Shown: positions 1-64,000 of the stretch, in pieces
How the letters are laid out: each line of letters starts with the position of its first letter
Position numbering within the stretch: position 1 is the first letter of the stretch
From: Eledone cirrhosa
Taxonomy: Eukaryota
Reading direction: 5' to 3'
DNA length: 64,000 bases
Assembly (NCBI GenBank): GCA_964016885.1
Contig: OZ024741.1
Coordinates: forward strand, 164,796,001 to 164,860,000
Notes under the pieces: model-generated
Databases searched by the model: none
Told to the model about the DNA's origin: nothing
What the model saw: only the letters and a program-made list of their open reading frames with translations
Program-made: the position numbers and the translations under genes

Positions 1-27
1 GGAAAATAGAAGAGAGAATTCTCATTG

Positions 28-333
<306 letters not shown>

Positions 334-334
<1 letters not shown>

Positions 335-2043
335 GGGAGAAAGACAGTCTCCCCCACATCGACCCAATAGAGGGACCAGCAGTGTTAGTCCAGGGTAGTA
401 CAATAAGCAAGGCAATCAAAGATATGAAGACGGGTAAGGCGGCTGGTCCTTCGGAAATAGTTGCTGAGATGCTGAAGGCATCTGGTTCGGTGGGACACAC
501 CATGGTCACCCGGATAGTTAACCAAGTCGTACAGAATGGGGTTGTTCCGAAGGACTGGCGTAGCAGCATCATCATTAACTGTTACAAGGGAAAAGGAGAT
601 GCCCTAGATAGGAGTAACTATAGAGGCATTAAATTAATCGACCAGGTCATGAAGGTCACGGAAAAAGTAATAGCGCAACTAATCAGAGAGAGAATTGATC
701 TAGATGAAATGCAGTTCGGATTTGTGTCAGGCAAAAGTACCACAGACGCTCTTTTCATTGTACGACAACTACAGGAGAAGTACCTAGCTAAAAGTAAACC
801 CCTATACTTAGCTTTCGTCGACTTGGAGAAAGCCTTCGACAGAGTCCCCCGTTCCATTATCTGGTGGTCTCTTAGAAAACTAGGTGTTGACGAATGGCTT
901 GTGAGAGCTATACAAGCCATGTATAAAGAAACAGTCAGTAAGGTTAGAATTAACAACGAATATAGTGAAGAGTTTAGCGTAAAAGTTGGTGTCCATCAGG
1001 GCTCTGTTCTTAGCCCCCTACTATTTATTATTGCCCTTCAGGCTATAACAGAGGAGTTCAAGACCGGCTGCCCATGGGAACTCCTATACACAGATGATCT
1101 AACGCTCATAGCTGAATCAATGACCGAACTAGAGAAGAAATTCCAAACATGGAAGCACGGCCTAGAATCAAAAGGCCTTAAAATTAACCTGGCTAAGACT
1201 AAAGTTCTAGTTTGTAGGAAAGAAAATAAGGCGGCAGTCCCATCTGGGAAATGGCCATGCTCAGTGTGTAGGAAAGGCGTAGGTAGAAACTCCATTTTAT
1301 GTCCCAAATGCAAAGTATGGGTGCATAAAAGATGTAGTGGGATCACAGGTAAGCTAACTAAGAACATAGATTTTACATGTGGCCGGTGCTCTGGTGCAAT
1401 AAGTAGCAGCAAGTGCCCACAAAATACTAGCTCCTTCAACTGCGCAGAGGGTTCTATAGAAATAGTGGACAGCTTCCGTTACCTGGGTGACAAAATCAGC
1501 AGTGGGGGAGGGTGCTCTGAAAGTACAGTAGCTAGAGTCAGAACTGGATGGAAAAAGTTCAGAGAGCTTATACCACTATTAGCCGCTAGAGGGTTCTCCC
1601 TAAAAATGAAAGGCAGGTTATACGATGCCTGCATACGAACAGCAATGCTGCATGGCAGTGAGACCTGGGCATTGTGTGCAGAGGATATACGCAGACTAGA
1701 GAGGAACGAAGCTTGCATGCTCCGCTGGATGTGCAATAGTAATATACGTGAACGGCAAAGCATAAACGAACTAAGGAAAAAATTAGAAATAAGAGGGATC
1801 AGATGTTGTTTACTCGAGAGAAGGCTACGTTGGTACGGTCACATGATGCGCATGAAAGACGACAGCTGTATAACAAAGTGCAGGGCAATAAAGATAGACG
1901 GTAGCCACGGAGTAGGCAGACCCAGAAAAACATGGGACGAGCTGATAAAATCCGACCTCACACGCTTACACCTCTCCAAGACAATGTCACTGGACCGAGA
2001 CCTTTGGCAGTACTCAGTAATAGAGAAGACCCGCCTTACCTAA
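334..2043 (+). CDS. RTE ORF C-terminal part: reverse transcriptase + PHD-type zinc finger + C-terminal domain; APE endonuclease missing
   Basis: Uninterrupted frame within ORF 256..2043; the first ~26 codons of that ORF are microsatellite; C4HC3 motif CSVC..CPKC..HKRC..CGRC. Confidence 0.9.
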
Positions 2044-2553
2044 ATACAAAGTAAAAACCTACTACAGTCAGTAGGCATCTCTATCAAAAGACCCCCCCGT
2101 CCCACCACCTCCACCCCAACCACACCGCCCCTTTCAATGTAAAGTTATGTTGGTCCCACAACATCCAGGCCGAAACAAATGAGATTGTGTAGGTGTCACG
2201 ACAAAAAAACACACAGTCCACGCTGTAAATGTGGCCGTGTAGGCAACACGGTAAAAACCTCCCAGCCCCACACTGTAAATGTGGTTGGTGTTAGGAAGGG
2301 CATCCAGCTGTAGAAAACCCGCCAGACAGTCCACGCTGTAATGTGGCCGTGTAGGCAACACGGTAAAAACCTCCCAGCCCCACACTGTAAATGTGGTTGG
2401 TGTTAGGAAGGGCATCCAACTGTAGAAAACCCGCCAGACAGTCCTATGCGAGCAAGACAACCACTCTTGCCTCAAGTGGGAAAACCCCCGTCCAAACCCA
2501 TGCAAGCGTGGAACACGGACGCTAAACCTGATGATGATGATGATGATGATGAT
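334..2553 (+). mobile_element. RTE-clade LINE, 5'-truncated, with 3' UTR and (GAT)n tail, inserted in (TA)n
   Basis: RT motifs [32 protein letters not shown]; RTE-type C-terminus [18 protein letters not shown]; 3' UTR with GGAAGGGCATCCAGCTGTAGAAA ending in (GAT)n; TA repeats on both sides. Confidence 0.95.
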
Positions 2554-2620
2554 ATATATATATTAGAAAGTGAGGTTTTTTTTACAAAATGAAAAATAAC
2601 CGAGGTGTCCTACACGAGTA

Positions 2621-2976
2621 GGATGTGTAAACAGGTGTGTAGATCTATGTGTAAGCAGGTGTGTAGATCTATGTGTAAGCAGGTGTGTAGATCTATGTGT
2701 AAGCAGATGTGTAGATCTATGTGTAAACAGGTGTGTAGATCTATGTGTAAGTAGGTGTGTAGATCTGTGTAAACAGGTGTGTAGATCTATGTGTAAACAG
2801 GTGTGTAGATCTATGTGTAAGCAGGTGTGTAGATCTATGTGTAAGCAGGTGTGTAGATCTATGTGTAAACAGGTGTGTAGATCTATGTGTAAACAGGTGT
2901 GTAGATCTATGCGTAAGCAGATGTGTAGAACTATGTGTAAACAGGTGTGTAGATCTATGTGTAAGCAGATGTGTAA
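2621..2976. repeat. 24-bp minisatellite (gtgtagatctatgtgtaagcaggt), ~14 copies
   Basis: Directly visible; gives the 8-aa periodic ORF 2777..2980. Confidence 0.95.
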
Positions 2977-3102
2977 TTAGGAAGAAGAAATTAAAAATTC
3001 AACAAATTATAATTCCATTCCTATCAAAGAAAACAATAAATTAAAAGCTTTAATGAATAAGATATCATAGTAGTGATTATGATGATGATAATCATTGATA
3101 TA

Positions 3103-3750
3103 TGGTGGTGGGGATGGTGATGGTGGTATGTAGTGGTGGTGGTGGTGATGGAGTATAGTAGTGGGGGTGATGGTGTTGGAGGCGGTGGTGGTGGTTGTAT
3201 GTAGTGGTAGGTAGTGGTGAGGAGTATAGTAGTGGGGGTGATGGTGTTGGAGGTGGTGGTGGTGGTTGTATGTAGTGGTAGGTGGTGGTGAGGAGTATAG
3301 TAGTGGGGGTGATGGTGTTGGAGGTGGTGGTGGTGGTTGTATGTAGTGGTAGGTGGTGGTGATGGAGTATAGTAGTGGGGGTGATGGTGTTGGAGGTGGT
3401 GGTGATGGTTGTATGTAGTGGTAGGTAGTGGTGAGGAGTATAGTAGTGGGGGTGATGGTGTTGGAGGTGGTGGTGGTGGTTGTGTGTAGTGGTAGGTGGT
3501 GGTGATGGTGTTGGAGGTGGTGGTGGTGGTTGTATGTAGTGGTAGGTGGTGGTGATGGAGTATAGTAGTGGGGGTGATGGTGTTGGAGGTGGTGGTGGTA
3601 GTGGTGTGTAGTGGCGGTGGTGGTGGTTGTATGTAGTGGTAGGTAGTGGTGAGGAGTATAGTAGTGGGGGTGATGGTGTGTGTAATGGTGGTGGTGATGG
3701 TGGGTAATGGTTGTGATGGTGTTGGCAGTGGTGGGATGGTAGTGGTAGTG
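3103..3750. repeat. GGT-rich compound repeat with ~60-63-bp higher-order unit
   Basis: Recurring ggagtatagtagtgggggtgatggtgttggaggtggtgg. Confidence 0.9.
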
Positions 3751-4030
3751 TGTGTATGTTTGTGAATATGTATGAGTATAGTGATGATATTGTTGCTTAT
3801 TAATTAATATATAAAGATAATATGTGTGTGTATGGTGGGAAGAAAATGGTGTGGTAATAATTTAGGTTGATAATTAATTCAGTGTAAGTTAATTAGAATG
3901 TGATGGTGGTGTGAGGGAAGTTATGGATTCTATTGAATGTGTTTAATGGTGTTGTCTATGAGAATGGGATGTGGACATGAGTTAATGTGTATGTCAGATA
4001 AAAATTGAGAGAGAAAGCAATAGAAGAAAT

Positions 4031-4371
4031 GTTCTAAGGCCCCACTCGGTCACAAATGACCTTGGTTTTGAACCTAGAAAGTTTCCCTCTGAGGCACAAG
4101 CCTGGGCAAGGTTTGTTTTGTGGAAGACCAGTAGTCGCCCATACATACCAGTCTCCCCTCTCTATGCCACCAATGTTGTCCAAGGGAAAGGCAATGACTG
4201 ATACAGCTTGGCACCAGCGACATTGCAACTCATTTCTACAGCTGAGTAAACTGGAGCAACGTGAAATAAAGTGTCTTGCTCAACAACACAACACATCACT
4301 TGGTCCGAGAATCAAACTCATAACCTCTCAATTGCAAGCCCAATGCTCTAACCGCTAGGCCATGCACCTTC
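4031..4371 (-). mobile_element. tRNA-derived CORE-type SINE (group B head, tail variant 2)
   Basis: Minus-strand head ggtgcatggcctagcggttagagc..gagtttgattc (A/B-box-like) then ttgagcaagacactttatttcac..cagctgtagaaatgag, shared with the copy at 30451. Confidence 0.8.
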
Positions 4372-4676
4372 ATAAGAAGAAGTGTTAATAAGGTTAAAAT
4401 ATAATGAAAATGAAATTCAGTACTGTCTAAAATAGTGATAGAGTGAGCACTGGTCAAATTGTGTGTGTGTGAGAGAGAGAGACGAGCTATCAACCCAATA
4501 ATCAATGTGGATGTCTTCAGCTATTGGCCCAATCATTGAAGGACTGGGTCAAAGGTTCATATATTGTTACTGACACAGCATTCTGTCTATTTCCCCAAAA
4601 TGATCCAGTTCAACACCATTCACATCACATATCCATACAATCATAATCATTTTTCCTTTTTAGCTCCATTAATATA

Positions 4677-4843
4677 ATTGGTTTCCCAAACTTTTTCAAA
4701 CACGGAACCCTTTTTAGTTCAGAAATTTTTTTGGGAACCCTAAAGTCTAATACTGTTAAACGGTTGTAATATAAATATACTCCTCTACCTTTTTTCATGG
4801 AACCCCAGACACTCCTTTGCAGAACCCACTTTGGGAACCACTG
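4677..4843. mobile_element. hAT (Charlie-like) MITE
   Basis: Ends ggtttcccaaac ... tttgggaaccactg resemble a CAGTGGTTCCCAAA terminal inverted repeat. Confidence 0.55.
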
Positions 4844-5099
4844 CTTTAATACATATCTGCTCTATCAGTTTACATGAGTACCACCTGCAACTCAAGTTTA
4901 AGTAAACTATTCAACAGATCATACTTATCTCATTTCTCTTCAACCAACACAAATTGTCATCCAAAGCCCGCTGTCTAACTAATATTATAATCATCATTGT
5001 ATAATGTCTGCAACAGTTGGATATGTACTCACAGATTGGTCAGTATTCAATCCCAGATTGGACAGAGGCTTGTATCTCACCTACATACACAGACAGGCT

Positions 5100-5520
5100 A
5101 TCATCATCATCATCATCATCCTCGTTTAACGTCCACTTTCCACGCTAGCATGGGTTAGACGGGAGTTGTCCCACTTGAGGCAAGGTTGGTCGGGTGACCG
5201 TGTCTCACTCATATAGGACTATCTGGCAGGTTTTCTACGGCTGGATGCCCTTCCTAACACCAACCACATTTACAGTGTGGAACTGGGAACTTTTTACCGT
5301 GCTACCTACATGACCACATTACAGCGTGGACTGTGTGGTTTTTTTCTCGTGACACCTACACGATCTCGATCTCAATCTCATTTATCTCATTTATTTGGAC
5401 TGGATGTTGTGGTACCAACTTTATAGAGAGGGGGTGGTGTTGGTGGGAGTGGGAGGATAGGGTAGGGGTAGTGGATTGGGGTGTATATTTGGTTAAGAGG
5501 TGCCTACTGGCTGTAGGCTA
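5100..5520 (-). mobile_element. RTE LINE 3' UTR fragment
   Basis: Reverse complement of the 2060-2553 3' UTR with (ATC)n tail. Confidence 0.9.
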
Positions 5521-6135
5521 TGTAATACTATATTTCTCACACATATTTCCTGCAGTCTGATTTGGTTTTTAATGCTTAATCGAGGAATGAAAGGTGGTGC
5601 CCATGACGATTTTGAAAGCCTTCAAAAGTGCTAGAAGGGAGGGAGAATGTTGTCCAAATAATTGTAAAAGAGTGGCTTCTATTAAAAACATTCAAAGACG
5701 AGGTACAGGATTAAATCTACAATCCAAGTAGGCCACATCCGGATTTGAACTGAAAACGCAAAGAGCAGAAACAGATTCTTTAAAGTAATTCCTTTAATGC
5801 TCTAATAATTTCACCAGTCCCCTATCCTGGAGAGAAACATTTTATAAAAGCCAGAAGAATGAAAGATAAAGTTGACCTTGGTGGAATTTAAACTAGGAAG
5901 AATGCATTCTCACTGGTATACAGCTAAACTTCATCTCATCAAGATTAATTCTGTCCCTATTCAATTTTGTTACCTTCATCATAATCCAACAATTTGATTA
6001 TAATGGTTATCTGGCTCTGGTGTATCTCCTTTACCCATGCAGGACGCTGCTATGTTAGTCATTGAGTATGGCACCTTCCTGCAGAAACTGGTTTACTATA
6101 TGACTAATCTGTGTCCTGCACCAGTGGTAGTTGAA

Positions 6136-6362
6136 CCCTTTTGTGACTGTATTTCTAAGAAAATACATTCTATTTCAACCAATAAATGAAGAATTTTGAG
6201 GGATTTACTAAAATTATTATTTCATTACTATAATAGTAACTTAATCTAGGTTCTAATATAAAATTATGTTGGCAGATATTAATTTAAATTGGAAACCTTT
6301 AAAATGGGTGGTTCTATTTCATAGAACCAGAGCCAGATTTGGCCGGATTGGTAACTAAGGGG
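6136..6362. mobile_element. piggyBac-like MITE, family 2 (decayed relatives at ~32952-33185, ~34910-35270, 52311-52551)
   Basis: cccttttgtgac...ggtaactaagggg followed by TTAA; shared internal sequence among the copies. Confidence 0.6.
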
Positions 6363-6957
6363 TTAAACATCCCTATCCTATTTCCCTCTCCATTGCTTCC
6401 TCTCACCTTCTCTGTCACCTTAGGAGTTGCTTTGTGAACAATTTTCAAGGGATTGGCATTTAGCCCACCTACTAATCACTCTCACCCCTCCTATCTTTCT
6501 GTCTTCCCAGAATGCTACATTTCCCCTTCTTTTAGCATGGCTTCCACAGCTGGATCCTCTTTCTAATGCCAACTTCTCTACAGTGTGTACTGGGTGTGGG
6601 AAATTCAATGCTAGAGAGTGAATAAAAATCTCATGCCAGGCAGGAATCTTCAGAATCTTATTTGTATTTATTATTTTAATACGGGGTCGATAAAATAAAT
6701 ACCAGTAATGAACTGGGTAATTGCTGGCCTTGTGCCTAAAGTAGAAACAATTATTTTAAATTTGCAAACTCCATTCCATTAATATATGAAATACTGAAAT
6801 CACAATCCTCAAATAAATACAAATATATATATCATTATTTAACACTCACTTTCCCTATATATATATATATATATGTATGTGAGTGTGTGTGTATATATAT
6901 ATATATAAGTATACATCTATGTACATATATATATATGCGTGTGTGTATGTGCATGTG

Positions 6958-6989
<32 letters not shown>

Positions 6990-7577
6990 GAGATGGTGGT
7001 GGTGATGGGGTAAATAGCAATAGAGAAAGCTGAGATGGGAGAATAAATAAAAGGAAAAAAATCACAATAAACCAATATTGAATGAATTTTTAAATATTAA
7101 TTGAAAATTGTGGGAAAAAAAGCCATCAAACTTTGTCCAAACAAAAGAAAGAAAATTGTTTATAATTTTGCCAGAATTATTCAATATATATATTGATGGA
7201 TTATTTCTATCTCTTGGTGATTGGAAAAAAAAAATCAGATTAAAAAGATGAGGAATAAATGGTTATTGAAATAATTGTTGAGAGAGATGAATTATTATTA
7301 TTATTATCATAAGTAGTAGTAGTAGTTGTTGTGGTAGTAGTAGTAGTGATAGTAGTAGTTACATTAAATATAATATATATATATCAGTTTAGTTTCTAGG
7401 GAAATGGATCTTCAAAACCTATCATCATCTCTATGGAATATGGAAGTAGATTTAAATATCCCGTTGCTTAAAAAATTGAATTTAGTTCAGCAGCATAAAT
7501 GCTAAGCTTGTAATTTCATAGAAATATTAAAGGTTTAGAAAAACATTATCATTATTATCTTTATTATTATTATTACA

Positions 7578-7770
7578 GTAGATTGGCAGTATCTGTAGCG
7601 CATCAAACACCATGCTTTGCAGCATAGAGTTATGGCCCTTTATGATCTGAGTTTAAATCCTGCTTTGCCTTTCATCCTTACAGGGTCGATAAATAAAGTA
7701 TCAGTCATGCACTGGGGTCGATCTGATGGACTTTCCCCCTTCCCTTCAAATTGCTGGTCTTGTGTCAAAT
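7578..7770 (+). mobile_element. tRNA-derived SINE group A
   Basis: Head gattggcagtatc..gagtttaaatcc; core gcctttcatccttacagggtcgataaataaagta. Confidence 0.85.
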
Positions 7771-8044
7771 GTTATCATTTTTTCATTCAACATTTTGTTG
7801 ATCCTTAACTCATATTTGGATTGCTAGATACAAGCTGTGTCTTACAGCCAGAGGTACATCTAACATCTTTCATAAGGTTCTTGCTGTGCCAAGCAAACAA
7901 GATTTTTGTAAAGTCAGGAAATTCACCTCTATATCCAACATCTTCAACCAGCCATTCAAACATCTAGCCACTGTCCTTAAGGCTCCTATTACAATTAGGA
8001 TGATAACATCATCCAGATGCTAAATTCTGCCAGTTGCAGACTGC

Positions 8045-8300
8045 GCATCAACATGAGTTCGATCACCAACAACAGAGTTTAAAGGACAAAGGTCAAGTCC
8101 AGTCCATAAGTTGACATTGTCAAGCCATCATTTTCACTGCCGACCTCTGCTTCTCTTACCAGCCAACTTTCCTTCTAGGCATAACTTACTCATACCACGA
8201 GTTGATCTTTTGATATGACCGTATAGTTTAAGCACTCTTGACCTGGCAACTGATGTGATTGGTCTGAGCCTGTTGAGCAGCTTACTGATACAAATATGGG
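8045..8300 (-). mobile_element. Second RTE-family LINE, C-terminal fragment
   Basis: Hand translation SRVLKLYGHIKRS..CLEGKLAGKRSRGRQ*K*WLDNV. Confidence 0.7.
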
Positions 8301-8448
8301 ATGATAATGTTGCAGCAATTCCAGATTCTCTGCTTTTTGTATTTCAGGTCTGGGTATATTTCTATTTTCTCACTTTCTATTTCTACCACTCTTGCATAAA
8401 ATGGGCAGGCAATATCGAAGGGTCTGCTGTTGAGAAATGGACTGTTAA

Positions 8449-8670
8449 CCCTTTAGCATTTACAGAACTCTATATTTACTATTGTATTTTTTGTAGTAAA
8501 AGCTTTACCTCACATAATTATCGCACATAATATCGATTTTATGAGATTTTGATGTTATTTATTTTGAGAACAATACTTTAACATCAGTATGAGCGGCCAG
8601 TTATAGCCAGTTTGAACAGAGAGTGGTGAGAGAATTCTGGCCGGATATGGCTGGTTTAAATGCTAAAGGG
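8449..8670. mobile_element. piggyBac-like MITE, family 1
   Basis: TTAA|ccctttagcattta ... taaatgctaaaggg|TTAA. Confidence 0.9.
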
Positions 8671-9144
8671 TTAAATCCTAAGCTCTCTGTTCAAGACGCT
8701 CGACCGTACAATAGAGTCCAACTGCATCAAGTCGTATATTTTGTGCAAAACAGAATAGTTATAGTAAAGATGGAACATGCCAGCCATGCAGGCATGTAAG
8801 TCATTCCACGTGAGACACACAAATGGAGAATAGTTCATTGTCACTTGATGGGGGAGGAGGGGTAAACATATGCACTATCAGACATACACGCCAGTCACTT
8901 TCAGTTTTCCTCACAGAATAGCCAACACATTCTTTCCATATTATAATGAGTATAACAATACCTGAGGATGAATGCTCCATTTCCTTATCTGTTTGAAACT
9001 TCATGTCCTATAATACTATTACATGTTGTTTTCAAGGAAACGTTCTCGTTTGTGGTCATACCACTTTGCATGTTCAACTTCAAATATTTTACATACACTA
9101 CATGTAAGCAGGATGGCTCCCTTATCTATATTCTTTCTGATGTA

Positions 9145-9352
9145 CTGTATTTTTCGGAACATAGGACACACTTTTTGTCCAAAATTTGATGTTCAAAATC
9201 ACTGTGCATCTTATAAGGCGAAGGTCAGGTTTGGGGTAATTACCGTATGTAAAAAATTTATAATTAAAAGGTAGAAAAAATATATAGATGCACAGTGATT
9301 TTGAAGGTCAAATTTTGGAAAAAAAGTATGTCCTACATTCCGAAAAATACTG
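9145..9352. mobile_element. Tc2/pogo-like MITE with ~65-bp imperfect TIRs and TA target duplication
   Basis: TA|ctgtatttttcggaacataggaca..cactgtgcatct / agatgcacagtg..tccgaaaaatactg|TA. Confidence 0.8.
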
Positions 9353-9499
9353 TATCTCATTCGGATTGTCTGATCCTACATGGTTAAAATTAAGCCTTCT
9401 GTCTATCTTTCTTCCAGCTTCAGCCACAGGAATGACTTCCCATCTTAATACCTTTCAGTATTTTGGAATGCTCACAATACTTTCCTACAATTTGGCCAT

Positions 9500-9660
9500 C
9501 TGAATCTGACAATCATGTTGGTAAGAAGTAGTTGCTTCTGAGTATACATCTGTAGTAGCATCAACCCATTATCATTGCACTTACCCAAACTGTTCTTGTA
9601 TAAGACTTTTGGCAATGTATCTACATTGCATGACACTATAGCACTGAAGTCACCTATATG
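9500..9660 (-). pseudogene. LINE apurinic endonuclease (APE) fragment, RTE-like
   Basis: ORF 9472..9708 contains IGDFSAIV..LGKCNDNGLMLLQ..LLLTNM, matching the GDFNA..G..N.NG..LL..TNT pattern. Confidence 0.65.
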
Positions 9661-10432
9661 ATGATTTTGCGTCTCTCTCTTTCTTCTCTCTCTCTCTCTT
9701 AAACACACATACTGTTTTATTGGTTCCTACCACATATGTGTGTGTGTGTGTATGTATTTATATATATATATATGTGTGTGTGTATATATTCACTTCATCT
9801 ATTTTAAAACAAAATCTCACTATCTTCATCAATATCACAAACACACATGAAAAATCGAAAAGTTAATGAATAAATCATTTTTTATATTTCTTCATGTTTT
9901 TTTTAAATTCAAAATTACCATCTTTTCTTTTTCATTTTCCATTTTGTAAACACTAAAGGATTTTTTTTATTTTTTATTAATTTTCAGATTTTATTTACTT
10001 TTTAAAATGATATTGCTCACCTAATTATTTAGTTTGTATTAATTATTGAAAATCTTTCTTTGCTCAGTGTATTTAGTAAATATTGATCAGCGGTATTGGT
10101 TAATATCCCTCCTGTATTTCTCACTTCTAGCTACACTGCACCTGTCATCACTTGTGCTGACACACAGCATTTACCAATACACCAACAGTGTTTTGTGTAT
10201 GTAAGTGTGTGTGTGAGAGTGTGTGTGTGTATCTGAGAGAGAGAGAGAGAGAGACTATATGAGTTTATGTGTGTGTGTGTAAATGTGTGAGAGAGAGACT
10301 GTGCAATACGCAGCATACAAATGTTATTTCTTTTTCATATTATTGATATTGCTGATTTTGATGTTGTCTTTAAATGTTTCTGGCAGAAAAATTCAAAATG
10401 AAGGTTATTCTCTTTACATATTATTGCTCTTT

Positions 10433-10610
10433 AGAGCGTCAGACACCATGATTTTCAGCATAGGAGTTATGGCCCTTTACGTTCTGAACTCAAATCCTGC
10501 CAGGTTAACTTTGCCTTTCATCCTTACAGAGTCGACAAAATAAAGCACCAGTAATGCACTGGGGTAATTGCTGGCCTTGTGCCAAAAGTAGAAATATTAT
10601 TATTATTATT
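10433..10610 (+). mobile_element. SINE group A
   Basis: Core gcctttcatccttac..gtcgacaaaataaagcaccag; tail gccttgtgccaaaagtagaa(tat)n. Confidence 0.85.
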
Positions 10611-11115
10611 ACTCACTGCCTCAACCATGTCAGCAAACAACAGCAGCAAAAACAGAGGCAGCGAGGATGCCAAAATCTTTTGTACCAAAAGTGAAGGCAA
10701 CAACAATGGCCTCTACATCTAAACCAGAAATGGGGAAACCAACAGCAACAAGACCACCATTGACAATAACAACAGAATGAACACTAAAACACCAATAACA
10801 ATACCAATAGACGTGGAAGACATGCTTCTACCTGATGTCACACAATTGGATATGAATTGTCATGGAAGTGAAGAGTGGCAAAATAAAAAGCCAAAACCAT
10901 GAGGCAACTAATGCCTAAACCTACACCAACCTCATCATAACCACCATCACCATCACCATCAATAACACCACAACAGACATCACACAAACCAACAATATCC
11001 CAAACACAACCAAACCCACATCTACAAGAACAACAAACACAAGACCAATAAAAAGAACCAAACCATATAAATTACACAGTCATAACCACAAATAACAAGA
11101 AACTAATGTATGACA

Positions 11116-11742
11116 TAATAATAATAATAATAATGAAATTATTGTGTACAGCGCTCAGGTGCACCACAACTCATCAAAAATTGCATGTACAGTACATAGG
11201 GCAATGCACAAACATCAGTAAAATGAACAGTGCACGAGTCATGATACACACATGTGTGCATGTGTATGGAAGGGGTACATCAGGTGTAGTTTTGGCGTAT
11301 TTCGGGAAGCATGAGTGTCTTAAAGGATGCAGTGTCTCGGCAGCTAACAATTGACGCAGGCAGTTTGTTCCATGCTTCAGCAACTCTGAGCATGAAAAAA
11401 TGTCTACGAAAGTCATGGGAGCTGTGCTGTTTTCTGATTTTGTAGGCATGTCCACGTGTGTTAGACACATGGAGATCAAAAAGGTGCTCAGGGTTGCAAT
11501 TGGCGAGATGGTTAATAACTTTGTGGGTATTCACCAAGTCCATTGCCAGACGTCGGAGCTTCAATGAATCCATGCCCAGGGAAGCAAGGCGTTCAGAGTA
11601 TGGTAGGTGTCTGATGGAGGGTATGCGCTTGGTTGCACATCTCTGAACAGTTTCCAGGAGGTCAATGTTCTGAGCAAGATAGGGGGTCCAGACTGATGAT
11701 GCGAATTCCAAGTGTGGCCGTACCATAGCTGTACACAGTTTT
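11116..11742 (-). mobile_element. CR1-clade LINE 3' fragment (ORF2 C-terminus + 3' UTR + (TAT)n tail)
   Basis: ORF 11280..11726: VRPHLEFASSVW.P..LETVQRCATK..YSERL..L.RRL..TRGH..RHFF..RV..WNKLP. Confidence 0.9.
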
Positions 11743-11839
11743 AAATCACAAAACTACAGTTACAGAAAACGACTACATCACCCCCACCAAAAGGTTACAC
11801 TTAGTGTCAGCCCTGTGTGGCTAATAAAGAAATCATTAT

Positions 11840-12360
11840 TGGATTGGCAGTATCGGTAGAGGGTCGGACGCCATGCTTTGCAGCAATGACTTACAGCCCT
11901 TTATGGTCTGAGTTCAAATCCCACCGAGGTTAACTTTACCTTTCATCCTTACGGGGTCGATGAAATAAAGTACCAGTAATACACTGGGATAATTGCTGGC
12001 CTTGTGCCAAAATTAGAAACAATTATTACTATTCTTTCATCCTTATTTGGGTAGATAAAATACAGCACCAGTAACTTACTGGGGTCCGTTGACCTTGTGC
12101 CTAAATCAGAAATCATTATTACTACTACTACGACTACTACTACTACTAAGGCGGTAGATTGGCAGTATCAGTAGAGTTCCGGACATGTTTTGTGGCATGT
12201 AGTTACGTCCCTAGGGTTATCTTTGCCTTTCATCCTTATGAGGTTGATAAAATAAAGTACCAGTAATGCACTGGGGTCGATTTGATCAACTTTCCCCTTC
12301 ACCCCCAAAATTGTTGGCCTTGTGTCTAAATCAGAACCCATTATTACTACTACTATTACT
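11840..12360 (+). mobile_element. SINE group A cluster (about 3 copies, head-to-tail)
   Basis: ggattggcagtatcggtagagggtcggacgcc..gagttcaaatccc..cctttcatccttacggggtcga. Confidence 0.9.
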
Positions 12361-13517
12361 ATTATTGTTACCATCATTGTATTATTGCTGGTGGTGATGT
12401 TACTACTGCTATTGGTGTTGTTATGTTTGTTGTTGTAATTTTTATTTATTTTAATCATTTTAACAGAAACACTCATAATAGATGCATTATATAAAAAAAA
12501 AAAACCACTTTGGTAAAGAATGTAATTTATTTTTTATATGACAAAAGTATAAGTATATATGTGATTTTGTTAAGCTTATGTATTTCTAAAGATCACTGAC
12601 TACTTGGAAGTAAGCATTGTAGATACCAGAAACAGTTCACAGGCAAACATAGAGCCTCTGCATCACCATGATCTGCTAGAAACAACAAGCAAACCTTCTT
12701 TCTTTAAAACCATCGGTTGATATTTGAGGACGAATACCCTGAACAATGTTGTTCTATGTGTATAGTATTTGAAAATCATGTAGGAAATTCAGTCTGAATA
12801 TTTTTGATCACAGGGTTGATGGTTCAAAAGCAACATCTTCAATCAATAAGGGAACCTCTATAAGGTCACTTGGCCTGCTAGAAATAGCAGCCGAATCAAC
12901 ATAATATTAAACACAAATTAAATTGTCAGAAATTTAATATTTATATGTTCTTGCTAGAAGAAATATAATGTTAAGACAGTCAGTCAACATAGTTAAGTAG
13001 TCAACATAGTTAAGTAGTCAACATAGACAATGTAGTTAGAAAGCCAACAAAGACAGTCAATATATTTAAACAGTCAACAATGATGATCAACATAGACAGC
13101 TAATATAGTCAACAAGACTAGCTGGAGGAAGGCATCCTCAAACAGAAGAGCTCAGCCAAATGCTTGCAACAGAGTGAACTCCATTAAAGGATTCTATGGG
13201 CCAGGTGGTGATGTTAAACAGGGTGACAGATTAAGATCACCAACCAAATTAAGTCTACTACAATGTGTGTGTGTATGTGTAAGTTTATATATATATATGA
13301 GAGAGAGAGAGAAAGAGAGAATGGTGGGGAGGAAGACAGTTGTGGGAGATGGGGAGAGAGAGAGAGAAATAATTAGATTGATTTTTAAAATTTTATCTTA
13401 TATTGAAAATTCTTCAAAATTTTATTATTTTCTATTTCTGAAATTTATCTATTTCTAAAAGGCTTTCCATTTGAATTTGATTCAATTATATATATATATA
13501 TATATAAATATATTTAA

Positions 13518-13725
13518 CCCTTTAGCATTTACATTACACTATATTTACTATGGTGTTTTCATGATAAAGGCTTAATCTCACATAATATCGAATCTATCAG
13601 ATTTTTATGTTATTTATTTTGAGAACAATACCTTAACATTGGTATGAGTGGCCAGTTACAGCTGGTTTGAACTGAAAGAGGTGAGATAATTCCAGCCGGA
13701 TACGGCCAGCTTAAATGCTAAAGGG
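13518..13725. mobile_element. piggyBac-like MITE, family 1
   Basis: TTAA|ccctttagcattta...taaatgctaaaggg|TTAA. Confidence 0.9.
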
Positions 13726-13730
13726 TTAAC

Positions 13731-13970
13731 GAAGGCTCATTGCTTAGTGGTTAGGTAATTGGATTCACAATCATGAGGTTGTCAGTTTGATTCCCAGACC
13801 AGGCACTGTGTTATGTCCTTGAGCAAGACACTTTATTTCACATTGTTCTTTCTACCAGGAATTCTGACTGGCAGATAATAGTAGCAATGGAAAGACCAAT
13901 GAAAACATGGTTCCTTTGGTCCAGTATGATGAGTTCAGCCCCACTTGATAAGTAAATATGATCTGGGATC
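13731..13970 (+). mobile_element. CORE-type SINE (group B head, tail variant 3; partial copy at ~19065-19200)
   Basis: ggctcattgcttagtggttagg..gtttgattccc..gtccttgagcaagacactttatttcac, then a distinct tail. Confidence 0.7.
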
Positions 13971-14012
13971 TTTGTCAATCGTGAAAAAAAAAAAAATATA
14001 TATATTCATATA

Positions 14013-14023
<11 letters not shown>

Positions 14024-14104
<81 letters not shown>
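14024..14104. repeat. (GA)n microsatellite
   Basis: Direct. Confidence 0.98.
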
Positions 14105-14107
<3 letters not shown>

Positions 14108-15114
14108 TTGTAGCAGTTATTTCATCTTGAAATCCATTCTAACTGCTTTGTTAGCATATGTGTCTATGTCAGATATATATATATATTTAGTGTGGGATGC
14201 TTAAAGCGTCCGTATGCGGTAGGCCGTTTGAGCACTCGATGCTCTTACAGAGCAGAGTATAATATATATATATATATATTATACTCTATTATACTCAGAG
14301 CAGAGTATAATATATATATATATATATTATACTCTGCTCTGCTCTGTCATTTTACGTCTATTCTTCCACGTTACCATGGGTTGTAACATAAATTCCCGCC
14401 GTCGTTATAAAACTTCTTAATAAAAGAACGGCGGGAATTTATGTTACAACCCAATATATATATCATTGTTTTTTTAACGTCAGCTTTCCCAATGTATATA
14501 TATGTATATATATTTGTATATCTGACATGCAAACACAGCAGCAGTTAGATTGCCAAGATGAAATAACAGCAACAACATATATATATATATAAAAGCCAAC
14601 AATAATATTTACCAAAAAGAACCTAATAGTAGATATGATGATAAATGCAGTGACAATACAACAGTTACAATAACAATAATAATTTGTATGGATTTAAATA
14701 GAGAAGAATTTCTTTATTTTCAACAGATAACTGTTTGTTGTTCACTGATGGATCTATCTTTAAAATGGCTGTCAAATTCATAAGATTTTATCATCTTTTT
14801 TTTCATATCCTGTCAACTTAACTGTGGAATATTGCTGGAGTTGTGTATTTTGTAAAATGATTTTTTTTATAGTTTAGTCAGAAAAGAGAAGATCTGCATG
14901 CATGACCCTTTTTCAGAGACTCCAAGACAGAAATATCAAGACATTAATCTAATGAGAGAAGTGTTTACGTGCAGTTAATCTTTAGAATCTAATGAGGATT
15001 CATATTCAGTTTTAATAATTAGTATAATTGAATGGGTGGGGAGGGTTATGATCAACTATTAAATATTTCATCTGAAAATTCTGCTACTTTCAGTTTTAGC
15101 ATTTTACAATTCAT

Positions 15115-15455
15115 CATCATCCAGTACATTTGCTAAAGGGTGGATGAATGTAGCGAGAATGTCCCGTGTGAGTGGGCCTACTCTGACCATGCACCTGTAG
15201 GCTGGTTAATTTGAGGAAGAGAGGGGTGCCCTAGAAGTGTCGGGTGGTTCAGGATTGGTCGGGTACCTGAGTCACCCCTGGGTCGTCCACCCCCAATTGG
15301 GAATTTTTTTTTTTTTATGCATAGTTTATTTTATTTCATTGTTAAATTAGTCTTGCCATTGTGTACTGTTACTCAAGCTTATTGTAAACCCCCACTGTCC
15401 CTGTCTTTGTATTATCCCCTACATGACGGCTCTTGTGGCCAATAAATGAAATCAT
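15115..15455 (+). mobile_element. Probable Tx1/L1-like LINE 3' end (related tails at ~11800-11835, ~19598-19990 minus, ~51490-51660)
   Basis: Short terminal frame STFAKGWMNVARMSRVSGPTLTMHL*, then a UTR ending gtggccaataaatgaaat; clade assignment is inference. Confidence 0.4.
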
Positions 15456-15456
15456 T

Positions 15457-15900
15457 GGTGGATTGGCAGTAGCGGTAGAGGGTCGGACGCTAAGCTTTGA
15501 TGCATAGAGTTACGGCCCTTGCAGTTCTGAGTTAGAATCCCGCCGAGGTTAACTTTGCCTTTCATCCTTACGAGGTCGATAAAATAAAGTACCAGTAATA
15601 CACTGGATTAATTGCTGGCCTTGTGCTAAAAGTAGAAACAATTATTATTATTATCATTGTGGATTGGCAGTATCGGTAGAGAGTCGGACGCCATGCTTTC
15701 CAGCATAGTTGAAACAATTATTTGTAACTTATAATTATGACCCTTTATGACCCTTTTGAAGTTCAAATCCTGCCATAATTGGCTCCATATGGAGCCAATA
15801 AAATAAGGTACCAGTAATGCACAGGGGTGAATTTAATTGAGCCCCCCACCAAAAAAAAGAATTTGTTGGCCTTGTGCCTAAATCACACTCCATTATTATT
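15457..15900 (+). mobile_element. SINE group A cluster
   Basis: Full copy 15457-15650 plus a decayed second copy. Confidence 0.9.
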
Positions 15901-15902
15901 GT

Positions 15903-16670
15903 TATGAAAGACAGACTGAATGATGCATGTATACGAACAACAATGTTGCACAGCAGCAAGACCTGGGTACCTTGGAAAGAAATGAAGCATCCATGCTTCG
16001 ATGGATGTGTAATAGTAATATACGTGAACAGCATAAATGAACTGTGAGAGAAATTAGGCAAAAGTGGGATCAGATGCAGTGTGCAGGCAAGGAGATTGCA
16101 TTGGTATGGACATGTGATGTGTATGAAGGAAGACAGCTGTATAAAAAAATGCAGAACGAGCAAAGTTAATGGAAGCCATGGAGTGGCCAGGCTTAGGAAG
16201 ATTTGGGATGAGGTGATAAAAGCTGACCTTACACAATTACACCTCTCTAAGGCCCCTGATCTCTGGCACTATGCAGTAATACAGAGGACCCACCCTCCCA
16301 TATGCAGGAGCATACATCTAATATACCCCCCCCCCCCCAAATGCACCTCCCTCACTGTAATGGTCCCACCCCTTTATCTACCTTCCCAATTTCCCATGCA
16401 TCTTCCCAACGCAAGTCCTCAATCTACACCGTAAAGTGGTCATTCTGGAGCCATGACAAAAAGTGCCCAGTCCACACTGTAAAGTGGTCAACAAAAAGCA
16501 CCCAGTCCACATTTGGCGTTAGGAAGGGCATCCGCTGTAGAAACCAAGCCATTATCAGTTCTGTGTGAGCAAACCATGGTCATCTGACCTGGCATAGCTC
16601 ACAACAGGATAACTTGTCTAACCCATGCTAGCATGGAAAAATGGATGTTAAACGGTGATGAAGATGATAA
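15903..16670 (+). mobile_element. RTE LINE 3' fragment, older subfamily, with internal deletions
   Basis: ORF 16081..16434 RRLHWYGHVMCMKEDSCIKKC..; GGAAGGGCATCC tail. Confidence 0.9.
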
Positions 16671-16759
16671 CTAGTTTTCATTACTTTCTCATCTTTACTG
16701 TAATTCTTTGTTTTATTCACTACATTCGCACACACACACACACACATATATATATATAG

Positions 16760-16960
16760 CAACATGAATGGACCTGTTATTTTTCTCTAAAACATTTTTT
16801 CCAATTCCACCCCGCCCGTCCCTTCAATCTCTCTAATTTCTCATTCTTTCTTCTGATGAAGGACTAGCATCTGAAAGATTAAGACCCTCTTACTGCTATT
16901 TAAAACATTAACCTAATATATTCCTTCCATATTCTGTACCGATTGTTTACCTTTTACATA
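16760..16960 (+). mobile_element. ~250-bp non-coding repeat carrying a decayed minimal hammerhead (HHR family 2; Penelope-like pLTR or retrozyme)
   Basis: tcttCTGATGAaggactagcatctGAAAgattaaga at 16849-16884; flanks align by eye with copies at 35825, 37660, 47085. Confidence 0.65.
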
Positions 16961-16973
16961 CACACACGCACAC

Positions 16974-17044
<71 letters not shown>

Positions 17045-17920
17045 TGTGCAACGAACGAATTTTGTTAGACTATATATATGTTTTTGTGTCCATATTATAT
17101 CTGTCTAATTTTGACCGTCGGACAGTCAATGGTAAACATTGAGGACCGTATAAATTAACTAATATAAAAGATACAGAAGCGAAAACCAACCAAACAGTAA
17201 GTGTGTTCTGTTATTAATTCTGGCAATATTATAACAATATGACCCTCCCCAAGTATAACAATATATATGTATATATATTGTTATACATACACATACACAC
17301 GCACATGTGCACACATGTATACAAATACACGCACAAAAAGTACACATAATACAAAGAGAGAGTAAGGAAGATTAAGGAGAACCTCATACCACCAACCAAA
17401 CAAAGAATTGTTTTTCTTCACAGTTACATTTCCAAATTCTTGCAATCTACTTTGAATCCAAAAATAAATGTGTTTTGTTTCCATAAAATATTTCTTTCAA
17501 TGAACTTTGGAAAATAACAAAGGAATTCACTTGAAGGTGTTTTTCATGTTTACCAATTCCATGGACATAGCTTTTGGCTCTTCCCAATCTTATTTTGTTC
17601 ATTTTAAGTTCTGAGAACTAAAGAGGAAACAAACATTAAGAAACAAATATTTCTTTCAAATTTAGTTGAAGATAGTGTGTCAGTGTGTGTATCATGTGTG
17701 TGTGTGTGTGTGTGCATCTGATTATGTGTGTGATATCAAAAGTGGAGTTTTGTGATGTAGGTTTTAATATTTAATATGCACGTGCACACACACACAAATC
17801 ATCTCTCTGTATTTATATATATATAATCATCATCATCATCATCATCATTGTTTAACGTCTATCTTCCACGCTAGCATGGGTTTAATATACCAAAACACAC
17901 ACATATATATATGTATATAT

Positions 17921-18110
17921 AATAATTGTTTCTACTTTTGGCACAAGACCAGCAATTATCCCAGTGCATTACTGGTACTTTATTTTATCGACCCCGTAAG
18001 GATGAAAGGCAAAGTTAACCTCAGCGGGATTTGAATTCAGATCATAAGGGGCCGTAACTCTATGCTGCAAAGCATGGCGTCAGATCCTCTACCGATACTG
18101 CCAATCCACT
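17921..18110 (-). mobile_element. SINE group A, full length
   Basis: Reverse complement of the group A consensus. Confidence 0.9.
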
Positions 18111-18444
18111 AAGGAGCAAGAATGAAGTATCAATATAACATCAATATATTTATTTACACATGACACATGTTTCACGAATGATCAGCTCAAAGTACGATCG
18201 GTAGTGATCAATATACCAACATATATGACATACCAACAAAACATATATGATATACCAATCTAATCTGTTTATGATATATATATATCATATACGATATATG
18301 AACACCAGGAATAGACATGGTCCTAACCTCTGGCTGAAACACCTGACCAGTAGCCATGGATATAGAATAGCAGCATTACATAATATGCTAAGGAGGCTGG
18401 AATTAACATTTTGCTGGATAGGAAAACTATTCTAAATACCCTCA

Positions 18445-18725
18445 AACAAAAACATCATACACCCACCACATTATAGGCCTATAACATGCCTACCAACAAT
18501 ATCATATACCACCCACATTATAGGCCTATAACATGCCTACCAACAAAATATACCCACCACATTATAGGCCTATAACATGCCTACCAACAAAATATACCCA
18601 CCACATTATAGGCCTATAACATACCTACCAACAACATCATACACCCACCACGTTGTAGGCCTATAACATGCCTATCAACAACATCATATACCCACCACAT
18701 TATAGGCCTATAACATCCCTACCAT
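18445..18725. repeat. ~41-45-bp minisatellite with internal palindrome ttataggcctataa, ~6 copies
   Basis: Direct. Confidence 0.9.
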
Positions 18726-18764
18726 ATCATCTCTAGGTACCCAGTCCTTGCCAAGTTTGAATAT

Positions 18765-19011
18765 ATACATAGACATGGTCGAGTTGATAGTTATATCTGT
18801 ATGAAAATGAGCAAAAAGTGGTATAAACTTTTACCAAATACAGGGTATGCCAATCAAAACTGACAACGGTATCAAGGCAAATCATCCAGACATAATAATC
18901 AAGGGCTGAAAAAATGGAAAAAAGCATGCACACTGATAGGCATTGCAAAGCACTTCTGGCTAAATATTGCCTCAAAAGTGGAAAAACTCTCAAAATACAA
19001 AAATCTTGAAA

Positions 19012-19012
<1 letters not shown>
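18765..19012 (+). mobile_element. R4/Dong-like RLE fragment
   Basis: Similar to 57100-57350: MPIKTDNGIKANHPDIII..MHTD..KLSKYK. Confidence 0.6.
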
Positions 19013-19060
<48 letters not shown>

Positions 19061-19641
19061 TGCCAAACTGGGTGATGCATTATGTCCTTAGGCAAGACAC
19101 TTTATTTCATGTTGCTCCTTCTACCTGGAGTTGCAATTGATAGATAGTATTAGCAATAGGAAAGACTAATGGAAACATCATTTCCTCGGTCCGATTTGAT
19201 GAAAGTCGATCGACTGTCGATATATACATGATGTGTGGTATGAAGGTAAAAGTATGTCAATAATAATTAAAGTATGTGATGTGATAAGAAAAATATATGA
19301 ACCAAAATATAGAAGATATACTAGGGCTCACAATGCTAAACACTATACAAAAATGGCTCTGCTAGTAATAACACAAATCTTGTGCAAGACATTATGGTCT
19401 CAATAGCACAACTAAAACAGAACAATCTAAACACACAAGACACACTTTAATCAATTAAAACCTCATAAAATAAAATGACTCAAAAAATTATACTCTACAG
19501 GATTAATAAATGGGAAAATTACACACCTCACATATACTATACACAAGAGAATAAACACTAAAATGGCAATAGAAAGAACACGCTAAACCAAATAATAATT
19601 TCTTTATTAGCCACACAGGGCTCACATTAAGGAAACTTTAA

Positions 19642-19831
19642 CCCTTTAGTATTTAAACCGGCCATATCCGGCCAGAATTCTCTCACCTCCAGCTGTAACC
19701 GGCTGCTCATACTGATGTTAAGGTATTGTTCTCAAAATAAATAATATTAAAATGTCATAGATTTGATATTATTTGAAATAAAGCATTTACCAAGAAAATA
19801 TAATAATATATATAAAGTGAATGCTAAAGGG
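19642..19831. mobile_element. piggyBac-like MITE, family 1 (opposite orientation)
   Basis: TTAA|ccctttagtattt...aatgctaaaggg|TTAA. Confidence 0.88.
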
Positions 19832-20129
19832 TTAAAGATGGGACAGGACGATACAGTGTGGGTATTTTTGTGTAAAATAAATTTATAACAGAGACTAAGA
19901 AAATAAACATTTAAAAACAAACAACAAATTCCCCAAAGGTGAGGAGACTCCAAGGGTCACTTGTGGAGAAATCCCACAAAAACCACAGTCACCCTGTCTG
20001 CTAAAATCTCTAAATCACGCCTCCACCACAAAAATAAGAAGATACAATGCTGCACAAAGTTCAGGAACATGGTGATGCATCAGGTAATACAGTAGAAATT
20101 CACATGAAACTATCAAATACAAAAAAATA

Positions 20130-20690
20130 ACAATGGTTTCTAATTTTAAGTACAAGGCCAGCAATTTGTGGGGAGGGAAAAGTTGATTGTACTGATTTTG
20201 GAAAGATGAAAGGCAAATTCAACCTTGGCATAATATAAAAAAGGACAACTAAATTCTGCAAAGCATTTTGTTCAGCACACTAATGATTCTGCCAAAACAC
20301 TACTCATTAATAATAATTGTTGCTACCTTTGGCACAAAGCCAGCAATTATCCCTGTGTATTATTGGTACTTTATTTTATTGACCCCATAAGGATGAAAGG
20401 CAAAGTTAACCTTGGTGGGATTTGAAATCAGACTGTAAAGAGCCGTAACTCTATGCTGAAAAGCATGGTGTCTGACCTACCGATACTGCCAATCCACCAG
20501 CCTGTAATCCACTACCCAATGATAATAATCTAAACTATAATAAAGTAAGGAGTGGGACTGCGTACGGTTTATAATTGTTTATCTCATTAGTAAAATAAGT
20601 TGCATTACTTTGAATAAATAATTGTTTCTACTTTAGGCACAAGGCCAGCAATTACCCAGTGCATTACTGGTACTTTATTTTATCGATAAA
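20130..20690 (-). mobile_element. SINE group A copies (2 plus a partial)
   Basis: ggcacaaagccagc..ggatgaaaggcaaagtt..ccgatactgccaatccac. Confidence 0.8.
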
Positions 20691-20819
20691 TAATGAATGA
20701 ATATTACATAATTTATCTACTAAATTCCGTGGCTGTTGATTAAATATATTTTGTTTATTTAATGATTCACTTCTTTAAAATTTCTGAAATGTCAACACTT
20801 CCGGTTGGCCATCGCTTAA

Positions 20820-21017
20820 CCCTTTAGCATTCACATTATTTTATATATACTATTATATTTTCGTGGAAAAGGCTTTATCTCACATAATATCGAATCTATG
20901 AGATTTTGAAAGTATTTATTTTGAGAACAATATCTTAACATCAGTTTGAGTGACCAGTTACAGCCAGTTTCAACAGAAAGAGGTAGAGAATTCTGGTCGG
21001 TTTTGGCCAGTTTGAAC
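20820..21017. mobile_element. piggyBac-like MITE, family 1, right end missing
   Basis: TTAA|ccctttagcattc plus internal sequence shared with 13518. Confidence 0.8.
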
Positions 21018-21234
21018 ACTAATTTTCATACTAATTTTCTCCTAATGCAGTTTATATATAATATCGTCTTTTTTAATGTATCATGGATTACGTTACTGAT
21101 TAAATAAGACAGTGTAACGCAGTCTTCGTTCAATTTCTATGTATAGTCAATTACGATTTTATTTGATGTATACCTGCGTATACCTGCGTATAATATCAAT
21201 ATGCATATAATATCAATATGTTTTTCTGAGAGTG

Positions 21235-21709
21235 ATAATAATGTTTTCTTATATAGGCACAAGGCCAACAATTTGGGGAGAGGAGAAAGTCGATTAAATT
21301 GACCCCAGTGTATGACTGGTACTTTATTTTATCGACCTCGTAAAGATGAAAGGCAAAGTTAACCTCAATGGGATTTGAACTCAGAATGTAAAGGTACGTA
21401 ATTACATGTTGCAAAGCATGTTGTCTGATGCTCTACCAATACTGCCAATATACCACCCATGAAAAAAAACAACAAAAAAACAATGATAATGGTTTCTGAT
21501 ATAGGCACAAGGAAGGCCAACAATTTTGGGGGAAATAGAAAGAAGATTAAATCAACTCCAGTGCATTACTGGTACTTTATTTTATCTATCCCTAAGGATG
21601 AAAGGCAAAGCTAACCTCAGTGCAATTTGAACTCAGAATGTAAAGGCCATAACTCTATATCACTAAGCATGTTGTCCAACGCTCTACTGATTCTGCCAAT
21701 CCACCACCC

Positions 21710-21710
<1 letters not shown>
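21235..21710 (-). mobile_element. SINE group A, two copies
   Basis: Reverse complement of the consensus, followed by (TAA)n. Confidence 0.85.
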
Positions 21711-21767
<57 letters not shown>

Positions 21768-21959
21768 CAATGGGATAACCTATATGTAATCTTCTAAGCC
21801 ATTTATACAATTGCTTCTTCGGACTTGGTTTTACATTTGCATTTTACATTTGTGTATTCCTTTTTGCTTCATGTTTTTTTCCAGTATTTATTTATTTATT
21901 CTTAAAAAAAAATGTCTTTTCTTTAAAAATATGGCATCAAGTATTTCTTTGTCACTTAC

Positions 21960-21982
21960 TCAGCATTTATAGATCACGATCT
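21960..21982 (-). other. Candidate 21-23-nt micro-exon
   Basis: Minus strand: tttttttctctttctcttaacacttttgttAG|agatcgtgatctataaatgctga|GTAAGT. Confidence 0.3.
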
Positions 21983-22206
21983 CTAACAAAAGTGTTAAGA
22001 GAAAGAGAAAAAAATATATATTGATATCTGATCATGAACATTGTCAAAGAATGGAACAATTTTGGCTTGTGTGATTTAGTGTGTGAATGTATGTGTTTGG
22101 GTGTAATGGAGAGATAGTATGTGTGTGTGTGTGTTTTAGAGAGAGACAGCAACAATTTGTGTATGTGTATGTATCATAGTATGCATAGATGTGTGAGAGA
22201 GAGTGC

Positions 22207-22237
<31 letters not shown>

Positions 22238-22274
22238 CACACACACATATATACACATTGAATGTATGTGTGTG

Positions 22275-22322
<48 letters not shown>

Positions 22323-22844
22323 TTGAATGTGTGTGTGAGAGAGACAGAGAAGAGAATATGTATATGTGAATGTGTGCATGAGAGAGAGAGAGAGAGAGAA
22401 TGTGTATGTAAGAAAGAAAGAGAATGTGTGTGCATGTGTATGAGAGAGAAGAAGAGAGTGTGGGTGTATGTGTATGAGAGAGAAGAAGAGAGTGTGGGTG
22501 TATGTAAGAGGCAGAGCTAGAGAAAGTCCATCAGTGTGTGTATGTGTGATAGAGAAAGAGTGCATATATAACTTGAATGTATAAGTTAGAGAGAGAGAGA
22601 GTCAGAGAAAGGGTGCATGTGTTACATGTGTGAGAAGGAGAAGTGTGTATATGAGTATGTGTGTGTGTAAACAGTTGCATAGTTGTGTGAACATTCCATA
22701 TTCTACAATTAAAAAGAAAATCAATTTGACTTTTATGTAAAGAATCATGTGAAAGGAACCAGTGTCAAAGACATTGCCATCTTAAGGCAATACAATATGG
22801 AAACAGAATGTTGTCATCAGATTTAAAATGTCATTGAACTGAAA

Positions 22845-23280
22845 TAATGTTGGTTGGTGATGTAGTGAAGTTAGACCAAGGTATAATGTAGTGAAGTTAG
22901 ACAAAGGTATAATGTAGTGTGGTTGGTGATGTAGTGAAGTTAGACCAAGGTATAATGTAGTGTTGGTTGGTGATGTAGTGAAGTTAGGCCAAGGTATAAT
23001 GTAGTGTTGGTTGGTGATGTAGTGAAGTTAGACCAAGGTATAATGTAGTGTTGGTTGGTGATGTAGTGAAGTTAGACAAAGGTATAATGTAGTGTTGGTT
23101 GGTGATGTAGTGAAGTTAGACCAAGGTATAATGTAGTGTTGGTTGGTGATGTAGTGAAGTTAGACAAAGGTATAATGTAGTGTGGTTGGTGATGTAGTGA
23201 AGTTAGACCAAGGTATAATGTAGTGTTGGTTGGTGATGTAGTGAAGTTAGACCAAGGTAAATGTAGTGTTAGTTGGTGAC
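22845..23280. repeat. 44-bp minisatellite (gtataatgtagtgttggttggtgatgtagtgaagttagaccaag), ~10 copies
   Basis: Period 44 (23041 to 23085). Confidence 0.95.
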
Positions 23281-23430
23281 AGAGTAAAGACAGGGTGAGG
23301 TAGAGCAAGGTAATGAAAAATAGTTCATATCTAGTTTGAGATTAAAATAAATCTAATACACTGGGTTCCACTTCAACAAATGGTGGAAGGAATATCTTGT
23401 AATGCAAGCTATATGTAACACACACACATT

Positions 23431-23521
23431 TAGGGTGTCCCCCAAAATGTATACACACTTTGATTGCCTGTACAGCCAATATTTATTAGAGTGGTGTATA
23501 TATGTTTTGGGGGACACTCTG
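23431..23521. mobile_element. Tiny Tc1/mariner-like MITE (also 38190-38295, ~43860-43929, 55971-56033)
   Basis: agggtgtccccc aaaatgtatacac ... ttttgggggacactctg|TA; CAGGGTGTCC-type TIR with TA flanks. Confidence 0.75.
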
Positions 23522-24139
23522 TATGTGTGTGTAGAATACATATTTATTATTTAACACACACATATATCCTCAGACATATATATCCTCATCATCCTTTCAT
23601 GTCTATTTTTCCATGCTAGCAAAGGCTGGGTGGCTGAATTTCAATGTATTGTAGATAGAGTGTGTATGGTAAGTTTCTGAAAAAAAAGGCTCTATCATGT
23701 GATTTCATTCCCAGTGAAAGCTTTTTTAATTTTCTGACATTATTTTGTGTAGATAATGTTCATCAGAAATACATGGACATCTTAATTCCTCTTTTCCCAA
23801 ACATTCCTTCATGTCTGGAGAGAGCGATAAGTAGCCACACTAGTATAGGTCGAGGTAAATTAGTAGAGTTGTTAGGGCATAGAACAAAATGGCTTGTGGT
23901 GTTTGTTCTGCCTCCCTGCCAATTATAAATGAGAGAACGAAGTGGATAGTAAGAAGGGGATAAGGTGAAGAAGATGCCAACTTATCCCATCCCCATTCTC
24001 TCGAAATGGTTCAACATGGTTTACATGCTGTAAGTTGAAAAACTTAAAAGTTGAATGTACTGGTGACAAGTGGTTTATATAATATATATATAAATATATA
24101 CATACACATATACATACATATATATAAATATATATATAT

Positions 24140-24215
<76 letters not shown>

Positions 24216-24268
24216 ATGTGTATGTATATGTGTATATACATATATATACATATATACATATACATATA

Positions 24269-24299
<31 letters not shown>

Positions 24300-25299
24300 A
24301 AGAGAAATGAAAAAGTGTAGGGAGCAAAAAATAAAAATAAAAATATATATAAAACCCCCATAAAAACTCTTTATAAAATCAATGATGTGAGATATAGGTC
24401 AAAGTACGAATGTTTGTTATACATAAAAACAACAACACCTGAAGAAGTTTCCTTCCACTACTGCCACATTATTATCATCATACAGTCCTGCAATAGTAGC
24501 TTCTTATCCTAACTTAAAGAGATTGGCAAAACAAGCAAATCAATCAATATCTAGTTAGTTTAATGCCTCCTAATTCTTCTTCTTGTTTCATCTGTAACAA
24601 CCACAACAACAGCAACAGGGACAACAACAACAACAACAACAACAACACAATAATAACAACAGCAACAACAACAACTCAATCACTTTTAATCGATTTACTC
24701 AACATAGATAAATAATATTTGTCCGACAGCCAATATGAAGATTTTTCAAATAATAAATATAGAAAAGAAACTGACAAATGAAGATAAATGATGATGATGA
24801 TGATGATGATCATGGTGATGATGATGGTGATGATGATCATGATGATGCTGATGAGGATGATTATAACGAAGTAGTATATGTATATAAGCACAAACATGTT
24901 TAGCTAATACAATATAGGCTTACAGAAGCAAACACTAATATTTACACATACAAACAGATATAAACACATGCCACAGATATTTACACCTACAAATACTTAT
25001 ATAAATAAACAGAAACAACACATATATAAGCACATACACAGATACAAATGCATGGCAAACACATATATAAACACATATACAGATATAAACATATACATAC
25101 ACAGATATAAATACATATGAACACAGATACATACACATAGAAGACATTCACAGATATATACCCAAAGAAATACATAGACAGATATACACACAGAAACACA
25201 TTCATAGATATATACCCATAGAAACACATAGATATAATCGCAGATATATACATATCCAAACATATACACATATATGAACACCTACATAGATAAATATAA

Positions 25300-25575
25300 A
25301 TAATGATGAAATTATTGTGCACAATGCTCAGGTGCACTACAACTCATCAAAGGTGCATGTATAGTACATAGAATAATGTACAAATGTCAGGAAAGTGAAC
25401 AGTGTATGAGTTATGATATACGTGTGTGCGTGTGTATGGAGGGGAAATATCAGGTGTAGTGTTGGCGAATTTCAGGAAGCATGGAGAGTTTAAAGGATGC
25501 AGTGTCCTGACAGCTAACAACTGATGCAGGTAGTTTGTTCCATGCTTAAGCAAATCTGAGTGTGAAAAAATGTCA
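25300..25575 (-). mobile_element. CR1 LINE 3' end (third, shorter copy at ~47625-47745)
   Basis: Clear similarity to 11125-11405. Confidence 0.88.
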
Positions 25576-26084
25576 CACTACTTTCTAATGCATCCCCTTT
25601 GTTCTTGGAGTTAGGGTCTACTTGGGGAAGATCCTCCCTCACCTAAGAAATCTTTACATTCAACAATCTCTCATTAGTAACATATCAATGCATCTTTATT
25701 TCTAATATGAGTAAGGATAAGTGAACTTCTGTCATTCCACACACACTTCTCTTCCATAGCATCTAAGTTCTTCTTGATATACTGTCTTGGAATCTAGAAC
25801 ACCTTACACTTCTGATCTTCACACCACAGAACAAATCTCTTGCTTCATAAATCTGTCATCTCACTTCTCTTTTAGCTACTTGCTAGCGTTCCTTGATTCC
25901 TTTAACTATCCAAACTTACCAATCATATCTCTTAACTTTAATGACCCTTTTTACAATACTGTTCTACCACCACATCAGCTTTCATGTGCTTAGTACCTTC
26001 CTCCAACCACAGACTGCATCTGTGGCCTTCAGCAGATTGTCTTGAAGGAGTTTTGAATTTTCTGCGCATCAGCATTTCCCTGAG

Positions 26085-26680
26085 CCACACCAATCTCGCT
26101 GTGGTTCCACCATGGACTCTTTCGGCCTCCACTTGCTTTCCGGCCGCATTCCATGCCATGCTGGCCTCAACGAGGTCATTAAGCATGGCTTGGACGCTGC
26201 AGGCTTCCCTTCCCAGCTAGAGCCGGTGGGGCTGGATCGAGGGGACGGCAAAAGGCCAGATGGCATGACCATCTTCCTGTTCCGCAGTGGAAAACCCCTC
26301 GTCTGGGATGCCACTTGCACCGACACTTTCTGCAGCCGCAACCTGGTGCAGTCTGCGACTGACCCGGGTTCTGCTGCACGTCAGGCTGAGGGGGCCAAAC
26401 TCCTCAAATACTGGTCACTCTCCGACAGGTTTGCGGTCGTACTCCTGGCAGTGGAGACTTCTGGTGTCCTCGGCCCCAGGGCTACCTCCTTACTCACCAC
26501 CATAAGCGCTGAGCTGGCCAGCCGCAGGTGTGAGCCCCGCGAGTTGGAGTGGCTCTTCCAGCGCGTCTCCCTCGCCATCCTCCGGGGAAACGCCTTCTCC
26601 ATTCTGTCCGCTGTGGCTGTGGGTGAGCCCCATCGTGTACCGTTGTAGCTGTTGTAGAAGAAACAGGAAGACAACAACTC
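26085..26680 (+). mobile_element. CRE-clade-like non-LTR retrotransposon 3' fragment (restriction-like endonuclease)
   Basis: ORF 26112..26648: D.FGLHLLS..H..LN..RPDGMT..GKPLVWDATC.DT..E.AK..KY..AVETSG..LFQRVSLAILRGN; GC-rich island. Confidence 0.8.
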
Positions 26681-26820
26681 TAGATTATAAGATAAGTGTC
26701 ACTGTGTATTCATATATAGACACACACTCACAAACCTTATAGGATTATAATCCTTCATCTGTCTTGTGAAGGGTATTGGCTAATATGCTTCTAATCTTTG
26801 CATGTTTGGTGATCCTTTAA

Positions 26821-27092
26821 CCTGTTAGCATTACTCTATATAACATTGATTGGTTTTGGCCAGTATTGGCCCAGGCCATGTCTAACTTAAAAGAACCACC
26901 TGGCTATTATATTTACTATTATATTTTCATGGTAAAGGCTTTATCTCACATAATATTGAATCTATGAGATTTTGATATTATTATTTTGAGAACAATACCT
27001 TAACATCAGTATGAGCAGCTGGTTACAGCCAGTTTGAACAGACAGAAGCGAGAGAATTCTGGCTGGATATGGCTGCTTTAAATGCTAAAGGG
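26821..27092. mobile_element. piggyBac-like MITE, family 1, longer variant
   Basis: TTAA|cctgttagcatt...aatgctaaaggg. Confidence 0.75.
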
Positions 27093-28254
27093 TTGTTTCA
27101 ATATCCTTCTCGAGATTGCCTTTGGTTTTTCAATGTGTAGAGTTCTTATCTTTCAAGTTAACTAATCGCCAATCTATGCTGAGTAGTCTAGAACAACTTG
27201 GTACAAACATTGTCATTGATGCCATAAATTCTACTTGGATAATAATAGAAACTGAACAAAAACTCTTCTTATCAAACAAAGCAGTCAGCATTTGTTGAAA
27301 AGGGTCATTGGCTTATATTATTCAGATCAACCTCCCTATATATACATAGACAACAGAGTTTTCTGATAATTAAGTTAAACTAAACAAAGAAATATATTAT
27401 GAGTGCCGGAAGTTTGAGAAGTTTGAGGAAATTGAATTAGACTAACATGGTATGGAAATACTTATATATGAGAAGAGAAGACTGTCTGAAACTATTGTTA
27501 GGTCCAAGTTAATTAGGTTATTATCTATATTGACCTTTTAATTGACTTCTTTTTAAGTCGATTGCCTTATTGATTAATGCCATTTTTTAAATTTTTTCAT
27601 TAAATTTAGCTGTGAAAATGGAATGCTTTCTTCTACTGGTGGAACAATTGTAGTTATTGATCACTAAAACCAATAAATATAAATGTCCAGAATATTCAGA
27701 CAGGCTGAATATTGAGGAATTTTAAAGAGCAGCTAATGAGGAAGAAATTTATCTGATTTTCTTTTGTTTTTTTAACTATATAACTGTATTTCATTTGCAT
27801 AATAATATCAATAAATAGAGTTGTTCATAGATAGAGCAGAGGAAAAGAATATGATTGGTTACTCTCCAAACATAACTGTATCTCTGTATTGTTTAATTCT
27901 CCTTTCTGTTTTATATTCTATCTTAACCCAGTCATCCTACAAAACACTACCTTATCAATGAACCAAACTTTTTTGTTACCATAAATATATTTATATATAG
28001 TCTGTTTGCTTTTTACATGAACTTGAAATACACGAATTCGCTTTAACGCGTCTTGCAAAAATATTATTAAATATTCACTTAGTGCGAATAACGCACTATA
28101 ATGCCTATAGTTTTTAATTTATTTTATTTATCAGAAAATTAGACTTAAATTACGCGAATTTGCTTTACACACTGTAAAAGGCGTACATAATGTATATGTA
28201 GCTGTCATCCATCATTTGCATCACATGGCTATAGCAATATATATTTCTTTATAG

Positions 28255-28590
28255 CACACAGCCCACACTGGAAAGTGGAAGTGCTAGTGTCACAATAAAA
28301 TGTACCCAGCCCACAGTGTAAAGTGGTAGTGCTGGTACCACGAGAAAAAAAAAACACACTGTCCATTGTGTCAGATGATTGGGGTGGTACCATAAGAGAA
28401 TGAACCCCATACATGCCCTGAAATGGTTGGCATTAAGAATGGCATCCAGCAGTAGAAACTTTGCCAAAATGTAACATATGAGAAAGACACAATTGTCTGA
28501 TCTGCTTGGGTATCCTCAGAACATGACAACTTGTCTAACCCATGAAAGCATGGCAAATTTCACAGTGATATGATGATCGTGATGACAATG
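28255..28590 (+). mobile_element. Diverged RTE 3' UTR fragment
   Basis: ggttggcattaagaatggcatccagcagtagaaac..aacccatgaaagcatgg..gatgat. Confidence 0.65.
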
Positions 28591-28668
<78 letters not shown>

Positions 28669-28673
<5 letters not shown>

Positions 28674-28745
28674 TACAAACGGACAAAGCGGGCGTTATAA
28701 TAAACGTCCGCTAAACTGAAACGTACATATATGTATGTGTACCTG

Positions 28746-28809
<64 letters not shown>

Positions 28810-29238
28810 TGCTACTGTACGTCTGTATACATATATGTATGTACGTATACATACATACTTACATTTAAGTAAGTGCCGTACTAAGAGTGAGAAATGAAAT
28901 TTCGTTTTCATTCTATTACAACTTATCGTTCTCGGTGCGCCTGGCCGACTGAACTCACTCGATATGCAAATTAGGCTGCTCAGCCGTTAATTTTCATAAG
29001 GAAAGTATATACTTTCGAACGTTCAACCATCTGGCAGAAGGGTATACGGTGCTGATGATAGCTAAGAAGCTTGAAACTAGTACATCGTTCCTGTGTCAGT
29101 GTTGAACAAAAAGGTGACGTGGTTGCCTTAACATCGTACGGCATAAATTCAGGCTGTTCGTTTGTTTACAAACGGACAAAGCGGGCGTTATAATAAACGT
29201 CCGCTAAACTGAAACGTACATATATGTATGTGTACCTG

Positions 29239-29292
<54 letters not shown>

Positions 29293-29406
29293 TGCTACTG
29301 TACGTCTGTATACATATATGTATGTACGTATACATACATACTTACATTTAAGTAAGTGCCGTACTAAGAGTGAGAAATGAAATTTCGTTTTCATTCTATT
29401 ACAACT

Positions 29407-29409
<3 letters not shown>
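28669..29409 (+). mobile_element. Partial-tandem (A-B-A) non-coding element, monomer ~483-493 bp, with a hammerhead ribozyme; retrozyme or Penelope pLTR-like
   Basis: A1 28669-28926 and A2 29162-29409 match except for (TA)n length; B 28927-29161 contains the HHR; (TA)n on both flanks; CpG-rich. Confidence 0.8.
29046..29088 (+). ncRNA. Minimal type I hammerhead ribozyme (family 1)
   Basis: Stem I acggtg/catcgt; core CTGATGA; stem II t-AGCT-aaga-AGCT-t; GAAA; palindromic stem III ACTAGT; GUA cleavage triplet, cut predicted after 29082. Confidence 0.75.
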
Positions 29410-29438
<29 letters not shown>

Positions 29439-29764
29439 CACATACATCATATAACCATGTATAGAAAAATACTAGAATAAAGATGATAAAAATAATGATT
29501 GCCAGTAAAGAAATGAACCCACATCCTTCAGTTATTACTCGAGTTTATTATCATCTTATTACTGGCAGTTTTCCATTTTTCTGTCTCATTAGACAACATT
29601 ATAAATCTGTCATACAGCTGCCATTTTTATAGCAACCTTATGTATAGAAGAATTTTATATAACACATTTAGCATGATTGAGATTCAGAAAGTATTTAGTG
29701 TAGAGAATAGATGTTTGATTTCATCATCTTCACTGTTTAACGTCTATATTGTCTAAATAGAATT

Positions 29765-30400
29765 AGGTGGGTATATATAGTGTAGCTATAGGTGGGTATA
29801 TATATATATATATAATAGCTGTTTGAGGGGTGTATATAAACAGGTTTTTGGTGGGTGTATAAATAATAGCTGTTTGATAGGTGTATATATTGATAGGTGT
29901 ATATATAATAGCTGTTTGGTGAGGGGTGTATATATATAATTGTTTCTACTTTTGGCACAAGGCCAGCAAATATTCCAGTGCATTACTGGTACTTTATTTT
30001 ATCGACCCCGTAAGGATGAAAGGCAAAGTCAACCTCGGTTATATATATATAATAGCTGCTTGATAGGTGTATATATAATAGCTGTTTGAGGGGTGTATAT
30101 AAGCAGGTTTTTGGTGGGTGTATATATAATAGCTGCTTGATAGGTGTATATATAATAGCTGTTTGAGGGGTGTATATAAGCAGGTTTTTGGTGGGTGTAT
30201 ATAAAATAGCTGTTTGATAGGTGTATATATAATAGCTGTTTGATAGGTGTATATAAACAGGTGTTTGGTGGGTGTATATAAAATAGCTGTTTGATAGGTG
30301 TATATAAAATAAGTGTTTGATGGTGGTATATATAATAACTCTTTAGTGGGTGTATATATAATAGCAATTTGAAGGGTGTAAATAAAACAGCTGTTTGATG
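29765..30400. repeat. ~25-bp minisatellite (ggtgtatatataatagctgtttgat) interrupted by a truncated SINE A at 29936-30038
   Basis: Direct. Confidence 0.9.
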
Positions 30401-30450
30401 GACAAATATAGAGTTAATGTGGTGTGGTAAATAAATATATACATATATTT

Positions 30451-30788
30451 GGAGGCACATGGCTTAGTGGTTAGAGCATTGGCCTTGTAATCGAAAGGTT
30501 GTGAGTTCAATTCTCAGACTGGGTGATGTGTTGTTTCCTTGAGCAAGACACTTTAATTCACATGTCTCCAGTTTACTCAGCTGTAGAAATGAGATGATAG
30601 GGACTGGGGTCCCTATCATTCCACTACAAAGTGGTCGTGGAGGTGCCACGGCAAAAAAGCACCCAGCACTCACTGTAAATGAGGTTGGTGTTAGGAAGGG
30701 CATCCAGCTGTAGAAATCAAGCCAGAATCAGTTCCCGTCCCACCCTTGCAAGCAGGGAAAAGCGGACGTAAAATGAAATGATGATGAT
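30451..30788 (+). mobile_element. Full-length CORE-type SINE group B with RTE-derived tail
   Basis: tRNA head ggaggcacatggcttagtggttagagc..gagttcaattc; ccttgagcaagacacttt core; tail ggttggtgttaggaagggcatccagctgtagaaa..(GAT)n shared with the RTE LINE. Confidence 0.92.
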
Positions 30789-30849
30789 ACCAGGTCCAAA
30801 CACAATGGAACCAAACTGCCATTGTTACTGCCTACTTCTCTCCCATTCT

Positions 30850-31110
30850 ACCCACCTCTCACTATTATGAGCTAATGGGGGGCTGATGTGCTGGCTGCCA
30901 TGCAGCCCCAGAGGACAGAATAAAGAAGGCGTTTCCCTGGTAGATGGTGAGGGAGACGCGCTGGAAGAGCCATTCCAACGCGTCAATCTAACACCTGTGG
31001 GTAGCCAACTCTGTACCGATGGTGGTGAGAAAGGAGGTGGTCCTAGGGGCCAAGAACACCAGAAGTCTCCACTGCTATGGGCTCGACTGCAAACCTGTGG
31101 AGAGTGACCG
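30850..31110 (-). mobile_element. Second CRE-like RLE 3' fragment
   Basis: Reverse complement translates FAVEPIAVETSGVLGPRTTSFLTTIGTEL..LEWLFQRVSLTIYQGNAF, paralogous to 26430-26610. Confidence 0.8.
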
Positions 31111-31364
31111 ATATTTAGGCAAATTATATATTGATTAATTTTAGTACTTGCAGAGTAGAGACTTCAAATTTCTCAATTTCTTGGCTTAATCAGATAAAAT
31201 TTCAAAAGCAATTGTTCATAAACACTTGCATTATAATAAAGTCACATACATGCACACTGAAGACTTTGATACATAACAACATATACTACTGGAAAATAAC
31301 ACTGCATGTGTATTTGAAATGGGCTATATAACTCTAACACAATGTAAATAGTCAAGTTACAACA

Positions 31365-31590
31365 CATCTTCTTCTTTGCCCACTTATTCCTGAGAGGGTT
31401 GTGGGGCAGAGTCCTCAAACACTCTTTCCAGTGGGTCCTGTCAGAAGCAACCATCTCCTGAATCCCCCATCTGCCTGGATCCCCAAGCATGACCAACCAA
31501 GCTCATGGATGTTATCCAACCATCTTGCTTGGGATCTACCCCTGGGTCTCTTGCCAGTTGGTTTTGCCCGTAAAATCTGTTACAACACAT
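31365..31590 (-). mobile_element. Another RTE-like LINE 3' fragment
   Basis: Hand translation KPTGKRP.GRSQARWLDNI..MVASDRTHWKE. Confidence 0.55.
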
Positions 31591-31599
31591 AGATTAAAA

Positions 31600-31760
31600 G
31601 TGGTGGATTGGCAGAGTCATTAGAATGTTGGATACAATGCCTTGTGGTATTTGTTCCAGCTCTCTGTACCCTGAGTTCAAAACCCAGCAAAGTCAACTTT
31701 GCCTTTCATTCTTTTAAGTTAAATAAAAAATAAGTACAAGTCCAGTATTGGAGTTGATTC
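31600..31760 (+). mobile_element. SINE group A relative
   Basis: ggattggcagagtc..gagttcaaaaccc..ctttgcctttcatt. Confidence 0.7.
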
Positions 31761-31769
31761 TTCCTTTAT

Positions 31770-32153
31770 ACGCAGTAATACAGAAGACCCGCCTTGCCTA
31801 AGTACAAAGCGAAACCTACAGTCAGTAGGCACCTCCTAACCAAAAATACACTCCCGTCCCACTACCCCCACCCCCATCTACACCTAAAGTTATGTTGGTG
31901 CCACAACATCCAGTCCTAAATAAATGAGGTTGTGTAGGTGTCACAACAAAAAAAACACAGTCCACGCTGTAATGTGGCCGTGTAGGTAACACAGTAAAAA
32001 CCTCCCAGTCCACACTGTAAACGTGGTTGGTGTTAGGAAGGGCACCCAGCCATAGAAAACCCGCCAGACAGTCCTGAGCAAGACAATCAATCTTGCCTCA
32101 AGTGGGACAATTCCCGTCCAGACCCATGCTAGCGTGGAAGATGTACGTTAAGC

Positions 32154-32187
<34 letters not shown>
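31770..32187 (+). mobile_element. RTE LINE 3' fragment
   Basis: Matches 2012-2553, ends in (GAT)n. Confidence 0.92.
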
Positions 32188-33357
32188 TCTTTCCCATTTT
32201 TTCCCTCTTCCTCCCTTCTTCTCTTGATGAAATCTGCTGTGTTCATACTTGGAGCCCCACCAGGTGTAAAATGCCCAAGACATGTTGTGACACAACTACC
32301 CTTATCACTCCACCAAGAATTACAGGTGTTATGGGTCCATGCATATATGTCTCCCTCCACTCCCAAAATATAACCAATAACATATAAATATATATCATAT
32401 GCTGGACAATCACATTATCTTTTTAATAAATAAAAGTAAATGTTTGTATGTATGCATGTATGTATGTATGTATGTATGCATGTAAGTATGTTTGTATGTA
32501 TGTATCTACATATGTATGCATATGTGTGTATGTGTGTCTGCATATGTATGTATCTATGTAGTTGTAGGCCATCATTTTACACCTAACTGGCTGAGTACAT
32601 CATATTCATAACCCAGATAACTGTTTCTGAAATATGTGGTTTTCAACTTCTGACAGAAAAGCTGCTGCCCCACCCCGAAACACTGCAATAGACATTGGAA
32701 AAAAATGACTAATTAGAACAATAATTCATTCAGAGTAATTATATTAGAACGGTATTTGGGTGGAAAAGTATGTTTTCTGAGAGAATAAGAATAAAAATAA
32801 TGTAAGGGTAACATTTTATTTTTGGTTTGATATTTGTTTAGGTTGTGAATGTTTCTGAAACTGAAATTGAATTATCTGGATGACTTGAATGCATCAATTC
32901 TGAGTGAATAATTATTCTTGGATAAATTGAAAATTGTCAGCATCTTTCTAACCCTTTCATTAATGTATTTCTAAGGAAATAGACTGTCTATGTATTTCAA
33001 TTAATTTCGAAAATAACTACAAATTTGGAAGAATTTAATAAAATAACTTTTTCATTACAAAGCTGATATTTAGAACATTACCTAAAAATTTCTAAAATAA
33101 AATTATGATGGACGGTTTTAATATGCAGTTTTAATGAGCAGTTTTGTATCACATCCAGGGTGGTTTCAGGCAGTTTTGAATCAAACCATCAAAGCAATTT
33201 ATCTAAAGTATTGTGAATTCATGGTATTATATTTACTTTAGGCATTAAGAAGCCTGTATGCAGCTGGTAGTTGAATATACTACAGAGCATCTGCCATTCT
33301 ATGTTCTCAAATTAAATTCTGTAGTTTTTCTATTTTAATAGCAGTATTATACCTGCA

Positions 33358-33640
33358 TGAAATCATGTGGCTTAGTTGTTAGGGTGTTTGGGTCACAATT
33401 GTAAGTATGATTCCCACCAACATGTGTCCCTGAGCGGGACACTTTATTTCATGTAACTCCAGTCAAATTAGCTGGAAAAAATGAGTTGTATCTGTAATTC
33501 AATGAGTTAGCCATGTCACACAGTGTCATGCTGAATCTCCCTGAGAATTATGTTCAGGGTACATATGTTTGAGGAATGCTAAGCCTTTGCATGTGTTAAT
33601 TTCACAAACAGGCTGCTCTATTGATCAAATAACTCATCAT
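33358..33640 (+). mobile_element. CORE-type SINE (group B head, tail variant 4), decayed
   Basis: gtggcttagttgttaggg..gtgtccctgagcgggacactttatttcat. Confidence 0.6.
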
Positions 33641-33689
33641 CAGACAAAATAAACTGTCAGTTATTGAGTGCTGGGTGATCTAAACTCAA

Positions 33690-34330
33690 CATTGGTGCAG
33701 TACTAGATGTTTCATGTCTGTTAGTGAGCCAGTAATAGATTTTCCAGATCTATTAGTGACTCAGTGGTAGATTACCCAGATCTATAATTGACTCAGTGCT
33801 AGATATTCCAAATCTATTAATGACTCAGTACTAGATGTTCTAGATCTACCAGTGTCTCAGTACTAGATGTTCTAGATCTACCAGTGACTCAGTACTAGAT
33901 GTTCTAGATCTACCAGTGACTCAGCACTAGATGTTCCATACTTACCAGTAACTCAGCACTACATGTTCTATAATTACCAGTAACTCAGTGCTAGATGTTC
34001 TAGATCTACCAGTAACTCAGTACTAGATGTTCCTGACTCAACACTGACTCAGTGCTGCATACTCTGGACCCATCAGTGATTCGGTACTAGATAAATCATT
34101 CCACATCTCTCAGTAGCCCAGTGTTAGATAAATAGTTACAGATCTCTCAGTAGTCCAGTGTTAGATAAATAGTTACAGATATCTCAGTGTGTCAGTGTTA
34201 GATAAATAGTTACAGATATCTCAGTGTGTTAGTGCTAGAAAAATAGTTACAGATCTCTCGGTGGGTTAGTGCTAGAAAAATAGTTACAGATCTACCAGTG
34301 CTAGATAACTAGTTCAGACCCATCAGTTAA
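33690..34330. repeat. Minisatellite, 32-bp unit grading into a 37-bp unit
   Basis: tcagtactagatgttctagatctaccagtgac (period 32) then cagtgttagataaatagttacagatctctcagtagtc (period 37). Confidence 0.85.
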
Positions 34331-34632
34331 CCAGATAATCTTCTCTTCCATATTGTTGATTATGGTGTCTGATATCTTTTGTATGAAAATCTTATTTTAT
34401 AGAACAGAGAAATGAACCTAAAAATATGTTATAGAGAGAGAGAGAGCAGGACATATGTAAACTAGCGGAATCATATTGTTGTAAGAAATAGGGAGAGAAA
34501 TTAGCATTCATGCATATTCCATAAGAAAGTAGTTACTTTATTTAGATTGCCAACAACAACAACATCATCAGATAGGCATTATGCCAGTTAGGCACTACAA
34601 TGTACCACACTATATATTATACAAACAACAGC

Positions 34633-34665
<33 letters not shown>

Positions 34666-35824
34666 CTTCACTCTCATTATGTCACTGGTAAACTAGCCAA
34701 GTTAGGAAATATATTGGATTTTGATATTGATTTATTTCTTCAAAGGACACATATCGTTCAACTGTAGTAGTAGTAGTAGTATCATTATCAAGAATAAAGA
34801 TAACAGCAGTCATAAAGAATGAGATGAAACACATTTCTCACTGTTAGAATGACAGACAATTTAAGATGTCTTCCATGTTGCCAAGTTAGGACATGGAGAG
34901 GGTCGTTAACTGTTTCATGACCATATTTCTAATGATATTACTGTATTTTAACTAATTTATGAAGAACTTCAAAGGATTTACTAAGTTTATTAAGTATTTC
35001 ATTATTTAGATGGTATTTGTAACATAAAAAAAAAAAAAAAATTCATCATAATCATTGTTTTAATATCTGCTTTCCCAGCTAACAAAGGTTGCATGGGTCT
35101 ACATAGCCCAAGACATCACTGAAGCAGGGCTGCTAATCTCCTGGACAGGCCAGGGATCTGCATCTCACTTATATAAAATCATGTTGGATGATTTTAATTT
35201 AAATAAGAATACTTTAAAATGGGTGGTTTTGTTTCCTAGAACCAGATGTAATTTGGGGCAGGTTGGTATCAAAATCATTCAACTAACATTTAAGTTTTTT
35301 ATGTCAACCTCATACTCACTGATATACGCACATCACACTCTCACGTGTACATACACTGATATAAATACAACACTAAACATACGTATACATTGGTATCACA
35401 CCCAGACACATATACACACACACACACAACACCATATAAGGTGATTCAAAGCTTTCCAAACACAACCCCATATTATTCTGGTACACTGAAAGCAAAGTCT
35501 TTTCCTGATGACAAAATGAAAAATAGTTTGACCTTGAACATTGCTCCCCCCCTCTTACAACAACCATCATCATCATCGTCTAATGTCCACATTGGACGGG
35601 TCTTCCTAGATCAAGTTAGTACTGAAGCAAGGCTACTGACCTTCCAGACAGGCCTGGGGTCTGCAGTTGCTTACGTACAGCCTCACATTCAACATAGTGC
35701 ACTAGCACAAGAGAGGTTGTCATGTATTTGACACAACTGAAGGTTCCCTCCAACTCTTTGTTTGGCAAGCTTTCTACAGCTGGATGTCCTTCCTATCACC
35801 ACCCACTGACTAGCATATTTCCAA

Positions 35825-36055
35825 AATGGCTGACTAAATACACATGTGTGTTTGTTTCTCAAATTTTTTTTCTGTTTCTTCCTCTTCTCACTCTATCTTT
35901 CTATTTCGTCTCTTATTTCTTATTCCATCTTTTGATGAAGGACTAGTGTCAGAAATGTAAAGACTCTTTTCCTACAATATCAAGCATTAAACTAAAATAT
36001 TTCTTTATTGTACTGCGTCATTTGCTTTGTTATTTCTGTTTACTTTTTGCATAAT
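35825..36055 (+). mobile_element. HHR family 2 repeat, decayed core
   Basis: tctttTGATGAaggactagtgtcaGAAAtgtaaaga at 35928-35963; matches the reverse complement of 47085-47373. Confidence 0.7.
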
Positions 36056-36086
36056 TATATATTTTTCATCATCATTCATGAAAGCA

Positions 36087-36304
36087 CAGTTTACTCAGCT
36101 GTAGAAATGAGATGATAGGGACTGGGGTCCCTATCATTCCACTGTAAAGTGGTCGTGGAGGTGCCATGGCAAAAAAGCACCCAGCACTCACTGTAAATGA
36201 GGTTGGTGTTAGGAAGGGCATCCAGCTGTAGAAATCAAGCCAGAATCAGTTCCCGTCCCACCCTTGCAAGCAGGGACGTAAAATGAAATGATGAATGATG
36301 ATGA
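36087..36304 (+). mobile_element. SINE group B, 5'-truncated
   Basis: Nearly identical to 30569-30788. Confidence 0.92.
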
Positions 36305-36682
36305 TTCATCATTTTACGTCCGCTTTTCCCTGCTTGCAAGGGTGGGACGGGAACTGATTCTGACTTGATTTCTACAGCTGGATGCCCTTCCTAACACCAA
36401 CCTCATTTATAGTGAGTGCTGGGTGCTTTTTTTCCATGGCACCTACACGTCCCCTTTACAGTGAGTGCTGGGTGCTCTTTTGCCGTGGCACCTCCACGAC
36501 CACTTTGCAGTGGAATGATATGGACCCCAGTCCCTATCATCTCATTTCTACAACTAAGGAAACTGGAGCAATGTGAAATAAAGTGTCTTGCTAAGGAAAC
36601 AACACATCACCCAGTCTGAGAATTGAACTCACAGCCTTTCGATTGCAAGGCCAATGCTCTAACCACTAAGCCATGTGCCTCC
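36305..36682 (-). mobile_element. SINE group B, full length, tail-to-tail with the preceding copy
   Basis: Reverse complement of 30451-30788 with one extra internal repeat. Confidence 0.92.
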
Positions 36683-36740
36683 ATATATATAAATGAGTAC
36701 CAGCAATAGCTGGGAGCTTAACCCTATATATAAAGTCTAA

Positions 36741-37011
36741 AATCTATCTTAAGCCAGAAGGCCATTTGGCCAGTGCTTATCCCGGTTTCATGGCAAGAAG
36801 CGACTGAGAGTACAAGACTCCCCCTGGACAGGACACTAGTCCATTGCAGGGTTAAACTCCCAGCTATTGCTGGTACTCATTTTCAGCTAAGTGTACTGAA
36901 GCAACATGAAGTGAAGTGTTTTGCTCAAGAATACAACACGCAACCCAGGAATCAAAGCCATGACATTATGACCATAAGTCCAACACCCTTACCACTAGGC
37001 CACATGCCTCC
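36741..37011 (-). mobile_element. CORE-type SINE (group B head, tail variant 5)
   Basis: Head ggaggcatgtggcctagtggtaaggg; core ttgagcaaaacacttcacttca; different tail. Confidence 0.75.
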
Positions 37012-37659
37012 ACATATATATATATACACACATTTACATATTTTTGAAAAAATAGGTGATACAACACAGATTACTATAGATAATAGTTGAGTAAATCGAA
37101 TAAAGCATTCTTCATGATGAAAAAAAAGTGGATAGAGATACCAAACCATGCATCTCCTGTATTTCAATTTATTCAACTATTACCTATAGTTACCAACTTT
37201 TACTATATTTATGTGCATTGTGGAGACAACATTTTAAAATTCCTACATTTCTCAGTGTTTTATAAGTCAACCAATCTTGTTTACATACATATATACTCAT
37301 AATTACATGTTTTGTGGTTGTGTGTGTGCATGTGTGAGTGTGCGTGTATATGTGTGTGTGTGTGTATGCGCGCGCGCGCGTGTGTGTATGTATGTATGTA
37401 ACCATGAAAGATCATTGGAGATGATAATTTGAAGTTGTAGTGAGTTGTGAGATTGTTTCCTTGATATCTGGAATGATTTAATAGATACTAAAATGTATAT
37501 AAAGTATATATGCATACCTGTATGTATTATTTATGCATGTAAATGTGTGACTATGTAAATGTGTGTGACTTTAAACAACATAACAAGCCCTCTGAAACAG
37601 CAAAAATACAAGAAGCAGCAACAGTGTTTACCAGGAACTTACCATAGATAGATATATCA

Positions 37660-37785
37660 TGCAATAAGTAAACAGAAACAACAAAGCAAATGATGCAGTA
37701 CAATAAAGAAATATATTAGTTTAACGTTTGATATTGTAGGAAAAGAATTTTTATGTTTCTGACACTAGTCCTTCATCAAAATTAG
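37660..37785 (-). mobile_element. HHR family 2 repeat, partial
   Basis: Minus strand ttTGATGAaggactagtgtcaGAAAcataaa followed by the same downstream flank as 35965-36045. Confidence 0.7.
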
Positions 37786-37796
37786 ACAAATAATGA

Positions 37797-38150
37797 TAAT
37801 AATTGTTTCTACTTTAGGCACAAGGCCAGTAATTACCCAGTGCATTACTGGTACTTTATTTTATCGACCCCGTAAGGATGAAAGGCAAAGTCAACCGCGG
37901 TGGGATTTGAACTCAGATCGTAAAGGGACGTAACTATGCTGCAAAGCATGGCATCCGACCCTCTACCGATACTGCCAATCCACCAATAATGATAATAATG
38001 GTTTCTAAATTAGGCACAATGCCCCCAAGATTACCTGATACATTATTTTACTGACTTTGCAATGATGTAAGGCAAAGTTGGTGAGATTTGAACTCAGAAT
38101 GTAAAGGGCGAGAATAAGTATTGCAAGGCATTTGCTAAACATAATAATTC
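37797..38150 (-). mobile_element. SINE group A (full copy plus a decayed one)
   Basis: Reverse complement of the consensus. Confidence 0.88.
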
Positions 38151-38295
38151 CTCCTAATTGATGTAACACTCCCCACAGATGGCAATATACAGGGTATACC
38201 CCCAAAAGGTATACATACTTTGATTTGATTATCTGTACAGGCAATATTTATTAGAATGCTGCTGAAGTGAGTATACATTTTTGGGGGACACCCTG

Positions 38296-38600
38296 TATTC
38301 ATGAAAGAAATGGAGAAATAATCTAAATATAAAGAACTGAAGATAGAAATAACCAGATTATGGATGATGAAAATGGAAACAATACTTATAGTAATAGGTG
38401 CTCTAGGATTGATAAACACACATAACTCAAACTCCAGGACTTACAAATATATACAACATACAGAAAATAGCACCACAAGGCCCTGCATACATATTATGAT
38501 AAGTAGTCTCAATACAATAGAAACAGCAATACCAAAGATAATACTGCATATACACCCATGGCACACAAAGCTGTGCTCAGTAATGCAGTGACGACATGCA
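38296..38600 (+). mobile_element. R4/Dong-like 3' end
   Basis: KEMEK*SKYKELKIEITRLWMMKMETILIVIGALGLI; UTR gctgtgctcagtaatgcagtgac shared with 57570. Confidence 0.8.
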
Positions 38601-38640
38601 ATACTACTACTACTACTACTGCTGCTACTACTACTACTAC

Positions 38641-39335
38641 AAATAATTGTTTCTACTTTTGGCTTTTGACACAAGGCCAGCAATTACCCAGTGCATTACT
38701 GGTACTTTATTTTATCGACCCCGTAAGGATGAAAGGCAAAGTCAACCTCGGCGGGATTTGAACTCAGTCTGTAAAGGGACATAACTATGCTGGAAAGCAT
38801 GGCGTCCGACCCTCTACCGATACTGCCAATCCACCGCCTTACTACTACTACAAATAATAATAATTGTTTCTACTTTAGACACAAGGCCAGCAACGTTGGG
38901 AGATGGAAAATCGATTAAATCGACCCTAGTGCATTACTGGTACTTATTTTATCGCCTCCCATAAGGATGAAAGGCAAAGTTAACCTCGGCAGGATTTGAA
39001 CTCTGAACTTAAAGAGCCATAACTCTATGCTGCAAAGCATGTTGTCCAACCCTCTACCGATACTGCCAATCCACCACCTTAATAATTGTTTCTACTTTTG
39101 GCACAAGGCCAGCAATTATCCCAGTGCGTTACTGGTACTTTATTTTATCGACCCCGTAAGGATGAAAGGCAAAGTTAACCTTGGCGGGATTTGAACTCAG
39201 ACCATAAAAGCCCATAACTCTTTGCTGCAAAGCATGGTGTGCATCGCTCTACCAATTCTGCTAATCCACCGCCCGTAACAATAATAACAATAATAGTGTC
39301 CATCACTCTACCGATTCTGCTAATCCACCACCCTA
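38641..39335 (-). mobile_element. SINE group A tandem cluster (3 full copies plus a head)
   Basis: Repeated aattgtttctac..ccgatactgccaatccacc. Confidence 0.92.
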
Positions 39336-39495
39336 AATAATCATTATTAATATTAATAATAATATCTAAAGTTAAATTCAGTGTATATTATGAGGAGGTA
39401 TCATCAGTTTTTAATATCATATCATATCACATTAGCTATTAAGCTCAGAGGTTATTCCTGAAGAAGGTCATGGTAATAGCAAACGAGGGGGGTGG

Positions 39496-39905
39496 AAGAA
39501 GAAGAAGAAAAGAAGAAGAAGAAGAAGAAGAAGAAGAAGAAGAATAAAAGAAGAAATAGAAGAAGAAGAAGAAGAAGAAGAAGAAGAAAAGGAGAGTAGA
39601 AGAAGAAAGGGGGAAAAGAAGAGAAGAAAAGAAAAAGAAGAAAAAAGGAAAAGAAAGGGAAGAAGAAGAAAGGGAAGAAGAAGAAAGTGAAGAAGAAGAA
39701 GAAGAAGAAGAAGGAGAAGAAGAAGAAGAAAGTGAAGAAGAAGAAGAAGAAGAAGAAGAAGAAAGTGAAGAAGAAGGAGAAGAAGAAGAAGAAGAAGAAG
39801 AAAGTGAAGAAGAAGAAGAAGAAGAAAGTGAAGAAGAAGAAGAAGAAAGTGAAGAAGAAGAAGAAGAAAGTGAAGAAGAAGAAGAAGAAGAAGAAGAAGA
39901 AGAAG
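39496..39905. repeat. (GAA)n-rich polypurine tract, ~400 bp
   Basis: Direct. Confidence 0.97.
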
Positions 39906-40199
39906 CTGAGTAAAACAGCAGCTTCTTTAATAGAGTACTAAGTAAATCAATAGAAAGTGGATTTCGTATTTTAGTGCCATGTTAGAGACTATTGGCACTG
40001 ATGTTGTTGTTGTTGTTGCTAGTGGTGTTGTTGTTGGTGATGGTGTAGTTGTTGTTGTTGTTTGTGATATAGAAGTAACGATAGAAAAGTAAGGTCAGGA
40101 GTTGGATACTATAAGAAAGTGTTTCCATCTGCATGCTTGTCTGTCACATGTCTGTACACCTTTCTAAACCAAAACACTCCATATACCAGAAATATATAT

Positions 40200-42120
40200 A
40201 ATAATTGTTTCTACTTTAGGCACAAGGCCAGCAATTACCCAGTACATTACTGGTACTTTATTTTATCGGGCCCGTAAGGATGAAAGGCAAAGTTAACCTC
40301 AACGGGATTTGAACTCAGACTGTAAAGAAACGTAACTATGCTGCAAAGCATGGCGTCCGACCCTCTACCGATACTGCCAATAATAATTATTATCATTATT
40401 TCTACTATAGGCACAAGGCCAGCAATTTGGGGAGAGGGGGAAAGTCACTTAAATTGACCCCAGTGCGTGACTGGTACTTTATTTTATCGACCCCCGTAAG
40501 GATGAAAGGCAAAACAAACCTCAGCTGGATTTGAACACAGAACATAATAATTATAACTGTTTCTACTTTAGGCACAGGCCAGTAGCTTTGGGAGAAAGGG
40601 TAAGTTAATTAAATTGACCCCAGTGTATTACTGGTGCTTTATTTTATCGACCTCCTAAGGATGAAAGGCAAAGTTACCCTTGGCAGGATTTGAACTCAGA
40701 ACATAATAATGGTTTCTTATATAGGCACAAGGCCAGCAATTTTTTGGGGAGGGGAAAGTCGATTAAATCAACCCCAGTGCATTACTGGTACTTTATTTTA
40801 TCGACCCCTGTAAGGATGAAAGGCAAAGTTACCCTTGGCAGGATTTGAACTCAGAACATAATAATGGTTTCTTATATAGGCACAAGGCCAGCAATTTTTG
40901 GGGGAGGGGAAAGTCGATTAAATCAACCCCAGTGCGTGACTGGTACTTTATTTTATCGACCCCCCGTAAGGATGAAAGGCAAAGCTACCCTTGGCAGGAT
41001 TTGAACTCAAAACATAATAATAAGCAGCAATGTTTGGAGAAGGGGAACATTATTTGTTGGGTATTTTATTTTATCAGCCATGGAAGTACGAAAGTTAAAG
41101 GTCACCTCAGCAGGATTTGAACTCAGAACATAGAGTAGAGTAGCAGGTATAATAATAATAATAATAATATTTCTACTTTTGGCACAATACCAGCAATTAC
41201 CCCAGAGCATTACTGGTACTTTATTTTATCGACCCCGTAAGGATGAAAGGCAAAGTTAACCTCGGCGAGATTTGAACTCAGACTGTAAAGGGACATAACT
41301 ATACTAGAAAGCATGGCGTCCAACCCTCTACCGATACTGCCAATATAATAATAGGGAATAATTGTTTCTACTTTTGGCACAATACCAGCAATTACCCCAG
41401 AGCGTTACTGGTACTTTATTTTATCGACCCCGTAAGGATGAAAGGCAAAGTTAACCTCGGCGAGATTTGAACTCAGACTGTAAAGGGACATAACTATACT
41501 AGAAAGCATGGCGTCCAACCCTCTACCGATACTGCCAATATAATAATAGGGAATAATTGTTTCTACTTTTGGCACAATACCAGCAATTACCCCAGAGCGT
41601 TACTGGTACTTTATTTTATCGACCCCGTAAGGATGAAAGGCAAAGTTAACCTCGGCGAGATTTGAACTCACAACGTAAAGAGCCATAACCCTATGCTGCA
41701 AAGCATGGTTTCTGACGCTCTACCCATACTGCCAAACAAATAATAATGATAATAATAATAATAATTGTTTCTACTTTAGGCACAAGGCCAGCAATTATCC
41801 AGTGCATTACTGGTACTTTATTTTATCGACCCCGTAAGGATGAAAGGCAAAGTTAACCTCGGCGGGATTTGAACTCAGATCGTGAAGGGATGTAACTATG
41901 CTGGAAAGCATGGCGTCCGACCCTCTACCGATACTGCCAATCCACCGCCTTAATAATAATGGTTTCTAATTTAGGCACAAGGCCAACAATTTTGGGGGAG
42001 AGGAAAGTTGATTACATTGATCACCAGTAAGTGATTGGTACTTTATATTATCGAATCTGAAAGGACGAAAGGCAAAGTCAATCTTGGCAGGATATGAATT
42101 CACAACGTAAAGCACCAGAT

Positions 42121-42158
<38 letters not shown>

Positions 42159-42290
42159 AGTAGTAGTAGTAAAGATTTCTGATTTGGGCACAAGGCCAGT
42201 AATTTTGGTGGAGGGAAAATGTCGATTAAATCTACTCCAGTGCAATACTTTATTTTATCGACATTGTTAGGATGAAAGGTAAAGCTCAAG
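40200..42290 (-). mobile_element. SINE group A tandem array (~12 full or truncated copies)
   Basis: Repeated units, including an exact 195-bp period at 41171/41366/41561. Confidence 0.93.
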
Positions 42291-42309
42291 CAGTAGCATT
42301 ATCAGGCAG

Positions 42310-42478
42310 GGTCGGACGCCATGCTTTGATGTATGGAGTTACGGCCCTTGCCATTCTGAGTTCAAATCCCGCCGAGGTTAACTTTGCCTTTCATCCTTAC
42401 GGGGTCGATAAAATAAAGTACCAGTAATGCACTGGGTAATTGCTGGCCTTGTGCCTAAAGTAGAAACAATTATTAATA
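42310..42478 (+). mobile_element. SINE group A, opposite orientation to the adjacent array
   Basis: gtcggacgccatgc..gagttcaaatcccgccgagg..gtagaaacaattatt. Confidence 0.92.
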
Positions 42479-42968
42479 AGACGACAATATTGACAACAGA
42501 ATAATCTGTAAAAAATGGTGCAGTATAATGCCAAGACTAATAATATTCTAATGGGGTATTTTATATTGTAACATATGCACGTGAGCGTGCGTGTTTGTGA
42601 ATGTGTATGTGTGTGTGCATGTCTGTGAGTGTGTATGTGTGTGTGTACACATGTTTACAAGGAAACGGTTAATAGTCTTCAAAGTTTCATCTGTAGTCAG
42701 TTTTGTTGTTTATATGCATGATAAAAAAACATACATTAATATATACAGGAGCATGTATGTACGCGTGCATTTGTATCTGTGTTGGTTTAAATCTAACAGT
42801 TCCGAAAGAAAAGGAGAAGATAGTACTCAATACATGGTCTTTAGTTTGTCCATCCATATATTTACTAAAATATACATCACTCTCATCATATATATTGCCT
42901 CAAGTGGGACAATTCTCGTCTAAACCCATGCTAGCATGGAAGATAGACGTTAAACGATGATGATGATG

Positions 42969-43021
<53 letters not shown>

Positions 43022-43073
43022 GACACATACAGATATACCCATATATATAACATCATCATTTCACATCATTTTT

Positions 43074-43110
<37 letters not shown>

Positions 43111-44015
43111 CACGTGTGTATGCATGTATGTATGTGCGTATACGTGTATGTATGCATGAATGTATATATGTATGTGTGTATGTATGTATTGAGAGAGAGA
43201 GAAAGAGAAGGTTGTAATCTAAAGCCGTTTTGTATATTTATTTCATCAAGTGATTAGTCATTTTTTTTTAATATATTCCTTATAATGAAATATTGTGTGT
43301 TTAATTATATACATGTATTTAATACACACACACACACACACACATGTATATATACATATATGCACATATATATACATATATATATACATACACACATATA
43401 TATATATATACACACATATATATATATATATATACATACATATATATATACATATATACACATATATACATACACACATATATATATACATATATACACA
43501 TATATATATATATATACATTTATATATATACACACATACATATTATACACATACATATGTTAATATGTATGTGTATAATATGTATGTATAGCTAATAAAC
43601 AAGGCATGATCACTCAAAAAATGTCTTTCATTCTGAAACTTTATTTTTGTATATAATACATACATATATACATGTGCACTCACATACATGTATTTACATA
43701 CATATATATACATACAATACTATTTTATATATATATACTAATTATAATATTTATATATACATAAATATAGAATATGCATCATCTACATGAATTACATTAC
43801 ACATAATGTATACAAACATGTACACACACACACACAGATGCATATATATATATATATATGCATCCCCAAAATGTATACACACTTCAACATTCTAATAAAT
43901 ATATATACACATTTTTTGGGGACACCCTGTATATTTATATATATATATATGTATAAATATATATATATATTAATTCAAAATATTAACAAAAATAGACATT
44001 CGTTTGATCAAGTAT

Positions 44016-44080
44016 ATTTTATTATACATATTTCAGAGGTACTGAGCTATCTTCAACAGTACGTCCTCATCAGATAAAAT
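44016..44080 (-). ncRNA. Type I hammerhead ribozyme motif (family 3)
   Basis: Minus strand: attttat CTGATGA ggacgtactg-ttgaagatagct-cagtacctct GAA ata-tg-tat A ataaaat; 7-bp stem I, 10-bp stem II (1 mismatch), AUA triplet. Confidence 0.7.
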
Positions 44081-44120
44081 AAGATGATACATGACATACC
44101 CTAAGTAGATGGTTAAAATT

Positions 44121-44163
<43 letters not shown>

Positions 44164-44504
44164 TTTGTGCATATTTGTATATATCATACAAAAACAAACA
44201 TTTGTATACAGTCCTTCAGAGTGAGATAGACAGATATACAGAGAGAGGGAGAGAGAGACAGGCGGAGAGAAAGGTGAAAGATAGAACATGTGCACTCACA
44301 CACACACATATATATATACATGCACCAATAAACATGCATGTGCATGCATACAGCTATTTGTTTTGTATTATTGTAATGAATAAAGCGAACAGATATGAAA
44401 ATGAGGTGTATTGAAGGGGTTAAAATGGTTTACAAGTACAAAAGTCTAATTTGCACAGAACCCTAACAGAATCTACTGGAAGTATTCCTGCAAGAAAAAT
44501 CAGC

Positions 44505-44561
<57 letters not shown>

Positions 44562-44704
44562 TTGGAAGAATATATATGGGAGGTCTGAAGAAGAGTGTGA
44601 AAGATGCGAGATATAAATATTCATTTGAAATTACTCTACACGCATTTTGTGTTTGTGTGTGTGTGTATATATACATATACACACATACATAAACATATAA
44701 ACAT

Positions 44705-44751
<47 letters not shown>

Positions 44752-44945
44752 CATATATACACATACATATACATACATATATATACATTACATATATATA
44801 CATATATGTATTACACATATATATACATGCCTTTATATATATATATATATACATGCCTTTATATATATATTATATATATATATATATTATATATATATAA
44901 ATGAAAGGTATAGAAAATATTGTAGCAAAAAGCCAACAGTATTCC

Positions 44946-45014
<69 letters not shown>

Positions 45015-45226
45015 GCACACACTTAAGTTCTGAAATATCATTATGTACCAAGATTTACTAACTGTTTTCATAGTAGTGTCTATATAACATAATATTCAGA
45101 AATAGCAATATTTATTATTAATATTATTTAACACCTGAAACAAAATGAATTTAAGAAAAGAAAAACGATAAATGAATCAAATAATTATCATAATAGGTAA
45201 TGGTAAATAATGCTGGTGACAACTAC

Positions 45227-45595
45227 CTGAGATTTTCTGTCACCACCATCATTATCATCATCATCATCATCATCATCATCATCGTCGTCATCATCTTTGC
45301 AACCATCTTTTTCTTTGTTGTTGTCGGTGCCGTCATTTTTTACCGTTTTCCTCTGTTCCAGCTGGTGGCTCTTATAGTTCAAGCGATAGTCCTGAAATTT
45401 GGCAATCCAAAGCAGAGCACAGAGTCGTACCATGGCACGTTCATGCCGACCACTTAGGTAGGTATCGACAAGGTTTGAAGATTGTGAACTCATAACTGAC
45501 AAGTGTTTTCTCTTCTTTTTCTTCTTATCACTGTTCTTCGACAACGACAACGATATAGCAGCACATTTAGAAGGAAACCTTTTGTAAATAACCAT
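45227..45595 (-). CDS. Candidate coding exon of an unidentified host gene (123 codons, basic patch + poly-Asp)
   Basis: Non-repetitive ATG-initiated frame (ORF 45188..45595) ending at a phase-0 donor CAG|GTAGTT; no TE similarity recognised. Confidence 0.45.
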
Positions 45596-45999
45596 GACAA
45601 ACTAATACTTAACAGCGGAGATTCCCTACCATAACAAAAGACGAACAGAACAGAGGGGGTGGGGTTGGTTGGTTGATAGGGGTGGGGTTTGGTGAGGGAG
45701 AGTGAAAGAATTTAGATAAATAGATAATAGATAGATACATAAATATAAATTCTGGCTATCCTCCTTGCATTTGTTTACTTAGATTTTACTTGAGTTTTGT
45801 GTTTTTGTTGTTGTTGTTTTTCTAAGGTCTCATACTGTTACGTTTACTATTTTATATGTCCAACGAATTAAGAATTTATTTATTGAGAGAATAAAATTCC
45901 TGCTTTACATGGACAACGGCAATGCTTAGAATATAAAAGACAAACATCTATATAGTAGTAGTAATAATAATAATAACAATAAAAATTAAAATAATGATG

Positions 46000-46038
<39 letters not shown>

Positions 46039-46832
46039 GTAGTAGTAGTAATAATAATAATAATAATAACAATGCAAATTAAAATAATGATAATAATAAT
46101 AATAATAATAATAATAATAGTAGTAATAGTAATAATAATAATAATAATATAATGATAATGAATAAGTAAAGTGGATATAAGAGGAAGAAGAAATTACATG
46201 AGAGGGAAGAATCACATAGTGCAAGAGTAAGCGAGAGAGAAGGAAAGAGGGAGAGAATTAGCAAAGAGAATTGTGTTGCTGGTGCTTCCTAGATGATGAC
46301 TACTTCTATGGTGTCTCTGTGCAGTAGTAAATAGATTGTTGAAGTGATAAACTACTGAAATAGAAAGAGATGACAACTAACTCAACATCAACAGCTTTAA
46401 CTTTCCCCTCTTCTCTTGATATTTCTTTTGTTTTTGTTTGTTGGTTATTTTATTTTTTTATTTTATCTTATTTATTTTTATCATTTTTTTTTTTTTTATT
46501 TAATTTAATTTTATTTATTTATCAATTTTTTTAATCAAAAATACTAACACCACTGTTGGTGAAAAAAAAACAAAAAACAAAAAAAACAACAACATACAAA
46601 TACAACAACATCGATAACTGAACTGAACGAAACCAAGCAAGAAATAAAATCAATTCTTTAGAAAACCAAGTATTTTCCTATTTAGTTTGGTTTAGCAGAA
46701 GTAGTGTATTATGGTATTAAAGGATAGCATTCTAATATTCTATGATATTATCAACAATTTTGACATTTCCAAATATATATATAAATGTAAGCAAAAGTTG
46801 AGGAACAAACTTTCAGTTTTTTATATAGGGAA

Positions 46833-46876
<44 letters not shown>

Positions 46877-46926
46877 CAGAAAAAAAAAGTTTCATTTACA
46901 TATAAAAGATATTTATTGTGTATTGA

Positions 46927-46998
46927 CCTGTTACACTCGTTTCGCAGAGGATTGGCTCAAGGTCATCTAGTCCACTATCGATCTGCTAATCAGACTGG
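46927..46998 (-). ncRNA. Degenerate hammerhead motif (family 4)
   Basis: Minus strand: ccagt CTGATtA gcaga-[33 nt]-tctgc GAAAC gagt GTA acagg; G8 replaced by U. Confidence 0.45.
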
Positions 46999-47084
46999 GG
47001 ACGTGACAAAACAAATTTTTTTTTTGTGGTTTGTGAGATGAAAAGGTGTATATATATATGTATCAGTCCTATTTAAAAAAAATG

Positions 47085-47373
47085 TTTGTGTATATATGTA
47101 AAAGTAATAACAAAAATAACAAAACAAAGGACACAGTATATGGAAGAAATATATTAGTTGAATGCTTTAAATAACAGGAAGAGAGTCTTAACGTTTTGGA
47201 CACTAGTCCTTCATCAGAAGAGTGTCTTAACGTTTTGGACACTAATCCTTCATCAGAAGATAGAGTTAGAAATAGAAGATAAATAGAAAGTATAGAGTGA
47301 TGATAGGAAGAAATGGGGAAAATGAGAAAAAAATTGGGGAGAAAAAAAAACATACATGTGTATTCAGTCAGCA
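47085..47373 (-). mobile_element. HHR family 2 repeat with two tandem minimal hammerheads (47186-47221, 47225-47260)
   Basis: Minus strand tcttCTGATGAaggactagtgtcc-aAAA-cgtt-aaga twice, period 39; TA-repeat flanks. Confidence 0.75.
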
Positions 47374-48235
47374 TATATATATATATATATAGTATTTATA
47401 TTAGTAGTTTGATGTCTTTCTGCATTACCACTGGTTTCAAGATGTAAACACAAATATCTCATAAGAATGCATCTGATTAGGTAGATGTGTTACACTAGAA
47501 ACAGCTGGTAATGTGAAAATAAGTCAAACTGTTAATATATATACTCTCAACTTCAACATTATATTTTGATTGCTTTTTTTTCTTTCATTTGTACCCTCAT
47601 CCATGTGATTATAAGAACAATAATAAAAATTAATATGTACAGTGTTCAGGTGCACTATAATTCATCAAAGGTGCATGTATAGTACATAAAATAATGTACA
47701 AATATCAAGAAAGTGAACAGTGTATGAGTCATGATATACACACAGATACATTATATGTGTGCATGTGTAAAATGAATAAATAAATAGATGTAATAACTAG
47801 AAGGAAAAATTAAAAATAGAAAATTAACAGATAATCAGTGTTTTTTAAAATTATAATTAAGAAATTTAGTTTCAGTGTTATTTAATTGTATTCACTTTTT
47901 AATTGTGAAACACGCACTGATAGGAATAGAGGAATAATAGAATACAAAGAGCAAGAACAAGAAATAAGAGAGGTGATTCTAATAACTCTTGATATTTTAA
48001 TAAAACTGATAAAAAAGACAAATAAAGAAACCACTTGAAATCCTCCTAATAATTGTTTCTACTTTTGGCACAAGCCCAGCAATTTCCCCAGTACATTACT
48101 GGTACTTTATTTTATCAACCCCGTAAGGATGTAAGGCCAAGTGAACTTCCTAATAATAACAACTGTTTAGAAACTTGTATGTAGCAGTTCTTAAAGAAAT
48201 ATACTGATATAAATGCCCACTCCATCTCTCTCTCA

Positions 48236-48328
<93 letters not shown>

Positions 48329-48339
48329 AAATATATATA

Positions 48340-48615
48340 TTCCCACTGCAAAGTGGTCGTGGAGATGTCACAACAAAAAAAGCACCCAGCCCACACTGTA
48401 AAGAGGTCGTGCAGGCACCATGGTAAAAGAGTACCCAGCACTCACTGTAAATGAGGTTGGTGCTAGAAAGGGCATCCAGCTGTAGAAATCTAGCCAAAAT
48501 CAGTCCCTGTATGAGCAAGACAAGGTCAGCCGACCTGGCATTGCTCACAACAGGACAACCCATCTAATCCGTGCTAGTGTGGAAGAATGGACGTAAAACA
48601 ATTATGATGATGATA
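48340..48615 (+). mobile_element. RTE-type 3' tail fragment (another at ~48978-49142; tail-only copies at 17826-17882 minus and 42895-42970)
   Basis: ggttggtgctagaaagggcatccagctgtagaaa..ggacgtaaaac..gatgat. Confidence 0.85.
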
Positions 48616-49567
48616 TATATATACATATATATATATGTATATATGTATATATATATCCATGCAAGCATGGACAAGTGGACATGATGATGATATATATATA
48701 TACAAACATACACATACACACACACACAGACACATACAAGGGAACGGGCAAAGGCTTTCATCTTTGTCTGTTCCCTTGTTATTTTAATTTAGATGGCTTC
48801 AAGAACATAACCTTATCATGTAAGAAGCTGTCTGATGAGATCATGGCACTGGGTATGGGAAATCGTGTGGCCACTGTCATCATTGAAATATATATCACAG
48901 CCTTATCAATAAAGGACTTCAACATCTTAAACTACTTCACATTTTCTTATTATATATATATATATATGTATATACACTGCCAATGTGGTTGGCATTAGGA
49001 AGGGCATCCAGCTGTAGAAAACAGGCCAAAAACTCTCCTATATGAGCAAGACACAGTCACCCAACCCAACTTGCCTTTAAATGGGACAAACCCGCCTAAC
49101 CCATGCTAGCGTGGAAGATAGACGTTAATCGATGATGATGATATATATATATATATGTATATATAAATATATATAATATTAGGTATCAGTTGTTTGAGGT
49201 AATTACAAAGCACTCAATAGAGCGAGATGTTAATACATTACTGTCCAGAGTAAACGCAACAGTTAAAAAGTGTGACACCAAGAAAAATAACCAAAGACTG
49301 TGGCCATACATATAACCACAATAACAATAAATACTGAAAGGTATGATATATAGTGCAAGGTCAACAATGAAAAAGAGTGAAAACAAACACAGAGAACAAT
49401 TGAAAAATGTGTTATTAGGTTCACACTTATATGAAATAGAAAAAGAAGCGGCTGGAACATATTACACATTAGTCTTATATATATATATATATATGAGTGA
49501 TTTATATAGTAAGATTTTATTAAATAATACATTAGTCTTTTATCAGGAATATATATATATATATATA

Positions 49568-49963
49568 AATACATAGTAAAACCTACTACAGCCAGTAGGC
49601 ATCTCTAACAAAATACACCCCCGTCCCACCACCCACACCCCATCCACACAACCCCCTCCTATGTAAAGTTATGTTGGTGCCACAACATCCAGGCCGAAAC
49701 AAATGAGATCGTGTAGGTGTCACGACAAAAAAAACACACAGTCCACGCTGTAATGTGGCCGTGTAGGCAACACGGTAAAAACCTCCCAGACCCACACTGT
49801 AAATGTGGTTGGTGTTAGGAAGGGCATCCAGCTGTAGAAAACCTGCCAGACAGTCCTATGCGAGCAAGACAATCACTCTTGCCTCAAGTGGGAATACCCC
49901 CATCCAAACCCATGCAAGCGTGGAACACGGACGTTAAATGTTGATGATGATGATGATGATGAT
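49568..49963 (+). mobile_element. RTE LINE 3' UTR fragment
   Basis: Close match to 2043-2553 without the internal duplication. Confidence 0.93.
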
Positions 49964-50847
49964 ATATATTATTTATGTATATACAAATTATTTAATAAAA
50001 TCTTACTATATATATATATATAGTAAGATTTTATTAAATAATTTGTATATACATAAATAACGTTGCTTACAATGCTTTCAGAGTAACATTACAAATGTAA
50101 TGTCATTGATAAACACAAATATAAATGTATATAACAAATACAATTAATCATTGCTGGGAACCTCACAAAAACAGCACACCAAAATATATGACCAGAGAGA
50201 GAAAGAAACAAAAAGAAAAAAGAAGGAAAAAAGGGTGAAGCAAAAATCAAAACGAAAACGACCATTAATTCACCACCAAGTGCGACAAGCGGCTGCACAT
50301 CACAAGAGTCAACGGAATATTTTGAAGCTAGCCAATATGCTCACAACATTACCATAGGTGATGGTGAGGCTAAGGTGTTGAAAAAATAAAATGGTTGATT
50401 TTGGAAAAAAAAGAAATATAGAGACAGAACAATAACTACAACAAAAAATATAAATGAAACGGCTGAGTGAACAGTCTGAGTGAAAGTTTCAAGAAAATGG
50501 TTTAGAGATAGAAAAGTTTCAAACATAGAATGTAAATATATTACTTAGAGTTTAGCAACAAAAAAATGTTAGCCAATACACTGTAAAAAGTGATTGATGA
50601 TAGAAAGGGCATCCACCTATAGAAAGAGTAGAGAAGAAACTTCAATTGTGTCAAAGACATAACAGCTTCCCTAGTGCTAGGACCACAATTAAATTCACCA
50701 GGTGCTCTCTGTAGAATGTAGGAATATATGTAGATGTGATGCAGGCCACTAGCCCATCAGAAAGTTAGTTGCTTCTGATTTGGTCTGTGGCAACCTATCC
50801 AACCTTTGTTAGCAATGTATGTTAAACGATGGTGATGGTTATTATAT

Positions 50848-52075
50848 ACTGGGGTCGATTCAATCAACTTTCCCCTCTCCCCAAATTGCTGGCCTTGAGC
50901 CTATAGTAGAACTCCTTATTATTATTATTGTTGATGTATAGTTACATTCTGAGTTCAAACCCCACAAGGTTAGCTTTGCTTTTCATCTTTATAAAATAAA
51001 GTACCATTAATGCACTGTAGTTGATTTAATCAACTTTCCTCTCCCCCAAAATTGCTGGCCTTGTGTCTAAATCAGAAACCACGTCCCTTTACGATCTGAG
51101 TTCAAGTCCCGCCCAGGTTGACTTTGCCTTTCATCCTTACGGGGTCGATAAAATAAAGTACCAGTAAGGCACTGGGTAATTTGCTGGCCTTGTGCCTTAG
51201 CGAAATTGTTAGGGTGTTGGACAACATGCTTTGCATTCTGAGTTCAAATCTTGTGAAGGTTAACTTGACTTTCGTCCTGCCTTGCTTGATAAAATAGAGT
51301 ACCAGTCTGTGCTGGATTGGCAGTATTGGTAGAGGGTCGGACGCCAAGCATAGAGTTACAGTCCTTGCCATTCTGAGTTCAAATCCTACTGAGGTTAACT
51401 TTGCCTTTCATCCTTACGGGGTCAATTAAATAAAGCACCAGTAATACACTGGGATAATTGTTGGCCTTGTGCCAAAAGTAGAAACAATTATTATGTTTTT
51501 TTAAAAAATGTTTTATATTATGTGTTAATCTGTCTATTGTATAATGTCCTTGCCCCTACCCTCATTTTAATGTTATATTGTCCAGCCCCGCATGTGTTGA
51601 AATCCTTGTTTATAATGTTTACTTTACTTCTATGTGCAAACCCTTTTGTCTGATAAAAAGTTATTATTTGGGTATCTGACAACATCCTTTATCCCATATA
51701 GTTACGTCCCTTTACGTTCTGCGTTCAAATCCCACTGAGGTTAACTTTGCCTTTCATCCTTACAGGGTCGATAAAATAAAGTACCAGTAATGTACTGGGG
51801 TCAATTTAATTGACTTACCCCTCCCCCAAAATGGCTGGCCTTGTGCCTAAATCAGAAACCATTATTATTATTATTATTGGGTGGTGGATTGGCAGTATCA
51901 GTAGAGGGTCGGACGCCATGCTTTGCAGCATAGAGTTATAGCCCTTTACGGTCTGAGTTCAAATCCCGCCGAGGTTGACTTTGCCTTTCATCCTTACGGG
52001 GTCGATAAAATAAAGTACCAGTAATGTACTGGGTAATTGCTGGCCTTGTGCCAATAGTAGAAACAATTATTAATA
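50848..52075 (+). mobile_element. SINE group A cluster (~7 full or partial copies)
   Basis: Repeated consensus units. Confidence 0.88.
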
Positions 52076-52738
52076 CTATCATCATTATCAATATATATAA
52101 TTTGTTCTAGTTTTTATTTTCCTTTTTTTCTCTCTCCTCATGAAATTTTACTTTATTACATGATAACGCAATGATTGAAAAGTATATAACTATCTGTTTG
52201 GCAGATCAGAGAGAAATAAATTAAAGGTTCATAGAATGAAAACTAAATTCTTTAACTTTAGCAGTCAGCATACCTCAATGGTGTTGCTGTCATAGATTCT
52301 AATGCTTTAATGCTTTTGATACCAAACTACCTGACTTTGTTCAACCATACATAACTGTTTTAGAAATTTTATATTTAACTAAAAACTTTCTATCATAATT
52401 TTATCAAATCACCATCATTAAGCTACGTTCCAAACAGCAACTTAATAATAAGTTAGTTATACTACTAAATCTCTCCAAATTCTTGATCATTTTGAAAATT
52501 ATTTGAAAATCATATCCATTGTCTTTTATTAGAAATATGGTAATGAAAGGGTTAAGTCTTTAATTTCTAGTAATAATAATTCTATCATATCCTTTACACT
52601 TTCTTTTTTCAATCAGAATAATTTTCAGTTCTTCCTCTACTATCTCAGATAAATATAGTTATTTCTCTTGTACTATAACCACTACAGCTGCTGCCATCTC
52701 CAACATCATTGCTGCCACTACCACTATTACACTACTAC

Positions 52739-52782
<44 letters not shown>

Positions 52783-53334
52783 TAGCTTCTACAGCCACCT
52801 CCGCCTCCTCCTCCTTTTCCTTCACCTCCAATTCTTTTCCGAAATCACCACTATCGTCAACAGCTTTGATAATTGCAATTTACAATTTGGTAACATTACA
52901 GCAATAATTTTCTGCATTGCTTAGCAGTTTCCTATCGTTTCCCCACATCAGCTACTGCAGTGACTAAAGAAAGAGAGAACAAAAAGCAGAGAGGAGGCGG
53001 AAGGACACCTATATGTATGTGTGTGTGTGTGTATGTGGCTCCTGGGTTCAATTGGAGGTAACCATAGTAAGTAGGGTTCTCTACATTAGTAGAGGCTAAA
53101 CAACAAATTTAATATAGAAATGGCTTCTACAGAACTAGAACTGTTTCATTCGAAGGAAATCATCCGGAAAGCCTCTGAAAGCTTTACTGATAATCATCAG
53201 TAAAGCTTCGAATGAAACAGTTCTATTCCTGTAGAAGCCATTTCTATATTATATATATTAGGGAGAAATAGATAGATAAATAGATAGACAATAGCTGTGA
53301 TCATTTCACATCATACTAGTAACATTTCTACAGA

Positions 53335-55870
53335 TGACAGTTACTTTACTTCACTGAAAACATGTCCTTATCCCCATCCAGCTACATGAAATCACCCTAA
53401 ACACTATTTACTTCATCATCTAGCTACATATTAACCTAAACACCTCCAACATCATTACTATCTAGCTATATGTAACCACTCCAAACACTACCAAACATTA
53501 TCAGCTACATTAATGGCATGACCTTAAACATCTCCCATGCTACAATCTAGCTACATGACCACCCTAAACACCTCCCACGACATCATCAAGCTACATGACA
53601 CCAACCTAAACTGCTCTCTACCCCATCACCACTTAGTTACCAGCAACCACCCTAAACACTTTCTTCCTTATCATCAAGCTACATAACGCCCACCTTAAAC
53701 CCCCTCCACATCAAGCTACATGACCACCTTAAACACCACCTACATCATCATTTAGCTACATTACACTACCCTAAACACTTCTCACAGCAACATTAAGTTG
53801 CATGAAATCACCTTAAACACTTCCCACATCATCACCATTTAGTTACATAATGCCACATTAAACACCTCTCACATTATCACCATTTAGCTACATAACACCA
53901 CATTAAACACCTTCCACATCATCATCAGTTACCAACATGAAACCACCCTAAACACTTCCCACACAATCATCATCAAACTAAATGAAGCCACCCTAAACAC
54001 CTCTACCATAATCTAGCTATATAACACTAACATCAACATTATCACAATCTAGCTACATGAAGCCACCCTAAACACCTCCCACATCACAAAATAACTATAC
54101 AACACCACCTTAAACACCTCCCACATCATCACAATCTAAACATTTCAACATCAACATCATTTTACTATAGTCAATCTGTCTAAATAACATCATAGTTATA
54201 GTTATCTAGCTACAAACATCTCCTAAACACTTACTTCATCATCATCTAGTTACAGCCTACCTACCTAAACACTTACTTCATTGTCATCTAGCTACAGTCA
54301 ACATCCTAAACAATGCCTACATCATCAACATCCCTAAACGCTTCCCACAACATCAACATCTAGCTACAGTCAACATCCCTAAACACTTCCCACAACATCA
54401 ACATCTAGCTACAGTCAACATCCCTAAACACTTCCCACATCTTCAATATCTAGCTACAGTCAACATTCCTAAACACTTCCCACATCAACATCTAGCTACA
54501 GTCAACATCCCCAAACACTTCCCACAACATCAACATCTAGCTACAGTCATCATCCCTAAACACTTCCCACATCATCAACATCTAGCTACAGTCAACATCC
54601 CTAAACACTTCCCACATCATTAATATCTAACTACAGTAAACATCCCTAAACACTTCCCACATCATCAACGTCTAGCTACAGTCAACATCCCTAAACACTT
54701 CCCACAACATCAACATCTAGCTACAGTCAACATTCCTAAACACTTCCCACAACATCAATATCTAGCTACAGTCAACATCCCTAAAAACTTCCCACAACAT
54801 CAATATCTAGCTACAGTCAATAGCCCTAAACACTCCCCACAACATCAATATCTAGTTACAGTCAACATCCCTAAACACTTCCCACAACATCAACATCTAG
54901 CTACAGTCAACATCCCTAAACACTTCCCACAACATCAACATCTAGCTACAGTCAACAGTCTTAAACACTTCCCACATCATCAACATCTAGCTACAGTCAA
55001 CATCCCTAAACACTTCCCACAACATCAACATCTAGCTACAGTCAACATCCCTAAACACTTCCCACAACATCAACATCTAGCTACAGTCAACATTCCTAAA
55101 CACTTCCCACAACATTAACATCTAGCTACAGTCAACAGTCCTAAACACTTCCCACATCATCAACATCTAGCTACAGTCAACATCCCTAAACACTTCCCAC
55201 AACATCAACATCTAGCTACAGTCAACATCCCTAAACACTTCCCACAACATCAATATCTAGCTACAGTCAACATCCCTAAACACTTTCCACAACATCAATA
55301 TCTAGCTACAGTCAACATCCCTAAACACTTCCCACAACATCAACATCTAGTTACAGTCAACATCCCTAAACACTTCCCACAACATCAATATCTAGCTACA
55401 GTCAATAGCCCTAAACACTCCCCACAACATCAATATCTAGCTACAGTCAACATCCCTAAACACTTCCCACAACATCAATATCTAGCTACACTCAACATCC
55501 CTAAACACTTCCCACATCATCAACATCTAGCTACAGTCAACATTCCTAAACACTTCCCACAACATCAACATCTAGCTACAGTCAACAGTCCTAAACACTT
55601 CCCACATCATCAACATCTAGCTACAGTCAACATCCCTAAACACTTCACACAACATCAACATCTAGCTACAGTCAATAGCCCTAAACACTTCCCACAACAT
55701 CAATATCTAGTTACAGTCAACATCCCTAAACACTTCCCACAACATCAATATCTAGCTACAGTCAATAGCCCTAAACACTTCCCACATCAACATCTAGCTA
55801 CAAACACTTACTTCATCCCCATATAGCTACAGTCAATCTTCCTAAACACTTTCTGTGTTGTCCCCATCTA
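53335..55870. repeat. 45-bp satellite (ctacagtcaacatccctaaacacttcccacaacatcaacatctag); degenerate to ~54300, homogeneous ~54330-55800
   Basis: Direct; period 45. Confidence 0.95.
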
Positions 55871-56033
55871 GCAACAGATAAACACCCTAAACATAGATGG
55901 GGACAACACAGAAAGTGTTTAGGAAGATTGACTTCATACATATATACATATGCAGAAACATCAATATATACAGGGTGTCCCAAAAATGTATACACATTTT
56001 AACAGCATTTACATACATTTTTTGGGACACCTG

Positions 56034-56067
<34 letters not shown>

Positions 56068-56511
56068 CTTACATGAGTGTATTTTGTTTACAGATTGTGG
56101 CAATCGATGGTCTTATTTGCATACTTTCATACACATGCATACACACCACATATGTTCTTTTTTTCATTAATAAAGATAAACAAACCAATGCATATGAATA
56201 CACACACATGGCTGTGTGACAGTGATTGGTGGTGGTGTGATAATGGTGATGGTGCTGGTGTTAGTAGGATGCTGAGAAACTGAAAGAGAAAAATATGGGA
56301 GAGTGGGGGAGGGGAAGAGTGTGTAGGAGAGAGAGAGAGCAGCAAGTAAAGAAAAAGAAAGAAATTAGTGAGGGAAGAAAAGAGAGAATAAAGTAAGATG
56401 AGAGAAATGAGCGAGAGAATGATAGATATAGATAGAGAGATGGGTGTTGAAGTGGAGAGGTGGATGAGGTTGGTGAGGCGGAATGAATATTGGCATAGCT
56501 AAATATTAGGA

Positions 56512-56716
56512 ATAATAACGATTGCTACTATAAGCACAAGGCCTGCAATTTGAAGGGGAGGGGAAAATTGAGCCCAGTGCATTACTGGTGCTTTATTTTA
56601 TCAACTGTGTAAGGATGAAAGGCTAAGCTAACCTCAGCGGGATTTGAACTCAGAACGTAAGGGGCCGTAACTCTATGCCGCAAAGCATGGTGTCCGATGC
56701 TCTACCGATACTGCCA
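56512..56716 (-). mobile_element. SINE group A
   Basis: Reverse complement of the consensus. Confidence 0.88.
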
Positions 56717-56744
56717 TAATAATATTGATAATAATAATAATTAT

Positions 56745-57600
56745 AAATTGAAATTGAAAATAGATCCTTAAAAAACTATGCTAAAACACTGGTAAGAATA
56801 ACTCCTACATGGCCTTAAAAACATGAATAGGGAGACCGCGGATGAACAAGATTCACAAAACTGGTTAAGATGCACTGGACTAAAAAACCAAGACTGAAAG
56901 ATTTCTAATTACAGCACAAGATCAACATCTCACCAACAGAAACCACCAACATTACATAATGCATTAGAACAGCAAAAACTGGCGTATATTTGGTGATGGA
57001 GAAGAGACTATTAACCACATCATCTTAACCAGAAAAAGAATATATCTACAAACATGAAAGAGTTGAGAATTATATACACTGGAAGTTATTTCAACACTAC
57101 GTAATACCAACAGAAAAAAAAGATAGTACAGATACACACAAGAAAAAATAGCAGAGAATGACAAAAGAACCATACTCTAGGATATGCCAATACAAACAGA
57201 CAAGGAGATCAAAGCCAACCAACCAGATATTATAGTCAAAGACCACAAAGGAAAAATAAATGTCTTCCAATATATCAATCCCCACAGATGATAAAATATC
57301 TATCAAGGAAATAGTGAAATTATCCAAATTTAAAAATCTGGAGATGGAAATAACCAGAATGTGGATGATGGAAACAGAAAGATCCCAAGGTACTTTGAGA
57401 ATTATAAACCAAAGACCACCACCACCACCACCATCAGGAGTTTCAAATATATACAGCATGTAGAAAATAGTACTACTTGGCACTGCATGCATATTACGTA
57501 GAATACTCTTAATAGAATAGAAATAACAATACCAAAAACAATACTGCACATACCCAAGATGCAAAGAGCTGTGCTCAGTAATGCAGTGACAACACACAAT
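56745..57600 (+). mobile_element. R4/Dong-like RLE retrotransposon 3' fragment, frameshifted
   Basis: Hand translation WLRCTGLK..TERFLITAQDQ..ENDKRTIL*DMPIQTDKEIKANQPDIIVKDH..ISIPTDDKISIKEIVKLSKFKNLEMEITRMW..VLLGTACILRRIL. Confidence 0.85.
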
Positions 57601-57619
57601 AGAAAGACAAAAAAAAAAA

Positions 57620-58335
57620 AATAATCGTTTCTACTTTTGGCACAAGGCCAGCAATTTGGAGGGGGGGGGGAGAGGAAATCGACTCCAGTGTATTACTGGT
57701 GCTTTATTTTATCAACCACTTAAGGATGAAAAGAAAAGCTAACCACAGTGGGATTTGAACACAGACCATAAAGGGCTGTAATTTTATGCTGCAACGCATG
57801 GCGTCCAATAATAATAATAATAATTGTTTCTACTTTTGGCAGAAGGCCAGCAAGTACCCAGTGAATTACTGGTACTTTATTTTATCGACCCCGTAAGGAT
57901 GAAAGTCAAAGTTAACCTCGGCGGGATTTGGAGTAAAACCGTAAAGGGACGTAACTATGCTAGAAAGCATGGCGTCCGACCCTCTACCGATACTGCCAAT
58001 TCACCGCCCTATAATAATAATTGTTTCTACTTTTGGCACAAAGCCAGCAATTATTCAGTGCATTACTGGTACTTTATTTTATCGACCCCGTAAGGATTAA
58101 AGGGAAAGTTAACCTCGGCGGGATTTGAACTCAGAATGGCAAGGGCCGCAACTTTATGCATCATAGCATGGCGTCCGACCCTCTACCGACACTGCCAATC
58201 CACCTAATAATAATTGTTTCTACTTTAGGCACAAGGCCAGCAATTACCCAGTGCATTACTGGTACTTTATTTTATCGACCCCGTAAGGATGAAAGGCAAT
58301 CCACCTAATGAAAGGCAATCCACCTAATAATAATA
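57620..58335 (-). mobile_element. SINE group A tandem cluster (~4 copies)
   Basis: Repeated reverse-complement units. Confidence 0.92.
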
Positions 58336-58569
58336 ATAACATAAATGGCAAGAGATTGTATGAGAAAGAGAAAGGAAGATGGAGGATAAGGAGTGGTGGT
58401 GGTGGGCAAAATTGTTTAATAAAATAAATAAAATGATGTTAAAACAAGATTGTTAGTAAGCTTGTTAGAGTTCATTAAACACAAGTGATTATATAAATAC
58501 ACATACAGGTGTGATAGCATTGTTAATGATCTCTGAATTTACAACACACACCCAAAGGTATGAAGACAA

Positions 58570-58758
58570 TACACACATATATACACAAATGTGAATCTAC
58601 ATGTTTAAATACATATATACACACATATACACACACACACGCATATATATATATATACACAAATGTGAATCTACATGTTTAAATACATATATACACACAT
58701 ATACACACACATATATATATATACACAAATGTGAATCTACATGTTTAAATACATATAT

Positions 58759-58780
<22 letters not shown>
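58570..58780. repeat. Three tandem copies of cacaaatgtgaatctacatgtttaaatacatat plus microsatellite
   Basis: Direct. Confidence 0.85.
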
Positions 58781-58810
<30 letters not shown>

Positions 58811-58887
58811 CATATACACAGATTTTTATATATATATATATATAATATACACAGATGTTTATATCTATATATATATTATACACAGAT

Positions 58888-58930
<43 letters not shown>

Positions 58931-59626
58931 CATATATACATACACATATGTATACACACATACACATATGTATACACACACATACAAAACCATGTAGAAA
59001 CACAAATTATTCACTAACTCATTAAGAGTTTTTGTGAGTGGGGTAACGAGAGAGAAATAAATCAGGCGAAAAAATGTTAAAAATGAAGAAAAAATACTTT
59101 TTAGGAGAAAATTCCTTTTTAGAGTTGAGACTAGTGAAGTGTAGCACAGATAGGTTTATAATAGTCCCTGGGGAAAGCATACATCTACGCACACATACAT
59201 TAGTATACCTCTATATATACACATACATTAGTATACCTCTATATACAAACAAACTTTCATATAATGTACACATACATTAGTATACCTCTATATATATACA
59301 CAAACTTTCATATACATGTACATAAACATCCATAATATACATTCACACATATATGCATAATATACATTTACACATACATAAATATACTACTATACACACA
59401 CACTTTCATATACATGTATATATATATACATGCATAATATATATTTACACACACATATACATTAATATACTTCTATACATACACTTTCATATACATGTAT
59501 ATATACATCCATAAAATACACATATATGCATAATATACATTTACACACATATACATTAATATGCTTCTATACGCATACACTTTCATATACATGTATATAT
59601 ATATATATACACATAATATATATTTA

Positions 59627-60052
59627 CAGTAACAGAGAAGACCCGCCTTACCTAAATACATAGTAAAACGTACTACAGCCAGTAGGCATCTCTAACAAAA
59701 TACACCCCGTCCCACCACCACCACCCACACCCCATCCACACCACCCCGTTCAATGTAAAGTCATGTTGGTGCCGCGCCATCCAGGCCGAAACAAATGAGA
59801 TCGTGTAGGTGTCACGACAAAAAAACACACAGTCCACGCTGTAATGTGGCCGTGTAGGCAACACGGTAAAAACCTCCCAGACCCACACTGTAAATGTGGT
59901 TGGTGTTAGGAAGGGCATCCAACTGTAGAAAACCTGCCAGACAGTCCTATGCGAGCAAGACAATCACTCTTGCCTCAAGTGGGACTACCCCCGTCCAAAC
60001 CCATGCAAGCGTGGAACACGGACGTTAAACGTTGATGATGATGATGATGATG
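59627..60052 (+). mobile_element. RTE LINE 3' fragment
   Basis: Close match to 2015-2553. Confidence 0.93.
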
Positions 60053-60249
60053 ACACACATATACATTAATATACTTCTATACATACACTTTCATATACAT
60101 GTATATATACATCCATAATATACATTTACACACACATACATTAATATATTACTATATACATACACTTTCATATACATGTATATATACATTTACACACACA
60201 TCCATTAATATATTACTATATACATACACTTTCATATACATGTATATAT

Positions 60250-60373
60250 ATCATCATCATCATCATCATTTCATTTTACGTCCGCTTTTCCCTGCTTGCA
60301 AGGGTGGGACGGGAACTGATTCTGGCTTGATTTCTACAGCTGGATGCCCTTCCTAACACCAACCTCATTTACA
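60250..60373 (-). mobile_element. SINE group B tail fragment
   Basis: Reverse complement of 30673-30788. Confidence 0.88.
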
Positions 60374-61150
60374 ATAGATGCATAATATACATATATATAT
60401 ATAGATGCATAATTTACACATACATACATTAATATATTACTATATACATACACTTTCATATATATGTATATATATACATGTATAATATACATTTACACAT
60501 ACATACATTAATATACTACTATATACACTTTCATATACATGTATATATACATCCATAATATATATTTACACACATTAATATACTTCTAAACACATACACT
60601 TTCATATACATGTATATATACATGTACATATTTATACATAATATATATTTACACACACATACATTAATATATTACTATACACACTTTCATATACATGTAT
60701 ATATATATATACATGCATAATATACATTTACACATACATATATTAATATATATGTACACATACATTCACATACATATGCATACAGCTTCATTCATATACC
60801 TTTACAGATATATTTATATAAATATACATATGCAGGCACTCAAATACATGTACACACATACATTCCTAAACATGTACACACACATACATTAATATACATG
60901 TATATGTACACATACATACATTATTATACTAATTTTACACGCATACATTCATATGCACACATATACAGATACACATTCATATACACACACATATATACAT
61001 CATATAAATTCAAACACATACACAGACACCCATACAAATCTTCATTAATATATTCACATACATCCATCTATGGTAAATTTTCTTCAAACCTATGTTTTTC
61101 CTTTCCGCTTCATTTCTGCTCCTTTGAATTCTCTCAATTTAAAATACCAA

Positions 61151-61502
61151 ATCATCATCATCATCATTTCATTTTTACGTCCGCTTTTTCCTTGCTTGCA
61201 AGGGTGGGACGGGAACTGATTCTGGCTTGATTTCTACAGCTGGATGCCATTCCTAACACCAACCTCATTTACAGTGAGTGCTGGGTGTTTTTTTTTGTTT
61301 TGCCATGGCACCTCCACGACCACTTTGCAGTGGAATGATAGGGACCCAGTCCCTATCATCTCATTTCTACAGCTGAGTAAACTGGAGCAATGTGAAATAA
61401 AGTGTCTTGCTCAAGGAAACAACACATCACCCAGTCTGAGAATTGAACTCACAACCTTTCGATTGCAAGGCCAATGCTCTAACCACTAAGCCATGTGCCT
61501 CC
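61151..61502 (-). mobile_element. SINE group B, full length
   Basis: Reverse complement of 30451-30788. Confidence 0.93.
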
Positions 61503-62100
61503 ATATATCAACATCAATATCAATATACACACGTGTGTGTGTGTAAGTGTGTGTGTGTGTGTGTGAATGTGTGGGGGGTGGGGGTGTACAAATACATGCA
61601 AATATGTATGTACACATGAACACACCGCATAAACGAAAAATCATCATCATCATCATCATCAATGTTTTGTTTTGGCTTGGTGGTTTCTATTGTTGGATGC
61701 CCTTCCTAATACTTTGCAGCACATAGTGGGAACATTTTATGGCAACACCAGCACTACCCCTTTTACAGGATGGACTGGGTGCTTTTCGTTGTGGCACCAG
61801 CACTACCTTCTTACAGGATGGGCTGGGTGCTTTTTGTTGTGACACCAGCACTACCTTCTTACAGGGTGGGATGAGTGCTTTTGTAGTGGTACCAGTAGTA
61901 TAGCAGGATGAAAACTTCTTCACCAATGGGATCCAAGTACTGCAACACTGATGGAAGAAGTGTGGGGACTGCAAGGAGGACTCTTGAAAAATAGACCTCA
62001 TTTGATCACATTCTATGAGAGTATCTTGATCAGCCAATGAACTTTTCATCCAACCCTCATATACACATACATATATATATATATACATATACATACACAC

Positions 62101-62510
62101 CGATGGATGTGTAATAGTAATCTAAGCAAACGGCAAAGTATATACGAATTGAGAGAGAGACTAAGCATAAGAGGTATCAAATGTTGTGTGCAAGAGAGAA
62201 GATTGCGTTGGTGTGGACATGTGATGCGTATGAAGGACGACAGCTGTATAAAAACGTGCAGAACGATCAAAATTGATGGAAGCTACGGAGTGGGTAGACC
62301 AAGAAAAACCTGGGATGGGGTGATAAAAACTGACCTTGCTCACTTATACCTCTCTAAGACAATGTCACTGGATCGAGATCTTTGGCACTATGCAGTTATA
62401 CAGAAGACCCGCTCTCCCTTGTATACAAACTTAAACTTACAGTCAGTAGGCACCTCTTAACCCAATATACACCCCACACCACACCCCGTACTACATCCTT
62501 CCACTTCCGT
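62101..62510 (+). mobile_element. RTE LINE 3' fragment (ORF C-terminus + start of 3' UTR)
   Basis: ORF 62107..62460 [34 protein letters not shown], paralogous to 1725-2043. Confidence 0.93.
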
Positions 62511-64000
62511 CCACTGTAAAGTGGTCGTGTAGGTGACACGGCAAAAAGCACCCAGTCCACACTGTAAAGTGGTCGTGTAAGAGACACAACAAAAAGCACC
62601 CAGTCCACACTGTAAAGTGGTCGTGTAAAAGACACAACAAAAAGCACCCAGTCCACACTGTAAAGTGGTCGTGTAAGAGACACAACAAAAAGCACCCAGT
62701 CCATACTGTAAAGTGGTCGTGTAGGTGACACAACAAAAAGCACCCAGTCCACACTGTAAAGTGGTCGTGTAAGAGACACAACAAAAAGCACCCAGTCCAC
62801 ACTGTAAAGTGGTCGTGTAAGAGACACAACAAAAAGCACCCAGTCCACACTGTAAAGTGGTCGTGTAGGTGACACAACAAAAAGCACCCAGTCCACACTG
62901 TAAAGTGGTCGTGTAGGTGACACAACAAAAAGCACCCAGTCCACACTGTAAAGTGGTCGTGTAGGTGACACAACAAAAAGCACCCAGTCCACACTGTAAA
63001 GTGGTCGTGTAGGTGACACAACAAAAAGCACCCAGTCCACACTGTAAAGTGGTCGTGTAAGAGACACAACAAAAAGCACCCAGTCCACACTGTAAAGTGG
63101 TCGTGTAAGAGACACAACAAAAAGCACCCAGTCCATACTGTAAAGTGGTTGTGTAGGTGACACGGCAAAAAGCACCCAGTCCACACTGTAAAGTGGTTGT
63201 GTAAGAGACACAACAAAAAGCACCCAGTCCACACTGTAAAGTGGTCATGTAAGAGACACAACAAAAATCACCCAGTCCACACTGTAAAGTGGTCGTGTAG
63301 GAGACACAACAAAAAGCACCCAGTCCACACTGTAAAGTGGTCGTGTGGGAGACACAACAAAAAGCACCCAGTCCACACTGTAAAGTGGTCGTGTGGGAGA
63401 CACAACAAAAAGCACCCAGTCCACACTGTAAAGTGGTCGTGTAGGTGACACAGCAAAAAGCACCCAGTCCACACTGTAAAGTGGTCGTGTAGGTGACACA
63501 ACAAAAAGCACCCAGTCCACACTGTAAAGTGGTCGTGTAGGTGACACAACAAAAAGCACCCAGTCCACACTGTAAAGTGGTCGTGTGGGAGACACAACAA
63601 AAAGCACCCAGTCCACACTGTAAAGTGGTCGTGTGGGAGACACAACAAAAAGCACCCAGTCCACACTGTAAAGTGGTCGTGTAAGAGACACAACAAAAAG
63701 CACCCAGTCCACACTGTAAAGTGGTCGTGTGGGAGACACAACAAAAAGCACCCAGTCCACACTGTAAAGTGGTCGTGTAAGAGACACAACAAAAAGCACC
63801 CAGTCCACACTGTAAAGTGGTCGTGTAGGTGACACAGCAAAAAGCACCCAGTCCACACTGTAAAGTGGTCGTGTAGGTGACACAACAAAAAGCACCCAGT
63901 CCACACTGTAAAGTGGTCGTGTAGGTGACACAACAAAAAGCACCCAGTCCACACTGTAAAGTGGTCATGTGGGAGACACAACAAAAAGCACCCAGTCCAC
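62510..64000 (+). repeat. 48-bp tandem array (at least 31 units, runs off the window) expanded from the RTE 3' UTR repeat
   Basis: Unit cagtccacactgtaaagtggtcgtgt(aggtg/aagag/gggag)acacaacaaaaagcacc; 16-aa periodicity in the overlapping ORFs. Confidence 0.97.

Follow-up and report, generated by a model that had tools for sequence, protein, structure and literature searches.

The element studied here occupies positions 28669 to 29409 of a 64,000-nt stretch of Eledone cirrhosa DNA (the window) and has (TA)n on both flanks. Two A blocks enclose a B block, and 10 nt of (TA)n is the sole difference between the former. This is the A-B-A layout described in the first-pass annotation of the window, which had read it as 1.5 head-to-tail copies of a ~490-bp monomer within a (TA)n tract; the unit measures 493 nt. 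The following features define the insertion.

28669..29409, + strand: whole insertion, 5' truncated, 1.5 turns of the 493-nt unit, 3' end at the outer site, within a (TA)n tract
28669..29161, + strand: one full unit, 493 nt, numbered q1 to q493 (q1 = 28669)
28669-28926: A1 block, 258 nt
28927-29161: B block, 235 nt
29162-29409: A2 block, 248 nt
28746..28806, + strand: internal (TA)n at the apex of a long hairpin; its length differs between copies and is short in the 420-nt subfamily

A reading of the A-B-A layout as an LTR pair was rejected, as A is the overlap of 1.5 turns, that is, part of a second unit. The element contains no LTR, PBS, or PPT (tRNA primer sites were judged without a dedicated scan tool), and any target site duplication, which in non-LTR retrozymes exceeds 4 bp where one is present, is unreadable here because the flanks consist of (TA)n. 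The duplication of A is not an assembly artifact, as the same partial-tandem layout recurs at many other loci. The unit has a low GC content, and the CpG richness previously noted corresponds to an observed/expected ratio of 1.73 for the element versus 0.38 for the window. The longest open reading frames over the element are small, those of at least 50 amino acids (aa) being 50 to 68 aa long and mostly crossing the TA repeat, in agreement with the earlier statement that no real frame is present.

Elsewhere in the window, a 178-aa open frame at 26112-26648 resembles the end of a LINE-type endonuclease region. There are also tandem arrays at 40399-41941, 57814-58299, 54325-55802, and 62512-64000, with units of 155 to 197 bp, 45 bp, and 48 bp; a simple scan of these four arrays revealed no hammerhead core.

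A type I hammerhead with an extended stem I

The B block carries a type I hammerhead ribozyme motif, with the palindromic stem III and the predicted cut already recognized in the first-pass annotation.

29046..29088, + strand: type I hammerhead ribozyme motif, predicted cleavage after 29082 (q414)
29046-29051 with 29083-29088: core part of stem I
29052-29058: hammerhead core
29060-29071: stem II, 4 bp with a tetraloop, U.U at its base
29076-29081: stem III, palindromic, 6 nt
29021..29107, + strand: extended stem I, ~22 bp, keeping both sides of the cleavage site together (helices 10 to 13, 97 to 99% of cells paired)

The term "minimal" that had been applied to this ribozyme does not fit. In the minimal hammerheads of Penelope-like elements (PLEs), only the core remains and helix elements are missing; here, helix II is present and stem I reaches ~22 bp, leaving stem III as the only short, palindromic helix. 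The extended stem I has a stability z score of -2.74, and none of 200 shuffled sequences was as stable. The U.U closing pair at the base of helix II, previously raised as a caveat, is indeed present and is unusual but has a precedent in the axolotl hammerhead HHR_Amex2 (PMC7229834). On its predicted fold, the ribozyme is closer to HHR_Amex2 than to the stripped PLE motif, and the element is predicted to cleave itself. The proposed Rfam/Infernal check returned only a subthreshold hammerhead match, to HH9 (18.1 bits against a cutoff of 52; E value, 0.38); no curated Rfam family reached its cutoff on the element, and the Rfam microRNA matches were TA-repeat artifacts.

Conserved RNA structure

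From 87 full-length candidates, 32 copies were chosen to span the subfamilies and were aligned to a 103-pair structure. The proportion of cells paired was 98.5%, against 25 to 48% in slid controls, the cells representing related sequences rather than independent events. Ten pairs had changed on both sides across subfamilies, a count that, taken alone, was equaled by 45 of 500 shuffles. One-sided changes led mostly to G.U wobbles on the + strand. Two of the helices with changes on both sides are located as follows.

28687..28712, + strand: hairpin with two-sided changes at 4 of its 9 pairs when subfamilies are compared; second copy at 29180-29205 (helix 17)
28874..28880, + strand: 5' strand of a long-range helix with partner 29137-29143, two pairs changed on both sides (helix 3)

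The structure of the RNA thus appears to be under selection, and a stable, conserved, self-paired RNA of this kind is a property of non-LTR retrozymes.

A high-copy-number family with two main subfamilies

The locus is one of a large family. Pattern searches of the genome returned 413 exact 40-mers and 24,753 degenerate 34-mers of the ribozyme motif and no match to reversed control patterns, and a DNA search of the same genome recovered many copies at 97 to 99% identity. The degenerate ribozyme matches put the copy number at ~25,000, of which a few hundred were inspected. The fetched loci held 407 ribozyme anchors distributed over 196 arrays, of which 129 were single, 37 double, and 16 triple, and the longest had 57 units; there is one type I hammerhead per tandem unit, and unit lengths are ~420 to 540 nt. 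The two main subfamilies have units of ~490 and ~420 nt. The element or parts of it also occur in four contig sets of three organisms, with identical subfamily variants. Conservation of the ribozyme core, on which the first-pass annotation had made its reading depend, is evident: the core is intact in 262 of 287 dispersed copies, and the frequent variants affect a tolerated seventh core position, loop II, and a G.U/U.G pair in stem I.

A few loci expanded later at the DNA level into satellite arrays. In the parts fetched, 63 of 81 ribozyme cores were intact in the array at C2:60.568-60.612 Mb (L061 to L065), which has a higher-order repeat of ~8 units, and all 39 were intact in that at C2:122.655-122.678 Mb (L142, L071, and L072). 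The 4-kb spacing of ribozymes at C2:60.58 Mb was considered as a possible full-length PLE and was rejected, as it corresponds to the higher-order repeat.

Two fixed 3' ends and the PLE tail

The ends of the copies are highly informative with respect to how the family inserts. Their positions in this copy are as follows.

29335..29350, + strand: zone in which copies of the family have their inner 3' end (q191-197), coinciding with a conserved stem-loop; putative inner priming site
29343..29406, + strand: 64-nt "tail", bounded by the two 3' end sites and present a second time at 28860-28923
29406-29409, + strand: outer 3' end site (q255-258), the 3' end of this copy

The 3' ends of 309 arms were assigned, leaving out two large arrays, arms less than 300 nt from a locus edge, and hits of less than 84% identity or shorter than 29 nt. 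The outer site accounted for 124 ends, the inner site for 109, and the internal TA run for 35, with 41 elsewhere. Other repeats have inserted into the internal (TA)n at L007, L013/L145, L029, and L153, and some of the TA-run ends are therefore secondary interruptions. In most of the copies displayed, the 3' end is followed by (TA)n, a pattern read by eye rather than counted. The 5' starts lie anywhere in the unit, and arms span from a fraction of a unit to ~7 units. The circularly permuted ends proposed as a sign of a circular RNA template are thus found at the 5' side; the 3' ends, in contrast, fall at two set positions within the unit, separated by 64 nt, where there is 2 to 5 nt of TA microhomology.

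About half of the arms (158 of 309) sit in head-to-head junctions. Among the 79 such pairs, both ends lay at the two main sites in 41, and every one of these had one end of each type (41 of 41; none with the same site twice); one of them (L190) is present twice as a local duplication. An independent, cruder motif check classed 24 pairs as mixed, none as same, and 1 as ambiguous, with 54 not fully classed. In 9 of the 41 pairs, the outer-site arm is just the tail, of 55 to 76 nt, and outer-site arms halting at q165-210 occurred in 13 of the 41 pairs but in only 2 of 68 solo arms (P = 4 × 10^-5). Reciprocal collision of the two arms, a sign expected only of a circle, gave no signal: inner-site arms exceeded one turn in 27 of the 41 pairs and in 38 of 52 solo arms.

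These insertions carry the PLE "tail" signature, which is described as unique to PLEs (PMC11167929). The PLE protein of an anole starts reverse transcription at two internal sites that bound the tail, cuts and extends both DNA strands, and is predicted to form a dimer (PMC11167929), and an optional tail at one end of inverted PLE insertions has been reported (PMC8557442; PMC3846280). Several features of nonautonomous PLEs are seen here, namely, two 3' ends bounding an optional tail, 5' truncation, partial tandems, an adjacent inverted copy that is itself 5' truncated, and AT-rich or microsatellite targets.

Penelope-like elements and the partner question

The genome is rich in PLEs: of 10,597 candidates, 150 gave scored GIY-YIG matches. 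Long open frames that match RVT_1 and GIY-YIG and encode a Cys linker of the Neptune/Nematis type occur in several of them; this label follows the linker as described in PMC8557442 and not a tree. The family represented by L146 (L146 and L147, also L305 to L334) is ~5 kb long, with a 938-aa open frame containing RVT_1, GIY-YIG, and the Cys linker; it is a young PLE, classed by that linker as Neptune type. It has 16,942 exact end motifs, targets (TA)n, and has a 63- to 66-nt tail. Among 30 loci, all 8 close pairs (6 labeled automatically and 2 by eye) had one tailed and one untailed arm; a possible exception is the 3.7-kb head-to-head arrangement at L328/L329, with two tailed ends. Further families with long open frames (636, 604, 1,096, and 768 aa) are found at L149, L150, and L110, at L148, and at L065:6035-8338. 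The L149 family has a standard-core hammerhead and likewise has two alternative ends in (TA)n. The terminal hammerhead core is nonstandard in the L146 and L097/L105 families.

No terminus shared with the retrozyme was found by blastn and nhmmer against 35 PLE loci, where the only significant nhmmer matches were inserted copies. The likeness between the ends of the retrozyme and those of L146 is weak (reached by 66, 9, and 3 of 1,000 null comparisons for three subfamilies) and out of register, the outer site of the retrozyme being aligned with the inner site of the PLE. A search for adjacent PLE frames had been proposed at the outset; neither the unit nor the sequence in register upstream of the inspected copies contains an RT or GIY-YIG frame. 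Mobilization of the retrozyme by a PLE is strongly supported, and we regard it as highly probable; the element is likely copied by a PLE enzyme.

A predicted internal promoter of the U6 type

The octamer at 28964 singled out in the first-pass annotation is present and is better read as part of a host U6-type proximal promoter element.

28963..28975, + strand: match to the host U6/U6atac proximal element, containing the octamer; predicted internal promoter
29006..29012, + strand: TATA-like box, 42 nt after the proximal element; predicted start at ~29036-29041

The host proximal element is a 13-nt motif at -77 to -79 in three independent U6 promoters and one U6atac promoter, with a TATA box at ~-30. 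The motif was built from these four promoters; 13 of the additional U6 hits and 9 of 10 U6atac hits, all lacking a promoter, were left out as probable pseudogenes. The retrozyme scored 18.4 to 19.3 bits, compared with 12.3 to 15.2 for true promoters left out of the motif. None of 2,000 null sequences reached its match, and the 128,000 window positions yielded one hit. The distance from the proximal element to the TATA box is 42 nt in the retrozyme versus 46 to 48 nt in host U6/U6atac promoters (4 to 6 nt shorter). The predicted start falls just before stem I.

An element of this type is absent from the host U1 and U2 promoters, which have an AT-rich motif at ~-92, a short motif at ~-57, and a TATA-like box. 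Four nucleotides of the retrozyme also match the -57 motif, and they are separated from its TATA box by the same distance as in U1/U2. The host snRNA promoter loci compared were L231 to L233 and L295, and L243 to L245 and L275 to L285; tandem clusters of U6, U2, and U1 genes lie at C19:31.78-31.84 Mb, C3:307.35-307.45 Mb, and C2:180.97-181.0 Mb, respectively.

In insects, the spacing between the proximal element and the TATA box can track the choice of polymerase. Conserved spacing and a role of the element's sequence are described in PMC1761439. For the full unit, Pol II is a better guess than Pol III because the T6-T7 runs in the major subfamilies would stop Pol III, and the element is probably transcribed by Pol II. 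The predicted internal promoter is the least secure step of the mechanism considered below.

Template and mechanism of insertion

The tandem junctions preserve the cleavage site with great precision. Spacing across the predicted cut was exact in 323 of 324 copies having both flanks; a further 46 copies lacked the right flank, at a rate like that of two control spans. The 5' ends do not accumulate at this site. Counts of TA-joined 5' ends were 21 for the cleavage site and 19 for a control position located 23 nt upstream of it. A hazard analysis of 200 arms, from which L191 to L200 (selected on the 5' end) and arms lacking a complete ribozyme were excluded, gave a stopping rate of ~2.3 per kb and no excess either at q410-420 (1 observed versus 2.5 expected) or at the predicted start at q360-377 (10 versus 11.8). 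Extra 5' ends near the predicted start had appeared at first look and were removed by this analysis. The absence of a pileup at the cleavage site favors a circular template. In addition, a cleaved linear monomer primed at q258 would give at most 278 TA-free bases, and 81 of the 124 outer-site arms are longer.

Variants private to one locus bear on the number of templates per array. In 68 multiunit loci, such variants were present in every covering unit in 11 cases, in part of the units in 21, and in a single unit in 180; random pairs of loci shared 0.016 doubletons per pair. At L163, a private variant occurred in 7 of 7 units on both strands; L143 gave two such cases of 7 of 7, and L069 gave one of 5 of 5. 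L066 has eight identical units across both orientations. The 21 variants found in only some units, among them an ABAB pattern in L187, indicate that dimers or DNA-level events occur too. The private-variant test replaced a comparison of distances, the outcome of which did not favor one template per array: the median distance within arrays was 1.66%, against 1.06% to the nearest other locus, a best-of-many and therefore biased comparison, and the distance within was the smaller in 20 of 54 arrays. Units of less than 200 aligned nt were left out of both tests.

Taken together, the data lead us to favor, with reasonable though far from full confidence, a high-copy-number, protein-free non-LTR retrozyme with the two-site tail signature of PLEs, likely mobilized by a Neptune-type PLE and probably templated by a self-cleaved and religated circular RNA. 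The first-pass annotation had offered a retrozyme copied around a circle or a PLE partial tandem as alternatives, and the two are joined here in a retrozyme-type unit with a PLE signature. Transcription would start a few bases upstream of the hammerhead, from the internal U6-like proximal element and TATA box. Two successive hammerheads would then excise a monomer, perhaps acting as a dimer through the palindromic stem III, and the long stem I may keep the monomer ends together for ligation, steps suggested by the structure and its conservation. At a (TA)n target, the pattern of ends suggests that the two cut strands each prime at a different one of two fixed RNA sites, which lie 64 nt from one another; the enzyme would presumably be that of a PLE, and the products are head-to-head arms with the tail on only one. 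Copying passes the cleavage site precisely and stops at random, as recorded in the copies, and the A-B-A of the window represents 1.5 turns. A circular template is the simplest reading, given the junctions and 5' ends; against it, 8 of 9 Xenopus retrozyme dimers failed to cleave (bioRxiv 10.64898/2026.07.22.740005).

The template might instead be a long, uncleaved linear multimer transcribed from tandem loci, also mobilized by a PLE, with the hammerhead acting late or only in trimming. In vitro, the anole PLE worked mainly on unprocessed RNA and had no need of hammerhead cleavage (PMC11167929), and multimeric RNAs exist beside circles in the axolotl (PMC7229834). The weak stem III, the large arrays (with 81 and 39 units anchored by a ribozyme in the portions retrieved), and the variants confined to part of an array also fit such a template. 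However, 5' ends show no excess at the predicted start, and internal priming and truncation can only ever shorten a linear template. Dispersed arrays of 7 to 9 units have private variants in each unit, and the identical L066 units run in both orientations. The core and the end-joining stem are, moreover, conserved across subfamilies, and on balance we consider the multimer unlikely. Precise end-to-end template jumps of the RT on a cleaved linear monomer could also produce tandem units; such jumps have been proposed for Penelope (PMC3846280), and the long stem I would hold both ends adjacent. The near-invariant junction and the lack of 5' ends at the cut would require the jumps to be nearly perfect and to add no bases, which makes this mechanism quite improbable.

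Least probable of all, and to be given very little weight, is that the family is no more than a terminal repeat (pLTR) orphaned from an autonomous PLE yet to be discovered, or else a satellite that spread at the DNA level. Xenopus retrozymes resemble PLE pLTRs, and local amplification has been proposed for them (bioRxiv 10.64898/2026.07.22.740005); satellite-like arrays do exist here, and the copies inspected are a few hundred of ~25,000. Against a pLTR, those inspected copies that reach far enough 5' run into the previous unit rather than into an open frame, and a relaxed hammerhead pattern recovered point mutants only, among the matches listed (100 of 190). Against a satellite, unequal crossing-over yields neither defined 3' ends nor inversions, and ribozyme cores show more decay in one of the large arrays (63 of 81 intact) than among the dispersed copies (262 of 287).

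A more specific form of the favored circular-RNA reading, which we advance tentatively and would not expect to hold in full, is that the element is a circular RNA parasite of a PLE, with its own U6-type promoter before the ribozyme, and that a dimeric Neptune RT-endonuclease takes one priming site of the circle per subunit and cut DNA strand and rolls around it. If so, the 41:0 rule would account for PLE tails and head-to-head inversions generally, with the Neptune family of the 938-aa frame in this genome as the identified partner.

Relation to known retrozymes and nonautonomous PLEs

The element has the tested features of both non-LTR retrozymes and nonautonomous PLEs, and both kinds are already known. 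Metazoan non-LTR retrozymes of coral, mussel, and axolotl (HHR_Amex2) similarly consist of short noncoding tandem units with one type I hammerhead each, low GC content, high self-pairing, and no LTR, PBS, or PPT, and a PLE has been proposed as their mobilizer (Cervera and de la Pena 2020, PMC7229834). The unit of 420 to 490 nt is at or above the upper end of the 150 to 450 bp quoted there. The family differs in its internal (TA)n hairpin, its PLE tail and head-to-head arms, and the lack of a discernible target site duplication, and its circular RNA is a prediction. It also has a predicted internal promoter, whereas retrozymes seem, in the account of a 2020 review (PMC7761336), to lack promoters. 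Newt satellite 2 is a hammerhead tandem repeat with an internal snRNA-type promoter used by Pol II (cited in PMC2220036); in comparison, the family described here consists of dispersed young insertions with PLE ends, and its promoter is predicted from host U6 genes only.

Among nonautonomous PLEs, MRC1 of Chlamydomonas (Craig et al. 2021, PMC8557442) and the pLTR and tail structures described by Frangieh et al. (2024, PMC11167929) share the head-to-tail multicopy insertions, 5' truncation, inverted 5'-truncated partner, one-end tail, microsatellite targets, and two internal start sites. The retrozyme is distinguished by a hammerhead with helix II in each unit, a tail of 64 nt rather than 30 to 40, TA microhomology of 2 to 5 nt at the start sites, and no clear 3'-end homology to an autonomous family. 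A partnership with PLEs has also been proposed for the non-LTR retrozymes of Xenopus, which likewise range from monomers and dimers to long arrays (Li et al. 2026, bioRxiv 10.64898/2026.07.22.740005); the evidence described there is co-occurrence and sequence trees across 35 species, with no mollusc among them, whereas here it is the insertion signature itself.

A link between retrozymes and PLEs has thus been proposed (PMC7229834; PMC7761336) and is supported by trees in frogs (bioRxiv 10.64898/2026.07.22.740005), while the mobilizing enzyme of animal retrozymes and the circle as template were stated to be open (discussion of PMC7229834; PMC7761336). The openly accessible octopus and cephalopod literature searched on hammerheads, retrozymes, and Penelope did not describe this family, a retrozyme with a tail, or a one-site-per-arm count; a prior listing elsewhere, as in Repbase or Dfam, is possible. 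The mechanistic evidence tying a retrozyme to PLEs is unusually direct here. One genome holds both a retrozyme with the PLE-specific tail and a young PLE whose frame is open and whose ends are the same, and the points of priming and stopping are preserved in thousands of nearly identical copies. The published in vitro PLE assay (PMC11167929) makes direct tests possible of the partnership, of the circular template, of the one-site-per-strand rule, and of the origin of the PLE tail. An internal snRNA-type promoter, if true, would change the view of retrozymes as dependent on read-through.

Another tandem hammerhead family, unrelated to the first and built of 310-bp units, was found at L163:5437-6990 (+), L032 (-), and L021 (+). 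Its ribozyme is built in the same way, with U.U at the base of helix II, a tetraloop, and a palindromic 6-nt stem III, and the family is a probable further retrozyme.
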